IMG/VR virus record: IMGVR_UViG_3300007541_000026
Coordinates: 1 to 54,654 of that record
Reading direction: 5' to 3' (one strand)
DNA length: 54,654 nucleotides
Origin: a virus
Lineage: Duplodnaviria > Caudoviricetes
Within the stretch, counting starts at the first letter, position 1. Every line of letters starts with the position of its first letter. Positions 1-54,654 of the stretch are shown one piece after another. The notes under the pieces are model-generated. The model was not told where the DNA came from, did no database searches, and saw only the letters and a program-made list of their open reading frames with translations. Position numbers and translations under genes: made by a program.

Positions 1-156
1 CTGGAACTGGCTGGAGAACCAGCTCTGTGAGCCCGAGGCTCAGTAGTAGAACTAATCACCCGAACCCCCACAGGAGTGACACATACCTACTGGCAAAAAT
101 ATTTCGCAAGTCACCCAGCTCGACACAACGGACTCTGTTGGGACGAAGGGAACATC

Positions 157-471
157 ATGGCAGCAAAGAAAAAGGCCGCGGCGAGGAAGACCAAGTATTC
201 GGGTGTGACCCGGACTTCCAGCGGCAAACTCAAGAAGGCCGGTGAGACCTTCTCTGGCTTCAACAAGCCGAAGCGCACCCCCGGCAAGAGCAAGAAGTTC
301 GCCGTCCTCGCGAAGGAAGGCGACAAGGTGAAGATCGTCCGATTCGGCGACCCGAACATGACGATCAAAAAGTCCAACCCGGAGCGCCGGAAGTCCTTCC
401 GCGCCCGTCACAAGTGCGACGAAAAGAAGTCCAAGCTGACGGCCGGGTACTGGAGCTGCAAGAAGTGGTAG
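157..471 (+). CDS. Small highly basic protein, DUF6321/DUF5754-like phage family
   Basis: ATG 157 follows GAAGGGAA. Lys/Arg-rich. Motifs VRFGDPNM..KKSNPERRKSFRARHKC and YWSCKKW match my recollection of this family. Confidence 0.7.
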   Translation: MAAKKKAAARKTKYSGVTRTSSGKLKKAGETFSGFNKPKRTPGKSKKFAVLAKEGDKVKIVRFGDPNMTIKKSNPERRKSFRARHKCDEKKSKLTAGYWSCKKW

Positions 472-481
472 GAGGTCCATC

Positions 482-2140
482 ATGTCCTTGAGAGCTAACG
501 GGTACGACCCGAACACTCCGTACACTCCGAATACAAAGTACGTGTCGCCCTACGCGGTCGACTTCAGGAACATGGATTACTCCGTTATCTTCCGCAAGCG
601 TGCCCAGAAGCTCGAAAAGATCCGAGAGGATGGGGCCTGGGACATCGTGAAGCGGTACTACGCTGATGGGAACGCCTGCGCGTTCATTGAGGACTGGCTT
701 GTGACTTACGATCCTCGCCTCGGTGCGCGCGGGCTTCCCACCACCGTACCCCTCATTCTTTTCCCTCGCCAGATCGAGTACATCGAGGCGCTCGAAGAGG
801 CATACGCGGCAGGCCAAGACATGGTCGTCGGCAAGTCTCGCGATATGGGCGTCTCGGTTGTGTCCCTGGCTTGGTTCACATACAAGTGGCTTTTCTCGCC
901 CGGATTCAAGGGATCGGTCGGTTCGCGCAAAGAGGACCTCGTCGACAAGATTGGCAGCCCGGACTCCCTGCTTGAGAAGGTCCGAATCTATCTGCGCTAC
1001 CTTCCGAAGGAGCTACTGCCCTACGGCTACAAGGAGCGCGAGGACGCGCGACGCCTCAATATCGTCAACCCGGTCACGGGATCGTCAATCACGGGCGAAG
1101 CTGGCGACAACATCGGCCGCGGTGGCCGATCTACCGCCTACCTCGTAGACGAAGCGGCGTTCATCGACCGCCCCGAGGCAGTCGACGCGGCCCTTTCCCA
1201 GAACTGCAACATGCGGATCGACGTATCGACCCCGAACGGGCCCGCGAATCCGTTCGCGGACAAGTGGTTCCACAATGAGGCTGTCCGCGCGTTCGCGTTT
1301 CACTGGACTCAGGACCCGCGCAAGGACCGCGAGTGGTACGAGAAGGAGCGAAAGCGCCTTCAAGACCCGCGCGTGATCGCGCAGGAGCTGGACTTGGACT
1401 TCGACACCTCGGGTGAGGAGTCCACGGTGCGTCAGGAGTGGGTCGACTCGTCCGTGGCGCTGCGAAAATACCTCCAGAGCCGAGGCGAACTGCCCGACAA
1501 GAGCCGGTACACGCCCGTCGCGGGCGCGGACATCGGCGGCGGGGTGGCTGAGAACACCTACATCGCCCTCTACGGGCCGATCGTGGGCGACCTTGTGTCT
1601 TGGGTCGACGGGGACACAACCCGGACGGCTGAGAAGCTCTCACGACTAGCCACGCAGGACAAGGTCACGCGCCTCAAGTTCGACTCGATCGGGGTTGGCA
1701 AGGGCGTCGCGTCCACTTTGCGGAGGCTTCCGGTCGTTTCGAGCGGAATCAACGTCGGAAACTCTCCGACGACCAACATGTGGCCCGACGGTCGCCGCGC
1801 GAAGGACAAGTTCCGCAACCTGAAAGCGGAGGTCTGGTGGACGCTGCGCGATCGGCTCCGAAAAACGCACGAACACTGGTGCTGGCTGAACGACCCCGAG
1901 ACGGGCGCACAGTACGACATCGACGAACTGCTCCTTTTGCCGGATTCGGACAAGGACTTCCTCCTCCAGATCACCCTTCCCGGCTACAAGACGCTGGATA
2001 CGGGCAAGATCGCGATCGAGTCCAAGGATGAGCTGTCGAGACGGGGCGTAAAATCTCCTGACCGGGCTGAGGCGCTCATAATCGCCCTCTCACCGTTCAG
2101 AAAGCCCGCCACGTTCGGCAACACGGCCGGGATGGTCTAG
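482..2140 (+). CDS. terL: Terminase large subunit
   Basis: GGAGG SD. Walker A-like VVGKSRDMGVS, Walker B YLVDEAAF, STPNG coupling motif, nuclease GADIGGG and C-terminal SPDRAEAL. Lies upstream of portal. Confidence 0.95.
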   Translation: MSLRANGYDPNTPYTPNTKYVSPYAVDFRNMDYSVIFRKRAQKLEKIREDGAWDIVKRYYADGNACAFIEDWLVTYDPRLGARGLPTTVPLILFPRQIEYIEALEEAYAAGQDMVVGKSRDMGVSVVSLAWFTYKWLFSPGFKGSVGSRKEDLVDKIGSPDSLLEKVRIYLRYLPKELLPYGYKEREDARRLNIVNPVTGSSITGEAGDNIGRGGRSTAYLVDEAAFIDRPEAVDAALSQNCNMRIDVSTPNGPANPFADKWFHNEAVRAFAFHWTQDPRKDREWYEKERKRLQDPRVIAQELDLDFDTSGEESTVRQEWVDSSVALRKYLQSRGELPDKSRYTPVAGADIGGGVAENTYIALYGPIVGDLVSWVDGDTTRTAEKLSRLATQDKVTRLKFDSIGVGKGVASTLRRLPVVSSGINVGNSPTTNMWPDGRRAKDKFRNLKAEVWWTLRDRLRKTHEHWCWLNDPETGAQYDIDELLLLPDSDKDFLLQITLPGYKTLDTGKIAIESKDELSRRGVKSPDRAEALIIALSPFRKPATFGNTAGMV

Positions 2141-2146
2141 CAAAAC

Positions 2147-2175
2147 TAGAACTTTCTCGCATTTCGTGCTATAAT
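2147..2175 (+). promoter_or_regulatory. Sigma70-type promoter, phage consensus TAGAAC-N17-TATAAT with extended -10 (TGn)
   Basis: TAGAACTTTC-TCGCATTT-CGTGCTATAAT. The same motif and spacing recur at 5-6 sites on the - strand. Confidence 0.85.
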
Positions 2176-2268
2176 ATGGGTATAATGGCGAATCCCGCCA
2201 TCCCGCCGTACATTACTATTGCAAAAAAATCGCGGCGGGGGCCAACTCCCCGGCAAGGAGGACAGACA

Positions 2269-3771
2269 ATGGCAACATTAGACGTGGCGCACCCGCTGTA
2301 TGAGGCATTCCGCCTCGATTACGACCAGATGGCGCATTGCTACGCAGGCAGCCGGGTCGTGAAAATGCACGGCACAAGGTACCTCCCCGCGACCCGCTCG
2401 ATGCTCATCGACGGCGGCCCGAATCTGGACCGCGAGCCGGGGAAATCTGCGTACGAGGCGTACAAGACCCGGGCAATCTTCCCCGACTTGGTCGGGAATG
2501 CCGCTCGGACTCTCACGGGGCTCGCCTTCAAGGACCCCAGCGTCTATGAGCTGCCTGCGGGCATGGAGGAGCTGTTCGACAGCGCCACGCTGGAGGGCGA
2601 ATCGCTCGAAACGCTGCACAGACGGATTGTCGAGCAGATTCTGATCTACGGGCGTTTCGGCCTCGCGATCGACGTGCCGGAGGGCGAAGGCCTCCCCTAC
2701 TTCGTCTCGTACGAAGGCCGATCCATTTTGAACTGGGACGATAGCCTTATCTCCCGCGGGCGACAGAACCCCTTCAACTTCGTTGTGACAGCTGAGGAGG
2801 TATTCCGCCGCAGCGACACGTACGACTGGACCACGGACATCCTCTACCGCAGCTTCGAGTTGCGGGATGGGGTGTACCAGACCTGGACCGAGGAAGACGC
2901 GCTCGTGACGTCTCCGGTGGCGCCCAGCTATCGGGGCCGAACGCTCGACTTCGTTCCTTTCACAATCATCGGGTCCCAAGACCTTAGCGCAACCCCCAAT
3001 CCAATCCCGTTGCTCGGGCTCTCCGAGTCCGCTCTGGCGATCTACCGCGGAGAGGCGGACTACCGGCAGGCTCTGCATCTCACCGCTCAGGACACGCTCG
3101 TTCTGATTGGTGTCGGGGATGGAACTGAGGACGACGACGACCAGCCGATCCGCGTAGGGGCCGGAGCCGTCGTGAGGCTTCCGCCGGACGGAGACGCGAA
3201 ATTCATCGGCGTGACCTCAGAGGGTCTCACTGAGCAGCGCCTAACATTGGGAGACGATTACCGAAACGCTTCGAGCGAGGGCTCGCGCCTTCTGGAAAAC
3301 ACGGCAGCACAGGCCGAGTCCGGTGAGGCGCTCAAGGTCCGAATCGCAGCGAAGACTACAACTTTGACGACAGTGGCTCTCACTGCCGCCTCCGGGTTGG
3401 AGCAGGCACTTCGACAAATGGCCCTCTGGGTGGGCGCTGACCCCAACGAGGTCCGCGTGAAGCCGAACCTAGACTTCACCCAAGACCATCTAGCGGCACA
3501 AGACGTGCTGAATCTGCAACAGGCTCAAAATGAAGGACTCCCGATTTCTGCACAGTCCATCCACGACAAGCTCCGCGACCGCGACTACACGGAGCTTACC
3601 TTCGAGGAGGAAATCGATCTGATCCGAAAGGAAAAGGCCGACGGGATCACCGAGTTGCTGAAGCCAGCTCCCCCGACTCCGGCTCTGGTGGCCGGGGTCG
3701 AACAACCGGGCGACGAGTCGACCCCTGCGGACGCGCAGGACGACGAGGAGCCCACGGGTGACGACGCGTAG
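2269..3771 (+). CDS. Portal protein (DUF4055-like)
   Basis: AGGAGG SD before ATG 2269. Follows TerL, about 500 aa. Motifs YLP...YEAYKTRA.F and ESGEALKVR are typical of this portal family. Confidence 0.9.
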   Translation: MATLDVAHPLYEAFRLDYDQMAHCYAGSRVVKMHGTRYLPATRSMLIDGGPNLDREPGKSAYEAYKTRAIFPDLVGNAARTLTGLAFKDPSVYELPAGMEELFDSATLEGESLETLHRRIVEQILIYGRFGLAIDVPEGEGLPYFVSYEGRSILNWDDSLISRGRQNPFNFVVTAEEVFRRSDTYDWTTDILYRSFELRDGVYQTWTEEDALVTSPVAPSYRGRTLDFVPFTIIGSQDLSATPNPIPLLGLSESALAIYRGEADYRQALHLTAQDTLVLIGVGDGTEDDDDQPIRVGAGAVVRLPPDGDAKFIGVTSEGLTEQRLTLGDDYRNASSEGSRLLENTAAQAESGEALKVRIAAKTTTLTTVALTAASGLEQALRQMALWVGADPNEVRVKPNLDFTQDHLAAQDVLNLQQAQNEGLPISAQSIHDKLRDRDYTELTFEEEIDLIRKEKADGITELLKPAPPTPALVAGVEQPGDESTPADAQDDEEPTGDDA

Positions 3772-3783
3772 TCACCCTCCCTG

Positions 3784-3807
3784 CCCGGCCCCTTAGCGGG
3801 GGCCGGG
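3784..3807 (+). terminator. GC-rich hairpin after portal (terminator or RNA-stabilising stem)
   Basis: CCCGGCCCC-TTAGC-GGGGGCCGGG inverted repeat just after the portal stop. No clear U-tail. Confidence 0.5.
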
Positions 3808-3905
3808 TGGGTACCCAACGATTTCAGCGGGATAACCCCGTAAGGCCGGAGGCATGTTGCCCGAGGCCGACCAGACGCGCATGATGCGCGAAAGGACAAA
3901 CGACA

Positions 3906-4730
3906 ATGCTAAAGCGAAGGATTACTTCACTCGAAGAGGCGCCGGAGGGTCTGGCGAAGTTTTACGTAGAGGACGGCGACGGATTCGCCCTAGAGATCGA
4001 CGGCCCCGGACAGGACGATGTCGACAAACTGAAGGCGGCACTCGCGAATGAGCGTGAAGCTCACAAAGCGACCAAGTCGCGGTTCAGCGGCGTTGACATG
4101 ACTGCGGACGAGATCCAGCAGCTCCGCGACGAGGCGGACGATCTCCGATTCCAACTGGAGAACGCCCCGAAGGCCCGCGATCCGCAAGAGATGGAAGACC
4201 GGGCCGAGCTGCTCGCGGCCCGCAAGACGCGCGAACTCGACCGTGAGCTTCAGGCCCTGCGGGAGCAGAACAGCTCCTTCAGCGAGGCCATCAAGCTGCA
4301 CGAGGCTGCCGCCAATCAGCGCATGCTGCGCGATGCGGCGATGGACGCGATCTCCGGCGACAAGGGCGTCAAGCTGGTCGACTCGGCCCGCGAGGATTTG
4401 ATCCCGTTCGTCGAGCGCAACTTCGAGACGAACGACCTCGGAGAGATCGTCTCCAAGGACGGAGTCGGGCTGGAGCCCGGGCTGACCATCCGAGAGACGC
4501 TGAACGAGATGCAGGCGTCGGGGCGACGCAGCCACTGGTTCGCCGGGAACACCTCCGCTGGCGCGGCGGGTTCCAAGGGCGGAGCCGCGGCAGGCGGCCC
4601 CAATCCGTTCGCGAAGGACACTTTCTCCATGACTGAGATCGGTAGGCTTGTCAAATCCGATCCCGCGCGAGCCAAGGCTTTGGCGAAAGCCGCTGGCGAG
4701 TCTCCCGCCAAGTTCGGACTGGGAAACTAA
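3906..4730 (+). CDS. Capsid scaffolding protein
   Basis: Acidic coiled-coil with N-terminal YVEDGDGFALEI and KLKAALANER, and C-terminal Gly-rich linker plus NPFAK...SMTEIGRL...DP.RA. Directly upstream of MCP. Confidence 0.85.
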   Translation: MLKRRITSLEEAPEGLAKFYVEDGDGFALEIDGPGQDDVDKLKAALANEREAHKATKSRFSGVDMTADEIQQLRDEADDLRFQLENAPKARDPQEMEDRAELLAARKTRELDRELQALREQNSSFSEAIKLHEAAANQRMLRDAAMDAISGDKGVKLVDSAREDLIPFVERNFETNDLGEIVSKDGVGLEPGLTIRETLNEMQASGRRSHWFAGNTSAGAAGSKGGAAAGGPNPFAKDTFSMTEIGRLVKSDPARAKALAKAAGESPAKFGLGN

Positions 4731-4885
4731 TCGCGCAACAGACTCACCCGAGCGGCGCATGTAGCGCCGCTCGGTTGAACTGTGCGAGAACCTCGCACAC
4801 CACGCCACACAACTGAATAAACAACCTAATGGGCAAAGGAGCCGAGTGGCACCACCGCCCGAATCCTGAGAAGGAAAAAATAGCA

Positions 4886-5893
4886 ATGGCTACGACTCAG
4901 ATTGCAGACGTGGTTGTGCCCGAGGTGTTCTCGGCGTACACCCAGGAACTCAGCACGGAGCTGAGCCTCCTCGTTCGATCCGGCGTGATCGCACGCAACC
5001 CAGCCCTCGACGCGTTCCTCGCGGGCGGTGGCAACTTCATCCAGATGCCGATGTGGGAAGACCTCTCGGACACCGAGGCGAACATCTCGGGCGACTCCGG
5101 TACCGCTGGCACCGAGAAGATCGGGTCTCACAAGGAGATCGGGATCCGACACAACCGGAACCAGGCTTGGGCCTCGATGGACCTCAGCGCGCAGCTCGCT
5201 GGCTCGGACCCGATGGACGCCATCGCTCGCCGCGTCGCCGCGTACTGGGTGCGCCAGGAGCAATTGATGGTCAACAGCATGATCGCTGGTCTGATCGCGG
5301 GCACGGCCTCGCTGCTCAACGACATCGCTGCGGCGGACAACGTCGACGTGGCTGCGGGCAACCTCGCGACGGGCTCGGACTTCCTCGACACGTTCCAGCT
5401 CCTCGGCGACCACAAGAGCAACGTGACGGCGATCGCGCTGCACTCGGTTGTTCACACGAACCTCCAGAAGGCGAACCTGATCGACTTCATCCCGGAGAGC
5501 CGGGCGGACGTCGGTTTCGGCACCTACATGGGCAAGACCCTGCTGGTTGACGACGGCCTGACCGTCGACACGAGCCGAACCGCGGCCGACACGACCACGG
5601 TTCAGCCGATGTACACCTCGGTTGTCTTCGGCCCCGGCGCGTTCCAGTACGGCGTCGGTTCTCCCCGCGTGGGAACCGAGATCGACCGCAACCCGCTCGC
5701 CGGAACCGGCGGTGGTGAGGAGTACCTCGTGAACCGACGCGAGTTCGTGCTGCACCCGGCCGGATTCTCGGTCGCACTCAACGTCGCTGCGGGCGAGAGC
5801 CCGACCAACGCAGAGCTGGCGGCCTCCACGGCCTACACGCTCGTTGGACAGCGCAAGCAGGTCCCGCTCGCGGTTCTGCGCTCGAACGGCTGA
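4886..5893 (+). CDS. Major capsid protein (HK97 fold)
   Basis: Starts MATTQIADVVVPEVF; contains GG..IQMP.W.DL, GSDPMDAIA and TYMGK.L.VDD motifs. About 335 aa, strongly biased codons, followed by a terminator. Confidence 0.93.
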   Translation: MATTQIADVVVPEVFSAYTQELSTELSLLVRSGVIARNPALDAFLAGGGNFIQMPMWEDLSDTEANISGDSGTAGTEKIGSHKEIGIRHNRNQAWASMDLSAQLAGSDPMDAIARRVAAYWVRQEQLMVNSMIAGLIAGTASLLNDIAAADNVDVAAGNLATGSDFLDTFQLLGDHKSNVTAIALHSVVHTNLQKANLIDFIPESRADVGFGTYMGKTLLVDDGLTVDTSRTAADTTTVQPMYTSVVFGPGAFQYGVGSPRVGTEIDRNPLAGTGGGEEYLVNRREFVLHPAGFSVALNVAAGESPTNAELAASTAYTLVGQRKQVPLAVLRSNG

Positions 5894-5899
5894 TAGACT

Positions 5900-5928
5900 G
5901 AGGGGGCACTTCGGTGCCCCCTCTTTCT
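5900..5928 (+). terminator. Rho-independent terminator after MCP
   Basis: GAGGGGGCAC-TTCG-GTGCCCCCTC followed by TTTCT. Confidence 0.85.
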
Positions 5929-5983
5929 CTCGCATCTCATGTGGGATGCACCCCTCCAATCTGTGATAGTGAAGGAGTTCACA

Positions 5984-6361
5984 ATGTCCGAAGAGACCCC
6001 CATCGAAGAAGTAGCCGCCGAAGAGGCGGCCCCCAAGAAAGAAAATCGCGCCAAGGCCCCGAAGCGCGAAAACCCGATTCCGGGCTCACCAGAGATCGAC
6101 GACCTGTTCCCCGGCGACGAGGGCTACCGCTTCGGCACGGCCTTCGAGATGATCGTGGAGCGGATCAACGACCTCGAAGACGAGATCAAGGAACTGCACG
6201 AGCTGCGAAGAAAGATCGCGGCCGTCCAGCCGAAAGCGAAGCAACTGGACAGCGTTGAGATGTGGCAGAGCCAGCAGGCGATCCAGCGTCGGCTCAAGGC
6301 TGAAGAGGACGAGCGCAAGCTCAAGGTCCAGGCAGTCCTCAGAGAGATGAAACTTCTCTAA
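5984..6361 (+). CDS. Hypothetical coiled-coil protein (head module)
   Basis: AAGGAG SD, ATG 5984, typical codon usage. Confidence 0.75.
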   Translation: MSEETPIEEVAAEEAAPKKENRAKAPKRENPIPGSPEIDDLFPGDEGYRFGTAFEMIVERINDLEDEIKELHELRRKIAAVQPKAKQLDSVEMWQSQQAIQRRLKAEEDERKLKVQAVLREMKLL

Positions 6362-6413
6362 ACACGAACCCGGAGCGGCGAGGTTGAGCCACAGGCTCCC
6401 CAGCTCCCACCAC

Positions 6414-6470
6414 GCGGCGGAGGTCGGATAGGTAGTGCAGATACCTCTTCCGGCCTCCGCCGCTTTTTTT
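6414..6470 (+). terminator. Long-stem intrinsic terminator
   Basis: GCGGCGGAGGTCGGA...TCCGGCCTCCGCCGC with inner AGGTA/TACCT stem, followed by T7. Confidence 0.8.
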
Positions 6471-6496
6471 GTTCTACCACCCCCATGGAGGCCGAC

Positions 6497-6733
6497 ATGG
6501 CACGACTCAAGAGAGGGCGAGGTGCTACGCTCGCCATGCAGAACTGGTACATCGTCCAGAGGCGACGCGGCGACCTCGGGGATGGCGTTAACTCTGGCAA
6601 CAACGGCGGCACCCCGACGGCGGCGACCTACGGACCAAACTACATTGAGCCTCGGGACATTCCCGCAGGCGCACTTCTGGACGAGAACGGCAACCCGATC
6701 CTCGATGAGAACGGCGACTTCATCATCGTCTAA
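6497..6733 (+). CDS. Small putative virion (head decoration/fibre anchor) protein
   Basis: GGAG SD. C-terminal tandem LLDENGNP/ILDENGDF motif of the kind seen in phage structural proteins. Confidence 0.6.
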   Translation: MARLKRGRGATLAMQNWYIVQRRRGDLGDGVNSGNNGGTPTAATYGPNYIEPRDIPAGALLDENGNPILDENGDFIIV

Positions 6734-6749
6734 CGAAAAAGGACACACA

Positions 6750-9266
6750 ATGTTCAAGTATTTCCTGACGGCGATTCTGGTCGCCATGCTCCCGGGGTCC
6801 GCACTCGCGGTCACTGCCAATGTAGATCAATCAAGCACTCCGATCCTGACGTACACTGTGCGTGCGAGGGACACGTCGCCTTCGACGATTCTGTCGATGG
6901 GCGGCGCTGGGGAGTGTTCCATTCAGCTTCAATCGAACGGAGCTACCCTTCAGGTGGCCCCCCGTGCCGACGCCACGGTACCCCACAGCACGGCCATGGG
7001 CGACGCGGCCGCGGTGTCAACCTCTACCTCTGGCAATCACACGTTCACCTCTGGCGCAGGGCAGTTCTCCGTCGCATTCACCGCGGCTGACAACTCATCT
7101 GTCTCGATCACCTGCAACCCGACCGCGTCCGCGGGTGCGGGTTCGAGTTCGACTTTGCAGGGAGACTGGCCCGCGTCTAGTGTGGAAAACGTCTACGGCA
7201 TCAACAACATCCTACTCGGTGATGGCCTTAATGACTTCGTCGAGACGACGGTGCTATCACCTAAGTGGGTATCGGGACTCAAGTTCGAGCCCATCTTCAA
7301 CCTCGATGGCGAGAAGGTGTGGTGTGCGGGGGGCTCGGACTTGACCAAGCCTTGGTTCGACTGCGGTGTCCGTACCGGACTCTACAAGACCAAGTCCAAC
7401 GCCTTGTATATGCAGATGACAAATTTGTCACCCGGCGAAGCGCACATGATTAACGCGGAGTTGTTGGGCGGCGGAGACACGGACCCTAATGGTATGCACC
7501 TGAGAGTCTTGCAGTCAGGCGGAAGCCAGACTGGTGGGGATGAGGGCATTAACGGTATCCGCTTGGTCACGAATGTCAACTGGGGAGCCAGCTTCGGCAC
7601 TCTTGACGGCGACCTGTCTGCGGCCACGGGAAATGAGGTACCTGTAGACATTACTGGCGTCTCGGAATATGAGACGAACTTCGTCGGTGTAGGTAAGTTG
7701 CTCGTCATCTCTGGGTCGCCGGAAGTGTTCTCGGTGACGCTCGCGGACCAGAGCAGCAGCAGCCCGCAGCGTCCGAAGCAGTCCGTCCTGCGAGGCTTCG
7801 CCAACAACGGCGGCGTCAGGGGCTCTTTCCTTCTGGACAGTGACCTCCCGGCTACGGTAGACGCGGGTAACTGGTGCATGTACGATCCGGCGATGGACTA
7901 CTTCGCTGGAGGTACTGGCCCGGCGGACACCCACTACTGGCTCCGCATCAGCGAGGTTGCGCGGAGTACGGATTCCGGCAACCCGGCCCCGTCATTCACT
8001 ACTTCGTGGTATGTGCAAGGGCAAGACCTCAAGTACCCAAACTACATAATGTGGTCTGGTGAGTACCACTTCGCGCCTTGCTACACCATCACGAAGGTTG
8101 AGCAGGACCCGTCCACCAAGGTGACGAACCGAGTCTACGTCGAGAAGACGGTGAACCACACGGAGCTTTCTGGCGCGAACTGGGAGGTGACGCCATACGG
8201 CGAACTGAAGCAGACCGGCATCAAGGTTCTCCAGACGGCCAACATCAACCCTGCGTTCTCTGGGGCGGCGGTCAGCGCAGTCCATGAGGTGGGCACGGCG
8301 TCCGGCAGCCGATACCAGTTGCCCGCAGCTTTTTCCGTCGAACACTCTAGTAACTGCGTCACGGCGGATCGGGCCACGTCCTGTATTGAGGATGGCACTT
8401 TCGGCGCATTTGGTGTCGGAATGGAAATCGGGGAGTGGTCCGCGAACAAGGGTATCCGGTATCGCTACCCTGATGCGGACTCTTCGCTTGGGTTCGCCCC
8501 GCTTGAGATCCGACCGACTACGGGTCAGAGCGGCCTCAACTGGGGCTTGACTGGGTCGACTGGAAGGTTCCACACCGTCATCGACGTGTATCAGCACGTC
8601 GACAAGAGCATCATCCTGAACGGAACGTACGGGTGGGGCGTTGGACGAACGGGCACCAAGTGGTTCCCTCTGATCTCAACGGCCACGGTGACCGGCCACA
8701 CGGACGGACAGTTCCTGACGTGGTCGAACACAGACAGCGCATACGTCGAGACGGCTCCTGGCTTGGATGACCTGACGGGCGTAGATCTGACGACTACGGC
8801 TCCGACGAACGGCGACGTTCTGTCCTTCGACGGCACCAACTGGGTGCCCGGCGCTGGCGGCGGCGGGACCAACACCTCGTTCTCAAACTTCCAAGCTATC
8901 GGGTCGGGCGAGGCGGCGATATTTAACGGTGGCGCCGCGATTTCCACATGGAATGCCTCGTACACGGCGTTCTCATTTGCAGGAGCCTCCTACACGGCGA
9001 CCTTGCCGGAGATCACAGGGACAAGCGACCGACAAAAGCGATTGGAGATATGGGTTCAGCCCGGCGTGACCTTGACAATCCAAGGGCACACCAATGATGC
9101 GACCGCCTTGGGATTCAACTTGGTCACGACAGGTCCGGGGACGGCGAGCATGACGTTCACCGCTCCGGCGACTGACATCGCGTGCAAGGTTGAGGTGTTC
9201 GTCCGAAATGACAACGCGGTCATGACGTCGAGCACCTGCCCGACGCAGACTCTGAGCAACCCATAG
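6750..9266 (+). CDS. 838-aa beta-rich fibre-like protein with N-terminal Sec signal peptide
   Basis: AAGGA SD before ATG 6750. MFKYFLTAILVAMLPGSALA has n/h/c regions and an AxA site. Ser/Thr/Gly-rich, 10 Cys, phage-fibre spacer LDDLTGVD..TAPTNGDVLSFDGTNWVP. Confidence 0.75.
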   Translation: MFKYFLTAILVAMLPGSALAVTANVDQSSTPILTYTVRARDTSPSTILSMGGAGECSIQLQSNGATLQVAPRADATVPHSTAMGDAAAVSTSTSGNHTFTSGAGQFSVAFTAADNSSVSITCNPTASAGAGSSSTLQGDWPASSVENVYGINNILLGDGLNDFVETTVLSPKWVSGLKFEPIFNLDGEKVWCAGGSDLTKPWFDCGVRTGLYKTKSNALYMQMTNLSPGEAHMINAELLGGGDTDPNGMHLRVLQSGGSQTGGDEGINGIRLVTNVNWGASFGTLDGDLSAATGNEVPVDITGVSEYETNFVGVGKLLVISGSPEVFSVTLADQSSSSPQRPKQSVLRGFANNGGVRGSFLLDSDLPATVDAGNWCMYDPAMDYFAGGTGPADTHYWLRISEVARSTDSGNPAPSFTTSWYVQGQDLKYPNYIMWSGEYHFAPCYTITKVEQDPSTKVTNRVYVEKTVNHTELSGANWEVTPYGELKQTGIKVLQTANINPAFSGAAVSAVHEVGTASGSRYQLPAAFSVEHSSNCVTADRATSCIEDGTFGAFGVGMEIGEWSANKGIRYRYPDADSSLGFAPLEIRPTTGQSGLNWGLTGSTGRFHTVIDVYQHVDKSIILNGTYGWGVGRTGTKWFPLISTATVTGHTDGQFLTWSNTDSAYVETAPGLDDLTGVDLTTTAPTNGDVLSFDGTNWVPGAGGGGTNTSFSNFQAIGSGEAAIFNGGAAISTWNASYTAFSFAGASYTATLPEITGTSDRQKRLEIWVQPGVTLTIQGHTNDATALGFNLVTTGPGTASMTFTAPATDIACKVEVFVRNDNAVMTSSTCPTQTLSNP

Positions 9267-9272
9267 GCTTCT

Positions 9273-9306
9273 GGCCGGTGAGCCTAAATCACCGGCCCCT
9301 TTTTTC
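9273..9306 (+). terminator. Intrinsic terminator
   Basis: GGCCGGTGA-GCCTAAA-TCACCGGCC followed by CCTTTTTT. Confidence 0.75.
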
Positions 9307-9325
9307 CCGTACACAGGAGTGTCCC

Positions 9326-10336
9326 ATGATTGAACGAGCTGAGGAACTCCTCGAACGGTATGTTTCTAACCACCAAGTCGACGGCGTGGCCTACACGAGG
9401 CACTCTCACGGGCTGTACTGGACTGACGACGACAATGCGCTGTACACGGGCCTGATGCTCGGGGCGATGGCGTACCGCTGGGCGGCTGATCCGTCTGACG
9501 ACAAGCTGGACGCGATCCGCATGTCCCTGCGGGGAACGGATCTGCTGCTCCGGGCGACCGGCGACCCCGGCGTCCTGGTTCGCCGTGCGATGCACCGGGA
9601 CCAGATCAAGGAGTTCGGCGGCGCGGCGTACCTCGACCAGAAGCCCTGCGAGCTGATCGGCGACTACTGGGTCCAACTGAAGACGACCCGCGATCAGGTC
9701 ACGGGCGTCATGTTCGGGCTGGCCTGCTGCATCGCCTTGGTGCGCGGCGCGGACCCGATGATCGACGAGGTCGTAGACCGACAGGTGATGACCCTCTACA
9801 CGGCCCTGAAGCGCCGCCAATGGTCTCTCCGGGACCACAACTACGAGACTCACGGGACGAGCGCGCACAAGCTGGACGCGGGCCTGCGGCTCCTCATAAG
9901 GGTCATGGCGAAGGCCGTCGGCGCGGAGGGCGAGGTCGAGACCGAGAGCTGGTTCGACTGGCAATGGATCACGACGGCCCACTACAATGTGAGCTTCCAA
10001 GCCGCGTATAGCCACGGCCTGAACGCGATCAACGCCCACGCCCTCTGGCTACTCCGGCCGTGGAACCCTCAGTACCGTCAGACGAAGCGGTGGATGAGCC
10101 GGATCGAGTCCGTCGTCCGCGACGAGTTCAACCCGTTCTGGCAGATGCTGCTTGACTTCCGCCTGAGCCCCGAGGGGGACATCCGGCTGATGGAGGCGGG
10201 TGAGGATACCTACAGCCGGTTCTTCAGGTGGAACCGCTACAGGAAGGAACTGACGATGCGGCAGGACACGGAAGGTCCGGGCATCGACTACATGATCGTG
10301 GCCTACATGGCTGCATATTGGGACGGAAGGAACTGA
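9326..10336 (+). CDS. Helical protein, possible (alpha/alpha)-barrel enzyme
   Basis: AGGAG SD. Motifs DDNALYTG...YRWA, TGDPG..VRR and TTRDQVTGVMFGL resemble an uncharacterised bacterial family I recall as six-hairpin-glycosidase-like. Confidence 0.5.
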   Translation: MIERAEELLERYVSNHQVDGVAYTRHSHGLYWTDDDNALYTGLMLGAMAYRWAADPSDDKLDAIRMSLRGTDLLLRATGDPGVLVRRAMHRDQIKEFGGAAYLDQKPCELIGDYWVQLKTTRDQVTGVMFGLACCIALVRGADPMIDEVVDRQVMTLYTALKRRQWSLRDHNYETHGTSAHKLDAGLRLLIRVMAKAVGAEGEVETESWFDWQWITTAHYNVSFQAAYSHGLNAINAHALWLLRPWNPQYRQTKRWMSRIESVVRDEFNPFWQMLLDFRLSPEGDIRLMEAGEDTYSRFFRWNRYRKELTMRQDTEGPGIDYMIVAYMAAYWDGRN

Positions 10337-10337
10337 C

Positions 10338-10889
10338 ATGCCCACATCATCCGATATGGTCGTCGAGAACGGCACGGGCCGACTCGACGCGAACAGCTAC
10401 GTCTCGATCATCGAGGCAGACACGTACCACAGCCTGCGCGGGAACACGATCTGGGCCTCGGCCACCGAGTCCGACAAGGTCGTCGCTCTGGTTCGCGCTA
10501 CGGACTACGTGGACGCCCGATGGAAGTTCACGGGCGAGCCGGTCAAGTCGACTCAGGCGCTCACGTTCCCTCGCAAGAGTGAGTACCTGAACAAGAATGG
10601 CGACGACGTCTCCGCATCTGTTCCGGTCGAGATCGCGAGTGCGACCATGGAATACGCCCTGCTCGTCCTCGGCGACGGCACGGCCCTCATCGAGCTTTCT
10701 CCGGCAGCGGAGGACGCGACCCAGAGCCGGGTCATCATGCAGCGGGACAAGGTCGGATCTCTGGAGACCGAGACTCGCTGGGACTCGGGTTTGTCGGCTA
10801 GGGTCACGGTATCCTACCCCGCTGCGGATCGAATCATCAAGTCCTCCGGCTTTCTCGCCTACGGCGGCAATGGAGGCACGATGCGATGA
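10338..10889 (+). CDS. Head-tail adaptor (family often mislabelled DnaT-like)
   Basis: VVENGTG...ANSYVS..EADTYH..RG...W and AL.RATDY.D, QAL.FPR signature; position in neck module. Confidence 0.85.
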   Translation: MPTSSDMVVENGTGRLDANSYVSIIEADTYHSLRGNTIWASATESDKVVALVRATDYVDARWKFTGEPVKSTQALTFPRKSEYLNKNGDDVSASVPVEIASATMEYALLVLGDGTALIELSPAAEDATQSRVIMQRDKVGSLETETRWDSGLSARVTVSYPAADRIIKSSGFLAYGGNGGTMR

Positions 10890-11290
10890 GTGACATCTAC
10901 ACTCGGCTGGGCGACACCGCACAGAAGCTGGTGTTGAGCTACGGCCGACCCATTCAACTCTCCCAGAGTGAACTCACTCTGGCAGATCCCGCGAAGCCTT
11001 GGGGCTCCGCTGGAGACACGACCACCGAAACAACCTACTCGACCTACGGAGCGTTCGTGCAGGAAGACGCTGGGGACCTGACAGCCCGCCTGTCTGCCGT
11101 TTCGCGGCTCGTCCTCTCCCCCGTGGAGACGAACGACGCGCAGGTCATTATCGCGGCCAAGGGCCTTGGCGTGGAACCTACGATCGCGATGAAGTTGGTG
11201 GATGGTGATCGCACCTTGGAGATCAAGAAGGTCGTCACGGTGAAACCAGGTCCGACTGCTGTCATGTACATCCTAACGGTGGAGAACTAA
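10886..11290 (+). CDS. Head-closure/stopper protein
   Basis: ATGA overlap with adaptor; C-terminal V..VKPG...VMY.L motif; synteny. Confidence 0.7.
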   Translation: MSDIYTRLGDTAQKLVLSYGRPIQLSQSELTLADPAKPWGSAGDTTTETTYSTYGAFVQEDAGDLTARLSAVSRLVLSPVETNDAQVIIAAKGLGVEPTIAMKLVDGDRTLEIKKVVTVKPGPTAVMYILTVEN

Positions 11291-11292
11291 TC

Positions 11293-11706
11293 ATGGCGTC
11301 GAACCAAATCGAAGCGCAGGATGCCCTGCTGACGCAGATCACGAATGTGTGGAGTGCGAACGCGAACGGGGCTCCCCTGTACTACGACAATCAGGACGTG
11401 GATCGTCCCGAACGTCCCTCGATGTTCGGACGGGCCATTGTCAGGCACGCGACCGCAACCCGGACCACAGTCGGGAACAATCGTTTCCGAAGGTTCGGGA
11501 CGGTCTACGTCCAGCTCTTCGTGCCTCAAGGTACCGGGACAACGATCATCCGGGAGTTGAGCGATGCCATCGCGCACAGCCTGGAAGAGTCCCCCTCATC
11601 GCTCGGCATACGGATCGGCGATGTTGACATCAACGAACTAGGCTCAGACGGAACGTACTTTCAGATCAACGTCTCTGCCGACTTTAACTACGACCGAGTG
11701 GCGTAG
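11293..11706 (+). CDS. Tail terminator protein (DUF4128-like)
   Basis: G.VYVQLF.P.G.G motif and C-terminal FQINVS.DF.YD; immediately before tail tube. Confidence 0.75.
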   Translation: MASNQIEAQDALLTQITNVWSANANGAPLYYDNQDVDRPERPSMFGRAIVRHATATRTTVGNNRFRRFGTVYVQLFVPQGTGTTIIRELSDAIAHSLEESPSSLGIRIGDVDINELGSDGTYFQINVSADFNYDRVA

Positions 11707-11717
11707 GAAGGAATCAA

Positions 11718-12860
11718 ATGTCTGATACAAATCGAGTAGCCCTGCGAGCCGCACAAGAGACGGTCCTGGGCACCCTGGAAGTCGGGGCATACACCGACAT
11801 CCCGTTCACGGGCTCCAGTGATCTCGGCGCGACGCCGGAGACGGTGACTTCCGAGGTCATCCGCTCGGATCGCCAAGTCACGGACCTCGTCAAGGTGAAT
11901 GAATCCGTCGGCGGTGGGTTCGATTCCGAACTCATCCCCACCGCGTTCGACCTCTTCCTGCCGGGCATCATGCAGTCTGCGGCAGCGACGTCCAGCGGCG
12001 CGACGCTCGACGCGGATGCGAATGTGTCCGGGTCTGCTGTCACGGGCGGCGCGGGCGACTTCGCGACCATCGTGGGTGGCGACTTCGTGCGGCTCACGGG
12101 CATCGTGTCTGGCGTAATTAACAGGTCAGTGTTCCGCGTCTTCTCGAAGGCCGGGGACACCCTGACCCTCGAAGGCAACGTACCGACTTACACGGGGCCC
12201 GTGGCGGTCGAGTCCGGTGATAAGTGGGAGAACGGCACGACGCCGACCTCCTTCTCGTTCGAGCGCCAGTTCCTGGATCACGCGACGGTGACCTCTGAGT
12301 ACATGAACGGCTGTCAGATCGACACGTTCAGCGTCTCGGCGTCGTCGAGCGCGATCGTGACCTGCTCGTTCGGCATCCTCGGCATGGGCCACACCGTGCA
12401 GGACGGCCGCCTCGGTGGCCTCTCGACGACGGCTGCGCCCGACGACGGCCCGTTCAACTCCAGCTCCAACGTCGCGACGCTCGGTGTCGGCGGCAGCGAG
12501 CTGACGGTTGTGACCGACCTCAGCCTTGAGATTGCGAACAACCTCCGCGAGCGCAACGCTCTCGGCACGGTGGGTGCGATCTCGATCGGCTCCGGCGAGT
12601 TCAACGTGACCGGATCGCTCAGCGTCTACTTCGAGGACAAGACTCTCCTCGACCAGTTGCTGAACAACACGGCCACCCGCCTGTCCTTCGGCTTCACGGC
12701 CGCGGACGGCAAGTCCATCGTGTTCGACCTCCCCTCGATTAAGTTCAGCGAGGGCGTGCCGGACATCTCGGGCAAGAACTCCGACGTCATGCTGGCCCTC
12801 TCGTTCCAGGCTTTCCGGGACGTGACGGTTGGTAAGACGATGCGGATCTTTGTGTTCTGA
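11718..12860 (+). CDS. Major tail tube protein (Phage_tube_2-like), copy 1
   Basis: SEVIRSDRQV, SF..ERQF.D, G....TGSLSVYFED and FDLP.IKF motifs. Codon bias like MCP; followed by a terminator. Confidence 0.9.
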   Translation: MSDTNRVALRAAQETVLGTLEVGAYTDIPFTGSSDLGATPETVTSEVIRSDRQVTDLVKVNESVGGGFDSELIPTAFDLFLPGIMQSAAATSSGATLDADANVSGSAVTGGAGDFATIVGGDFVRLTGIVSGVINRSVFRVFSKAGDTLTLEGNVPTYTGPVAVESGDKWENGTTPTSFSFERQFLDHATVTSEYMNGCQIDTFSVSASSSAIVTCSFGILGMGHTVQDGRLGGLSTTAAPDDGPFNSSSNVATLGVGGSELTVVTDLSLEIANNLRERNALGTVGAISIGSGEFNVTGSLSVYFEDKTLLDQLLNNTATRLSFGFTAADGKSIVFDLPSIKFSEGVPDISGKNSDVMLALSFQAFRDVTVGKTMRIFVF

Positions 12861-12867
12861 TCCTTTT

Positions 12868-12900
12868 AGGGCGGCGGGGTTCGAACCCCGCCGCCCTTTT
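12868..12900 (+). terminator. Intrinsic terminator between the two tail tube genes
   Basis: AGGGCGGCGGGGT-TCGA-ACCCCGCCGCCCT followed by TTT. Confidence 0.85.
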
Positions 12901-12911
12901 CGGAGACACTC

Positions 12912-14117
12912 ATGTCAGATACAAACAGAACAAGAATCTTTTTTTCGGGCGTGATTTCCAATATCAGCCCGTTCGCTTTTGACGCCAAACTCATCAACTC
13001 CAGCGACCTCTCAGAGAAGCCGGAGTTCGTCACCTCCGAGGTGATTCGATCTGACCGCCAAGTCTCCGACCTCGTCCTCGTAGACAAGTCCATAGGGGGC
13101 TCGATAGAGGTCGAGGCGTCCTACAACCGCGACAATAACCTACTCGGGCGGCTCGCGCTCATGCCCAGCGGCGTACCGATCGGATCGTATGCCTCTCGCG
13201 CAGAGGGTAGCCTGTCCGTGTCAGGTACGAACTGGACCAAGTCCGGGGCCACTCTGACCGCGGATGGCGCGGGTGCTACGAACTCTTCCCTCTTCGGCGC
13301 CGGGGACTGGATCCATATCCCGACCGGAAATGTGGCCCCCTGGGAGCACGGATTCTACAAGATCATCGACGATGCCGGGGCGCCTTTCAGCTACGTGCTA
13401 CACCGGGACATCGATGAGGACGTCACGGTCTTGAGTGGTGAGGTGATCCACTACGCGGGAATCCGCGACAACGGGCAGACCCACTACCCGTTCAAGGTTG
13501 AAAAGCAGTACCTGGACATCGGCGTCTATGAGTACATGACTGGCGTCGAGATCGACTCGATGAGCGTCTCGATCAGCAGCGGGGCGATCGGCACGGTCTC
13601 CTATGATTTCATCGGGGAGACATATCAGGTGTCCAACGCCTCGCAGACCTTCCCGGTGTTAGGGGAGACGATTGTCTATGGCCCCTCGACGGGAGCCAGC
13701 GACTCGATCCTACTCCTCAACGACCAACCCTTGGACATGGTCACGGACGCATCCTTCACCCTCTCGAACAATCTGCGAGAGCTGAAGCGGGTCGGCAAGC
13801 TCGGCACGGAATCCATCGGAGCGGGCGAGTGCTCGGTGACCGGCTCGATCTCGATGTACTTCGAGGACAAGACGCAGGTCCAGAGACTACTGGACAACGA
13901 GCAGTTCTCGTTGTCCTTCGGGTACACGAGCTACGGCGTCGGCGGAAGCAACACTGGCGAGAACGCCATCATCTATGACTTCCCGGTGGTGAAGTTCTCC
14001 TCTGGCACGCCCGACATCTCAGGCAAGAACTCCGACGTCATGGTGACGCTGGAGTGGACAGCTTTCCGTCACCCGACGGCAGGCTACACGGTGCGAATGA
14101 GCACCTTGTCCGCGTAG
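12912..14117 (+). CDS. Second tail tube paralog (minor tube protein)
   Basis: Shares MSDTNR, VTSEVIRSDRQV.DLV, VTGS.S.YFEDKT and PDISGKNSDVM with 11718-12860. Confidence 0.85.
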   Translation: MSDTNRTRIFFSGVISNISPFAFDAKLINSSDLSEKPEFVTSEVIRSDRQVSDLVLVDKSIGGSIEVEASYNRDNNLLGRLALMPSGVPIGSYASRAEGSLSVSGTNWTKSGATLTADGAGATNSSLFGAGDWIHIPTGNVAPWEHGFYKIIDDAGAPFSYVLHRDIDEDVTVLSGEVIHYAGIRDNGQTHYPFKVEKQYLDIGVYEYMTGVEIDSMSVSISSGAIGTVSYDFIGETYQVSNASQTFPVLGETIVYGPSTGASDSILLLNDQPLDMVTDASFTLSNNLRELKRVGKLGTESIGAGECSVTGSISMYFEDKTQVQRLLDNEQFSLSFGYTSYGVGGSNTGENAIIYDFPVVKFSSGTPDISGKNSDVMVTLEWTAFRHPTAGYTVRMSTLSA

Positions 14118-14154
14118 TCGGACACAAAAACCCCCAACGGACAAGGAGTCCACA

Positions 14155-14565
14155 ATGAGCATTTATGACCTTTTTGAAGAGAACGTGGACGAGGCCGACG
14201 GCTTCATCCTCGAAGTGCAGGACGGAGACACCTCCGTTGAGTTCAAGCTGGCCCGGGCGGGCTCGCAGAACAAGAAGTACGTGACGCGCCTTCAGGCGCT
14301 CATGAAGCCCTACAAGTACCAGATCGACCGCGGCACGATGAAGGAAGACGTGGCCGAGGCGATCATGGCTCAGGTGATCGCCGAGACGATCATCCTCGGC
14401 TGGAATGGCGTCACGGATCGGGACGGTGAGGAGATGGAGTACACGCCCGAGCTGGCGAAGCAGCTCCTGCTGGACCTCCCGGCCCTGCGGAATCTCATCA
14501 TGGAGGAGTCGCAGAACGTCGCTAACTTCCTGCGCGAGAAGCGGGAGGAGCGCGAGGGAAACTAG
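14155..14565 (+). CDS. Tail assembly chaperone (G-like)
   Basis: AAGGAG SD; ARAG..N..Y and I.GW.GV.D.DG....YT.E motifs; ends in slippery G GGA AAC TAG. Confidence 0.85.
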   Translation: MSIYDLFEENVDEADGFILEVQDGDTSVEFKLARAGSQNKKYVTRLQALMKPYKYQIDRGTMKEDVAEAIMAQVIAETIILGWNGVTDRDGEEMEYTPELAKQLLLDLPALRNLIMEESQNVANFLREKREEREGN

Positions 14566-14927
14566 CAGAGTACCTGCGCTGGTCTCTCGTCTATGGCGAG
14601 AAGGCGGCTGCGGTCATCGAGGCGGCTACGGAAGCCGGAAGGCTCCCGCCCGCCTCGATGATCCCGCCGGACCTAGACGACGACGAAGCGGGGTACGTGC
14701 AGGCGTTCTGGGATTTGTGTCGGGATCGGATCTACACCGCTGGAGGAGCGGCTGCGATCCCGTGGACAGCATGTCACACATACGCTCTACATCTGGGCCT
14801 GGGTCGCTACGAGGACCTATACGACGACTTCATGCACGCCATGCGGGTCATGGATTCAGTGTACCTCAAGGAGGTCGCTGAGGAGGCCGAGAGGCAGAAG
14901 CGGGCAGCCGAGAGGAAACGGAGATAG
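14556..14927 (+). CDS. -1 frameshift extension of tail chaperone (GT-like product, 14155-14927)
   Basis: X XXY YYZ heptamer GGGAAAC at 14556-14562. The -1 frame (KLAEYLRW...) is open and continuous with ORF 14658-14927 (AFWDL...R..IPW). Confidence 0.85.
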   Translation, partial: GKLAEYLRWSLVYGEKAAAVIEAATEAGRLPPASMIPPDLDDDEAGYVQAFWDLCRDRIYTAGGAAAIPWTACHTYALHLGLGRYEDLYDDFMHAMRVMDSVYLKEVAEEAERQKRAAERKRR

Positions 14928-14938
14928 GGGGCAGGGGG

Positions 14939-15382
14939 ATGATTAAGACCAACATATCCTCCGTGATACGAGACATCACGGCGGACGTTGAAGAGAAACT
15001 GTCGAAGGACTCGGTCAAACGGGTCTCCGGGGCTATCGTCACAGAGTTGATGAGCAACCCCCCGGAGGGCACGCCACGCGACACGCTGCGTGCGACCAAC
15101 GGCTGGAACATCGCAGATGGCACCAGCCCTGACTTCTCCGAAGGGGGCCCCGGCACCTATGACGAGCCGGACCCGGAGGGGGAGATCGCGAAGCTGCCGG
15201 AGGACACGGAGCGCGCAACGATCGCGAACGGTGTCCACTACATCGGAAAACTGGAGTTCGGCTCGTCCAAACAGGCCCCGACCAACTACGTCCGCAAGGC
15301 GATCATCGTCGCACTGAAGTCCGTGGACGTCGGCTCGCGTGGCAAGGCTGGGTATGGCGGAAGCAGAATGGAGAGGAGGTAG
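14939..15382 (+). CDS. HK97 gp10-like tail completion/neck protein
   Basis: TP.DT.RA.NGW, IANGVHYI..LEFGSSKQAP motif. Confidence 0.8.
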   Translation: MIKTNISSVIRDITADVEEKLSKDSVKRVSGAIVTELMSNPPEGTPRDTLRATNGWNIADGTSPDFSEGGPGTYDEPDPEGEIAKLPEDTERATIANGVHYIGKLEFGSSKQAPTNYVRKAIIVALKSVDVGSRGKAGYGGSRMERR

Positions 15383-15385
15383 CCC

Positions 15386-18300
15386 ATGGCAACGAATACA
15401 CACAAGGTCGTCATCTCCGTCTCCTCGATGGGTGCCGACAAGGTAACCAAGCAGATCAAGGGCCTCAAGATCGCGATGGCCGCCCTCGCTGCCACCGCCG
15501 CGGCGGTTGGCAAGGCGCTCGTCAACGCGACGGACGACATGACGAACCTCTCGAACAAGGCCAAGGTCTTCGCTCGGGACAACGCCGAAGCAGCGAACCG
15601 TATGCAGACGGTGGTCGCGGTTGCTCGGAAGATGCACATGCCCCTAGATGGCGTGGGCGACACCATGCAGCGGATCTCCATGTCGGCCGATCAGGTCGGC
15701 CTGAGTGGAGAGGGCGTCACGAAGATGGTGACGAACCTCGCGATGGCGGTCAAGCTGTCCGGTGCGACCTCGCAGGAAGCCACGGGCGCCCTGCGGCAGT
15801 TCGGTCAGGCCCTCGCGGCGAACCGACTGTCTGGTCAGGAATTGAACTCGATTCTGGAGCAGACCCCCATGATCGCCCGCGTGATCGCGGACTCAATGGG
15901 AGTGGCTGTCGGCGAGTTGCGCGCCCTCGGCAAAGAGGGCAAGATCACCGCAGAGGTGATGACCGACGCGCTGGGCGGGACGGTCGAAGATCTGGAGGAG
16001 AAGTTCAAGAAGTTCGAGTTCCCGATCTCAGATCAACTCGTCAGCATCCGGCGGGAAATGACGTTCCTCATGGACAGTATCTCCCGGTTCTCTGGGTTCG
16101 CTGATATGTCGAAGGGAGCGATCGGCGGGATGGTCGACTACCTGAACGACCTGAACCACGCGTTCGCCACGGGCGGCGAGATGGCCCAGAAGTTCATGAA
16201 GAACATCATGACCGCCTTCGATGTGTTCAAGGTGGCGGCAACCATAACCGTCGCTGGTCTGACAGCGATGAAGATTCAGGCGTTCCTCGCTGGCGAGGCG
16301 TTCTTGAGGTTCGCCAAGGCTGTTCGGACGTTCGGGCTTGCCACGGCCGTGCTGAGGCTCAACCCGGTGATCCTCGCGATGACGGCGCTGGGGGCGGTTG
16401 CCATGGCGCTCGTCCCGGCGCTGAACCGGGCCAGCGGCAAGTACGAGGATATGGTCGAGCCGATGTCCAAGCTGGAGCAGGCTCAGGCCGCTCTAGCCGC
16501 GCAGACCACAGGAGACGCGAAGGCGGTAAAGCGGTGGGCGGACACGTGGGGCGTCGCGGCCGAAGAGATCGAAGAGCACGCTCGGAAGTTGATGAATATC
16601 AGCATCGAAACGCAGGTCATGAAGGGCCAAGTGGGAGATGTGCAGTTCACCTACCAGCGCAAACTAGGGGAAAGCGCCGCAGAATCCTTCCGGCGAGGAT
16701 TCTCGGAGTCCATCGTGGCTCAGGATCTGATGGGTCAGATCGAGACGCTGACCAAGGGTCGCCTGCAATTCCTGGAGAACCTGCCGCAGAACGTCACTGG
16801 CGAGGCTATCCAGCAGGTTCTGGCGGTAATTGACCAGCAGATCTCGGCGGCGCAGCAGAAGCTCACTGGTATGCTCGACGCTGTGGAGCAGCGGGCCCAA
16901 GAACTGAACAAGGACGCAACGCCTCTGGCTGCGTTCAGCGATGCGGACATCAACAAACTGGCAGGGTTCTTGGAGGACTGGGACCCTGAGGAGAAGCTCA
17001 GGAAAGCCGAGAACGCGGCTGCGAACCTACAAGATCAGGTTGAAAAGCTGATCAGCAGCCAGACAAAACTGACCCGGGAACAGTCGATCAGCGCGCTCGG
17101 AGATCGCTACACACAGGCGATGCGGTCGATCAAGAACGCAGCCGGTGAGGCGTTCGAGACGATGCTGGATCTCGGCCAGATCGAACTCAAATATGACGAG
17201 CAGACTCAGGCCATCGAACTCCAAGGCGAGGGGTTGGCCCGGCTGAACGAGCTGCTGGCGAAGCACAACCTCACGGTCGACGAACTCGTCCAGTACCAAG
17301 AGGCCGCAACTGATGCGATCGACGATGCCGCAGAGGCTCAGAAGCGGCTCCAGTCAGCGGCTGACCGCACGGCGCGTGACATCCGCACGCTCAACAAGGA
17401 CCTCTCGACGGGGCTCGACCCCATGCGGGAGCTGGGTGAGCAGATCAAGAACCTTGAGACGCGGCTTCAGAACCTCGCGGACAAGGGGGTCGACGTCAGC
17501 GATCTGGTGGATCGCCTAGGGGAGTTTGAGCAATTCAGGGAGATGCAGATCCGCTTCGAGATCACAGGGTTGTCCGCAGCGTCTCAGTACGGTGCTGCTA
17601 TCCAAAAGATCAACGAGGAGATCGCGAAGTTGCAGGGGCTGTCCGGCACGGACGTCGGCCAGCAGATGGACCAACTCGGCCTCCAACGTGCCCAGATCAT
17701 GGGCAGCATGATGTCGGAGAACGCTCCGGGCTCCATGTTCGCAGAGGGCTTCGGTATCGAGTCGCAGTTCCAGCAGCAGCAGATGAATCTCGGACAGATG
17801 CGGGCCATCCCCGGCGTGGATCAAGAGACCATCGACCTGCTCATGGAGTACAACCAGCTTCAGCGCGACAACGAGATGGCCGAACTGGAGAACAAGACGG
17901 CCCTGTTCGAGATGAATCAGGGTCTGATGGACCAGACCTTGACCATGGGTGAACTCTCCGCAGGCGTCACGACCGCGATGGCGGAGGGGTTCGGGCAGGT
18001 TGCCAAGTCGGCCCTGGACCTGAGCAGCAATATCGCCAACTTCACCTCCACGGTGGTCGGCGGCTTGTCGAATGAGATCGCCACGCTCGCGACGACCGGC
18101 AAGGCCAACTTCAAGCAGCTCGGGGTTTCGTTCGTGCAGATGCTCGCGCAGATGATCATCAAGCTGACGCTCATGTTGGCGGTCATCACGGCCATCAGCA
18201 TGATCCCCGGCGGCTCGGCCGTGCTCCAGATGATGGGCATGGGAGCCGCCTCGGCTGGCGGAACAGCGGCGGCCGGAGTCGGTGCGGCTGGTGGCGGAGG

Positions 18301-18619
18301 AGCGACTCTCGCGAACCCGGACTTGTTCGCTGGAGCGTCGATCGCGGGTGTCCCGATGCGAGCAGCAGGCGGACCCGTCTACGGCGGCGAGCCCGTTTTG
18401 GTTGGGGAGCGTGGGCCGGAGCTTTTCGTGCCTCCGGTCAGCGGCTCGATCAGGAACAACTCGGCCACGATGGGGATGCAGCAGCAGGCCCCGCAGGTCA
18501 CGGTGGTCAACGTGGACTCCACGCAGAACACCTTGGACGCGCTCGGCTCGGAAGAGGGCGAGCAGATCATCATGAACGTCATTCATCGGAACCCGGAGGT
18601 CCTGCGGACCATCGGGTAA
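15386..18619 (+). CDS. Tape measure protein
   Basis: 1077 aa, helical. N-terminal GAL.QFGQALAAN.L.GQELNSILEQ.P domain; C-terminal RA.GGPV..G.P.LVGE.GPELFVP. Confidence 0.95.
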   Translation: MATNTHKVVISVSSMGADKVTKQIKGLKIAMAALAATAAAVGKALVNATDDMTNLSNKAKVFARDNAEAANRMQTVVAVARKMHMPLDGVGDTMQRISMSADQVGLSGEGVTKMVTNLAMAVKLSGATSQEATGALRQFGQALAANRLSGQELNSILEQTPMIARVIADSMGVAVGELRALGKEGKITAEVMTDALGGTVEDLEEKFKKFEFPISDQLVSIRREMTFLMDSISRFSGFADMSKGAIGGMVDYLNDLNHAFATGGEMAQKFMKNIMTAFDVFKVAATITVAGLTAMKIQAFLAGEAFLRFAKAVRTFGLATAVLRLNPVILAMTALGAVAMALVPALNRASGKYEDMVEPMSKLEQAQAALAAQTTGDAKAVKRWADTWGVAAEEIEEHARKLMNISIETQVMKGQVGDVQFTYQRKLGESAAESFRRGFSESIVAQDLMGQIETLTKGRLQFLENLPQNVTGEAIQQVLAVIDQQISAAQQKLTGMLDAVEQRAQELNKDATPLAAFSDADINKLAGFLEDWDPEEKLRKAENAAANLQDQVEKLISSQTKLTREQSISALGDRYTQAMRSIKNAAGEAFETMLDLGQIELKYDEQTQAIELQGEGLARLNELLAKHNLTVDELVQYQEAATDAIDDAAEAQKRLQSAADRTARDIRTLNKDLSTGLDPMRELGEQIKNLETRLQNLADKGVDVSDLVDRLGEFEQFREMQIRFEITGLSAASQYGAAIQKINEEIAKLQGLSGTDVGQQMDQLGLQRAQIMGSMMSENAPGSMFAEGFGIESQFQQQQMNLGQMRAIPGVDQETIDLLMEYNQLQRDNEMAELENKTALFEMNQGLMDQTLTMGELSAGVTTAMAEGFGQVAKSALDLSSNIANFTSTVVGGLSNEIATLATTGKANFKQLGVSFVQMLAQMIIKLTLMLAVITAISMIPGGSAVLQMMGMGAASAGGTAAAGVGAAGGGGATLANPDLFAGASIAGVPMRAAGGPVYGGEPVLVGERGPELFVPPVSGSIRNNSATMGMQQQAPQVTVVNVDSTQNTLDALGSEEGEQIIMNVIHRNPEVLRTIG

Positions 18620-18627
18620 CAACTCGC

Positions 18628-18655
18628 GCCCCGGTCCACTTCGGTGGGCCGGGGC
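18628..18655 (+). terminator. UUCG-loop hairpin after tape measure
   Basis: GCCCCGGTCCAC-TTCG-GTGGGCCGGGGC; weak U-tail. Confidence 0.6.
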
Positions 18656-18676
18656 CCTTACCCCCGGAGATCCCTA

Positions 18677-20638
18677 ATGGAAGATAAGATCGTCGTTACA
18701 GTACCGCAGGTCTACGGCAGCTCGAATTGGGAGCACATAGACGCCCCGGCCGGATGGACGCAGCAGCTCGGCCGACACATGACAAGCCACAGCGCGCTCA
18801 CCCGACAGATCATGCAGTTCCTGACGGGCTCCCCCGTGGTGGACTACGGGTCCATCACATACGGCGGGACGGCCCCGACCTCCGACGCACGGATCGGGTT
18901 CATCGACACCATTCAGCGTTGTGCGTCCACAGTTCCTACCCCGCCAGCCCAGCCCAGTGGGACCGTTGGCGAGGACTACCTCAGCCCCTCCTCCGCTTCA
19001 TCCTACGACGCCTACACGGACTATCTGTACCAGAACAATCAGTACCGATCCTCTGCCCCCGCAGGGACGTACACCCTCTTTTACATCGCGGCCCAGAATG
19101 GGTTTGCCCTAGCTCTCCCGGGCGGTGGACTTGCCGCCGATTCGGGTGGGTCGACTTTGTTTATCCAGTTCGGGGATCGTGATGATTTCTACATCGCAGG
19201 TGAGTATGCGCTGTCCGTCGGAATCGGGTACCAGACAAGCGGCTCGTGGGTGGATGGCTCCTACATCACTTTCGACGTCATCGCCCCGAACTACACCGAA
19301 GAACTCAACTGGTCAAAGTTCAGCAGCCATTGGGGCCTACTCGACGCCACTGTCGGGGGTAACGGGTCCGGCAACGTCGGTTCATCCCACCCGCTCGGAC
19401 CAACCGCAGCCTACGGGTATCTGGCCTACGACACGGGCCGACTCGGGCCGCACACCAGCTCCGATACGCTCGCTGATGCGAACTTCGTGACCTTGAACTT
19501 CCACGCACTGACGACGGGGACGGCGGTCGCGCCCGTCGACAAATGGCATCCCCATCTTACAAATGCCTCTGAGGAGTTCTGGGGAAGTGGGGCTCCCCTC
19601 AACCCCATTGACGCGAACCTAATCCAGGCTTGCTTCACGGCGGGGTTGTCCAGTTCAGCTACGCAGGCTACGGCCAACCGAGCGCCCGACAAGTTCACGA
19701 TATTCCGTGGGCCGGGATATGTCCGAATCATGGGAGAGACTCGTGACTACGCGAACCCCGGGCAGACGGTAAACCCCGAGCTGGACAGCATGTACTTCTT
19801 CGGGATGATGGCCCCCTACTCTGAGGTGGGTGCTTATCCGTCACCCGTGGCGTACTTGGGCAACTTCGGGTTCTCGACGACGGGATCGGTTTCGGTTCGC
19901 CCTTGGTGGCGAGCGGGGGTCAATTCGACCACAACCGCTGACTCCCAGATCTGGGCTGAGTACCTATCCACAGGGTACTGGAGAGCGACCGCTCCGTTCA
20001 TCCTGCGACCCTCGTTCAACCTGAACACGGGCGCGGCGGGCGCACCCTACGTGTTCCAGCTTCAATCCAACAACGGGGTGGTCCCTCTCCTATCTGGGTC
20101 GGGAAATGTGACCGCGTCGTCCGCGGGGGCGAGCTTCGGTAACAGTGAGGAGACGGCGGTTACAGACTTCAACCCGATCCGGGTTGACCTCAGCTACTCA
20201 ACGTGGACCGGGTTCGCAGGACCTCGGCTTGGGGCCTTGAACATGATCGACCTCGGCGGCCCGCAGATCCGGCCGCTGGCGTTTTTTGACTACTCAGACG
20301 ACGCTTACTGGTATGCCCATCCGGGGACACTCGGTATCTCCGGCGCAGCCGCGACGTACCTCGGAGAGGACATCTTGGCGAATGGTACGGCGGGTCTTGA
20401 TGACCGCATCGAGACCTACGGAGTGCTGCCGGGAGTGTACCATGGAACAGAGACCACGAGCATTGCTACCGGCGGCACTCGGACGGATGTCACACCGGGG
20501 GCCACGGTCGAGTACCGAGGGCGGCAGTTGCGCGTAATCGTCGGAGCGGATGCTTCATGGAATGGGACTTGGTCGAAGATCAGTGGATCGGGAAGTTATA
20601 ACAGAGGCGTCATCCTGTTCGACATGAACGAGGTGTGA
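18677..20638 (+). CDS. Tail-associated virion protein
   Basis: GGAG SD. About 650 aa, Gly/Ser/Thr/Tyr-rich, with YP.P.A..G and YG.LPGVY motifs; follows tape measure. Confidence 0.7.
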   Translation: MEDKIVVTVPQVYGSSNWEHIDAPAGWTQQLGRHMTSHSALTRQIMQFLTGSPVVDYGSITYGGTAPTSDARIGFIDTIQRCASTVPTPPAQPSGTVGEDYLSPSSASSYDAYTDYLYQNNQYRSSAPAGTYTLFYIAAQNGFALALPGGGLAADSGGSTLFIQFGDRDDFYIAGEYALSVGIGYQTSGSWVDGSYITFDVIAPNYTEELNWSKFSSHWGLLDATVGGNGSGNVGSSHPLGPTAAYGYLAYDTGRLGPHTSSDTLADANFVTLNFHALTTGTAVAPVDKWHPHLTNASEEFWGSGAPLNPIDANLIQACFTAGLSSSATQATANRAPDKFTIFRGPGYVRIMGETRDYANPGQTVNPELDSMYFFGMMAPYSEVGAYPSPVAYLGNFGFSTTGSVSVRPWWRAGVNSTTTADSQIWAEYLSTGYWRATAPFILRPSFNLNTGAAGAPYVFQLQSNNGVVPLLSGSGNVTASSAGASFGNSEETAVTDFNPIRVDLSYSTWTGFAGPRLGALNMIDLGGPQIRPLAFFDYSDDAYWYAHPGTLGISGAAATYLGEDILANGTAGLDDRIETYGVLPGVYHGTETTSIATGGTRTDVTPGATVEYRGRQLRVIVGADASWNGTWSKISGSGSYNRGVILFDMNEV

Positions 20639-20654
20639 CCAGGAGAAACCCCCA

Positions 20655-22805
20655 ATGGCTTACAAGACTGGATACTCAAAATCGCCGGACCAACTGTATG
20701 AGGCGATCAGAAACTTCGCCATCAACACCGTCGGTGGGTTCACGGACCCCTTCGATGGTAATCGAGGGCTCAGCTCGTTCCTGTCGAGCGGGGCGACCGG
20801 GTCCAACGTGTTCTCGACGTTCGCACTCCAACATAGCGACACGGGCGCTATGTACCTGTTCGACTTCGTGCCCGGCAACTTCATGAACAATGGGGCCACC
20901 GAGCACGTACTCGTCGGTCAGTTGCTAGATGAGCCGTCCGGGTCTCTTGTCATCAACTACGAGAACTACGTCGACTCAAAATTACAGGAGCCGCAGAGCG
21001 ACTGCACCTGGACCCTGACCGAGTTGTCGGGGGTGTACACCTTCACGGCTTCCATGACCCTGAACGGCCTCGGCGCGCTGAGTACGGTCGAAGAGGGGTA
21101 CGCTCTGGTCCTGATCGACCAAGGGACGCCCACGCTTCGGCACATTTTCCAGATCGAAACGGCCAGCGTGGCTGAGGCGGCGCTCCCGTACGACCAGACT
21201 CTGACCTGCACGTACCTCGGGTCCTACGACGAGGTCACTTCGGTGACGTCTTCGACGCCTCCGGCGATGCCCGCCAACGCGAGCGGGGATCAGGATGACT
21301 TCCTGCTCTCGGACTTCTCCGCGTACGACACGGAGCTTCTGGTGCAGACGCGTTTCGGCGAGTTCCAGTCGAACATGTGGGGTGAGGTACTCTCTCAGGA
21401 TGACATCCGAGCTGGCTGGTTGCCTCGCTCGGGTCGCCTAAACTTCAACACTACTCTCGGAGTGCAGTACCACTTCTACGGTGGCCCGACTGTCGGTGAG
21501 CATTACTTCCACATGGTCCTCTACAGCTCCGCAGGCGGCGCGTCCCATTGGTGGATGGGTCGGGTGTCCTCGGTTGGCGGCCCGGCGACGTACCCGGAAT
21601 CCAACGCTGGCGTGTTCTTGGCAACAACTGGCCCGCACACCGACGAGTACGGGACGGACACGTTCCAGTACGCGATGGACTTCAAGGGCCAAGACCGAAC
21701 GTGGAAGAACCCGAGCGTCATGTTGACACCCTACGTCAACGCGGCCTCCTCGACCACGGCGATCCCGCTCGTGGATGGGGGGTACCTTGGCGTCGGCCCG
21801 ACTGGGGCGAACCACAAGAACGAGTATGGCCCGACCAAGGTTTACCGCAAGACCCTAGAGTCTACGCGGTACTCGATCCAGAATGGGTTGAACGGGTTCG
21901 AGGGTCCGGTTGAGTGGAACATGGATGGCGGTCGGGGTCGCACCCGATACCCGCTGAGGCCCGCGTCCCCCAACGGTGACGACGTCTTGGAGAATAAAAG
22001 CCACTACATCAACCCCTTCTCGGGGGTCAGCGCCATCCTGTACCAGTCCACGACACCGGAGTTCTACACGACGCCTTCCTCGGTACCCTTCTGGTACCTG
22101 GATGACGTCGCCAACAACTGGACACCGACTGGGTCTTCCCTCTCGACCAACGCCGGGTACACGCGATGCACAAACTCTGCGACGAACGCGGCAATCGTAT
22201 CTGACCAGTTCGCGTCCTTCTCCACCTCGGTCAACACGGATGTGGTCGAAATGAGGCTGCGGCTTGTGAGTGGCGACGCGTCAACTTGGGTTGGCAGGCT
22301 ACTCGCCCGTGACCTTAGCGTCAGCTCGACCTATGACTTCAACCCCACCAATTCCCCCGACTGGTCTGTGAGGCCCGAACCGGCTGGACTCAGTAGCAAC
22401 GAGTGGGTCACCGTCCAGTGGGTTGTCGGAAACGACGCCACCTATTGGCAGGGCAACACTTTCGATCAAATCCGTTTCGAGCTGTTCAGCGGCGTCGGGT
22501 CTGATAGCGTGGTGTTCGACATCGAGTACGTGACCTTCATGGTGACCAAAGAGCAGATCGAGGGCATGAGCGGTAGCTCCGGGAATCACAGCAACTACCT
22601 GTACCTAGGCGAGGTTCCCGGAGTATTCCGCGGCACGGCGCTGGGAGTCGGGTCGGAAGCCTTCTCGGAGGAGGTCGCACTCGGAGACGATGTCTTCGAC
22701 GGTCGGCCGGTACGCAAGGCCGGGGCAGTTGGCGACCGTGCGAGACCGCCCCATCTTGAGGAACGTGAGAACAGCGGCCTTTCCAGCTATATCTACAAGA
22801 GGTGA
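20655..22805 (+). CDS. Tail-associated virion protein with inserted carbohydrate-binding-like module
   Basis: AGGAG SD. N-terminus MAY.TG......L...IR.FA and C-terminal YLGEVPGV resemble YuA/M6-type tail proteins. Confidence 0.7.
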   Translation: MAYKTGYSKSPDQLYEAIRNFAINTVGGFTDPFDGNRGLSSFLSSGATGSNVFSTFALQHSDTGAMYLFDFVPGNFMNNGATEHVLVGQLLDEPSGSLVINYENYVDSKLQEPQSDCTWTLTELSGVYTFTASMTLNGLGALSTVEEGYALVLIDQGTPTLRHIFQIETASVAEAALPYDQTLTCTYLGSYDEVTSVTSSTPPAMPANASGDQDDFLLSDFSAYDTELLVQTRFGEFQSNMWGEVLSQDDIRAGWLPRSGRLNFNTTLGVQYHFYGGPTVGEHYFHMVLYSSAGGASHWWMGRVSSVGGPATYPESNAGVFLATTGPHTDEYGTDTFQYAMDFKGQDRTWKNPSVMLTPYVNAASSTTAIPLVDGGYLGVGPTGANHKNEYGPTKVYRKTLESTRYSIQNGLNGFEGPVEWNMDGGRGRTRYPLRPASPNGDDVLENKSHYINPFSGVSAILYQSTTPEFYTTPSSVPFWYLDDVANNWTPTGSSLSTNAGYTRCTNSATNAAIVSDQFASFSTSVNTDVVEMRLRLVSGDASTWVGRLLARDLSVSSTYDFNPTNSPDWSVRPEPAGLSSNEWVTVQWVVGNDATYWQGNTFDQIRFELFSGVGSDSVVFDIEYVTFMVTKEQIEGMSGSSGNHSNYLYLGEVPGVFRGTALGVGSEAFSEEVALGDDVFDGRPVRKAGAVGDRARPPHLEERENSGLSSYIYKR

Positions 22806-22808
22806 TTC

Positions 22809-24404
22809 ATGGAGTTCCATACCTACTTCTCACCCCACTCCTACGTGGTTCGCGACGAGACCTCCATAGACCTCAATGAGGTGACGGATGGGGATTCGTT
22901 CACGGTTGAGTTGTACAACGCCCAGAACGCAGTCACCACCGCTCCGGTGGTCTTCGGCCTGCCCGACTCGACTTTTGACATCACGTGGCCCGGCCAGACC
23001 GCCTTGTCTACCAAGGCGGAGCTGGAGGCCAACCCGTTGACGATCCCGGCGTACAACCAGGTCACGGTCACGGTGACCTTCCGAGAGGCCAAGCAGGACA
23101 GCTCCGACAGCGGGCTGACGTTCTCGTGGGGTGACGCGAGCATCCCGGTCGAGTTCACGCGGTACTATCTCGTGAAGGAGAAGCCTCAGCGAGACATGGT
23201 CGAAGTCATCGAGTTCAAGACGGACGTGGCGGAGGCGTGGGACGGAACGGAGAAGCGCACGAGGGTGCGAGCCAACCCGAGGTCAACCGTCAAGCAGGAC
23301 TTCCTCGTTTCTGGGGATGACCGCCAAGCGGGCATATCGCTCCAAGCCAAGATGATGGCCTTGCCGGGACGGACCGCGAAGGTTGTCGCTTGGCATCGGG
23401 AGCAGGCGGTGGCGTCCTCCTCGGCTACAATCGACGGCCGGGCGTTGACGGTCAGCGGGGCCCTAGAGCCCGAGCTGGCTGCGCTCGATACGGGCGACCG
23501 GGTCTGGTACAGGATCCCCAGCACGGGGAACCTCGGAAGCGGGGTGACCTCAAGGGGATCTACCACCACCACATTGTACCTAGACCCCATACTGGGGTAC
23601 GACTACGCCACAAACGTCAACGCAGGGGACGTTTCGCTCCTGCCCACGACATCCTCGTACATGCGAGAGAAGCCTTCGGTCAAGCTGTTCCCCTCTGGAG
23701 CTACCTCATACTCCACGGAGTGGTTGACACCGAACCTTGAGACGCCTAGTGGCAACGCGCTGGACTCCTCCACCTCGTGGGAAGACTTGTGTGGCTCAGA
23801 GAGCTACCAGTCTCGCCCGGTTCTCCGGGAAGGCCAGTACATCCGTGACTCGCTCAAGTTCGCGTCGGATTCCGGCTCGGTCTGGTTCGACCAGACGATC
23901 GGTACGGTCAGCACGTTCAATAGGAAGGAGTCCTCTGCGGTCACCTTCGAGCGCATGTTCGAGTACGCATATGAGGACGGTCGCGTCAGCGATCTCCGCA
24001 ACTTCATCCACTGGACGTGGGGCAGGCAGCGGTCCTTCTGGGTGCCTTCGGGCGCTGACGACCTGCTGATCCTGTCCGCCGCGGCGGACGGTCTGTCGGC
24101 CACGTTCTACGGGGATGACATGGGTCTACTGGCACCTCTGCTGGATGGCTACTCGCATCTTGAGGCTGATTTTGGCAACGGGACGCGCAAGCGAGCGCAG
24201 GTCACCGGGCAGGACTCGGACGGCACGAACGTCACCTTGACGTTCGGTAGTGCCTTCGTGACCAGCGCGGACCTGGCGTCCTACCCGAACATGACGGTCT
24301 CGTTCCTGTACCACGTACGGCTAGGGTCCGACAAGGTCAAGATTCAATACGACGGCACGGAGGCGGTCTCCTGCCGGATCAATGTGGTGACTGTGAAGCA
24401 ATAA
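22809..24404 (+). CDS. Distal-tail-like virion protein
   Basis: E.IEFKTDV..A.DG.E.R...R..PR, GRQRSFWVPS and VRL.SD motifs; synteny. Confidence 0.75.
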   Translation: MEFHTYFSPHSYVVRDETSIDLNEVTDGDSFTVELYNAQNAVTTAPVVFGLPDSTFDITWPGQTALSTKAELEANPLTIPAYNQVTVTVTFREAKQDSSDSGLTFSWGDASIPVEFTRYYLVKEKPQRDMVEVIEFKTDVAEAWDGTEKRTRVRANPRSTVKQDFLVSGDDRQAGISLQAKMMALPGRTAKVVAWHREQAVASSSATIDGRALTVSGALEPELAALDTGDRVWYRIPSTGNLGSGVTSRGSTTTTLYLDPILGYDYATNVNAGDVSLLPTTSSYMREKPSVKLFPSGATSYSTEWLTPNLETPSGNALDSSTSWEDLCGSESYQSRPVLREGQYIRDSLKFASDSGSVWFDQTIGTVSTFNRKESSAVTFERMFEYAYEDGRVSDLRNFIHWTWGRQRSFWVPSGADDLLILSAAADGLSATFYGDDMGLLAPLLDGYSHLEADFGNGTRKRAQVTGQDSDGTNVTLTFGSAFVTSADLASYPNMTVSFLYHVRLGSDKVKIQYDGTEAVSCRINVVTVKQ

Positions 24405-24419
24405 GGAAGGAAACCCCCG

Positions 24420-25271
24420 ATGCCCTACGATTCACAAGAAGGCTCCGCCGAGAGCGGAGCGCCGATCGAGCTGTATCGGATACAGGGAGCTGATACGTAC
24501 TACTACACGTCGTCTGCGTTCCCGTACGTCGATGGCAGTACGGTATACCAGCCGGTCCCGATCAAACGGACGGCACCCACCCTCAACGGAAAGGAGTCCT
24601 CTGCGAACATCTCGCTGAAGTTCCCCTTCAACAACCCGTTCGTGTCCCGGTACCTCGGCGGCGTCCCGCCGCAGCCGGACACGATCACGATCTACCGGGT
24701 CCACCGGAGCGACTCGACGGAAGAGATCCGGCGGTTCTGGTATGGGACGGTCAGTTCGGTGAAGTTCGCGGACACCACGGCGACGGTGACGCTGCTGGGC
24801 GTCATGTCCAAACTGGGCGCCCAGATCCCCGTGGAGACCTTCTCCTGGATGTGCGACCACGCCCTGTTTGACAGCCGATGCGCGGTCAGCAAGTCCGCGA
24901 ACACCCTCACCCTGACGGTGAAGGCAGTGTCGGCCGACGGTGTGACCGTGACCCTCCAAGACTTCGGTCAGGCCACGACCAAACTGGCAGACACGACGTT
25001 CTTCAACGGCGGGATCTTCTCTGTACCGGGCAGCGTCGGGGAGAGGACGATCCTACGCATGGAGGAAGTCGCGGGCGGAGACGACAACGACTACACCGTA
25101 GTGTTACTGGTCCCCACCTCGGGCCTAGAAGTGGGCCAGCAGGTGACAGTGACAGCCGGATGTGACCACTCGATCCAGACGTGCTTCAGCCGCTTTGACA
25201 ACGTAGGGAACTACGGCGGCTTCCCATACATCCCGACGCTGAACCCCTTCAGCACCGACAAGAAGAGGTGA
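24420..25271 (+). CDS. Baseplate hub protein, DUF2163/BR0599 (gpL-like, Cys cluster)
   Basis: P.ELY, C.HALFD..C and AGCDH...TC..RFDN..NYGGFPYIP..NPF. Confidence 0.9.
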   Translation: MPYDSQEGSAESGAPIELYRIQGADTYYYTSSAFPYVDGSTVYQPVPIKRTAPTLNGKESSANISLKFPFNNPFVSRYLGGVPPQPDTITIYRVHRSDSTEEIRRFWYGTVSSVKFADTTATVTLLGVMSKLGAQIPVETFSWMCDHALFDSRCAVSKSANTLTLTVKAVSADGVTVTLQDFGQATTKLADTTFFNGGIFSVPGSVGERTILRMEEVAGGDDNDYTVVLLVPTSGLEVGQQVTVTAGCDHSIQTCFSRFDNVGNYGGFPYIPTLNPFSTDKKR

Positions 25272-25274
25272 ACC

Positions 25275-28200
25275 ATGGAAACCATGTTCATTGAAGGCAT
25301 CGGTGAGGTGGCGGTTTATACCGCGGAACCCATCACCTTGACAATGGTCCTGATCGCGATGGCGGTCAGCGTGGTGATGGCGGGGTTGGCAAGCGGCCTA
25401 TCCTACCTGCTCGCCCCCAAGCCCGACATCGAGGACCAAGAGCCGAGCGGGCTGGGCGACTACAGCTTCCCGACGAACCTTGAAAGCCGGTACATCCCGG
25501 TGATCTGGGGTACATCCAAGGTGAAGGGCCAGAACGTCATCTGGTACGGAGACTTCTCGGCCAGAGAGCTGGACACGGCGGACCAAGTCGTCGGCTATGA
25601 ATACTCGCTCGGCATGGATCTGGCCTTGTGCTGGGGTCCGATCGACGCGATCACCGAGATCACGATCGACGAGGACTACGCACTCAAGGCGGGTGAGAAG
25701 TACGCCCTGTGGGACACCACAACGGGCATCGCCCCTACGGCTCCGCTGGGGGGCTACGCCCTTCCCGTCTCAGGCGAGCGCCTGATTGAGTTCCGGGATA
25801 CACAGTTCTTCGGCGGTACCAAGCGCGGCGGACGACTGATAGGCGGGCTCCGGTTCTACTTCGGGACCGAGACCCAGACTTCCAACTCCTACATCGCAGG
25901 AGTCGAGCGCGAGAATACGCTCGACATCGACGGTACTCCTATCAGTAAGGGCCTACTCGTGCCCCGCTACGCTGGCCTATGCCATGCGGTCTGGGAGGGC
26001 GGCGTCCTGTCGGACCATGCGGTTCTCAAGAGCTGGTCGTTCACCGTGCATCGGTATCCTACGTCCCTCACCCCTTCCTACTCCAAGGTCGGGACGGATG
26101 CAAACGGCATCGCGGACGCGAACCCCGCCCATGTGATCTTCGAGATCCTGACGGACACGAACTGGGGCTTGGGCGTACCGGAGGAGAACATCGACAGGGA
26201 AGGCTTCATCGCCGTTGCAAAGAAGTGCTTCGACGAGCAGAACGGATTCAGCTTCACAATGGACTCACCCAAGTCGTCCAAGACTGTGATCGACGACATC
26301 CTCGCTCAGGTGAATGGCGTGTTGGTTCAAGACAGCGAGGGCCGGTTCAGCCTGCGCCTCCTCCGCCGCACCTACCGAACTTCGGACAACGCGGAGCTGG
26401 ATTACGATGGAGTGCTGACCGGCAATACGATCCTGACGGTCGGGCCTTCGGACATCATCAAAATGGTCTCGGCTTCCCGGCAGGCGTGGAGTGAGACGTT
26501 CAACGTCGTCCAAGTCCATTACAATGACCGGAACGACGAGTTCAAGGAGGCCGTAGCCACCGCGCACGACCTCGCGAATATGTCGATCCAGAACGGACTG
26601 AGGCGAGTGAAGCAGATCAAGTCCAAGGGCGTCCGTACGGCTCAGGCCGCTGCGGTTGTGGCTCAGCGTAACCTGGTTACCGTCGCCTACCCGATCACGT
26701 CCGCTGCGTTCGAGGTGTCGCGGGAGTTCAGTAGCTTGCGCCCTGGAGACATCATCGAGGTCAACCACCCGGACTTCGGGCTCGAATCCTTCTACATGCG
26801 GATCTTCGAGGTCGGCCTCCCCAAGGACACGGACGGCAACATCCTGCTCAAGGGGATGAGAGATGTGTTCGACGAGCCTGCGTTCGACGAGGTGATGCAC
26901 ACGGGCGGCGACACGACTTCACTGTCGCTCATCGGCTCGGTGAGGGCGGAGGAGGCGACTTCGGTCGAGTTGACCGGGTTGCCATACTTCTTCCACAGCC
27001 GAGAAGGCTTGGACCCCAGCGAGTTCCACACGTGGCATATCGTTGCGGCCCCGACGCCCACTTCTCGTGCAGGGCAACCTCACATCGAAGACCCAGCGGC
27101 TCCGGGGTCCGGCGTCTGGAACGCCGTCGGCTCGGTGAAGACGCTGTGCCCATCCGGTACGGTCATCGCCAACCCGTCGGACCTCTGGCAGGACCGATCG
27201 TTTGCGAGGAGATATGTCAACGACTCGATCGCAACATCCAACAATCTCGGAGGCCCTTACAGCCGAATCCCTGGTCCGATGACCAACCCGATCATGCACA
27301 ACTCGAACATCGAGAAGGCCACAAGCAACACGATGAACGAAGGGTTTACCCAAGGTCTGATGACGACGTATTCTCTGCGGACGAACACGAGCTTGAGGAC
27401 CGACGGCTGCCTCTGGGTGACCGGACTGAATGACCCGGAGGCGCTGGTCAGCACCTTCACGGATGACCAGCTTCGCTACTACGGTTTCGGTATGGCCTTG
27501 GTTCGCCCTGCGTGGGCGGACGGGGATGAGCGGTTCACCGAGATCATCAGCTACAAGGTCGCCCGAACCATGATCGTGGAGGTTATCGACTTCTACGATC
27601 GGTCAATCTCGGCTCGGAACAGAGAGGTCATTTTCGACGGCGTGTACAACCAGAAGTCCTGGAGTGACATTCAGATTCTCGAATCCTATAAAGTCCTAGT
27701 GCTCGATCAGGTCTACCGTGGCTGCATGGACACCGGGATTCAGTGCGTCAACTCTGGATCTGAGATCGTGTTCATAGATCCCAGTCAGGTCATGTACGAT
27801 GTGGATGGGGTACTCAGCTCTGATCTCCAGTCTGGGGGCGCGTGGCTGACTTCCGGGGACGTGACCTACCGTGAGCAGGTGCTGGCGGTTGGCGGCGTGT
27901 CGGACCTCGACACCTCCGCTGACCACACGGTCACCGCGAGCCAGAGGTACCGCAAGGAAGCCCCGTCGTCCATGGTGAAGCTGACGCATCTGCCGTGGTC
28001 GGGGTCGACTTGGACCAACCCGGATGAGTTCTGGGGCCGGTCGTACTACGACAACGGTGAGTTTCAGGGCTACTACTTCCCGAGATCGTCCGAGACGACC
28101 GGAGGGAACGAGGCGCGGTTCAGGATGCAGTTCGAGCATCAAGACGTGCTCGGCGCGGTCACGCCCAAGGTCTGGTTCTACAACGAGTCCACGGTCGGCG

Positions 28201-28613
28201 GTGTGACGAACCAAGGCAGCGCAGTCACGTTCCACTTGCTCGAAGACGACACGTCTGCGTCCGCGACGGTCGGCAAGTCCGGCTGGACCGCAGAGGTTCT
28301 CCGGTACCACAATGCGATGGCGAGGTTCAAGGAGGGCTGGATGCCCACGAACCCGCCGCTGGAGCATGGCGAGGTCGGTGCTGTCGACGAGCCGTTCAAG
28401 TACACGTTGACAGCTACTCATAACTCTCAGGGCTCGACCTCGGGCCACTCGTGGGATCTGGATGCGCTGTTCACGAGCGCGGGCGCGACGTTCACGCCGG
28501 ACGAAAAGTACTACGTCGAGATCTGGATTCAGATGGCGAGATTCGATGGGGGTAACCCGATCGAAAAGTCGTACGGCGCGCAACGAATCATGTACGAGAT
28601 CACCGCCAAGTAG
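25275..28613 (+). CDS. Tail tip / central fibre protein (Phage-tail_3, J-like)
   Basis: 1112 aa; IPVIWGT....G.NVIWYGD, DANPAH.I.EILT...WGLG and LRPGD.I motifs. Confidence 0.9.
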   Translation: METMFIEGIGEVAVYTAEPITLTMVLIAMAVSVVMAGLASGLSYLLAPKPDIEDQEPSGLGDYSFPTNLESRYIPVIWGTSKVKGQNVIWYGDFSARELDTADQVVGYEYSLGMDLALCWGPIDAITEITIDEDYALKAGEKYALWDTTTGIAPTAPLGGYALPVSGERLIEFRDTQFFGGTKRGGRLIGGLRFYFGTETQTSNSYIAGVERENTLDIDGTPISKGLLVPRYAGLCHAVWEGGVLSDHAVLKSWSFTVHRYPTSLTPSYSKVGTDANGIADANPAHVIFEILTDTNWGLGVPEENIDREGFIAVAKKCFDEQNGFSFTMDSPKSSKTVIDDILAQVNGVLVQDSEGRFSLRLLRRTYRTSDNAELDYDGVLTGNTILTVGPSDIIKMVSASRQAWSETFNVVQVHYNDRNDEFKEAVATAHDLANMSIQNGLRRVKQIKSKGVRTAQAAAVVAQRNLVTVAYPITSAAFEVSREFSSLRPGDIIEVNHPDFGLESFYMRIFEVGLPKDTDGNILLKGMRDVFDEPAFDEVMHTGGDTTSLSLIGSVRAEEATSVELTGLPYFFHSREGLDPSEFHTWHIVAAPTPTSRAGQPHIEDPAAPGSGVWNAVGSVKTLCPSGTVIANPSDLWQDRSFARRYVNDSIATSNNLGGPYSRIPGPMTNPIMHNSNIEKATSNTMNEGFTQGLMTTYSLRTNTSLRTDGCLWVTGLNDPEALVSTFTDDQLRYYGFGMALVRPAWADGDERFTEIISYKVARTMIVEVIDFYDRSISARNREVIFDGVYNQKSWSDIQILESYKVLVLDQVYRGCMDTGIQCVNSGSEIVFIDPSQVMYDVDGVLSSDLQSGGAWLTSGDVTYREQVLAVGGVSDLDTSADHTVTASQRYRKEAPSSMVKLTHLPWSGSTWTNPDEFWGRSYYDNGEFQGYYFPRSSETTGGNEARFRMQFEHQDVLGAVTPKVWFYNESTVGGVTNQGSAVTFHLLEDDTSASATVGKSGWTAEVLRYHNAMARFKEGWMPTNPPLEHGEVGAVDEPFKYTLTATHNSQGSTSGHSWDLDALFTSAGATFTPDEKYYVEIWIQMARFDGGNPIEKSYGAQRIMYEITAK

Positions 28614-28618
28614 CAAAT

Positions 28619-28650
28619 AGCCCCGGGGGCCTTCGGGCCTCCGGGGCTTG
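28619..28650 (+). terminator. Hairpin/terminator after tail tip gene
   Basis: AGCCCCGGGGGCC-TTCG-GGCCTCCGGGGCT. Confidence 0.65.
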
Positions 28651-28660
28651 GAGGGCGCCT

Positions 28661-29053
28661 ATGCCCGAGTTCGGCAGAAGGTCACTAGAGGCCCTAGAAT
28701 ACGTTGAGCCGAGACTTCGCCTCGTACTGGAGGAAGTCATCAGGTACTGGGATTTCTCGGTCCTAGAGGGCTTCAGAGGGCCTGAGAGACAGGACGAGCT
28801 GTTCGAGCAGGGGGCCACGAAGGTCCGCTGGCCCGGATCGGCTCACAACGCCCTGCCCAGCAGGGCCGTAGACATCGCACCGTACCCGATCGACTGGGAG
28901 GATACCGAGAGGTTCGTCCAGCTCGCCGGGGCCGTGCTGACCGTCGCCCGGCAGTTCGGAGTCGAGCTGCGCTGGGGCGGCGACTGGGATCGGGACGGAC
29001 GCATGGCGGACGAGAGATTCCGGGACTTGGTCCATTTCGAGATTGTGGAGTAG
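28661..29053 (+). CDS. Endolysin, M15 family (L-Ala-D-Glu peptidase-like)
   Basis: EG.R..ERQ..L...G, SAHN...S.AVD, RWGGDW and D..HFE zinc-peptidase motifs. Confidence 0.92.
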   Translation: MPEFGRRSLEALEYVEPRLRLVLEEVIRYWDFSVLEGFRGPERQDELFEQGATKVRWPGSAHNALPSRAVDIAPYPIDWEDTERFVQLAGAVLTVARQFGVELRWGGDWDRDGRMADERFRDLVHFEIVE

Positions 29054-29064
29054 GAGGGACGTTA

Positions 29065-29373
29065 TTGGACAACACCACCCTGGAGGTCATCGGGTTGTTT
29101 GCCGCCTTCGGCTTGCCGTTGGTAGGTGTGCTGAGTTACTTACGAGCCCAGCTCTCGCGGCTGGATCAAAAGATTGATGAGCTGAATATCCGAGTGACAG
29201 AGCATCGCAAGAACACCGACGCCCATGTGACCAGAGAATGGATTCAGGATCTGGGCGCTCGGATCGGTGGCCCCACGGACAGGGAGTGGGGCGAGTACGT
29301 AAACGAGATGAGAGAGATCCGGCACGACCTGCGGAATCTCTCCACCCAAGTGCGACTATTGGAGGATGAATGA
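29065..29373 (+). CDS. Putative holin/antiholin (one N-terminal TM plus coiled coil)
   Basis: GGAGG SD, TTG start, hydrophobic VIGLFAAFGLPLVGVLSYL; adjacent to endolysin. Confidence 0.5.
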   Translation: MDNTTLEVIGLFAAFGLPLVGVLSYLRAQLSRLDQKIDELNIRVTEHRKNTDAHVTREWIQDLGARIGGPTDREWGEYVNEMREIRHDLRNLSTQVRLLEDE

Positions 29374-29744
29374 ACCTGAACATGTTCATGGCTGTGCCCA
29401 CGGTGGACCAATGGCATGACGAGATCGAGGGGGGCTGGCGTGGCCCGGACGGATCGAGTATGTCGACGGACCACATGATGGGCGTGCGGATCGGGCGCAC
29501 GAGTATGGACTACAAGCACGCGAAGCTGCCCGCCAATCTTCACGACTGGCGGTACCAACGAGGGCGGCGCCTGCGTCTCGGCGGGCGATTCAGACATGCC
29601 GCAGACGTCGCGTATCGCGACGACTGCATCACTTACATCCAGCGAAAGCTGGACGGCCGCACGATGATTGCCATCGGCGTGGCCCGCGCATGGGTGCGCT
29701 ACTTTGTCCTCCGCCTCTTCGGCTGGAAGGCGTGGCGCCCCTAA
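29370..29744 (+). CDS. DUF1353 / prokaryotic phospholipase A2-like protein
   Basis: A.LHDW.Y....R..AD...R and Y..LR.FGW..W motifs; ATGA-coupled to the preceding gene. Confidence 0.65.
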   Translation: MNLNMFMAVPTVDQWHDEIEGGWRGPDGSSMSTDHMMGVRIGRTSMDYKHAKLPANLHDWRYQRGRRLRLGGRFRHAADVAYRDDCITYIQRKLDGRTMIAIGVARAWVRYFVLRLFGWKAWRP

Positions 29745-29779
29745 CAATTTAGTACGGCTTCGGGGGTTGCCGTGCGTTC

Positions 29780-29817
29780 GACGGGGGGAGTCCAAAGTGG
29801 GCTCCCCCCGTCTTTTT
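29780..29817 (+). terminator. Terminator ending the late arm
   Basis: GACGGGGGGAGTCCA-AAG-TGGGCTCCCCCCGTC followed by TTTTT, at the convergence of the two arms. Confidence 0.85.
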
Positions 29818-29953
29818 GCGTTTGGGGTCTCCGATCTCCGTCACGAGACCAGTATCCCCATGTTGGCGGGCCTTACCTCTACCTCGCCCTAACCGGGTCC
29901 ACCGTGACGGGCGTCCGGGACTGGCGCAGCAGGCGGTCTCCGCACAGGAGTTG

Positions 29954-30172
29954 TCAGAGGTCAGGATCCCAGTTGCCGCGGACGGTGAGGGTCAGCGACA
30001 CGTCACCGATGCAGAAAGCCGCGTCGTCATTCAGCTCGACGCCGTGGCAGCCGAAGTGGTCGTTGACTGACCGGACGCTCGCCTTGATGTCTCTGTAGGC
30101 CATCTTGGTCGTCGAGCACCCACCGAGCAGGACCATGATCGCGGTCAGAACCAGAATGCCGAAGGCTAACAT
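29954..30172 (-). CDS. Small putative lipoprotein
   Basis: TAATG coupling; MLAFGILVLTAIMVLLGG-C lipobox-like sequence; two more Cys. Confidence 0.6.
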   Translation of the reverse strand: MLAFGILVLTAIMVLLGGCSTTKMAYRDIKASVRSVNDHFGCHGVELNDDAAFCIGDVSLTLTVRGNWDPDL

Positions 30173-30375
30173 TAGGAGTCGCACTTCAGCCACCCGACCA
30201 CCACGAGGTTCGCGTCGTACACGCCCACAGCCCACCGGCCCTCCTCCGTCACAACGGGCAGGGCCTGAAAGCCCTCCTCGAAGCCTTCCGCGAAGGGCAG
30301 GCAGTTGCGCGCCGTCCCCGCAGTCTCGCTGTACTCATACTCCGTTCGCTCTTCGATGTCCTTCGTGATCCTCAT
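30172..30375 (-). CDS. Hypothetical protein
   Basis: GGAGG SD, TGATG coupling with dNMP kinase. Confidence 0.65.
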   Translation of the reverse strand: MRITKDIEERTEYEYSETAGTARNCLPFAEGFEEGFQALPVVTEEGRWAVGVYDANLVVVGWLKCDS

Positions 30376-31007
30376 CACACACTCCTCCATCCAATGAACC
30401 GGAGCGCCGTGTCGACCGCCCCTCGTTGAAGCAACTCGATCTCGCCGTCGCCGATGAACAGCTCTTGGTCCACCTTGATCTGGTTGCCCTGCCGCTCCGA
30501 GATGTGCGCCGAGGCAGCCGTGCCCTCGGTAGTGCCTTCCCTATGGATGCGAACCACTCGCACCCGTTGGAACTTCTCGCGCAGGAACTGGACCTCGTTG
30601 AGGAAACGCGCATCCGTCACGACCCACAGTCGGCTCGGACCGTCGGCCATCTCTGCCTGCACCACGTCATGGAGCGCAGCGTAAAGCCAGACGTCGTCAT
30701 TGAGCTGCCGGAAGATGTCGGTCCCCACATGCTGGAGGATCTGGCGTCGCGTCAGCGTCTCGCCTCCGCGGACCACCTGCGGTGTTCCGTCGAAGTACAA
30801 CGCCTGCGCCTCCTTGTAGGTCAGGTCCGTGTCGAGCTTCTCGCGGTTCCACCCGTAGATGCGAGCCGTGGCGTCCTTGAGCGCCGACGCGAACTTGAGG
30901 TTGCGAGAACCTGGGATCGCATCCAGCACCGCGGCAGCCGCGGTGTCCTTCCCGGCGCCAGCCGCGCCAACAAAGACAAGTGCGTTCTGCATGATGTCGT
31001 CATCCAT
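30375..31007 (-). CDS. Deoxynucleoside monophosphate kinase
   Basis: G.AGAGKDT P-loop, FA..LK, T.RQILQ.VGTD..R and VVTDARF.NE. Confidence 0.92.
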   Translation of the reverse strand: MDDDIMQNALVFVGAAGAGKDTAAAAVLDAIPGSRNLKFASALKDATARIYGWNREKLDTDLTYKEAQALYFDGTPQVVRGGETLTRRQILQHVGTDIFRQLNDDVWLYAALHDVVQAEMADGPSRLWVVTDARFLNEVQFLREKFQRVRVVRIHREGTTEGTAASAHISERQGNQIKVDQELFIGDGEIELLQRGAVDTALRFIGWRSV

Positions 31008-31458
31008 TTTTCTCTCCTCCCATCGCGTCTGCCAGCTTCTGGATCAGCCGCTCCTTAGTGTTCTCGTCGATACCGAGGTACTCGAACGCGTCGCCCTGCA
31101 GTGATGATACGACGTCATTATATGCTGCCGCGAACTTGATACCCCACTCGGCATCATGGTCCTGTTCGCGCTCTGCCTCGTACCGACCGGATCGGTACTG
31201 GGCGGCGTGGGCCAGCTCGTGGACGAAGATCTGTCGCTGGAGCAGGGCGACCAGCTCCTCCCGGCTGAACTCCGCCATCGAAGAGATGCGAATCATCCCG
31301 AAGTCCAGCTCGCCATCGCCCTCTACGTCCCACGTCTCCACCTCGAACTCCCCGAGGTTGTCCAGATCGTCCATGATCTGGACTTCGACCTCGTCGAAGC
31401 TATAGGGGTGCAGCTCGCCGAAACTCTCGGCCATGCGTTGCATATCTTTTCTGGTCAT
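31000..31458 (-). CDS. Zinc metallopeptidase-like protein (SprT-like)
   Basis: HELAH followed by H..EW motif. Confidence 0.65.
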   Translation of the reverse strand: MTRKDMQRMAESFGELHPYSFDEVEVQIMDDLDNLGEFEVETWDVEGDGELDFGMIRISSMAEFSREELVALLQRQIFVHELAHAAQYRSGRYEAEREQDHDAEWGIKFAAAYNDVVSSLQGDAFEYLGIDENTKERLIQKLADAMGGEKNG

Positions 31459-31700
31459 TGTCGGGGCCTCCACATCTCCATCAGGCGGAAAGCCTCGTGA
31501 CGCGCATCCTCTGCGACGCCCATGACCATCTCCGCGGCGATAACCTCCATGGGGTAGTCATGCCCCGGCGCGTAATCAAGGAAACCTCTGAGCCAGGACA
31601 GGGCTCCGATGAGGTCGACCACAGTCTGCGTGGCGCCAACGTGCTCGGCCTCCTTGATCCGCTGCTGGATCGCAGCTTCGAGCTTCTCTCCGTTCGTCAT
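31455..31700 (-). CDS. Hypothetical protein
   Basis: AGGAGG SD; promoter immediately upstream. Confidence 0.65.
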   Translation of the reverse strand: MTNGEKLEAAIQQRIKEAEHVGATQTVVDLIGALSWLRGFLDYAPGHDYPMEVIAAEMVMGVAEDARHEAFRLMEMWRPRQ

Positions 31701-31720
31701 CAACTCCTCCTTTCTCTTCC

Positions 31721-31749
31721 AGTATAGCACGGGGTGCTCATTTCTTCAA
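31721..31749 (-). promoter_or_regulatory. Promoter, variant of phage consensus
   Basis: Minus strand TTGAAGAAAT-GAGCACCC-CGTGCTATACT. Confidence 0.75.
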
Positions 31750-33123
31750 TTCCAGGAGCAGCTTTCGCTGCGTCGCATCCTTGCGGCTCAGCGCCCGGAA
31801 CGCCTTCCTGTCGACCGTACCCTGCGCGACCGCGTGGTGGATGAACACCCCCTGCGTCTGGCCCTGCCTCCAGAGCCTCGCGTTGAACTGCTTATACAGC
31901 TCAAGGTTCCAGATGATCGAGTACCAGTAGACGTGGTGGCCGCCCGCCTGAAGGTTCAGGCCGTGGCTGGCCGCTGCCGGATTGATGAGCAGCATGGCTA
32001 GATCGCCCGCGTTCCACTGCTCGATCAACGCCGCGTCGTCTTCGGCCTTGGTCGTCTCCCCGATGTAGCGCGGGGTGAAACCGAACCGCTCCTTGACCTC
32101 CAGCTTGATCTGGCTCAGGTCATGCTTGAACTCGTACGCCACTAGGAGCGGCTTCCCGCCGAGCTGTTCGTACAGGTCGCACATGTCGACCGCCTTCTCT
32201 CGGTGGAGCCACTCGATCCGCCTCGACTCGGAGTCTACCGCGAACCCATCGTCGGAGAGATAGACCGCGCCGTTTGCGACCTGCCTGCACTTGGAGGTCG
32301 CCACGCCAGCGTTGGCTGCGACGACCTGCCCACCTTCGACCTCGACCCACATCTCACTCTCCAGCTCCTTGTACAGCTTCTTGGCCTCGGTGGGCAGCGT
32401 GATCGTGCGTTCGACCATGACCATGTCGGGGAGGTTCAGGTGATCGAGGGCGTCCAGTCGCACCGAGTGAGGGGCGATCGCCTTCGTCACGGAGTCGTAG
32501 CTCGCCGAGGATGGCTCCCAGATCGTACCGAACGGCAGCACCTTGGCCCGGAAATAGTGGTCTCCGCGGAACTTCGACAGAGATCGGCCGAGGATGTCAT
32601 CCCCAAGAACTTTGAACTGCCCGAAGAGGTCTTCGACGCCGTTCGGCGCAGGTGTCCCGGTCAAGATAAACTTGAACGGGATCGCCTTGGCGACCTTGTA
32701 GATAGCCCGAGATCGACTCGACGTGCTGTTCTTGAACAGCGTCGACTCGTCGACGTAGAGGACGTCGAAGTCGAACAGCGCCGTGTGGTTCTGGACCAGC
32801 CACGTGAGGCCCTCCGGGTTGATGACCGTGATGTCCGCTGCGTTGACCTTGTTGATGTCCTTGCCCTTGCCGTGAGCGACGTGGACGCTGAACTTCTGAA
32901 AGTTGGACCACTTCTTGACCTCGGTCGGCCAAGTAGAGTGGCACACACGCAGGGGTGCGACGATCAGGGCACGCTCAGCGATGAAGGTCTCTCGGCGTCG
33001 CCGAAAGTCCTCAAGGCACGTCGCGGTCTTCCCCATCCCCGGATCTAGGAGTAGAGCCAGTCGGCCCTTGTCCATCATCTGCTCCAGGACTTTCTCCTGA
33101 TACTCGTGAGGCTTGAATCTCAT
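31738..33123 (-). CDS. SNF2-family helicase
   Basis: H.YQ, LDPGMGKT, VDES, LTGTP.PN, HGLNLQ and Q.NARL.RQGQ motifs. Confidence 0.93.
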   Translation of the reverse strand: MRFKPHEYQEKVLEQMMDKGRLALLLDPGMGKTATCLEDFRRRRETFIAERALIVAPLRVCHSTWPTEVKKWSNFQKFSVHVAHGKGKDINKVNAADITVINPEGLTWLVQNHTALFDFDVLYVDESTLFKNSTSSRSRAIYKVAKAIPFKFILTGTPAPNGVEDLFGQFKVLGDDILGRSLSKFRGDHYFRAKVLPFGTIWEPSSASYDSVTKAIAPHSVRLDALDHLNLPDMVMVERTITLPTEAKKLYKELESEMWVEVEGGQVVAANAGVATSKCRQVANGAVYLSDDGFAVDSESRRIEWLHREKAVDMCDLYEQLGGKPLLVAYEFKHDLSQIKLEVKERFGFTPRYIGETTKAEDDAALIEQWNAGDLAMLLINPAAASHGLNLQAGGHHVYWYSIIWNLELYKQFNARLWRQGQTQGVFIHHAVAQGTVDRKAFRALSRKDATQRKLLLELKK

Positions 33124-33403
33124 TTCCAAACTCCTCCATGAACTGGTCAACCTGCTCGCGGGTCCAGCAGACTTCTGCCCGGAACCCGAGTTTTTGCAGC
33201 AGATTGAGGTAGAACTTCTGAAGCGGCTGAAAAGCAGAGTCCTTGCTTTTCTTGTATTCGATGAACCCGACCACGCCGCCCTTGAAGAACGTGTGGTCGG
33301 GCCAGCCGCCCCCGCCGAGTACGCCTAGCTTTACAGCGTAGATTCCACGCTTCGCGGCTTGCGCGGCGCCGTACCTCTCCAACGCCTTCTCACTGGAGGC
33401 CAA
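33011..33403 (-). CDS. VRR-NUC endonuclease / Holliday junction resolvase
   Basis: GAGGAGG SD with TTG start; SE..LE, GWPD...., FIE.K and PLQ......L...G motifs. The C-terminal tail overlaps the helicase start. Confidence 0.85.
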   Translation of the reverse strand: MASSEKALERYGAAQAAKRGIYAVKLGVLGGGGWPDHTFFKGGVVGFIEYKKSKDSAFQPLQKFYLNLLQKLGFRAEVCWTREQVDQFMEEFGNEIQASRVSGESPGADDGQGPTGSTPRSGDGEDRDVP

Positions 33404-33824
33404 GGCGGACCTCCTCGATCGCGTCGAGCATCGGGCGCAGGCTGAACAGGTTGATGGCCTCCAACTCCCCGCCGACCATCGCGTCAAAGTACTCCGCGCG
33501 CATCTTGTCGCGAATGCTCGACCCGTCTACCCCGGCACCCGCCGCCATCTCGTCGAACTGCAAGCGGAAGGCTCGGCCGGGGGGTGTCTCGTCCCGGAAG
33601 ATCTCATCGTACGCCACGAGAAGCTGGCGGAGGGCCACGATGAGGCGCATAGCCCCGTCTACTTTCCGGGCCGTCAGGTACGCGATCTTCGCCCCGACCA
33701 TGTCGTACACATCGGTGACGTGCCGCAGCCGGTCGAGGTCTCCCTCGACCATCGCGAGCTGCTCTAGGGCGTCTCGGAACTGCCCCACGATCCTCTGAAC
33801 CTCTCCCCCACGGAACTCAAACAT
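33390..33824 (-). CDS. Hypothetical protein
   Basis: AGGAGG SD, typical codon usage. Confidence 0.7.
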   Translation of the reverse strand: MFEFRGGEVQRIVGQFRDALEQLAMVEGDLDRLRHVTDVYDMVGAKIAYLTARKVDGAMRLIVALRQLLVAYDEIFRDETPPGRAFRLQFDEMAAGAGVDGSSIRDKMRAEYFDAMVGGELEAINLFSLRPMLDAIEEVRLGLQ

Positions 33825-33836
33825 CTTGTCCTCCTT

Positions 33837-34154
33837 TCACGCCTGCTTCATGCAGAATGAGGCGGTGAGCATGAGCCCGACGCCGGTAATGGTCCAGCGG
33901 AGGTCTAGTCCCTCCTCCAGAACCATGTGAGAATTTACCACGCGCAGCACCGACATGGTGACTGTCCACGTGATCCACGCCGTCATCACGTTCGGCGCCT
34001 TGCTGAAAATCGAGTACAAGCAAAACTGCGCGACTATGATGAACGGAAACGCGTAGGCAATGTACTCCAGGAAGGTGTCCTGTGTTCTGGAGTACAGCTC
34101 GACTCTGGTGATACAGAGGGTTCCGATGAGGACCGCTGCCAGTGTTTGCCACAT
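33837..34154 (-). CDS. SMR/DMT-like four-TM membrane protein
   Basis: 105 aa, four hydrophobic segments, Glu near the end of TM1, P....AW..W and E.LD....GV.L pattern. Confidence 0.6.
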   Translation of the reverse strand: MWQTLAAVLIGTLCITRVELYSRTQDTFLEYIAYAFPFIIVAQFCLYSIFSKAPNVMTAWITWTVTMSVLRVVNSHMVLEEGLDLRWTITGVGLMLTASFCMKQA

Positions 34155-34215
34155 CTTTTCCTCCTTTCTCGGGGGTTGGCGGGGGCTGTGCAGGCCCCCG
34201 CCGTCCCTCTGGTTC

Positions 34216-34244
34216 ACTGTAGCACGAGAACTAGCTGCATTCTC
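34216..34244 (-). promoter_or_regulatory. Degenerate copy of phage promoter consensus
   Basis: Minus strand GAGAATGCAG-CTAGTTCT-CGTGCTACAGT, same spacing. Confidence 0.55.
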
Positions 34245-35940
34245 GCCGACCCGTCATCGGATCAATCCCGCAGCTCGCGGCTTCCTCCTCGACCTCCTCG
34301 GGCGTCTCTTCGAGGATTCCGCCCCGAAGGCCACCGACTCGGAAGGTCGTGACGCCCTTGCACCCACGCTTCCAAGCCTGCATGTAGACGTTCTTAAAGT
34401 CCTCCCAAGCGATGTCCGTCGGCACGTTGATCGTCTTCGAGATCGACTGGTCCACGAACGGCTGACACGCTGCGAGCACGTCGAGGTGCTCGGTGGGCGT
34501 CAGCTCGCCCGCGGTCCGGCCCTCGACTCCGAAGATTCGGACGCCGTAGTCCTCGACCGACTCCGTACGCTGACCGTCGGCCAAGTGTACCACGCGGTCG
34601 AAGCGGTGCGCGAACACCGGCTCCAGACCAGACGACACGTTGTCCGCAGTCAGACTGATCGTGCCCGTCGGAGCGATGGCGAGCAGGTGCGAGTTGCGAA
34701 TCCCGTGCTTGAGGATGCCCTCGTGGATCTCCTGCGGCAGCCGCTGAGCGAATCCACTCATCAAGAACTCCTCAGCATTGAGGAGCGGGAACGCGCCCTT
34801 CTCCGCCGCCAAGTCGATCGACGCGCGATAGGCCTCGTCGCGCAGGGTCCGCATGATGAATTGCGTGCCCTTGACGAACGCCTTCGAGCCGTACGGAGCC
34901 CCGAGAGCCTCCAGAGCGTTTGCCAGCCCGGTTATCCCGATGCCGATGCGACGCTTCTGCTTCATCTCGTCTTCCTGCTCCGGCAGGGGCCAGATGGCAG
35001 CCCGGTCGATCACGTTGTCGAGCGCCCGAACCGCCACAGGGATGTCGGCAAGGAACCTCGTCGTATCGAACTCACCGCGGGCCAGATCAACATACTTGAC
35101 GAGGTTGAACGAGCCCAGCAGGCACGCGCCGTACGGCGGCAGCGGGATCTCGCCACAAGGGTTGGTCCCCGTGATCGTCTCGCAGTACGCGAGGTTGTTC
35201 TCCGCGTGGATCCGGTCGATGAAGATCACGCCGGGCTCGGCGTAGTCATACGTGGAGCGCATGATCATTTCCCAGAGCGCACGCGCCCGGACCGTCTTGT
35301 ACACCTTGTCCTCGAAAGTCAGATCGAAATCTAGGTCGTTCTCCACCGCCACCATGAACTGGTTCGTCGCCAAGATGGACATGTTGAAGCCCGTCAGCGC
35401 CGAGGTGTTGTTCTTGGCGTGGATGAACTCCTCGATGTCCGGGTGATCGACACGGATCACACCCATCTGGGCGCCGCGTCGGTGGCCGCTCGAAGCGACA
35501 GCTCGACCCACGGCGTCGAAGATGTGCATGAAGGAAACCGGACCGCTCGACGCCGAGTCCAGCTTTTTGATCGTGGCGCCGCTCGGGCGCAGCGTCGAAA
35601 AGTTGGTCCCGATCCCACCGCCCAGCCGCATCGTCGCCGCCGCCTCGGTGGCGCGCTGCATGATGTTTCCATAGCCATGGACGAAGGAGTCCGAGATGTC
35701 GCCGCTCATATAGCAGTTGATCGGCGTTACGGTCTTCATCGCGCCCATGCTCGCCTGTACGCGCCCGCCCGGGAGGAACCGCTGGTTCACCAGCAGGTCC
35801 TGTAGCGCGCGGAAGTGCGCCTCGTCGTCACGGAGCGCGCCCGCCACTCTGTTCATCGCCTCGGTGAACGTCTCACCTTTGCCTCGATACTTCTGTGCGT
35901 GCAGTTCGTCGCTGAACGCAATCTGCGGCCCTCTAGCCAT
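34231..35940 (-). CDS. nrdJ: Class II (adenosylcobalamin-dependent) ribonucleotide reductase
   Basis: FLPGGR, NCY, RRGAQM, TNPCGE.PLPPYGAC.LGS, APTGTIS, DQSISKT.N; C-terminal Cys pair; no beta-subunit gene nearby. Confidence 0.9.
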   Translation of the reverse strand: MARGPQIAFSDELHAQKYRGKGETFTEAMNRVAGALRDDEAHFRALQDLLVNQRFLPGGRVQASMGAMKTVTPINCYMSGDISDSFVHGYGNIMQRATEAAATMRLGGGIGTNFSTLRPSGATIKKLDSASSGPVSFMHIFDAVGRAVASSGHRRGAQMGVIRVDHPDIEEFIHAKNNTSALTGFNMSILATNQFMVAVENDLDFDLTFEDKVYKTVRARALWEMIMRSTYDYAEPGVIFIDRIHAENNLAYCETITGTNPCGEIPLPPYGACLLGSFNLVKYVDLARGEFDTTRFLADIPVAVRALDNVIDRAAIWPLPEQEDEMKQKRRIGIGITGLANALEALGAPYGSKAFVKGTQFIMRTLRDEAYRASIDLAAEKGAFPLLNAEEFLMSGFAQRLPQEIHEGILKHGIRNSHLLAIAPTGTISLTADNVSSGLEPVFAHRFDRVVHLADGQRTESVEDYGVRIFGVEGRTAGELTPTEHLDVLAACQPFVDQSISKTINVPTDIAWEDFKNVYMQAWKRGCKGVTTFRVGGLRGGILEETPEEVEEEAASCGIDPMTGRRECS

Positions 35941-35956
35941 TATCTCGATCCTCCTT

Positions 35957-36208
35957 TCAGATACAGTAGTTGTCGACGCCCGGATCGCACTCTGCGATCT
36001 CGTCGTTCTCTTCGCCGTCGAGCAGGTCGGCCAGGGCCCGGAAGTCATCCGAGCAGACCCACACTCCGGTCTCCAGCGCCTTCATGCAGACGTCGCCGGT
36101 CTCGACATTGAGCCGATAGAACATACTGCCCTCCGACCAGACCCGGTAGGGCTCCTTAGCCACCAGCCCGTAGTAGATCGCGGCTGCGATCAAAAGTGCC
36201 CGAATCAT
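35957..36208 (-). CDS. Small membrane-anchored/exported protein with 4 Cys
   Basis: N-terminal MIRALLIAAAIYYGLVA; ATGA-coupled to PolA. Confidence 0.65.
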   Translation of the reverse strand: MIRALLIAAAIYYGLVAKEPYRVWSEGSMFYRLNVETGDVCMKALETGVWVCSDDFRALADLLDGEENDEIAECDPGVDNYCI

Positions 36209-38388
36209 TTTCGGTACCTCTTCCCAATCCAGCCGTCCGCGGCGGCGACCGGGAACCCATCGGCCCAGTCCGGTACGCGCGACAGCATCTCTTCAAACTC
36301 CTCGACCGATCCCTGACCCTCAGGGACCTCTGCGATGACTTCGTCGTGGACTGTCAACAGCGGCATGTACTTGCCGTGCTTGTAGATCTCCAGTAGAGCG
36401 GAGACCATGACGTCTCGACTGACTGCCTGTACGACGTTCTCCGTCAGCTTGCCACCATACGTTTCCTGACGGGAGAACTTGCGAGTCTGCGAGTTGAGGC
36501 CCATGAACGTGAGTTGGGTTTTGACTTTCAGCCCCTCCCACTCGGCCTTCTGCACAGACCAGCCCTCTCGGAGGGCCGTGGCGTACATCTCCTGCTTGTC
36601 ATCATCCTGCCACTTCGAGATGATCCTCTGGACGCGCGGCTCGTAGTAGTGCAAGCACCGCCCAGACGGCAGCCGGATCTTCAGGAAGTCGTCCTCGACG
36701 AACAGCCGAAGCCGACCGAACGTGACCCCGGGGCTCCCCGGAGAGGCTGCCTCCTGCGCCGCGCGCTCGATGCCGTACCAGAACTGCTTGACGGCCTGAT
36801 GTGAAGACCTGTACGTATTCACGACCCGCTTTGCAAAGTCCTCGTCGATGTCGATGCCATAACCTTGGCAAGTGTCGGCGAACTTCGCCGCGCCCATCTG
36901 GTAGCCCAAGCCGAGAATGGCCTGCTTGCCCATCTGTCTCTGGTCCTTCGTCACCTCCTCGTACGGGATGCCGTAGATGTCGACGGCCATCTGCTTGTAG
37001 ATGTCTTTGCCTTGCCGGAAGATTTCCAGCGCGGCCTTGTCATCTGCGATCCAGAAAGTCCCACGCGCCTCGATCGACGAATAGTCCGAGCAAATCAGGT
37101 CATAGCCCGGCGCAGCCATAATCGCGCCGCGCAGTGCCGACGAAAGCACCTCCATCGTGGAGCCATAGAGCAGCTCGATCATGTCTCGGTCGCCATCCAG
37201 AATCAGCCCGCACAGGTCCTCGATGTCGGCGTTGACCGAACCGCGAGGCATGTTCTGGGGCTGAATCAGACGACCTGCCCAACGACCCGTGTCTGCGCCG
37301 TGGTATTGCAGGAGGCCTCTCGTTCGCCCGTCAGCACCGACCGTCTTGAGCATGGCCGGATACTTCTTGACCGAAGACTTCGCTTGGTACAGGCGAACCT
37401 GGAGAGCCTGACGGGCCGTCTCGCCCCACGACGGGTCCTGAACCGCGGCCTCCAGCGTCGGGCGCTGGGTGTCCGGGAGGACGCCCTCGCCCAAGCCATT
37501 GATCCAGTTGAGGAGAGCCTCACGCTGCGTAATGCTCGTGACGTGACCATCAGTCAGCCTAGCCATCTCGTCGTTGGCCTCGTCCGCGCACTGCTCGGCC
37601 ATCGAGATGGCCTGCCGAGCGAGATCCGTATCGATCGTCACGCCGCGGGCGTTCATCTCCTGATCCATGGCCCAGACTTCGTGCTCGACGCCAAGGTCGC
37701 CGCCGAGGCGCTCGGACAGGGCGTGCTCAGTCTCGACGTCACGGAGGCAGTACTGGAACAGCAGCTCCAGCTCGTCGACCTTCTCGTGCCAGACATTGAG
37801 CGCCGAGACTGCGGGGACGTTGCGGTAGAGCCTCTTCAGCTCGTACATGTTCTTGGGCTTGGCGACGTCCTTCCACTCATCGCGTGAGCCAAACAGGTGG
37901 GCAGCGATCAGCTCCAGATCCGCCTTGAGGGGGAGACGAGGCCGACTGATCTTTTTCATGATGCGCGCGCCTTTCTCGTCCTTGCGGACGTCGAGGCCGA
38001 GGGCCTCGGCGGCGGCGCCGAGAGATCGGGGGAGTGCATGCATCGAAGCGAGGGCCATGGAGCAGCGCCACTGCTCCGGCTGCACGGAGGGCCAGCCCAG
38101 CTTCGGGACGCAGTGCTTCTCCCAAAGGGCACGCTCGAACCCCACGTTGTGGGCTTCAAGGATCGCGCCGTCGCGGATGGCCTCGAAGAACTCTTCGAGC
38201 AGTCCGCGGTTCGTTTCGATGATTCCGACGGAGGGGTAGTCAGGGTGCCAGAGGAAAGAAGTGCCATCAGGCCGGAGCACAGCGAGGCACATGAGTTCAG
38301 TCGTCTCGTCTTCGGCGTAGCGCCAAGCGCCCGTTTTGGTCAGGTCAGCGGCCGACCGGGTCTCGAAGTCGATTGTGAAGCGTTCCAT
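36205..38388 (-). CDS. polA: Family A DNA polymerase with 3'-5' exonuclease
   Basis: DFET, HN..FER and YC..DV exo motifs; TGRW, DYSSIE.R, RQMGKQAILGLGY and TVHDE polymerase motifs. AAGGAG SD before ATG 38388. Confidence 0.95.
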   Translation of the reverse strand: MERFTIDFETRSAADLTKTGAWRYAEDETTELMCLAVLRPDGTSFLWHPDYPSVGIIETNRGLLEEFFEAIRDGAILEAHNVGFERALWEKHCVPKLGWPSVQPEQWRCSMALASMHALPRSLGAAAEALGLDVRKDEKGARIMKKISRPRLPLKADLELIAAHLFGSRDEWKDVAKPKNMYELKRLYRNVPAVSALNVWHEKVDELELLFQYCLRDVETEHALSERLGGDLGVEHEVWAMDQEMNARGVTIDTDLARQAISMAEQCADEANDEMARLTDGHVTSITQREALLNWINGLGEGVLPDTQRPTLEAAVQDPSWGETARQALQVRLYQAKSSVKKYPAMLKTVGADGRTRGLLQYHGADTGRWAGRLIQPQNMPRGSVNADIEDLCGLILDGDRDMIELLYGSTMEVLSSALRGAIMAAPGYDLICSDYSSIEARGTFWIADDKAALEIFRQGKDIYKQMAVDIYGIPYEEVTKDQRQMGKQAILGLGYQMGAAKFADTCQGYGIDIDEDFAKRVVNTYRSSHQAVKQFWYGIERAAQEAASPGSPGVTFGRLRLFVEDDFLKIRLPSGRCLHYYEPRVQRIISKWQDDDKQEMYATALREGWSVQKAEWEGLKVKTQLTFMGLNSQTRKFSRQETYGGKLTENVVQAVSRDVMVSALLEIYKHGKYMPLLTVHDEVIAEVPEGQGSVEEFEEMLSRVPDWADGFPVAAADGWIGKRYRK

Positions 38389-38434
38389 GTTTTTTTTCTC
38401 CTTATCGCCCACCGCCGTGGCTGGGGCTGGAAAG

Positions 38435-38497
38435 GAGACGGGCGACCCGGGCGGCTCTTGGGACCTGTGTATGGTCAGCCGCGGGGTCGCCCGTCTC
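38435..38497 (-). other. Long imperfect hairpin in the SSB-polA intergenic leader
   Basis: GAGACGGGCGACCC/GGGTCGCCCGTCTC 14-bp stem plus nested GCGGCT/AGCCGC and GACC/GGTC. Confidence 0.7.
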
Positions 38498-38559
38498 GGT
38501 GTTCAGAGGCCCCCCGGACCCGGCGGAGGGGACCGGGCCCAGAGGGCAGGGGGGAAGTG

Positions 38560-39081
38560 CTACAGGAGGTCGTCCGTGTCGATCGCGCCGAACACGTCCT
38601 CGGCAGCGACCGCGCCGTCGAGGCGTGCGCCGTCACCGGCCTTCTGCACGTTGTCGAGGCCGATGCCGATGCCGCGGTTCCCGTCCGTGCTGTAGTAGAA
38701 CGCGTGGATCTGGAAGCGAACCAGAGCGCCGGGGTACAGCTCGTCCGCGACGTTCATGATCGGCTGGCGATCCGGGCCCACCACGCCGGGCTGGAAGTTG
38801 GACTTCGCCTCGAAGAACTTCGCGCCGTCGACGTACGGACCGCCGAGGTGCGACTTCTCCGCGCCGTCCCGCTGCATCGGGAGTCGGAGCGACTTCGGGT
38901 TGACGTCGGCCGGGACGAGCGTCTCGACCGCGGTCTGAATCAGACCCTCGATGACCGACACGTCCGTGCCGGGCGCGAAGACGATCGACGCGCTGAACTT
39001 GCCCTTCTCGTTCTTCGTGACGAGGGAGGGGAACGAAAGCGTTCCGACCGGGGTGATAACCTTGTTCGTTGCCTTTGCCAT
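38560..39081 (-). CDS. ssDNA-binding protein (DUF2815/gp2.5-like)
   Basis: LSFP.L, RDG.E, PGVV...., ELYPG, GN.GIG.GL.NVQK..DG..L; acidic tail. Confidence 0.9.
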   Translation of the reverse strand: MAKATNKVITPVGTLSFPSLVTKNEKGKFSASIVFAPGTDVSVIEGLIQTAVETLVPADVNPKSLRLPMQRDGAEKSHLGGPYVDGAKFFEAKSNFQPGVVGPDRQPIMNVADELYPGALVRFQIHAFYYSTDGNRGIGIGLDNVQKAGDGARLDGAVAAEDVFGAIDTDDLL

Positions 39082-39135
39082 TTCTTGTTTCTCCTTGTTC
39101 CGTTTCGGCTCGGATCATTCCGGCCGACTGTTTAT

Positions 39136-39164
39136 ATTATAGCACGCGCTCTCGGAAAGTTCTA
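39136..39164 (-). promoter_or_regulatory. Phage promoter consensus upstream of SSB
   Basis: Minus strand TAGAACTTTC-CGAGAGCG-CGTGCTATAAT; both blocks identical to 2147-2175. Confidence 0.88.
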
Positions 39165-40481
39165 TTCGATTTCCGAGAAAGCCGCTATCGCCGGTTCGAC
39201 GGCCTTCCGTCGATCCGACTCGGGCGCCAGTGTGAGGGCGCCTTCGGGCTTGACCGACAGCTCCTCCACTTGCTCCTTGGACAGCGCACCGGATTTCTCC
39301 ATCTGCGCCGGGGACTTAGGAGAAACGGTCACTCCGCCCTCGTACGTCCCCTCGTCCTTCAGGCGGCCGAGGACCGCGTCCTTGTCCGCCCACTGCCTGT
39401 GGGTCACTTTCCTCACCAGCTTGAACCCAGGGATCGCCTGCGTCTTGGCTGCGTGATCCGCCATCTCTTGTACGCGATCCGCCCAGATCTTCACGACCTT
39501 GCCGATCTTCAGTGCCGCTGCGAGTTGAGTCGGGTCCGACGGGTCGGGCAAGATCAGCTCTACGTCCGGGATGTCCTCGAACTTCAAGGTTTCGAGATCG
39601 TCCGCGAACGCTTCCTGAGCGGCCCTCAGCGCCTCCTTCTGCATCAGAGGGCAAACACCAGCCGCCGGGCAGAACTCGCACCAACTGCCGACCTTGTACT
39701 CCGCGAGCGCAGGCACCTGCGTCGCCTTCACTGCGACCTTGAGCACATCGTCCACCCAAGCGAGCGTGTGGGCGACCGAGTACTCGCAGTCCGAGATCCT
39801 CCGGCCATCTGCAAACTCACCCCTCGGCTGAACGATGACCAGCTTGACCGTGGCGCCACCGTGTGTCGGGAACTCCTCGATCGCGCCAGCAGCGTAGAAG
39901 AGAGCCTGCGGGTTGCCAAGCGCGGACACCAGACGGTGCCCATACTTGAAGTCGAGGACCCAGAGATTGCCGCTGCCGTGGTCGAACACGACGCAGTCTG
40001 ATGTCCCGAACACCCGGTCGTCGTCGAAGATCGGATAGCAGACCGTCTCGGGCCGGATGGACACCTCCCCGGTACACTCTTCGATCGCTTCGATGACATT
40101 CACAAGATAGAACCGGACGCCCTCTTCCATCTCCTCGTCGCACACGAACACGTTGCCCGCCAAGTCGACATCGCTTTCGCCCGCCAGTGGCTGGCCTGTG
40201 AAGGGATTGTTTCCAACCACTTCCCAGTCACGGCTCTCTACAAGCTGGGCGATCCGAGTCCCGACGAGGGGGATGTCCAGTACGTCCCGTCGAGCATCGC
40301 CCAGCTCGACGATCTTCTGGACGCCCAGGTCCGCAAGTCGGTGGGCCGATGACCCCTCTTCCGCGGCTCTGGACGATCGGTTCTGAAGCGGGGGCGGGAG
40401 CGTGGCGATCAGCGACGGGCTCATCGTGCAATTCGCCCAGCGGTGCATCGCCGACGCCCCGACCAGAGAGTGCCTAGCCAT
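39162..40481 (-). CDS. DUF2800 Cas4-like PD-(D/E)XK exonuclease
   Basis: HS..GAS..HRW.NC, A.EG..AH, GTSD, DFKYG, N.Q...YA.GA, IVQPR and C.FC.....C. Confidence 0.9.
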   Translation of the reverse strand: MARHSLVGASAMHRWANCTMSPSLIATLPPPLQNRSSRAAEEGSSAHRLADLGVQKIVELGDARRDVLDIPLVGTRIAQLVESRDWEVVGNNPFTGQPLAGESDVDLAGNVFVCDEEMEEGVRFYLVNVIEAIEECTGEVSIRPETVCYPIFDDDRVFGTSDCVVFDHGSGNLWVLDFKYGHRLVSALGNPQALFYAAGAIEEFPTHGGATVKLVIVQPRGEFADGRRISDCEYSVAHTLAWVDDVLKVAVKATQVPALAEYKVGSWCEFCPAAGVCPLMQKEALRAAQEAFADDLETLKFEDIPDVELILPDPSDPTQLAAALKIGKVVKIWADRVQEMADHAAKTQAIPGFKLVRKVTHRQWADKDAVLGRLKDEGTYEGGVTVSPKSPAQMEKSGALSKEQVEELSVKPEGALTLAPESDRRKAVEPAIAAFSEIE

Positions 40482-40782
40482 TTACGCACCTCTCCTCGAT
40501 CGCGTCGATCACCGCCCCGATCTTGTTCTCGGCCACCTCGGGCACCTTCTTCGCACCGAACTCCTTGAGCACGGCCTTGATGATGTCCTTGTTCTGGCTA
40601 CCGACGGCGGGCTCGACCCCCTTGATCTTGGCGTTGACCAGTGCGACCAGATCCTCCCGCTTCGCGGTGAACTGCTTCGGCGCCGGGCCCCGATCGACCT
40701 TCTTGATTCGGACCATCTCCGCGGCGATAGCCTCGGCCAGCTTCGCGATCGTGTCCTCTCCGATGTTGATCGTGATTTCCAT
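40474..40782 (-). CDS. Conserved hypothetical protein preceding DUF2800
   Basis: GGAG SD; L..FGAKK..EV motif; synteny. Confidence 0.7.
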   Translation of the reverse strand: MEITINIGEDTIAKLAEAIAAEMVRIKKVDRGPAPKQFTAKREDLVALVNAKIKGVEPAVGSQNKDIIKAVLKEFGAKKVPEVAENKIGAVIDAIEERCVNG

Positions 40783-40784
40783 GT

Positions 40785-41162
40785 CTACTCCCATTTGAAG
40801 TGGATGCCGAGCCTGTGAAGGTACGTCCCCCACACGCTCCGGCCTGCATCCACGCTTTTCCTAACCGCGTACATCGTACCACCGGTCTTCTCGGTCAGCT
40901 CCTTGAACGTGAACCCGGCGACCGCTTTCGACAAGTAGATCACCGCGTCGTCTCCCGATTCAAGGAACTCCGCGAATGCCCGCTTGAGGTCGAAGTTCAT
41001 GCACATATGGAGGTCGGCTTCACCCTTACTCCGGCTGCGCTGAACAGTGACCCCGAGCGGGTTCCCGCCCTCGTCGAACGTGCTGTACGCCTGCGCCGCG
41101 ACGTCTGACCCGTTGACCAGCTCGTACGCGACCACCGCCCACTCGTCTGTCGTTCGGATCAT
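40785..41162 (-). CDS. Putative HTH DNA-binding protein (sigma region-4-like)
   Basis: C-terminal G.TFKELTEK.G.T...VRK pattern. Confidence 0.5.
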   Translation of the reverse strand: MIRTTDEWAVVAYELVNGSDVAAQAYSTFDEGGNPLGVTVQRSRSKGEADLHMCMNFDLKRAFAEFLESGDDAVIYLSKAVAGFTFKELTEKTGGTMYAVRKSVDAGRSVWGTYLHRLGIHFKWE

Positions 41163-43309
41163 CGCTTCACGACCCCCTGTGTCGGCAGCCCGCCGACGTT
41201 CCGGCGGCCACCGCGCCAGCCCATCGGCTCTCCGACAGCTTGTACCGCCCGAGACAACCGACGAACGTCAGCCTGATCGGACTGGCCCGGAAGCTGCGAC
41301 AGCACGTTGAGCAGAAGCTCGTCGGTCGCCACGAAGTCCACGCCGTCCTTCTCCGCTTGGCTCAGGACCATCGCGAGTTTCGTCTCGATCGGGTCGTACA
41401 ACCGACGCTGTGACTGCTCTTCCGCCGCCACGCCCCACAAGGACTCGTCCAGCATCAGCGCCTGCTCGGTCGGGTTCGTTCGCCACATGCTCAGGGCCTG
41501 CGCCCAGATCTGATCCCGGTCATCCCGGATCTGCTCCAGAGCCACAAACTCGACCGCGATTGGAAGGAACCGTCGGTTCCCAGTGCTGTCGAGCAGGTAC
41601 TGAGCATCGTTCGTCGTACCGATGAACACGCACTGCCGCGGATACTCTTTCGCTTCTCGGGCGTAGGCGAACCGCGCCTTGTCAGACGTCCTAGACAGGA
41701 ACGCCTTGATCGAATCAATCTCTCCTTTCCTCATGACTGCCAGCTCCTCGACCTCGACGAGCCAGTGGCCTTGGATGGCCTGGATGACATCCTTGTTATT
41801 CAGATCGGCCTTGTTGGGCAGACCTTCGAGGGCGAACTCGCCTCCGAGGATCTGGATCAGGGTCGACTTGCCACATCCCTGAGTGCCCTCCAGCACGACC
41901 ATCGTGTCGAACTTGACTCCCGGCCGGTAGACTCGGCCGATCGCCGCCTTGAACATGACCTCCGCAACCGCCGTGGCGTACGGAGTCGGCTGGGTCCCGC
42001 AGTACCGAGTGAAGAACTCGGAGATGCGGTCATGCCCATCCCACTCCAGCTTGTTGAGGTAGTCCCGGATCGGGTGGAACTGGTTCTTGAGCGACAACGC
42101 GGAGATAGCCTCCGAGACCTGCTGGATGCTGGGCTCGAACCTATACTTTTCCGTGATCGCGGAGCGCACAGCGTGGAGTACATCGTCGTCAACGATGCCG
42201 GACACGCTCGTGTGGTGCTCCGTCAAGTCGCTCAGGTTCCCGTCGAGGTAGTTGGTGTCGGTCAGCAGATTCCTCCTGACTGTGATCCCCATGTCCTCAA
42301 TCGCCACCCTCACGTTGTAGACCGTCCTCTTCGGCCTGTTATTGCCATCCGCCTCGAACTTCGGCTTGAGTTTCTCAAGCTCAAGGGCCTTCGCGTCCTG
42401 TTCCGTCAGCCCGACGTCGAACGCCTCTTCAGGCCGCTCGCGGATCAGGTCTCCGTGGCCTCGGTCGATCACCTCCTTGAACAGCGTGCCCGCCGAGATC
42501 CCCGTCCCTTGGAATGAGTCCCAGCGGTCCCCGATCAGCTCTGCGTGGTCTGCATAGTCCTCGTCCTGTGTCGACCATGCGATGAACGCCTCCCGGCCCA
42601 AGCCCCCGGTCGCTGCGTGGCATGACATCGCCAAGCGGAGCCAGGATTCATTATCGTTGAACTCCGTCGGGTCGATCGTCGCCAGCATCTCTTCGAGTTG
42701 GTCGACGGTGATCTCCCGGTCGATCTTACTCGGGTCGACGTCAGGCTTCCGCAGCGCCGTCAGGAGCTTGACCGAGACCTCCGGTGTACTGCTCATCGCC
42801 CCAGAATCGGGCGTGGGCGAGTAGTACGTTCCGTTCGGATGCCTCGACCCCGAGGCGACGACCTGACGTCCCAACCCCTTGAACTCGACTCCGGGCAAGA
42901 CCTCCAGCTCGTTTCGCAGCTTGATGCCGACCCAGTCCGCGGGCACCCGCAGGTAAATATGAAGTCCGCCGGAGCCTGTGCTCACAATCGGAGCGCCGTC
43001 CGTGGTCATGCCGAACTCACCGCGGAGGAAGGCAATGGCCTCATCCAGAGACCGATCCATGTTCCGCGGGTCCATGTCGACCACGAGATCCCGATCGGTG
43101 AGCCGAAAGCCCAGATTGCAGCCCGCCTCGATCGCCGAGGTCAGTGCCGCCGAGGAGTACCCCTTGGTCCGCCAGTCGTTGTCTCTCGGGGACTTGCCGC
43201 GCTCGCGGTCACGATTGTCCCGGAAGTCCCAGCGATTCAGCGGGATCAACTGGTCGACCTTCTCGCCGTAAAACCCCAGATTCTCTTCCTTGAAGACAGC
43301 TCTCGTCAC
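41159..43309 (-). CDS. Primase-helicase (Prim-Pol + PriCT-2 + VapE/VirE-like ATPase)
   Basis: VVD.DPRN, TGSGG.HIY, W.S.Q...Y, HPIRDYL..L.WDG, G.QGCGKST, F.GTTN...YL.D.TGNRRF.P. Confidence 0.92.
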   Translation of the reverse strand: MTRAVFKEENLGFYGEKVDQLIPLNRWDFRDNRDRERGKSPRDNDWRTKGYSSAALTSAIEAGCNLGFRLTDRDLVVDMDPRNMDRSLDEAIAFLRGEFGMTTDGAPIVSTGSGGLHIYLRVPADWVGIKLRNELEVLPGVEFKGLGRQVVASGSRHPNGTYYSPTPDSGAMSSTPEVSVKLLTALRKPDVDPSKIDREITVDQLEEMLATIDPTEFNDNESWLRLAMSCHAATGGLGREAFIAWSTQDEDYADHAELIGDRWDSFQGTGISAGTLFKEVIDRGHGDLIRERPEEAFDVGLTEQDAKALELEKLKPKFEADGNNRPKRTVYNVRVAIEDMGITVRRNLLTDTNYLDGNLSDLTEHHTSVSGIVDDDVLHAVRSAITEKYRFEPSIQQVSEAISALSLKNQFHPIRDYLNKLEWDGHDRISEFFTRYCGTQPTPYATAVAEVMFKAAIGRVYRPGVKFDTMVVLEGTQGCGKSTLIQILGGEFALEGLPNKADLNNKDVIQAIQGHWLVEVEELAVMRKGEIDSIKAFLSRTSDKARFAYAREAKEYPRQCVFIGTTNDAQYLLDSTGNRRFLPIAVEFVALEQIRDDRDQIWAQALSMWRTNPTEQALMLDESLWGVAAEEQSQRRLYDPIETKLAMVLSQAEKDGVDFVATDELLLNVLSQLPGQSDQADVRRLSRAVQAVGEPMGWRGGRRNVGGLPTQGVVKR

Positions 43310-43332
43310 TATTTCCTCCTCTCGTTCAATAA

Positions 43333-43374
43333 GGGCTCACCATACATTATAGCATGGTGAGCCCCTATTTTCTA
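43333..43374 (-). promoter_or_regulatory. Phage promoter whose -10 box lies in the loop of an 11-bp inverted repeat
   Basis: Minus strand TAGAAAATAG-GGGCTCAC-CATGCTATAAT (43374-43346); IR GGGCTCACCAT/ATGGTGAGCCC (43333-43364). Confidence 0.8.
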
Positions 43375-43375
43375 T

Positions 43376-45037
43376 CTACGCGCGCCACTTCCCGTCGATG
43401 ATGGGGAGTAGCTGCCGTTTGCCGTTCGCGTGGATAACGCAGTGGCAGTGGAGCCAGCTCGACGGCCCATTCAAGTACTCCAGATCCATCCTCGAACTCG
43501 TCCCAACCTGCCAGCATCCGCCGACGATCCCAGGTGCGTGCGAGTGGCCGATGACCGTCTTCGCGCCGATCTTCGACAAGTTGTTCCGAGACCCACGCGA
43601 GCCATTCGGGCCGCTGTGTCCATGTTGGCTGACGTCGATGTCGTGGATCATAAAAGCGCGCTTGCCGCTCAGGAACTCGATGGACCCCTGCTGGCCGAAG
43701 TAGCCCTCTGCGTACGCCTCGAACGGGTTGACTGTCGAGACGCCCGTCTCGTGCCTCTCCGCTGACAGCAGCACCTTCACCATCAGCTCGTGGTAGAGCA
43801 GGGTGTTCTCGGGGGTGACCCCACGCTCGCCGCCCGCGAGCCATTGACTCAGGTGGTTGTTGTGGTTCGACGAGACAATCAGATTCGTGAAGTCACCGAC
43901 CGTCGTCTCCGCTATATGATCCAATGTGTCCTCGATCTCCTTCCGCAGATCGCCCCATCCGAAGAGGGCCTTGTTCCGCTGGATCAAGGCGTTCCCCTCG
44001 TGGTGGTGCGAGACGCTGTAGCAGTCCAGAACGTCGTGACGCACAACGTACTCTGGGCAACCGACTGCGACCATCGAGTCAGCATCCATGTAGGTGGCCG
44101 CCTTGACCTTCTGGTCGACGAACCACGCGTGCTCGTCCCCGGTCACCAGCGCCGACCACCGAGGCGCGTCGTTCGCGCCCGAGGCCGTGTACTGCCTGTC
44201 GATGTCGATGAATGACTCGCCGTCCCACGTAACCGACCGAAGGAACGTCCGGCTCTTGCGGTCCTGCTCGACGATGATCGCCGCCATCGAGTGATGGAAC
44301 TCCGCGAGGTTGCCCGACTTCGTCGTCGAGTAGTTCGGGACCGTGACCGCGCCCGTGCTGTAGAGGATCTTCGGGAGATTCTCATAGAGCGTCGCCACTG
44401 TCTTCATCGCCAACTGGGTCGCGCCGTAGATCCCGTGCTTCATCCCCGAACGAGCGTCGAGCCCGGTCAGCGGGTTGCCGCTCGTGGCCGCGATCCGCAC
44501 GTCCGGGATCACCACGTCCTTCAGCTCGATCTCATCGTCAACAAGGTACGCGGCCAGCGCCGGGTCCCACCACATGCCTTCCGGCACCTCGTGCTCGGGC
44601 ACGACGTTGCTCGTCGGGTTCTTGTAGCGAATCGGTCGGACGATGATCTCTGCCTTGTTCTCCGCAGCGTAGTTCTCCAGCGCCGCGAGGAACTCCGCGT
44701 CGACCGGGGTGTTATTCTGCGCCGCAGTCACGATCCAGCGCCGAGCCCTGCGAATCGCCTTGGCGCGCGAGCGCGTCAAGCTGTGGCACTCCAGGCGGTC
44801 GGCCACAGGCGGAGCCTCGGCCACCAGCACGCGCCGCTCCATCCCGTGCGCCTTCAGATGGCGCACCAGTGAAGGTTCGCTCGTGAAGGGGAAGCCGTGC
44901 TCCTGCTGGAGGCGATGTAGGAAATCGAGCACCGACGTCGGGTCTCCGGCCTTGCGGTCCTTGATGAACCGCAGAACCGTAGCCTGCGCCGCTTTGTTAT
45001 TGGCGAACCATTCCGCCATGCTTGAGCCTCGACTCAT
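43376..45037 (-). CDS. T5 A1-like metallophosphoesterase/nuclease
   Basis: 553 aa; VTAAQNNT.V...F...LE.Y, STGAVT..NY...K.G..A.FHH, GD.H, HD..D, SNH, QHGH.G.NGSRGS and GHSH motifs. Confidence 0.8.
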   Translation of the reverse strand: MSRGSSMAEWFANNKAAQATVLRFIKDRKAGDPTSVLDFLHRLQQEHGFPFTSEPSLVRHLKAHGMERRVLVAEAPPVADRLECHSLTRSRAKAIRRARRWIVTAAQNNTPVDAEFLAALENYAAENKAEIIVRPIRYKNPTSNVVPEHEVPEGMWWDPALAAYLVDDEIELKDVVIPDVRIAATSGNPLTGLDARSGMKHGIYGATQLAMKTVATLYENLPKILYSTGAVTVPNYSTTKSGNLAEFHHSMAAIIVEQDRKSRTFLRSVTWDGESFIDIDRQYTASGANDAPRWSALVTGDEHAWFVDQKVKAATYMDADSMVAVGCPEYVVRHDVLDCYSVSHHHEGNALIQRNKALFGWGDLRKEIEDTLDHIAETTVGDFTNLIVSSNHNNHLSQWLAGGERGVTPENTLLYHELMVKVLLSAERHETGVSTVNPFEAYAEGYFGQQGSIEFLSGKRAFMIHDIDVSQHGHSGPNGSRGSRNNLSKIGAKTVIGHSHAPGIVGGCWQVGTSSRMDLEYLNGPSSWLHCHCVIHANGKRQLLPIIDGKWRA

Positions 45038-45807
45038 CTCATATCCTCCTCCGTGAAGGGGTCATTCCAGATCATCCCCTGTTGGTTTGCTTGGGCCATG
45101 CCCCAATTCTCGGTGAAATCATGGTTCTGGAAGTTCGCATCGCTGAAGTCCGCCCCCACGAGTTCCGAGAACTCGAAGCAGCTCGACTCCGTTCTGGCAA
45201 ACCTACACCAAGACGACCGGAGGCTGCACCGCCGCACGACCAGTCCCGTGAACGCGGTCCGGCTCAGGACCGCCTCCGGTAGGTCGCATCTGTCGAACAG
45301 CACGTTCGTGCCCGCGGCCATTTCCAGAGAAATTCCGCCCATCTCGCACATCGTGAACTTCGCGTCTGACAGCAGCGACTCATCCGCCATCATCTGCGCC
45401 GCGGTGTTCGACATGATGCAGCTCCTGAATCTGGATCGGTGCAAGTTCGAGTACGACCAGTCCGACCCGACCATCACGCAGCCGATGAACGTGCAGCCCT
45501 TCGCTTCCGCTTCGGACAGGCACGAATCATGGAGGCCACAGGTCTCGAAGGTGGACTCCGAGAACTTCGCGCCCTTGGCTCGCAACCTCTGGAGGTTGCA
45601 ACTGTCGAAGTGGCACCGCGAGATCTCCGCCCCGTCCAGCCACGCGCCATAGAAGCTACAATCGAGGAATGTGACGTCCCGGATCTCGGCCCACCGCAGG
45701 TCCGCTCCATGGAAGTCATATCCGACTATCGTGATCCGCTCGGGCCACTCGCGCACCCCCGAGTCGAGGATCGCGTCGACCCGTCCTTTGTCGACAATCT
45801 CAGACAT
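45034..45807 (-). CDS. Pentapeptide repeat protein (divergent, Cys/Phe-rich repeats)
   Basis: GGAGG SD; A(D/N)L/F..C.F five-residue periodicity throughout. Confidence 0.85.
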   Translation of the reverse strand: MSEIVDKGRVDAILDSGVREWPERITIVGYDFHGADLRWAEIRDVTFLDCSFYGAWLDGAEISRCHFDSCNLQRLRAKGAKFSESTFETCGLHDSCLSEAEAKGCTFIGCVMVGSDWSYSNLHRSRFRSCIMSNTAAQMMADESLLSDAKFTMCEMGGISLEMAAGTNVLFDRCDLPEAVLSRTAFTGLVVRRCSLRSSWCRFARTESSCFEFSELVGADFSDANFQNHDFTENWGMAQANQQGMIWNDPFTEEDMR

Positions 45808-46184
45808 TTGGGCTCCTCCCTCCACTCCCACTTCTGCCCACGGTAGAAGCGGTACAGCTTGTTGTACTCATCTTTGCTCAGCGCCTTGTCTCGGCCCCTC
45901 GTGTAGAACCTTCGGAACGCTTTGATCTCCGTCACGCCCCTTTCCCGGGCGTACACGTTGACCCAGTGCTCCATCTCTCGGCTCAGCCGCTTCAGCACGC
46001 GATCGTTATCGACGCTCTCGACCATCCTCTGGTAGATCCCTTTCATCATTCCGAGCGGCACCTTCCACCTCGGGAAGGGGGGTTCGGGAGAGTCTTCGAG
46101 GGCTTTCCTCTTGACGTTCGCCAGAAGCACGGTTCCCGGTAGCAGCGGCGCGAGATGCGCGTATACCCGCCACCAGTAGTTCAC
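45726..46184 (-). CDS. Hypothetical basic protein
   Basis: GTG start just after the upstream stop; fills the gap between neighbours and overlaps the next gene. Confidence 0.5.
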   Translation of the reverse strand: MNYWWRVYAHLAPLLPGTVLLANVKRKALEDSPEPPFPRWKVPLGMMKGIYQRMVESVDNDRVLKRLSREMEHWVNVYARERGVTEIKAFRRFYTRGRDKALSKDEYNKLYRFYRGQKWEWREEPKCLRLSTKDGSTRSSTRGCASGPSGSR

Positions 46185-46186
46185 AG

Positions 46187-46579
46187 TCAGTACCCCCAAG
46201 CTGCCGTGTGTACGACGTCCCGGCAGAACTCGCGAGCGATGTGGTGTCCGTGGGCGGCCATCCGGCAGATCTCTGCGATCTCCGCAGCGCCTCCGTGGGG
46301 CAGGGTCGCGTAGGTGCCAAGAGACCACACGTTCTCCAGGGCGTTCCAGAGGTCGACTCCGAGGACGTCCTCACAGGCCGTGCCTCCGCCTTCGCTCTCG
46401 AAGCAGAGCGTCGCCATCTTACCTTCCTGCACGAGCTGTACTGCCACTTCCTCCGGGTCCGACTCGTCATAGTCGCCGATCACCTCGACGAGCGAATACT
46501 CATAGAGTGGTAGCGTGTCGCGGAGGCCCATCGCCACCATCACCGAGAAGATCTGCTTTTCCGTATCAGTTCGTTCCAT
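46187..46579 (-). CDS. Hypothetical protein
   Basis: AGGAGG upstream; acidic. Confidence 0.65.
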   Translation of the reverse strand: MERTDTEKQIFSVMVAMGLRDTLPLYEYSLVEVIGDYDESDPEEVAVQLVQEGKMATLCFESEGGGTACEDVLGVDLWNALENVWSLGTYATLPHGGAAEIAEICRMAAHGHHIAREFCRDVVHTAAWGY

Positions 46580-47003
46580 TTCCGTTGTCCTCCTTGTCCG
46601 TGTTGTAAGACCAGATGAAAGCGATCGAGATGAGCACCATACCAGTGCCCAGTGTGAACGCCATAAACTCCAGTGGTGAGGCCCTGTCGCCGACCAGCAT
46701 CCACAGGAAGATCCCGAACGGGGCTCCGCAGAGCAGGATCGATGGCATCACGCCGATCGTTTCCATACCCCGGTTGAGCAGGTAGAAGGGGATGGCGATG
46801 ACCAGCCCAATCGCGTGGCTGGCCGCCATCAGCCGGAAGTGGCGCCGGGCGCCCCGGACTGTCTTAAGTAGCTCCGAGTCGCCGGTCGCCTTGAGCGTCG
46901 GCCCCAGCTTTTTCATGATGCTGCTGCACTCCCGGGCACGCGCCCACGCGTCCTTCGCCGCAGCGTATCCATCGGCCATGATCTCGTTCGCAGTCTTGTC
47001 CAT
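46566..47003 (-). CDS. Membrane protein (3 C-terminal TM segments)
   Basis: AGGAGG SD; hydrophobic C-terminal half. Confidence 0.7.
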   Translation of the reverse strand: MDKTANEIMADGYAAAKDAWARARECSSIMKKLGPTLKATGDSELLKTVRGARRHFRLMAASHAIGLVIAIPFYLLNRGMETIGVMPSILLCGAPFGIFLWMLVGDRASPLEFMAFTLGTGMVLISIAFIWSYNTDKEDNGNGTN

Positions 47004-47004
47004 C

Positions 47005-47250
47005 TCACACCTCCTTCTTTCGCGGCACCGGCCGCTCATAATCCCCGCGCAGGCTCGCGGGCTGGGGGTCGACCCCAGGCTTCACGAACCGCACCGCGGT
47101 CTGGTTGTCAAAGGAAACCCGCTGCCCGCCATCGACCGTGATGATGGTCAGGACCTTGCCCTTCTTGACCTTGGTGGCCCGGTACCACGGACCATTCCAG
47201 TCCGAAGAAAAGATCATCCCCTTTTCGATCTCGACTGCGTGGCCCAGCAT
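47005..47250 (-). CDS. Small basic beta-barrel-like hypothetical protein
   Basis: TGATG coupling. Confidence 0.6.
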   Translation of the reverse strand: MLGHAVEIEKGMIFSSDWNGPWYRATKVKKGKVLTIITVDGGQRVSFDNQTAVRFVKPGVDPQPASLRGDYERPVPRKKEV

Positions 47251-47429
47251 CAGCGGAGCCCCGCCTGCGCTATCCGCATATCGTGGATGGTGGTCTCTAG
47301 GCGACTGTGAACCCGGTGCAGCTTGTGAAGCTCCGCCGTGAGCCCCTGCGTCGCAGCGCGCTCGATGTGCAGCTTCGTTTGATAGAGCAGGCGCTCCAGC
47401 TCCTCGGCAACTCGTTCAGCGTGATTCAC
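47250..47429 (-). CDS. Small helical hypothetical protein
   Basis: GAGGAG SD with GTG start. Confidence 0.55.
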   Translation of the reverse strand: MNHAERVAEELERLLYQTKLHIERAATQGLTAELHKLHRVHSRLETTIHDMRIAQAGLR

Positions 47430-47619
47430 CGTTCGTCTCTCCTCTGATCGCCCGCAGTCTATCATCGAGGCTCGGCTTGTATCCGGGACGCAGCCCGTCG
47501 TTCCAGTCAGCGGTCACGTAGCCCTTCGCGGACAGCATGGCCTTCAGCCCATCATCGTTCTTTTTCTCGCTCGTGAACCGCACCCAGCCGCCCGCGAGGT
47601 ACGCCCAGACTCTGCCCAT
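47416..47619 (-). CDS. Hypothetical protein
   Basis: GAGGAGG SD directly after promoter. Confidence 0.65.
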   Translation of the reverse strand: MGRVWAYLAGGWVRFTSEKKNDDGLKAMLSAKGYVTADWNDGLRPGYKPSLDDRLRAIRGETNGESR

Positions 47620-47637
47620 GTTGTCCTCCTCTCTTAC

Positions 47638-47666
47638 ATTATAGCACGGAGGCTATTGTGATTCTA
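47638..47666 (-). promoter_or_regulatory. Phage promoter consensus
   Basis: Minus strand TAGAATCACA-ATAGCCTC-CGTGCTATAAT. Confidence 0.85.
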
Positions 47667-47999
47667 GCCGAGGATCTCGGGCCAGTATTTGGCCTCCAAC
47701 CGCCGAGCCTCGGCCTCACCGTGGACCTCGGTCCAGAGGCGTACTACATGAGGCCGGTTCTGACGATCCACCTCGACCGTAAGCAAGCGGCGGTTTCGAT
47801 CGTGGAAACCATCTCCCACCGCAGAGCAGGTGTAGATGAACCCTCCGCCGTCAATCTCCTGATCTCCGCAAGTGCGGTGAATGAAACCCCGGACGCCCTC
47901 GGTGGTGGCGGGCACAATCTCGCGGAAAGGGTCATCGCCCCACCACAGCGTCAGCTCGTTTTCAGCAATGGGCTCGCAGTGAAGGATCTCGGTCTGCAT
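47664..47999 (-). CDS. Hypothetical protein
   Basis: AAGGAG SD. Confidence 0.65.
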   Translation of the reverse strand: MQTEILHCEPIAENELTLWWGDDPFREIVPATTEGVRGFIHRTCGDQEIDGGGFIYTCSAVGDGFHDRNRRLLTVEVDRQNRPHVVRLWTEVHGEAEARRLEAKYWPEILG

Positions 48000-48019
48000 G
48001 GTCTCGGTTCTCCTTGTCC

Positions 48020-48625
48020 CTAGTTGAGGATTTCGCGCTCGGCTTCCGCCCTGATCTGTGCGACGCGCTGGAAACTCAGCCCGACCGTCTCCGCGATCTG
48101 CTTCAGCGTCTTCGGCACGTCGCCGTCGAAACCGTAGTACAGGCTGACCACCTGCTGGTGCTTCTCCGACATTGTGCTCAGGCGAGCGAGCACATACTCG
48201 CGCATCAGGCTGCGTTCTGCCAGATCGTCAGGTCGCTCCAGGGCGCACGCCGGGTCGACGAAGCCCTCCTCACCGGAGGTCGCTGCCGGGACCAGTACAG
48301 GGCGATCCTCGTCGTCTGAGCGGTCGTTGATGGCCCGGTCGAGTACGCGACTCTTCTGGACCGCTCGCCGGACGTGGTGCGTGACCCACTGGGTCGCGAT
48401 CGTTGTGAACCGGCCCTTGTCCGGGTCGAACTTGCCTGCCGCGACCATGAGCCCCTCGATCGCCTCCTGCCGGAGATCGTCGAAGTCGACATCGTTGCCG
48501 CGCCACTTGTTCGCGATGAAAAAGGCGAGGCGCAGGTTCCGGGTGACCAGCTCGTCGCGCGTGGCCTCTCGCTCCTCTTCCGAGGTCATCAGCTTCATGC
48601 TCTTTGCTTCGTCGTAATCGAACAA
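48020..48625 (-). CDS. Phage-encoded sigma70-family sigma factor (regions 2 and 4)
   Basis: GGAGG SD with TTG start; LV..NLRLA..IA..., DDL.QE...GL..A..KFDP.KG.F.T.A..W and T L.QIA..VGLS.QRV.QI. Confidence 0.9.
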   Translation of the reverse strand: MFDYDEAKSMKLMTSEEEREATRDELVTRNLRLAFFIANKWRGNDVDFDDLRQEAIEGLMVAAGKFDPDKGRFTTIATQWVTHHVRRAVQKSRVLDRAINDRSDDEDRPVLVPAATSGEEGFVDPACALERPDDLAERSLMREYVLARLSTMSEKHQQVVSLYYGFDGDVPKTLKQIAETVGLSFQRVAQIRAEAEREILN

Positions 48626-48737
48626 ATGTGTACCTCCTAGATAAAGGGCCGGGGAGCCCTCGCGGCCTGCGCCGTCTTTTTCAGTTTTTTGGCTACCTTG
48701 CCCTCTCGGGCTCCCCGGCCGCTTTTCGTTTTCGGAT

Positions 48738-48766
48738 ACCTTAGACGGGAACTTTAGGGTTGTCAA
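48738..48766 (-). promoter_or_regulatory. Canonical sigma70 promoter upstream of the sigma gene
   Basis: Minus strand TTGACA-17 nt-TAAGGT. Confidence 0.7.
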
Positions 48767-49200
48767 CGGGTTTGGTGTCGGATCGCGTTGAGCAGGAAGC
48801 AGACGCAGACGCCGAGCCATAGGGCCGTCTCGAAGACCGGCTCCGACACCGCGATCGGGTTGCTCCACACCGAGCACTCGTCCGCTTTGCAGGCTCGGGC
48901 CTGAACCCATCCGTTGGTCGCCGGGTGCTCGATGGTCGCCTCGTGGCACTCGTACCAGTTGTCGACCACGCAGAGGTCGACGTCGGACTGCGCGGGCGGA
49001 GTGCCGTCGGCGGTCGTGAGCACCTCGATGCAGACCTCCTCGACGACGTCCAGAGGGCACTCAAAGCCGCCTAGTTCGTCGAGGATCGGAGCAGCCGTGC
49101 CGAGGCCATGCCCGGGCGCGAACCCCAGCTCCTCGGTGAACCGCCATTCGTGGTGGTCGGCGCCAGGCGCTGGCTGGAAGTATCTGAATATGTTGATCAT
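48763..49200 (-). CDS. Cys-rich protein with PEP-CTERM-like C-terminal anchor
   Basis: Ends SNPIAVSEP-VFETALWLGVCVCFLLNAI-RHQTR; six Cys upstream of the anchor. Confidence 0.55.
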   Translation of the reverse strand: MINIFRYFQPAPGADHHEWRFTEELGFAPGHGLGTAAPILDELGGFECPLDVVEEVCIEVLTTADGTPPAQSDVDLCVVDNWYECHEATIEHPATNGWVQARACKADECSVWSNPIAVSEPVFETALWLGVCVCFLLNAIRHQTR

Positions 49201-49285
49201 TGGAACGCTCCCATCTCGTACATGAACCACGTCCATGCGATCGCGTACACTGTGAACCAAGTCAGGAAAATCCGGTCTGCCTGTT

Positions 49286-49504
49286 TCATTTCAATTTGCT
49301 CCTCTCGCGCTCCAGCCGACCGAAGAGGTCCACCAGCGGCATGTTGAGATCCGCGTCCTCCGCCTCCAGCGCGTCGGCCACTCGGCCGAGGCTGGCTTCG
49401 AGGAAGTCGATGAACTCGATCTTCTCCTCGTTCGTTCGGTAGTCATTCCCGAGCACTCTGTCGAGCAACTTGGGCGCGGCCTTCACCAGTTCGTGCTTCG
49501 TCAC
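49286..49504 (-). CDS. Hypothetical protein
   Basis: GAGGAG SD, GTGA overlap. Confidence 0.6.
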   Translation of the reverse strand: MTKHELVKAAPKLLDRVLGNDYRTNEEKIEFIDFLEASLGRVADALEAEDADLNMPLVDLFGRLERERSKLK

Positions 49505-49701
49505 CCTGTGAACTCCTCGTCGTCGAAGAACAGGACCGAGTCGACCTCGGCCTGCCACATCCGGCGGGTATTTCGGACCGACTCCTGAATCTGGTCCAGG
49601 CCCCGGAGGGTCCGGTCGGCCGGGAGCTTCGTCCGGCCCGTCCGCTTTCCAGCGGTCCGGTTCTTGATGTATCGTACTTCGTCGTCGTGCAGGTTCTTCA
49701 T
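49501..49701 (-). CDS. Hypothetical basic protein
   Basis: AAGGAG SD. Confidence 0.6.
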   Translation of the reverse strand: MKNLHDDEVRYIKNRTAGKRTGRTKLPADRTLRGLDQIQESVRNTRRMWQAEVDSVLFFDDEEFTG

Positions 49702-49731
49702 GGGTCTCCTTTGTGGTTGTTGAGTCACTCT

Positions 49732-49765
49732 TCGGCCAGTCTAGCAGCAGACTTTAGCCCTGCAA
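49732..49765 (-). promoter_or_regulatory. Second-class promoter candidate
   Basis: Minus strand TTGCAG-16 nt-TAGACT-GGCCGA. Confidence 0.55.
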
Positions 49766-50359
49766 GACATAACCTCCGAGATAGTGCGAGAATTTCTCAC
49801 GCTCCTCCCGGTTCGCGAAGACGTTGACGACCTTGGCGCCGTCGCACTTGAGGTGCGTGTAGCCCGTGAAGTCCTTGCGTCGCTGTCGGAACCACTGGCG
49901 GCCGCAGGATGAGCACTGGGCGACCGGCTTGCGGAACTCGTTGATCGCGGCCCGGAAGACCGGGTCCTCGTGGCAAGCCTCGGGTCTCGCGCCGACGATC
50001 CTCGCCCACCGCTTCCAGTTGGCGTCGTGGTTCGTTCGGCCCCTCTGGAGGTCGTCCAGAAGGTGCGCCACCTCGTGCAGGAACGTGTCCCGCATCTGGC
50101 CCATCTCCGACACCGGGAGGTGCGTCAGTGCGATCTTCCGCTCGGCGCCGGTTCGCTGATACCAGCCGTAGCAGCTCTCCTTCCGCCCCGTCGAGATGAC
50201 GCGAGCGTGTAGGAAGATGCTTCGAGCCTCCGCAGTCAGCTCGGTGCGAGGCATCGACCAAGCGGCTTCCTCGACCCGATCCCGCACGCCGAAGAAGTCG
50301 GCGAGGGTCAGGATCGTCTGGCTGCCGTCGATGAGGTGCTTGGGCATCTGGAAAGTCAT
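49754..50359 (-). CDS. SprT-like zinc metalloprotease with C-terminal Zn finger
   Basis: TFLHEVAH, NHD..WK.W...VGA.P..C, CSSCG and H..C motifs; GGAGG SD. Confidence 0.88.
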   Translation of the reverse strand: MTFQMPKHLIDGSQTILTLADFFGVRDRVEEAAWSMPRTELTAEARSIFLHARVISTGRKESCYGWYQRTGAERKIALTHLPVSEMGQMRDTFLHEVAHLLDDLQRGRTNHDANWKRWARIVGARPEACHEDPVFRAAINEFRKPVAQCSSCGRQWFRQRRKDFTGYTHLKCDGAKVVNVFANREEREKFSHYLGGYVLQG

Positions 50360-50382
50360 TTTCGGGTCCTCCGTGTTGGTTC

Positions 50383-50416
50383 TCGGCCAGTATATCCAGC
50401 TTATCGGGCGGCGCAA
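50383..50416 (-). promoter_or_regulatory. Second-class promoter candidate
   Basis: Minus strand TTGCGC-16 nt-TATACT-GGCCGA. Confidence 0.55.
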
Positions 50417-50459
50417 CCTGTTCTTTAGGTTTTTTTTTACGCGCCGCCCGATTTTTTTT
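50403..50459 (+). terminator. Hairpin with T-tail on the + (antisense) strand
   Basis: ATCGGGCGGCGC...GCGCCGCCCGAT 12-bp stem followed by a T-run. Confidence 0.55.
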
Positions 50460-51244
50460 CATACTGCCACCGGAGCCGGGATCGCGGGCATCGGGTTGTA
50501 TCCGATGATCTCGAAGTCCTGCGGCTCGTACGCGCCCGCCCGACCAAACTGCCGGTTCACGGAGAGCCTCGGCAGGCTCGGCCAGTGCCTGTTGACCAGC
50601 TCGTACGCTTTGTCGACGTGGTTCGAGTAGATGTGCGCGTCCCCGACGTTCACCCGCAGCTTCCTCGGCTGCGCCCCGATCGGAGCCGCCAGGATGTGCG
50701 CCAGAGCTGCGTACGACGCGATGTTGAATGGCACGCCGAGGAACATGTCCGCAGAGCGCATGTCGAACAGCATGTCGAGATGCCCATCGCGGCTGACGTA
50801 GACTTGGAACGACCTATGGCACGGCGGGAGCGCCATGTCGGGGATCTCAGCCGGGTTCCAAGCGGAGACGACGTGGCGGCGACTGAACGGGTCGTGAGCG
50901 AGCGCCCACTGAAGCTCTTCGATCTGGTCGACACCACCAAAGTCACGCCACTGAGCGCCGTAGATGGGCCCAAGCTCGCCGTTCTCGTCCGCCCACTCGT
51001 CCCAGATCGAGACTCCCCGCTCGTTCAGGTAGTTGACGTTTGTATGGCCCTGAAGGAACCAGCAGAGTTCGGTGATGATGCTCTTCCAGTGGGTCCGCTT
51101 GCCCGTGAGCAGTGGGAACTCTCGGTGGATGTCGTTGAACTCCATCGAGATCCCGAAGACGCTACGCGTGCCCACGCCGGTCCGGTCTTCGCGCTCCTCT
51201 CCATTGAAAAGGATGTGCCTCAGAGCGTTCCTGTAGTCTTCCAT
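50459..51244 (-). CDS. thyA: Thymidylate synthase
   Basis: DRTGVGT, FPLLT.K, IWDEWAD.NG.LGP.YG.QWR, MALPPCH, RSAD.FLGVPFNIASY and GDAHIY.NH. Confidence 0.97.
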   Translation of the reverse strand: MEDYRNALRHILFNGEEREDRTGVGTRSVFGISMEFNDIHREFPLLTGKRTHWKSIITELCWFLQGHTNVNYLNERGVSIWDEWADENGELGPIYGAQWRDFGGVDQIEELQWALAHDPFSRRHVVSAWNPAEIPDMALPPCHRSFQVYVSRDGHLDMLFDMRSADMFLGVPFNIASYAALAHILAAPIGAQPRKLRVNVGDAHIYSNHVDKAYELVNRHWPSLPRLSVNRQFGRAGAYEPQDFEIIGYNPMPAIPAPVAV

Positions 51245-51245
51245 G

Positions 51246-51419
51246 TCAGTCCTCCTTCAGCCGTCTCGCCAGCTCGCTGCACGCCGTCCCGAGAGACATC
51301 CCTGTCTTAGCGGGCCTTCCGCCACTCCAGATTTCCCATGCGAATGTTTCGTTCATCGCATCGCGCTTACGGCGCAGCTCGTAGTCGCCCGCTGCGAGCG
51401 CGATGTCGCTCCCACTCAT
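51246..51419 (-). CDS. Small hypothetical protein
   Basis: Fills the gap between PRP and thyA; AGGAGG upstream. Confidence 0.5.
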   Translation of the reverse strand: MSGSDIALAAGDYELRRKRDAMNETFAWEIWSGGRPAKTGMSLGTACSELARRLKED

Positions 51420-51420
51420 G

Positions 51421-51918
51421 TTAATCAAGTCGGTCCTCCTTTCTCGGCGGCATGAGATCTCGCCTCTCGCGGAGACGAGTGCCCTCTAGGTTCGACCCAC
51501 GGAGCTTCGCGCCGCTCAGCTCGGCTCCGAGAAGGTCTGCCCCGCGTAGGTCAGCGTGGCGAAAGTCCGCTGCACGGAGGTCGGCATGGCGGAGACCCGC
51601 AACAACGAGGTCCGCGCTGCGGAGGTCCGCGCTGCGTAGATCTGCGCAGCAGAGATCTGCGTTAGTTAGGCTCGCATAAGAGAGATCAGCCCATCGGAGG
51701 TCTGCGCCGCGGAGGTTCGCGCCGCGGAGGTCGGCGTGCCTCAGAGTGGCTCCTCTCAAGGTCGCCCCAGCGAGATCCGCGCGTCGCAGATCAACTCCAG
51801 GTAGGTACATGCCTTGTAGGTCCGCGGCGCCGAGGTCTGCGTATCGGCCCCCCTCGGCGTTGTCGAGGAACAGCCTGTGCCGCCTGAGGATCTCATCCAG
51901 TTCGTCTTGGTCCATCAT
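51421..51918 (-). CDS. Pentapeptide repeat protein, copy 3
   Basis: [14 protein letters not shown] leader followed by ADLR.ADL repeats. Confidence 0.92.
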
Positions 51919-52425
51919 GTTGTCGCTCCTTTCTGCTACCCTTTAGAAGCGGGTGCGCTTGTCGAGTAGAACGTCGGTCAGGTTCGCGTCAGACAAATCC
52001 GCGCTGCGAAGATCCGCGCTGCGAAGGTCCGCGCCGGTCAGGTCCGCGTCGGCTAGGTTCGCGCCGGTCAGGTCCGCTCCGTTCAGGTTCGCGCCGGTCA
52101 GGTTCGCACTGATCAGGCTCGCGTAGTCCAAGTTCGCGTCGGTCAGGTTCGCGAAGGTCAGGTGCGCGCCGGTCAGGTGCGCGTCGGAAAGGTCCGCGCC
52201 GTCAAGGTCCGCTCGGCGAAGATCCGCGCCGGTCAGGTCCGCCCCGCGGAGATTTGCCCCGCGAAGATCCGCCCCGCGGAGATCCGCGCCGTCGAGGTCC
52301 GCGTCGGTCAGGTCCGCGTCGCGCAGGTTCGCGCCAGCCAAGTTCGCGCGTTCGCCACCTTCGCTTTTATCAACCCAGAGCCCGTGTAGCCTGAGGATCT
52401 CATCCAGTTCGTCTTGGTCCATCAT
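51882..52425. repeat. 37-bp exact direct repeat at PRP gene starts (51882-51918 and 52389-52425)
   Basis: GCCTGAGGATCTCATCCAGTTCGTCTTGGTCCATCAT occurs twice; a near copy lies at about 52896-52929. Confidence 0.9.
51943..52425 (-). CDS. Pentapeptide repeat protein, copy 2
   Basis: Same leader; A(D/N)L(T/R)(G/D) repeats; AAGGAG SD. Confidence 0.92.
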   Translation of the reverse strand: MMDQDELDEILRLHGLWVDKSEGGERANLAGANLRDADLTDADLDGADLRGADLRGANLRGADLTGADLRRADLDGADLSDAHLTGAHLTFANLTDANLDYASLISANLTGANLNGADLTGANLADADLTGADLRSADLRSADLSDANLTDVLLDKRTRF

Positions 52426-52449
52426 TCTGTTACTCCTTTCTGCTCCCAT

Positions 52450-52929
52450 TCAGAAGCGGGTGTGCTCGTCGATTAGAACGTCGGTCAGGTTCGCGTCAGA
52501 CAAGTCCGCGCCGCGAAGGTTCGCGGAGCGCAGGTTCGCGCCGGGAAGGTACGCGTCGGTCAGGTTCGCGCCGGGAAGGTACGCGTCGGACAGGTTCGCG
52601 TCGGTCAGGATCGCGCCGGACAGGTACGCGCCGGTCAGGGTCGCGTCGGACAGGTTCGCGCCTTGGAGGTCCGCGTCGGAAAGGTCCGCGCTGGTCAGGT
52701 CCGCCCCGCGGAGATTTGCCCCGCGGAGATCCGCCCCGCGGAGATCCGCGCCGTCGAGGTCCGCCCCGCGGAGATCCGCCCCGCGGAGATCCGCGCCGTC
52801 GAGGTCCGCGACGGTCAGGTCCGCGTCGCGCAGGTTCGCGCCAGCCAGGTTCGCGCGTTTGCCACTGTCTGCTCCTTCGGCCCAGAGTTTGTGCAGCCTG
52901 AGGATCTCGTCTAGCTCGTCTTGGTCCAT
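52450..52929 (-). CDS. Pentapeptide repeat protein, copy 1
   Basis: Same leader; C-terminus DANLTDVL.D..TRF shared with copy 2. Confidence 0.92.
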   Translation of the reverse strand: MDQDELDEILRLHKLWAEGADSGKRANLAGANLRDADLTVADLDGADLRGADLRGADLDGADLRGADLRGANLRGADLTSADLSDADLQGANLSDATLTGAYLSGAILTDANLSDAYLPGANLTDAYLPGANLRSANLRGADLSDANLTDVLIDEHTRF

Positions 52930-52933
52930 CTCC

Positions 52934-53152
52934 TCAATCCTCCATCACTTCAACTTCAAAGTTGGGATCGTCGTTTTCGGCTACCCATCGCGCATCATCA
53001 GAACCGTTTGCTGGTCGAAGAGACAGAAACGGTCCTTTTGCTCCCGGGCGAGCAAGAATTGTCTCGCGTTTTCTTTCGACGAGCCAAAACGCACCATGTT
53101 CACGAACACGGTTCTTGCCGTGTCTCGTTTTGCCGATCAATCGAACTTTCAT
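52934..53152 (-). CDS. Small hypothetical phage protein
   Basis: GAGGAG SD; GKT.HGKNRV.EHG..W motif. Confidence 0.7.
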   Translation of the reverse strand: MKVRLIGKTRHGKNRVREHGAFWLVERKRETILARPGAKGPFLSLRPANGSDDARWVAENDDPNFEVEVMED

Positions 53153-53165
53153 TCTATTACTCCTC

Positions 53166-53255
53166 TCACATCTGCATTCTGATCTCGTCGATCAGTACGT
53201 ACAGGAAGGTCACCATGATAGCCGCCCCGACGATCGCCGCCAGTGTCTCCCACAT
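53166..53255 (-). CDS. 29-aa single-TM peptide (not in ORF track)
   Basis: MWETLAAIVGAAIMVTFLYVLIDEIRMQM; TGATG-coupled to the upstream gene and fills the gap. Confidence 0.6.
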   Translation of the reverse strand: MWETLAAIVGAAIMVTFLYVLIDEIRMQM

Positions 53256-53518
53256 CAGAGGTAGGCCCCGCCCGAGCCGATCTCTTCGCCCTCAGCCTTC
53301 TGGCTCGCCTCGTACGCCTGCTGCTTCACGCACTGGGGGTCTCCGCAGTCGCAGGGCTCCAGCTTGCCGAACTCGCCGCTCGCGGCCTTGGACAACACCA
53401 TCTGCTTCAGGACCGCCTCCAGAGCCGTGAGCATCTCGCGGACCGTCGCCTCCAGCTTCTCGACTCGCTTCTCCAGCTCCTCGCCACCGCTCTCCGTAAT
53501 CGTCACATTGATCGCCAT
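53255..53518 (-). CDS. Hypothetical coiled-coil protein with C-x-C-x4-C
   Basis: AGGAGG SD. Confidence 0.65.
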   Translation of the reverse strand: MAINVTITESGGEELEKRVEKLEATVREMLTALEAVLKQMVLSKAASGEFGKLEPCDCGDPQCVKQQAYEASQKAEGEEIGSGGAYL

Positions 53519-53521
53519 ATC

Positions 53522-53809
53522 TCAGTCCTCCTTGTGCTCGGTGCAAGCCACCGAGATGCTTCCGTCGTCGTTCGCCACCAGCTTTGCGGACGCCGTGCCC
53601 GCCGGACAGACGTCCTCGATGATGCTGAGCGGGATCGGCCCGTTCAGCTCGTGGGTCCCCGGCGACCCGCAGGCCACCTGCGTGCGGTTGTCGAGATCGA
53701 CGATCCGCGCCCCGTCGGTGCAGAGGCCAGTTACTGCGGCCACCTGATGCGTCGCGCAGCCCGCCGTTGCCAAGATGATGCCCGCGAGGGCCGTCGTGAA
53801 GAATTTCAT
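53522..53809 (-). CDS. Putative lipoprotein
   Basis: MKFFTTALAGIILATAG-C lipobox plus four further Cys; AGGAGG SD. Confidence 0.75.
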   Translation of the reverse strand: MKFFTTALAGIILATAGCATHQVAAVTGLCTDGARIVDLDNRTQVACGSPGTHELNGPIPLSIIEDVCPAGTASAKLVANDDGSISVACTEHKED

Positions 53810-53825
53810 GTCTGTCTCCTCCTTC

Positions 53826-54026
53826 TCAGTTGAGCGCGTCAATCGCTCGGTCCATGATCCCAGCGACTGCGTCGCGCAGATCGTCCCCTTCGCCGGGGAA
53901 GCAGAGGTCGATCTCGGCCATCAGTCTATCTGCCCGTCGGAAGATCTCCCGAATGCCGTCCCTGTCCTGATCCTCTACAAAGAATCCCAGCTCCTCGTCC
54001 ATGCTCCGAATCTCGTTCTCAAACAC
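53826..54026 (-). CDS. Small acidic hypothetical protein
   Basis: GAGGAGG SD with GTG start, right after promoter. Confidence 0.65.
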   Translation of the reverse strand: MFENEIRSMDEELGFFVEDQDRDGIREIFRRADRLMAEIDLCFPGEGDDLRDAVAGIMDRAIDALN

Positions 54027-54048
54027 CCTGTTCCTCCTCTCTCTGTGC

Positions 54049-54077
54049 ATTATAGCACGGTTCGCCAAATCATTCTA
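54049..54077 (-). promoter_or_regulatory. Phage promoter consensus
   Basis: Minus strand TAGAATGATT-TGGCGAAC-CGTGCTATAAT. Confidence 0.85.
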
Positions 54078-54197
54078 CTAGGGAGATCCGATCGCCGCTC
54101 CGGGAGATCGACTGCACGTCGTCCGTTGTGAAGCTGATAGCTGCCCCCTCGCCGTCCGGGGCGAAGGCCGGTTCGGATCGTCGTGAAGGTCGTCATT

Positions 54198-54350
54198 CTA
54201 CCACTCTCCCTTCTCACGCTTCGCGTGCTTCACCTTGCGGCTCCGCGCCTTGTCCTTCTTGGACTTGTGGCGCCCGCCCTTCGGCATCTCGCGAAACAGC
54301 TCGCGCGACGCCTTCTTGATAGCCTTGATCGTGTCGCTCTTCTGGTCCAT
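54198..54350 (-). CDS. 50-aa very basic peptide (not in ORF track)
   Basis: MDQKSDTIKAIKKASRELFREMPKGGRHKSKKDKARSRKVKHAKREKGEW; TAATG coupling with GAGG upstream. Confidence 0.65.
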   Translation of the reverse strand: MDQKSDTIKAIKKASRELFREMPKGGRHKSKKDKARSRKVKHAKREKGEW

Positions 54351-54586
54351 TAGCCCTTCCTCATGTTTGCGAGCCGGTGCTCCAGCTCGGCGATGTTCAT
54401 CCGCCCGACGGGGCCCACACCCCCCGCCTCGATGTACTGGCGCTGGAGCGACTCCAGGTAGTACCCGTCCACGACGTCCTTCAGCTCCTGCATCGTGAAG
54501 TCGCTGTAGTCGGTCCGATCTCGGAAGCCGCGGGCGTCCTTCGAGATGTCGGAAATGATGTTCAGCAGTTCAGCTCGTTCGTCCAT
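54350..54586 (-). CDS. Hypothetical phage protein (ISD..KDA.GFR.R motif)
   Basis: AGGAGG SD before ATG 54586. Confidence 0.7.
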   Translation of the reverse strand: MDERAELLNIISDISKDARGFRDRTDYSDFTMQELKDVVDGYYLESLQRQYIEAGGVGPVGRMNIAELEHRLANMRKG

Positions 54587-54654
54587 CGTCTTGTCCTCCT
54601 GTTCCTTGATTATATTCATCTCATCGGCCGACGCAAGGGCCACTTGAGGAAAAA

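What the first reader, a model, noticed from the sequence alone, without database searches (positions are those of the whole stretch)
6497..9266. Signal-peptide-bearing, Cys-paired fibre-like protein inside the head module: a possibly exported virion component
Seen: between MCP and the head-tail adaptor, bracketed by terminators (6414-6470 and 9273-9306), lie a small LLDENG-repeat gene and an 838-aa gene. The large protein has a textbook Sec signal peptide (MFKYFLTAILVAMLPGSALA) and exactly 10 Cys that fall into five consecutive pairs. It also carries the phage-fibre spacer LDDLTGVD..APTNGDVLSFDGTNWVP and a C-terminal TATLP...G beta domain. Established: tailed virions assemble in the reducing cytoplasm, and their fibres normally lack signal peptides. 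Inference: the protein is exported and disulfide-folded in the periplasm, then either joins the virion at lysis (via the small anchor protein) or acts as a secreted adhesin, receptor decoy or exclusion factor. This is my best candidate for an undescribed system.
Basis: partly seen in the sequence, partly recalled or inferred. Interest (0 to 1): 0.8.

Follow-up and report, generated by a model that had tools for sequence, protein, structure and literature searches.

The report
Exported, cysteine-paired phage fibre-like protein
An uncultured water phage encodes, between its capsid and neck genes, a large fibre-like protein that carries a bacterial export signal and paired cysteines, so it most likely folds outside the cytoplasm where the virus particle is built.

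Summary
Its N-terminus is a classic Sec/SPase-I signal. The feature is family-wide: 19 of 22 core-domain relatives and 5 of 6 proteins sharing only the N-domain are signal-peptide-like (the 4 misses are truncated or mis-started). Only 2 of 125 proteins sharing just the fibre spacer are. All 25 family members examined have an even number of mature-region cysteines. The protein is modular and mosaic: signal peptide, about 100-aa N-domain, orphan core of about 500 aa, tail-fibre-type spacer present in 0-4 copies, and a C-terminal beta domain. Its last 203 residues pass a homotrimer test (0.73 against 0.00 for controls). Pfam, PHROG, PDB sequence and fold searches gave no match for the core. No relative was found in GenBank phages or in 185,579 species genomes. 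Relatives carry cassettes of further exported proteins. The 78-aa neighbour is an orphan, not a conserved partner. Export and oxidative folding are well supported. Whether the protein then acts free or on the envelope (my lean) or docks on virions at lysis is open.

The parts
5900..5923 (+). Terminator-like hairpin directly after the major capsid gene (context)
   Evidence: One search lists it.: -24.8 kcal/mol, z -5.35.
6414..6470 (+). Intrinsic-terminator-like hairpin (stem 6414-6463) followed by seven U; upstream boundary of the two-gene unit
   Evidence: -40.6 kcal/mol, z -7.15, 0 of 200 shuffles fold as well. Sequence.
6497..6733 (+). 78-aa ORF (P0002) with a C-terminal LLDENGNPILDENGDF repeat. 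Probably a real gene, but an orphan and not a conserved partner of the large gene.
   Evidence: GGAGG lies 5 nt upstream. Coding-type GC by codon position is 0.62/0.47/0.75. No Pfam or PHROG hit. No relative in the related loci. Only a 16-residue match in IMG/VR.
6750..6809 (+). Signal peptide, aa 1-20: n-region MFK, h-region YFLTAILVAML, c-region PGSALA with Ala at -3 and -1. Predicted cleavage is before V21.
   Evidence: Direct reading. Heuristic and conservation. No Cys (so no lipobox) and no RR motif.
6810..7124 (+). N-domain, aa 21-125: beta-sandwich holding C56 and C122. It also occurs fused to other C-terminal parts in six other signal-peptide proteins.
   Evidence: AF2 pLDDT about 84-92 over aa 31-120. 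The N-domain HMM hits P0016, P0020, P0021, P0074, P0090 and P0098 at E 5e-31 to 3e-45.
7155..8669 (+). Core, aa 136-640: orphan domain found only in signal-peptide-bearing proteins. Motifs GGDTDPNG and GGSQTGGDEGINGIR; Cys 192/205, 376/444 and 536/545.
   Evidence: Invariant columns. No Pfam, PHROG or PDB match. AF2 models are poor. Foldseek PDB gave 0 hits at E<=1e-3.
8670..8894 (+). Tail-fibre-type spacer module, aa 641-715 (LDDLTGVD...FDGTNWVP). One copy here, 0-4 in relatives.
   Evidence: phrog_9729 tail fiber, phrog_677. Copy counts.
8895..9266 (+). C-terminal beta domain, aa 716-838, with C812 and C830, plus the stop codon. Together with the spacer it is predicted to form a homotrimer. 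It is swapped between near-identical genes.
   Evidence: AF2 pLDDT about 65-80. Trimer test score 0.73 against best control 0.00. P0004 is 98-100% identical up to the core but only 50% identical here.
9273..9306 (+). Terminator-like hairpin (9273-9297) followed by CCUUUUUUCC; downstream boundary
   Evidence: -18.6 kcal/mol, z -3.3.
9326..10336 (+). 336-aa accessory gene without a signal peptide, between the large gene and the adaptor (context). Present in L004, absent in the L002/L015-type relatives.
   Evidence: 74% identity in L004. No Pfam hit; a widespread unnamed family.

Best explanation
P0001 is an accessory late protein of a probably virulent aquatic siphovirus. It is made for life outside the cytoplasm.

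Steps and their standing:
1. Well supported by sequence and family comparison. It is translated from the ATG at 6750 as part of the late head-neck transcript, attenuated by the flanking hairpins. The Sec system carries it across the inner membrane, and signal peptidase I cuts after Ala20.
2. Inferred from cysteine statistics. It folds in the periplasm with five disulfides per chain.
3. Model only. Its spacer and C-terminal domain form a homotrimer, giving a fibre-like molecule with a swappable distal end.
4. Inferred. It can leave the cell only when the phage's endolysin system lyses it.
5. My lean, inferred. It is not built into the particle on the cytoplasmic assembly line. It works as a lysis-released or envelope-located factor that binds or modifies a surface polysaccharide of the host. 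It would be one of a variable set of exported, cysteine-paired phage proteins that strip or mask receptors, which keeps progeny off debris and prepares neighbouring cells.

The orphan core, with invariant Lys, Glu, Asp and Arg residues and Gly-rich Asp motifs, would be the working part (enzyme or metal-binding site). The N-domain would be a shared targeting or carbohydrate-binding module.

The confidence of 0.4 is for the whole chain including step 5. Steps 1 and 2 alone I put at about 0.85.
For: Export.
- The n/h/c regions and the AxA site are textbook.
- 19 of 22 core relatives and 5 of 6 N-domain-only relatives are signal-peptide-like. The 4 misses are truncated or mis-started. Only 2 of 125 spacer-only proteins qualify, and 1 of 22 late proteins of the window.

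Disulfides.
- 25 of 25 family members have an even mature-region Cys count (8 to 20). The 4 with odd totals each carry one Cys inside the signal peptide. The spacer-only control splits 76 even to 51 odd.
- C192 and C205 are lost together in a subgroup, and C376 and C444 are kept together in 20 rows.
- The window's capsid, scaffold, adaptor and tape-measure proteins have 0 Cys; P0001 has 10.

Trimer. ipSAE 0.73 (median of 3 runs), best of 3 controls 0.00; contacts agree at 62% or more; partner pLDDT 69 or more. In the calibration, 20 of 30 solved homomers and 1 of 23 monomers reached the mark, and that calibration used two copies and other alignments.

Accessory and non-virion leanings.
- Relatives carry variable cassettes of other exported proteins at the same spot. 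L014 has three more signal-peptide proteins, each with an even mature Cys count. One has a GDS motif and a sub-threshold Lipase_GDSL_2 match (E 0.006, 17.5 bits against a cut-off of 32.9).
- In the L010 lineage the homologue sits among primase, ThyX, ribonucleotide reductase and cytidyltransferase genes, flanked by small signal-peptide and lipoprotein genes, not in a virion module.
- The window already has a complete leaderless tail tip: tape measure, phrog_778, phrog_1101 and a J-like protein.
- The core is never seen without a signal peptide.

Lytic lifestyle, so function at or after lysis.
- The window encodes a DNA polymerase, helicases, primase, ribonucleotide reductase, thymidylate synthase and a sigma factor. 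No integrase appeared among the 10 large minus-strand proteins scanned.
- No relative was found in one genome for each of 185,579 species.

Presence in RNA libraries. Contigs at 99% identity or more from 4 of 4 metatranscriptome runs cover parts of P0001 as well as the capsid gene.
Against: - The architecture is that of a virion receptor-binding protein: a conserved N-terminal module, swappable distal modules, a spacer shared with leaderless tail-fibre families, and a predicted trimer.
- In two unrelated virion-gene layouts the gene lies directly upstream of the head-tail adaptor: Ad1 here and in L002/L004/L015, and a PF24175 SU10-type adaptor in L006.
- No catalytic or carbohydrate-binding family was detected in any part. 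The enzyme or lectin role is pure inference.
- Both AF2 models are poor (mean pLDDT 60.4 and 57.8).
- No signal-peptide predictor was available, and cleavage and disulfides are unmeasured.
- RNA-library contigs do not prove transcription.
- The contig is estimated 72% complete, so an integrase could lie in the missing part.
Confidence: 0.4

Rival explanations
1. Periplasm-matured virion appendage. The exported, disulfide-bonded trimer waits in the periplasm. It docks through its N-domain onto finished particles (capsid or neck) in the moments after the inner membrane and wall are breached. The virion would then be completed from two compartments.
For: - The gene sits after the capsid gene and immediately before the adaptor in two different adaptor-family backgrounds.
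- The modular pattern is RBP-like. The N-domain follows the backbone: 61% identity where Ad1 is 69% identical, 40% where Ad1 is 59%. The core is discordant: 44% and 94% in the same two backgrounds.
- The N-domain is shared by at least three kinds of exported proteins, as a common docking module would be.
- The spacer is homologous to leaderless fibre families.
- A trimer is predicted.
- Earlier notes of this scan report the same signature on fibre, spike, cement and decoration-type proteins of many unrelated phages. These are unchecked AI notes and count as a lead only.
Against: - I found no precedent in the listings of five literature searches.
- The L010-lineage homologue lies among replication genes.
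- The window phage has a full leaderless tail tip.
- The backbone/N-domain covariation rests on two comparisons.
- The cassette partners in L014 include small exported proteins with no fibre features.
Confidence: 0.3
2. Superinfection exclusion or receptor masking at the infected cell's own envelope. The protein stays in the periplasm or on the outer membrane and blocks or alters the receptor or DNA-entry route used by this or competing phages.
For: - It is exported, late and accessory, it varies between related phages, and it sits in cassettes with small exported proteins and lipoproteins.
- Lytic phages are known to export such factors. T5 Llp, T1/phi80 Cor and T4 Sp/Imm are recalled examples, not from a call.
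Against: - The known examples are small proteins or lipoproteins. P0001 is 838 aa, has no lipobox and is a predicted trimeric fibre.
- It shares no domain with the phage's own tail proteins.
- It is transcribed with late genes, which is late for exclusion.
Confidence: 0.12
3. Ordinary cytoplasmic virion fibre. The hydrophobic N-terminus would not be a working export signal but, for example, an assembly or membrane-tethering helix.
For: Its place in the virion module and its fibre-type modules. No predictor or experiment was available.
Against: - Canonical n/h/c regions and AxA sites are kept while the sequence itself diverges (26-41% identity across the signal peptide).
- Only 2 of 125 leaderless-type spacer proteins look like this.
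- The even-cysteine rule holds in 25 of 25.
- Cys density is 1.19%, against 0-0.6% in most of the window's other late proteins: 18 of the other 21. The exceptions are the ORF at 14405-14881 (3.16%), the phrog_778 tail protein (1.41%) and the 336-aa gene (0.89%).
Confidence: 0.06
4. Lysogenic-conversion moron. An independently transcribed surface protein expressed from a prophage to change the host's surface.
For: It is bracketed by terminators. It is accessory and variable. Its GC3 is 0.74 against 0.85 for the capsid gene.
Against: - No sigma-70-type promoter was found in 5800-9800 (0 found, shuffle mean 1.1). The phage has its own sigma factor, which makes this test weak.
- Overall GC matches the rest of the window.
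- The gene set is that of a virulent phage.
- No copy was found in 185,579 species genomes.
Confidence: 0.04

Closest known systems
Modular tail fibres and tailspikes of tailed phages (N-terminal particle-binding module plus exchangeable distal receptor-binding or enzymatic module)
   Same: - It shares the tail-fibre-type spacer module with proteins of PHROG tail-fibre families.
- Its distal part is a predicted trimer.
- Modules are exchanged between near-identical genes, and the spacer copy number varies from 0 to 4.
   Different: - It carries a conserved Sec signal peptide and an even set of conserved cysteines.
- It lies between the capsid and adaptor genes, not in the tail module.
- Its core domain matches no fibre family, and P0001 itself hits no PHROG or Pfam model.
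Exported phage lysis and envelope proteins: signal-peptide endolysin Lys44 of phage fOg44, SAR endolysins, spanins
   Same: They are phage late proteins sent through the host Sec system and held outside the cytoplasm until lysis. Passages of PMC6116005 read. Disulfide control in P1 Lyz is mentioned in a passage of PMC3556154.
   Different: No muralytic or spanin features or family hits. It is 838 aa, fibre-like and modular. The window has its own leaderless endolysin at 28661-29053.
Head fibres and decoration proteins encoded next to the capsid gene (phi29 gp8.5, T4 Hoc) and the T4 neck fibre fibritin (recalled, from no call)
   Same: The gene position is next to the capsid gene and before the neck genes. 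The fibre is a predicted trimer.
   Different: Those proteins are leaderless and assemble in the cytoplasm. No sequence or fold match was found.
Periplasm-assembled, lysis-released products of phage late regions, such as Shiga toxin (recalled, from no call)
   Same: The route I propose: a late gene, Sec export, disulfide formation and oligomerisation in the periplasm, and release by phage lysis.
   Different: No homology to any toxin family. It is fibre-type rather than AB5. The phage is virulent-type and environmental.
Signal-peptide proteins of Porphyromonas gingivalis phages (PMC10367356, passages read)
   Same: Phage genes of unknown function with Sec signal peptides, proposed there to modify the host outer membrane.
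   Different: Those are prophage genes of a Bacteroidota host following the Q-rule. There is no fibre architecture or cysteine pairing in the passages I read, and no sequence relation was tested.

Membership tests
Sec/SPase-I secretory proteins | Positively charged n-region, uncharged hydrophobic h-region of about 10-15 residues, polar c-region with small residues at -3 and -1 | tested here: met
   MFK / YFLTAILVAML / PGSALA|V, from direct reading. My heuristic is positive.
Sec/SPase-I secretory proteins | The signal is conserved in function, not in sequence, across homologues | tested here: met
   19 of 22 core relatives and 5 of 6 N-domain relatives. The 4 misses are truncated or mis-started. 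The control gives 2 of 125.
Sec/SPase-I secretory proteins | Score from a trained predictor; experimental translocation and cleavage | not testable with these tools
   No SignalP or comparable tool was at hand, and no experiment was possible.
Disulfide-bonded extracytoplasmic proteins | Even number of cysteines in the mature chain; cysteines conserved and gained or lost in pairs | tested here: met
   25 of 25 even. Pair co-occurrence. The other cassette signal-peptide proteins are also even.
Disulfide-bonded extracytoplasmic proteins | Paired cysteines lie adjacent in the structure | not tested
Phage tail fibre / receptor-binding protein | Shares fibre modules with annotated tail-fibre families | tested here: met
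   The spacer at aa 641-715 matches more than 100 proteins. 6 of 6 scanned hit phrog_9729 (tail fiber) and phrog_9627, and 3 of 6 hit phrog_677.
Phage tail fibre / receptor-binding protein | Homotrimer | tested here: inconclusive
   The in-silico test passed (0.73 against 0.00). It is a model's confidence only.
Phage tail fibre / receptor-binding protein | Leaderless, and encoded in the tail module | tested here: not met
   A signal peptide is present. The gene lies between the capsid and adaptor genes.
Moron (independent promoter-gene-terminator unit, expressed from a prophage; definition recalled) | Own promoter, terminator, deviant composition, prophage context | tested here: not met
   Terminators are present. 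No sigma-70-type promoter was found (a weak test, because the phage has its own sigma factor). GC matches the rest of the window. No prophage copies were found.
Exclusion lipoproteins (Llp/Cor type; recalled) | Lipobox cysteine; small size | tested here: not met
   No Cys in residues 1-55. The protein is 838 aa.
Trimeric autotransporter adhesins | C-terminal YadA-type beta-barrel anchor | tested here: not met
   No Pfam hit at E<=0.1. The C-terminus ends ...TQTLSNP without a terminal aromatic residue.
Polysaccharide depolymerase / esterase (tailspike-type enzymes) | Recognisable catalytic domain (beta-helix lyase or hydrolase, SGNH) | tested here: inconclusive
   Nothing was detected in P0001, but the models are poor. 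Only a neighbour in relatives shows a weak SGNH signal.

The most novel reading that the evidence does not exclude
Tailed-phage particles of this lineage are finished from two compartments. A head- or neck-attached trimeric fibre is exported by Sec and hardened by disulfides in the periplasm. It is added to cytoplasm-built particles only as the cell envelope breaks down. Its shared N-domain is the docking module, and the core and distal modules are exchanged between phages as host-range cassettes.
Probability: 0.3. Interest if true: 0.9.

Novelty: new variant of a known kind. Interest (0 to 1): 0.72.

Why it matters
The textbook view is that every part of a tailed phage particle folds and assembles in the reducing cytoplasm, and that the few exported phage proteins are lysis or exclusion factors. 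Here a whole family of large, fibre-type, module-swapping phage proteins is consistently built for export and oxidative folding.

If these proteins act free or on the envelope, they are an undescribed class of lysis-released phage exoproteins aimed at the host surface. That bears on receptor destruction, biofilm or capsule stripping and phage ecology in waters.

If they end up on virions, they show a second, extracytoplasmic branch of virion assembly, and disulfide-hardened receptor-binding gear.

Either way the core domain is an orphan fold with conserved acidic and glycine motifs that is worth solving. The family also gives a concrete test system: export reporters, DsbA dependence and virion proteomics.

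Tried and rejected
Function and fold searches that gave nothing.
- Pfam and PHROG on P0001 and P0002.
- tblastn of P0001, P0162 and P0017, and megablast of 20 kb of the window, against GenBank phages.
- PDB sequence profiles built from A3 and A1: 0 hits, and one chance hit at E 0.13.
- ESM Atlas on the core: best score 0.81, unnamed viral clusters, at chance level.
- Foldseek against PDB with both models: 0 hits at E<=1e-3. The weak cupin or jelly-roll matches of about 110 residues were not used.
- Foldseek against BFVD: 140 hits at E<=1e-3, headed by tail and tail-fibre-like proteins, but with TM 0.07-0.12 and rmsd 20-50 A. I take them as no more than a beta-rich fibre-like flavour.

Deepening the alignment.
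- A profile search with A3 returned the same 9 proteins.
- A region search with P0043 added 6.
- The second AF2 run, on the core only, was no better (pLDDT 57.8).

Context for the distant subgroup.
- IMG/VR scans with P0043, A4 and A5 found nothing.
- Genome scans with A1 and A5 found nothing.
- NCBI-sourced members carry no accession or name.

P0002 as a partner: rejected.

A shared receptor-binding domain between P0001 and the window's tail proteins: none.

The N-domain HMM did not hit the 400-aa L014 protein or P0044/P0050, so I dropped the idea that those share the same N-domain.

A comparison of L012, L013, L014 and L015 showed about 82-85% DNA identity throughout. No 'identical backbone, different core' argument can be made from them.

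RNA libraries. Stretches without contig cover (for example 3800-4600 and 9674-10741) are not evidence of silence. Depth cannot rank genes.

Literature. The phiCbK paper held nothing relevant beyond lysis proteins.


Full report
WHAT IS THERE

The window is a 54,654-base virus record, with no end repeats and an estimated completeness of 72%.

Its plus-strand half is a standard siphovirus late region. In order it holds:
- large terminase and portal;
- scaffold (3906-4730, phrog_206);
- major capsid protein (4829-5893, phrog_247);
- a 140-aa acidic protein (5939-6361);
- the two genes of the finding;
- a 336-aa gene (9326-10336);
- Ad1 adaptor (10338-10889, phrog_477/PF20557), head closure and tail terminator;
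- two phrog_290 tail proteins, tape measure, distal tail proteins (phrog_778, phrog_1101, J-like);
- an endolysin (28661-29053).

The minus-strand half encodes DNA polymerase, helicases, primase, ribonucleotide reductase, thymidylate synthase and a sigma factor. There is no integrase among the 10 large proteins scanned. This is the gene set of a virulent phage.

The long ORF 6435-9266 contains an ATG at 6750 with an AGGA 6 nt upstream. From there it gives 838 aa. Two results support this start:
- 7 of the 9 relatives in alignment A1 begin at the equivalent Met. The other 2 are fragments.
- The stretch upstream of 6750 in that frame has a non-coding GC pattern by codon position (0.51/0.70/0.58). 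The overlapping 78-aa frame has a coding one (0.62/0.47/0.75).

The unit is bracketed by hairpins followed by U-tracts:
- 6414-6463 plus seven U: -40.6 kcal/mol, z -7.15.
- 9273-9297: -18.6 kcal/mol, z -3.3.
- A third follows the capsid gene at 5900-5923: -24.8 kcal/mol, z -5.35.

No sigma-70-type promoter was found in 5800-9800. The phage has its own sigma factor, so that test is weak. I read the hairpins as attenuators inside the late transcript.

THE SIGNAL PEPTIDE IS A FAMILY TRAIT

The N-terminus reads MFK / YFLTAILVAML / PGSALA|VTANV. That is one positive charge, an 11-residue uncharged hydrophobic stretch, a Pro-Gly break, and Ala at -3 and -1. There is no lipobox cysteine and no twin arginine (direct reading).

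No trained predictor was available. I used a crude hydrophobicity/AxA rule and, more importantly, comparison.

A word-indexed search found 9 relatives, all metagenomic and unnamed. An exhaustive search of 1.84 billion representatives found 289 hits at E<=1e-3. The top 150 fall into three sets:
- proteins sharing the core (residues about 135-670);
- proteins sharing only the N-domain (about 3-140);
- a large majority sharing only residues about 640-715.

By my rule, 19 of 22 core relatives and 5 of 6 N-domain-only proteins are signal-peptide-like. The four misses are 5'-truncated or start inside the signal (P0006, P0009, P0080, P0016). Of the 125 spacer-only proteins that start with Met, 2 qualify.

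In the window itself, 1 of 22 late proteins qualifies: P0001.

Signal sequences differ widely between relatives (15-41% identity to P0001 over residues 1-20, apart from the near-identical P0004) but keep the n/h/c design and small residues at the cut.

CYSTEINES

P0001 has exactly 10 Cys, a density of 1.19%. The window's capsid, scaffold, adaptor, closure, terminator and tape-measure proteins have none.

In A1, eight of the ten are invariant and C830 is kept in at least 90% of rows.

Across 25 family members the number of Cys after residue 22 is even in every case (8, 10, 12, 14, 16 or 20). The four with odd totals each have one Cys inside the signal peptide. The spacer-only control splits 76 even to 51 odd, at 0.31% Cys.

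Pairs travel together. C192 and C205 are both present in 15 rows and both absent in the distant subgroup. C376 and C444 are both present in 20 rows and both replaced in P0080.

The sequences are related, so this is not 25 independent trials. But parity is kept through many gains and losses.

I could not measure Cys-Cys distances.

ARCHITECTURE

1. Signal peptide, aa 1-20.

2. N-domain, aa 21-125. AF2 pLDDT is about 84-92 and the fold is a beta-sandwich. An HMM of it also finds six signal-peptide proteins with quite different C-terminal parts: P0020 and P0074 (about 800 aa) and P0016, P0021, P0090 and P0098 (about 350 aa).

3. Core, aa 136-640.
- Columns invariant over 17-28 diverse sequences include K213, E230, G242, D245, G257, G263, E265, G266, R271, W397, L398, Q423, P430, Y483, W598 and G628, within motifs GGDTDPNG and GGSQTGGDEGINGIR.
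- It matched no Pfam, PHROG or PDB sequence.
- The two AF2 runs gave mean pLDDT 60.4 and 57.8.
- Foldseek found nothing at E<=1e-3 in the PDB.
- The fold and chemistry of the core are unknown.

4. Spacer, aa 641-715 (LDDLTGVD...FDGTNWVP). It is shared with more than 100 leaderless proteins. The 6 scanned all hit phrog_9729 (tail fiber) and phrog_9627, and 3 of the 6 hit phrog_677 (baseplate wedge tail fiber connector). Its copy number in relatives is 0 to 4.

5. C-terminal beta domain, aa 716-838 (pLDDT about 65-80).

Three copies of residues 636-838 passed the complex test:
- Median score 0.73, best of three controls 0.00.
- Contacts agree in at least 62%; partner pLDDT is at least 69.
- In the calibration, 20 of 30 solved homomers and 1 of 23 monomers reached the mark.
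- That calibration used two copies and other alignments, so the counts hold only roughly.
- Interface residues lie in both the spacer and the C-domain.

This supports a trimeric, fibre-like distal part. It does not show one.

MOSAICISM

Identity of relatives to P0001 by module:

| Relative | N-domain | Core | Spacer | C-domain |
|---|---|---|---|---|
| P0003 | 40% | 94% | 97% | 92% |
| P0004 | 100% (signal peptide too) | 98% | 64% (42 of 75 positions aligned; no spacer motif copy) | 50% |
| P0009 | fragment (not compared) | 36% | 85% | 78% |

The neighbours of P0003's gene are only 50-74% identical to the window's, so its 94% core is a recent import. This module exchange is what receptor-binding proteins typically show.

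GENOMIC SETTINGS ELSEWHERE

In L002, L003, L004 and L015 the homologue lies directly upstream of an Ad1 adaptor. L004 also has the 336-aa gene in between.

In a podovirus-like, 47% GC lineage (L006/L007) a 731-aa homologue with a signal peptide lies directly upstream of a PF24175 SU10-type adaptor.

In a 73.8-kb contig (L010) a 1,091-aa homologue, 26% identical in the core, lies among primase, ThyX, ribonucleotide reductase and cytidyltransferase genes. It is flanked by a 148-aa signal-peptide protein and an 85-aa lipoprotein.

Upstream partners vary:
- The window has the orphan 78-aa gene.
- L002 and L012-L015 have a 104-aa basic protein.
- L004 has a Cys-rich protein with a GDS motif.
- L014 has a run of three further signal-peptide proteins (243, 296 and 400 aa; 8, 10 and 4 mature Cys). 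The 296-aa one gives a sub-threshold Lipase_GDSL_2 match (E 0.006, 17.5 bits against a cut-off of 32.9).

No relative was found in one genome for each of 185,579 species (two scans) or in 50,697 GenBank phage records.

The 78-aa protein has no relative in 17 related loci. IMG/VR holds only a 16-residue motif match.

PRESENCE IN NATURE

Near-identical DNA stands in freshwater, aquatic and estuary metagenome runs.

Contigs from four metatranscriptome libraries, at 99% identity or more, cover the capsid gene in 4 of 4 runs and parts of P0001 in 4 of 4. DNA carry-over cannot be excluded, and contigs cannot rank expression.

INTERPRETATION

I regard the following as well supported:
- a real late gene;
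- Sec export and signal-peptidase cleavage;
- oxidative folding with paired cysteines;
- a modular, recombining, fibre-type build.

The lytic gene set and the absence of prophage copies mean the protein must work during infection or after lysis. In a diderm host it can reach the outside only with lysis. A diderm host is itself an inference from the short Gram-negative-type signals and the lipobox genes in the window.

The open question is where the protein ends up.

For a free or envelope role:
- the variable cassettes of other exported proteins, one of them esterase-like;
- the L010 setting among replication genes;
- the complete leaderless tail tip of this phage;
- the fact that the core never occurs without a signal peptide.

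For a virion role:
- the position just before the adaptor in two unrelated adaptor backgrounds;
- the RBP-like module logic, with an N-domain that follows the backbone (two comparisons only);
- the N-domain shared by several exported proteins;
- the fibre modules and the predicted trimer.

Earlier notes of this scan describe the same signature on fibre, spike, cement and decoration-type proteins in at least 32 other genomes, one of them a 992-aa signal-peptide protein right after a capsid gene. These are unchecked AI notes. They raised my odds for the virion reading but are not evidence.

My odds, in total for each reading:
- 0.40 free or envelope-acting exoprotein aimed at a host surface glycan;
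- 0.30 periplasm-matured appendage that docks on particles at lysis;
- 0.12 exclusion factor;
- 0.06 cytoplasmic fibre with a non-functional leader;
- 0.04 lysogenic-conversion moron;
- the rest unknown.

LITERATURE

Five full-text searches listed no paper describing Sec signal peptides on fibre-type proteins of tailed phages. I saw listings with the first lines of abstracts only.

I read passages of three papers:
- PMC6116005: exported endolysins, SAR domains, and free depolymerase activity in plaque halos.
- PMC10367356: P. gingivalis phage genes with signal peptides, proposed there to modify the outer membrane.
- PMC3556154: lysis proteins only.

VERDICT

This is a real and unusual feature. 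The 'small anchor protein' idea is rejected. The destination and the biochemical function remain open.

Noticed in passing
L014:607-3645: A relative phage carries three consecutive signal-peptide proteins (243, 296 and 400 aa; 8, 10 and 4 mature Cys) just upstream of its homologue and adaptor. The 296-aa one has a GDS motif and a sub-threshold GDSL-lipase match. L004 has a 5'-cut copy of it.
   Followed up: partly
window:9326-10336: A 336-aa leaderless gene lies between P0001 and the adaptor. It is 74% identical in L004 and absent in the L002/L015-type relatives. It has no Pfam family. The Atlas holds a confident model (pTM 0.86) and large unnamed clusters in bacteria and phages; the nearest named family (an alpha/alpha toroid) scores at chance level.
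   Followed up: partly
window:5900-5923, 6414-6470, 9273-9306: Three strong hairpin+U sites punctuate the head module, after the capsid gene, the 140-aa gene and P0001. They look like graded attenuation of the late transcript. One RNA-library contig ends at 5894, one base after the capsid gene's stop codon, and runs on into unrelated letters (possibly adapter; my guess, not checked).
   Followed up: partly
window:53522-53809 (-) and 29954-30193 (-): Two small lipobox-bearing ORFs. The first reads MKFFTTALAGIILATAGC..., has a strong GGAGG site, and sits in the early region. The second reads ...VLLGGC... and sits next to the lysis region. They are candidate exclusion or spanin-type lipoproteins.
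   Followed up: no
window:29065-29373: A 102-aa ORF directly after the endolysin has an N-terminal membrane helix and a coiled-coil-like rest. It could be an inner-membrane spanin or a holin. No PHROG hit.
   Followed up: no
window:48023-49060 (-): A phage-encoded sigma-factor-like protein (phrog_351, E 5e-29). Late promoters of this phage may therefore not look like sigma-70 sites.
   Followed up: no
window:11718-14117: Two tandem paralogous phrog_290 tail proteins (380 and 401 aa, about 33% identical to each other's counterparts in relatives). The pair is conserved in L002 and L015.
   Followed up: no
window:25275-28613: The 1,112-aa J-like tail protein (phrog_1101) has a strongly hydrophobic stretch near its N-terminus, about residues 12-35.
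   Followed up: no
L012:1061-1375 (also L002, L013-L015): A 104-aa very basic protein with two C-terminal Cys overlaps the start of the homologue in the L002-type relatives, at the place where the window has the 78-aa gene. It gives a weak DUF5754 match (E 0.006).
   Followed up: no
L010:5936-6382 and 10626-10883: In a 73.8-kb phage contig the distant homologue is flanked by a 148-aa signal-peptide protein (4 Cys) and an 85-aa lipoprotein, inside a replication and nucleotide-metabolism region.
   Followed up: partly
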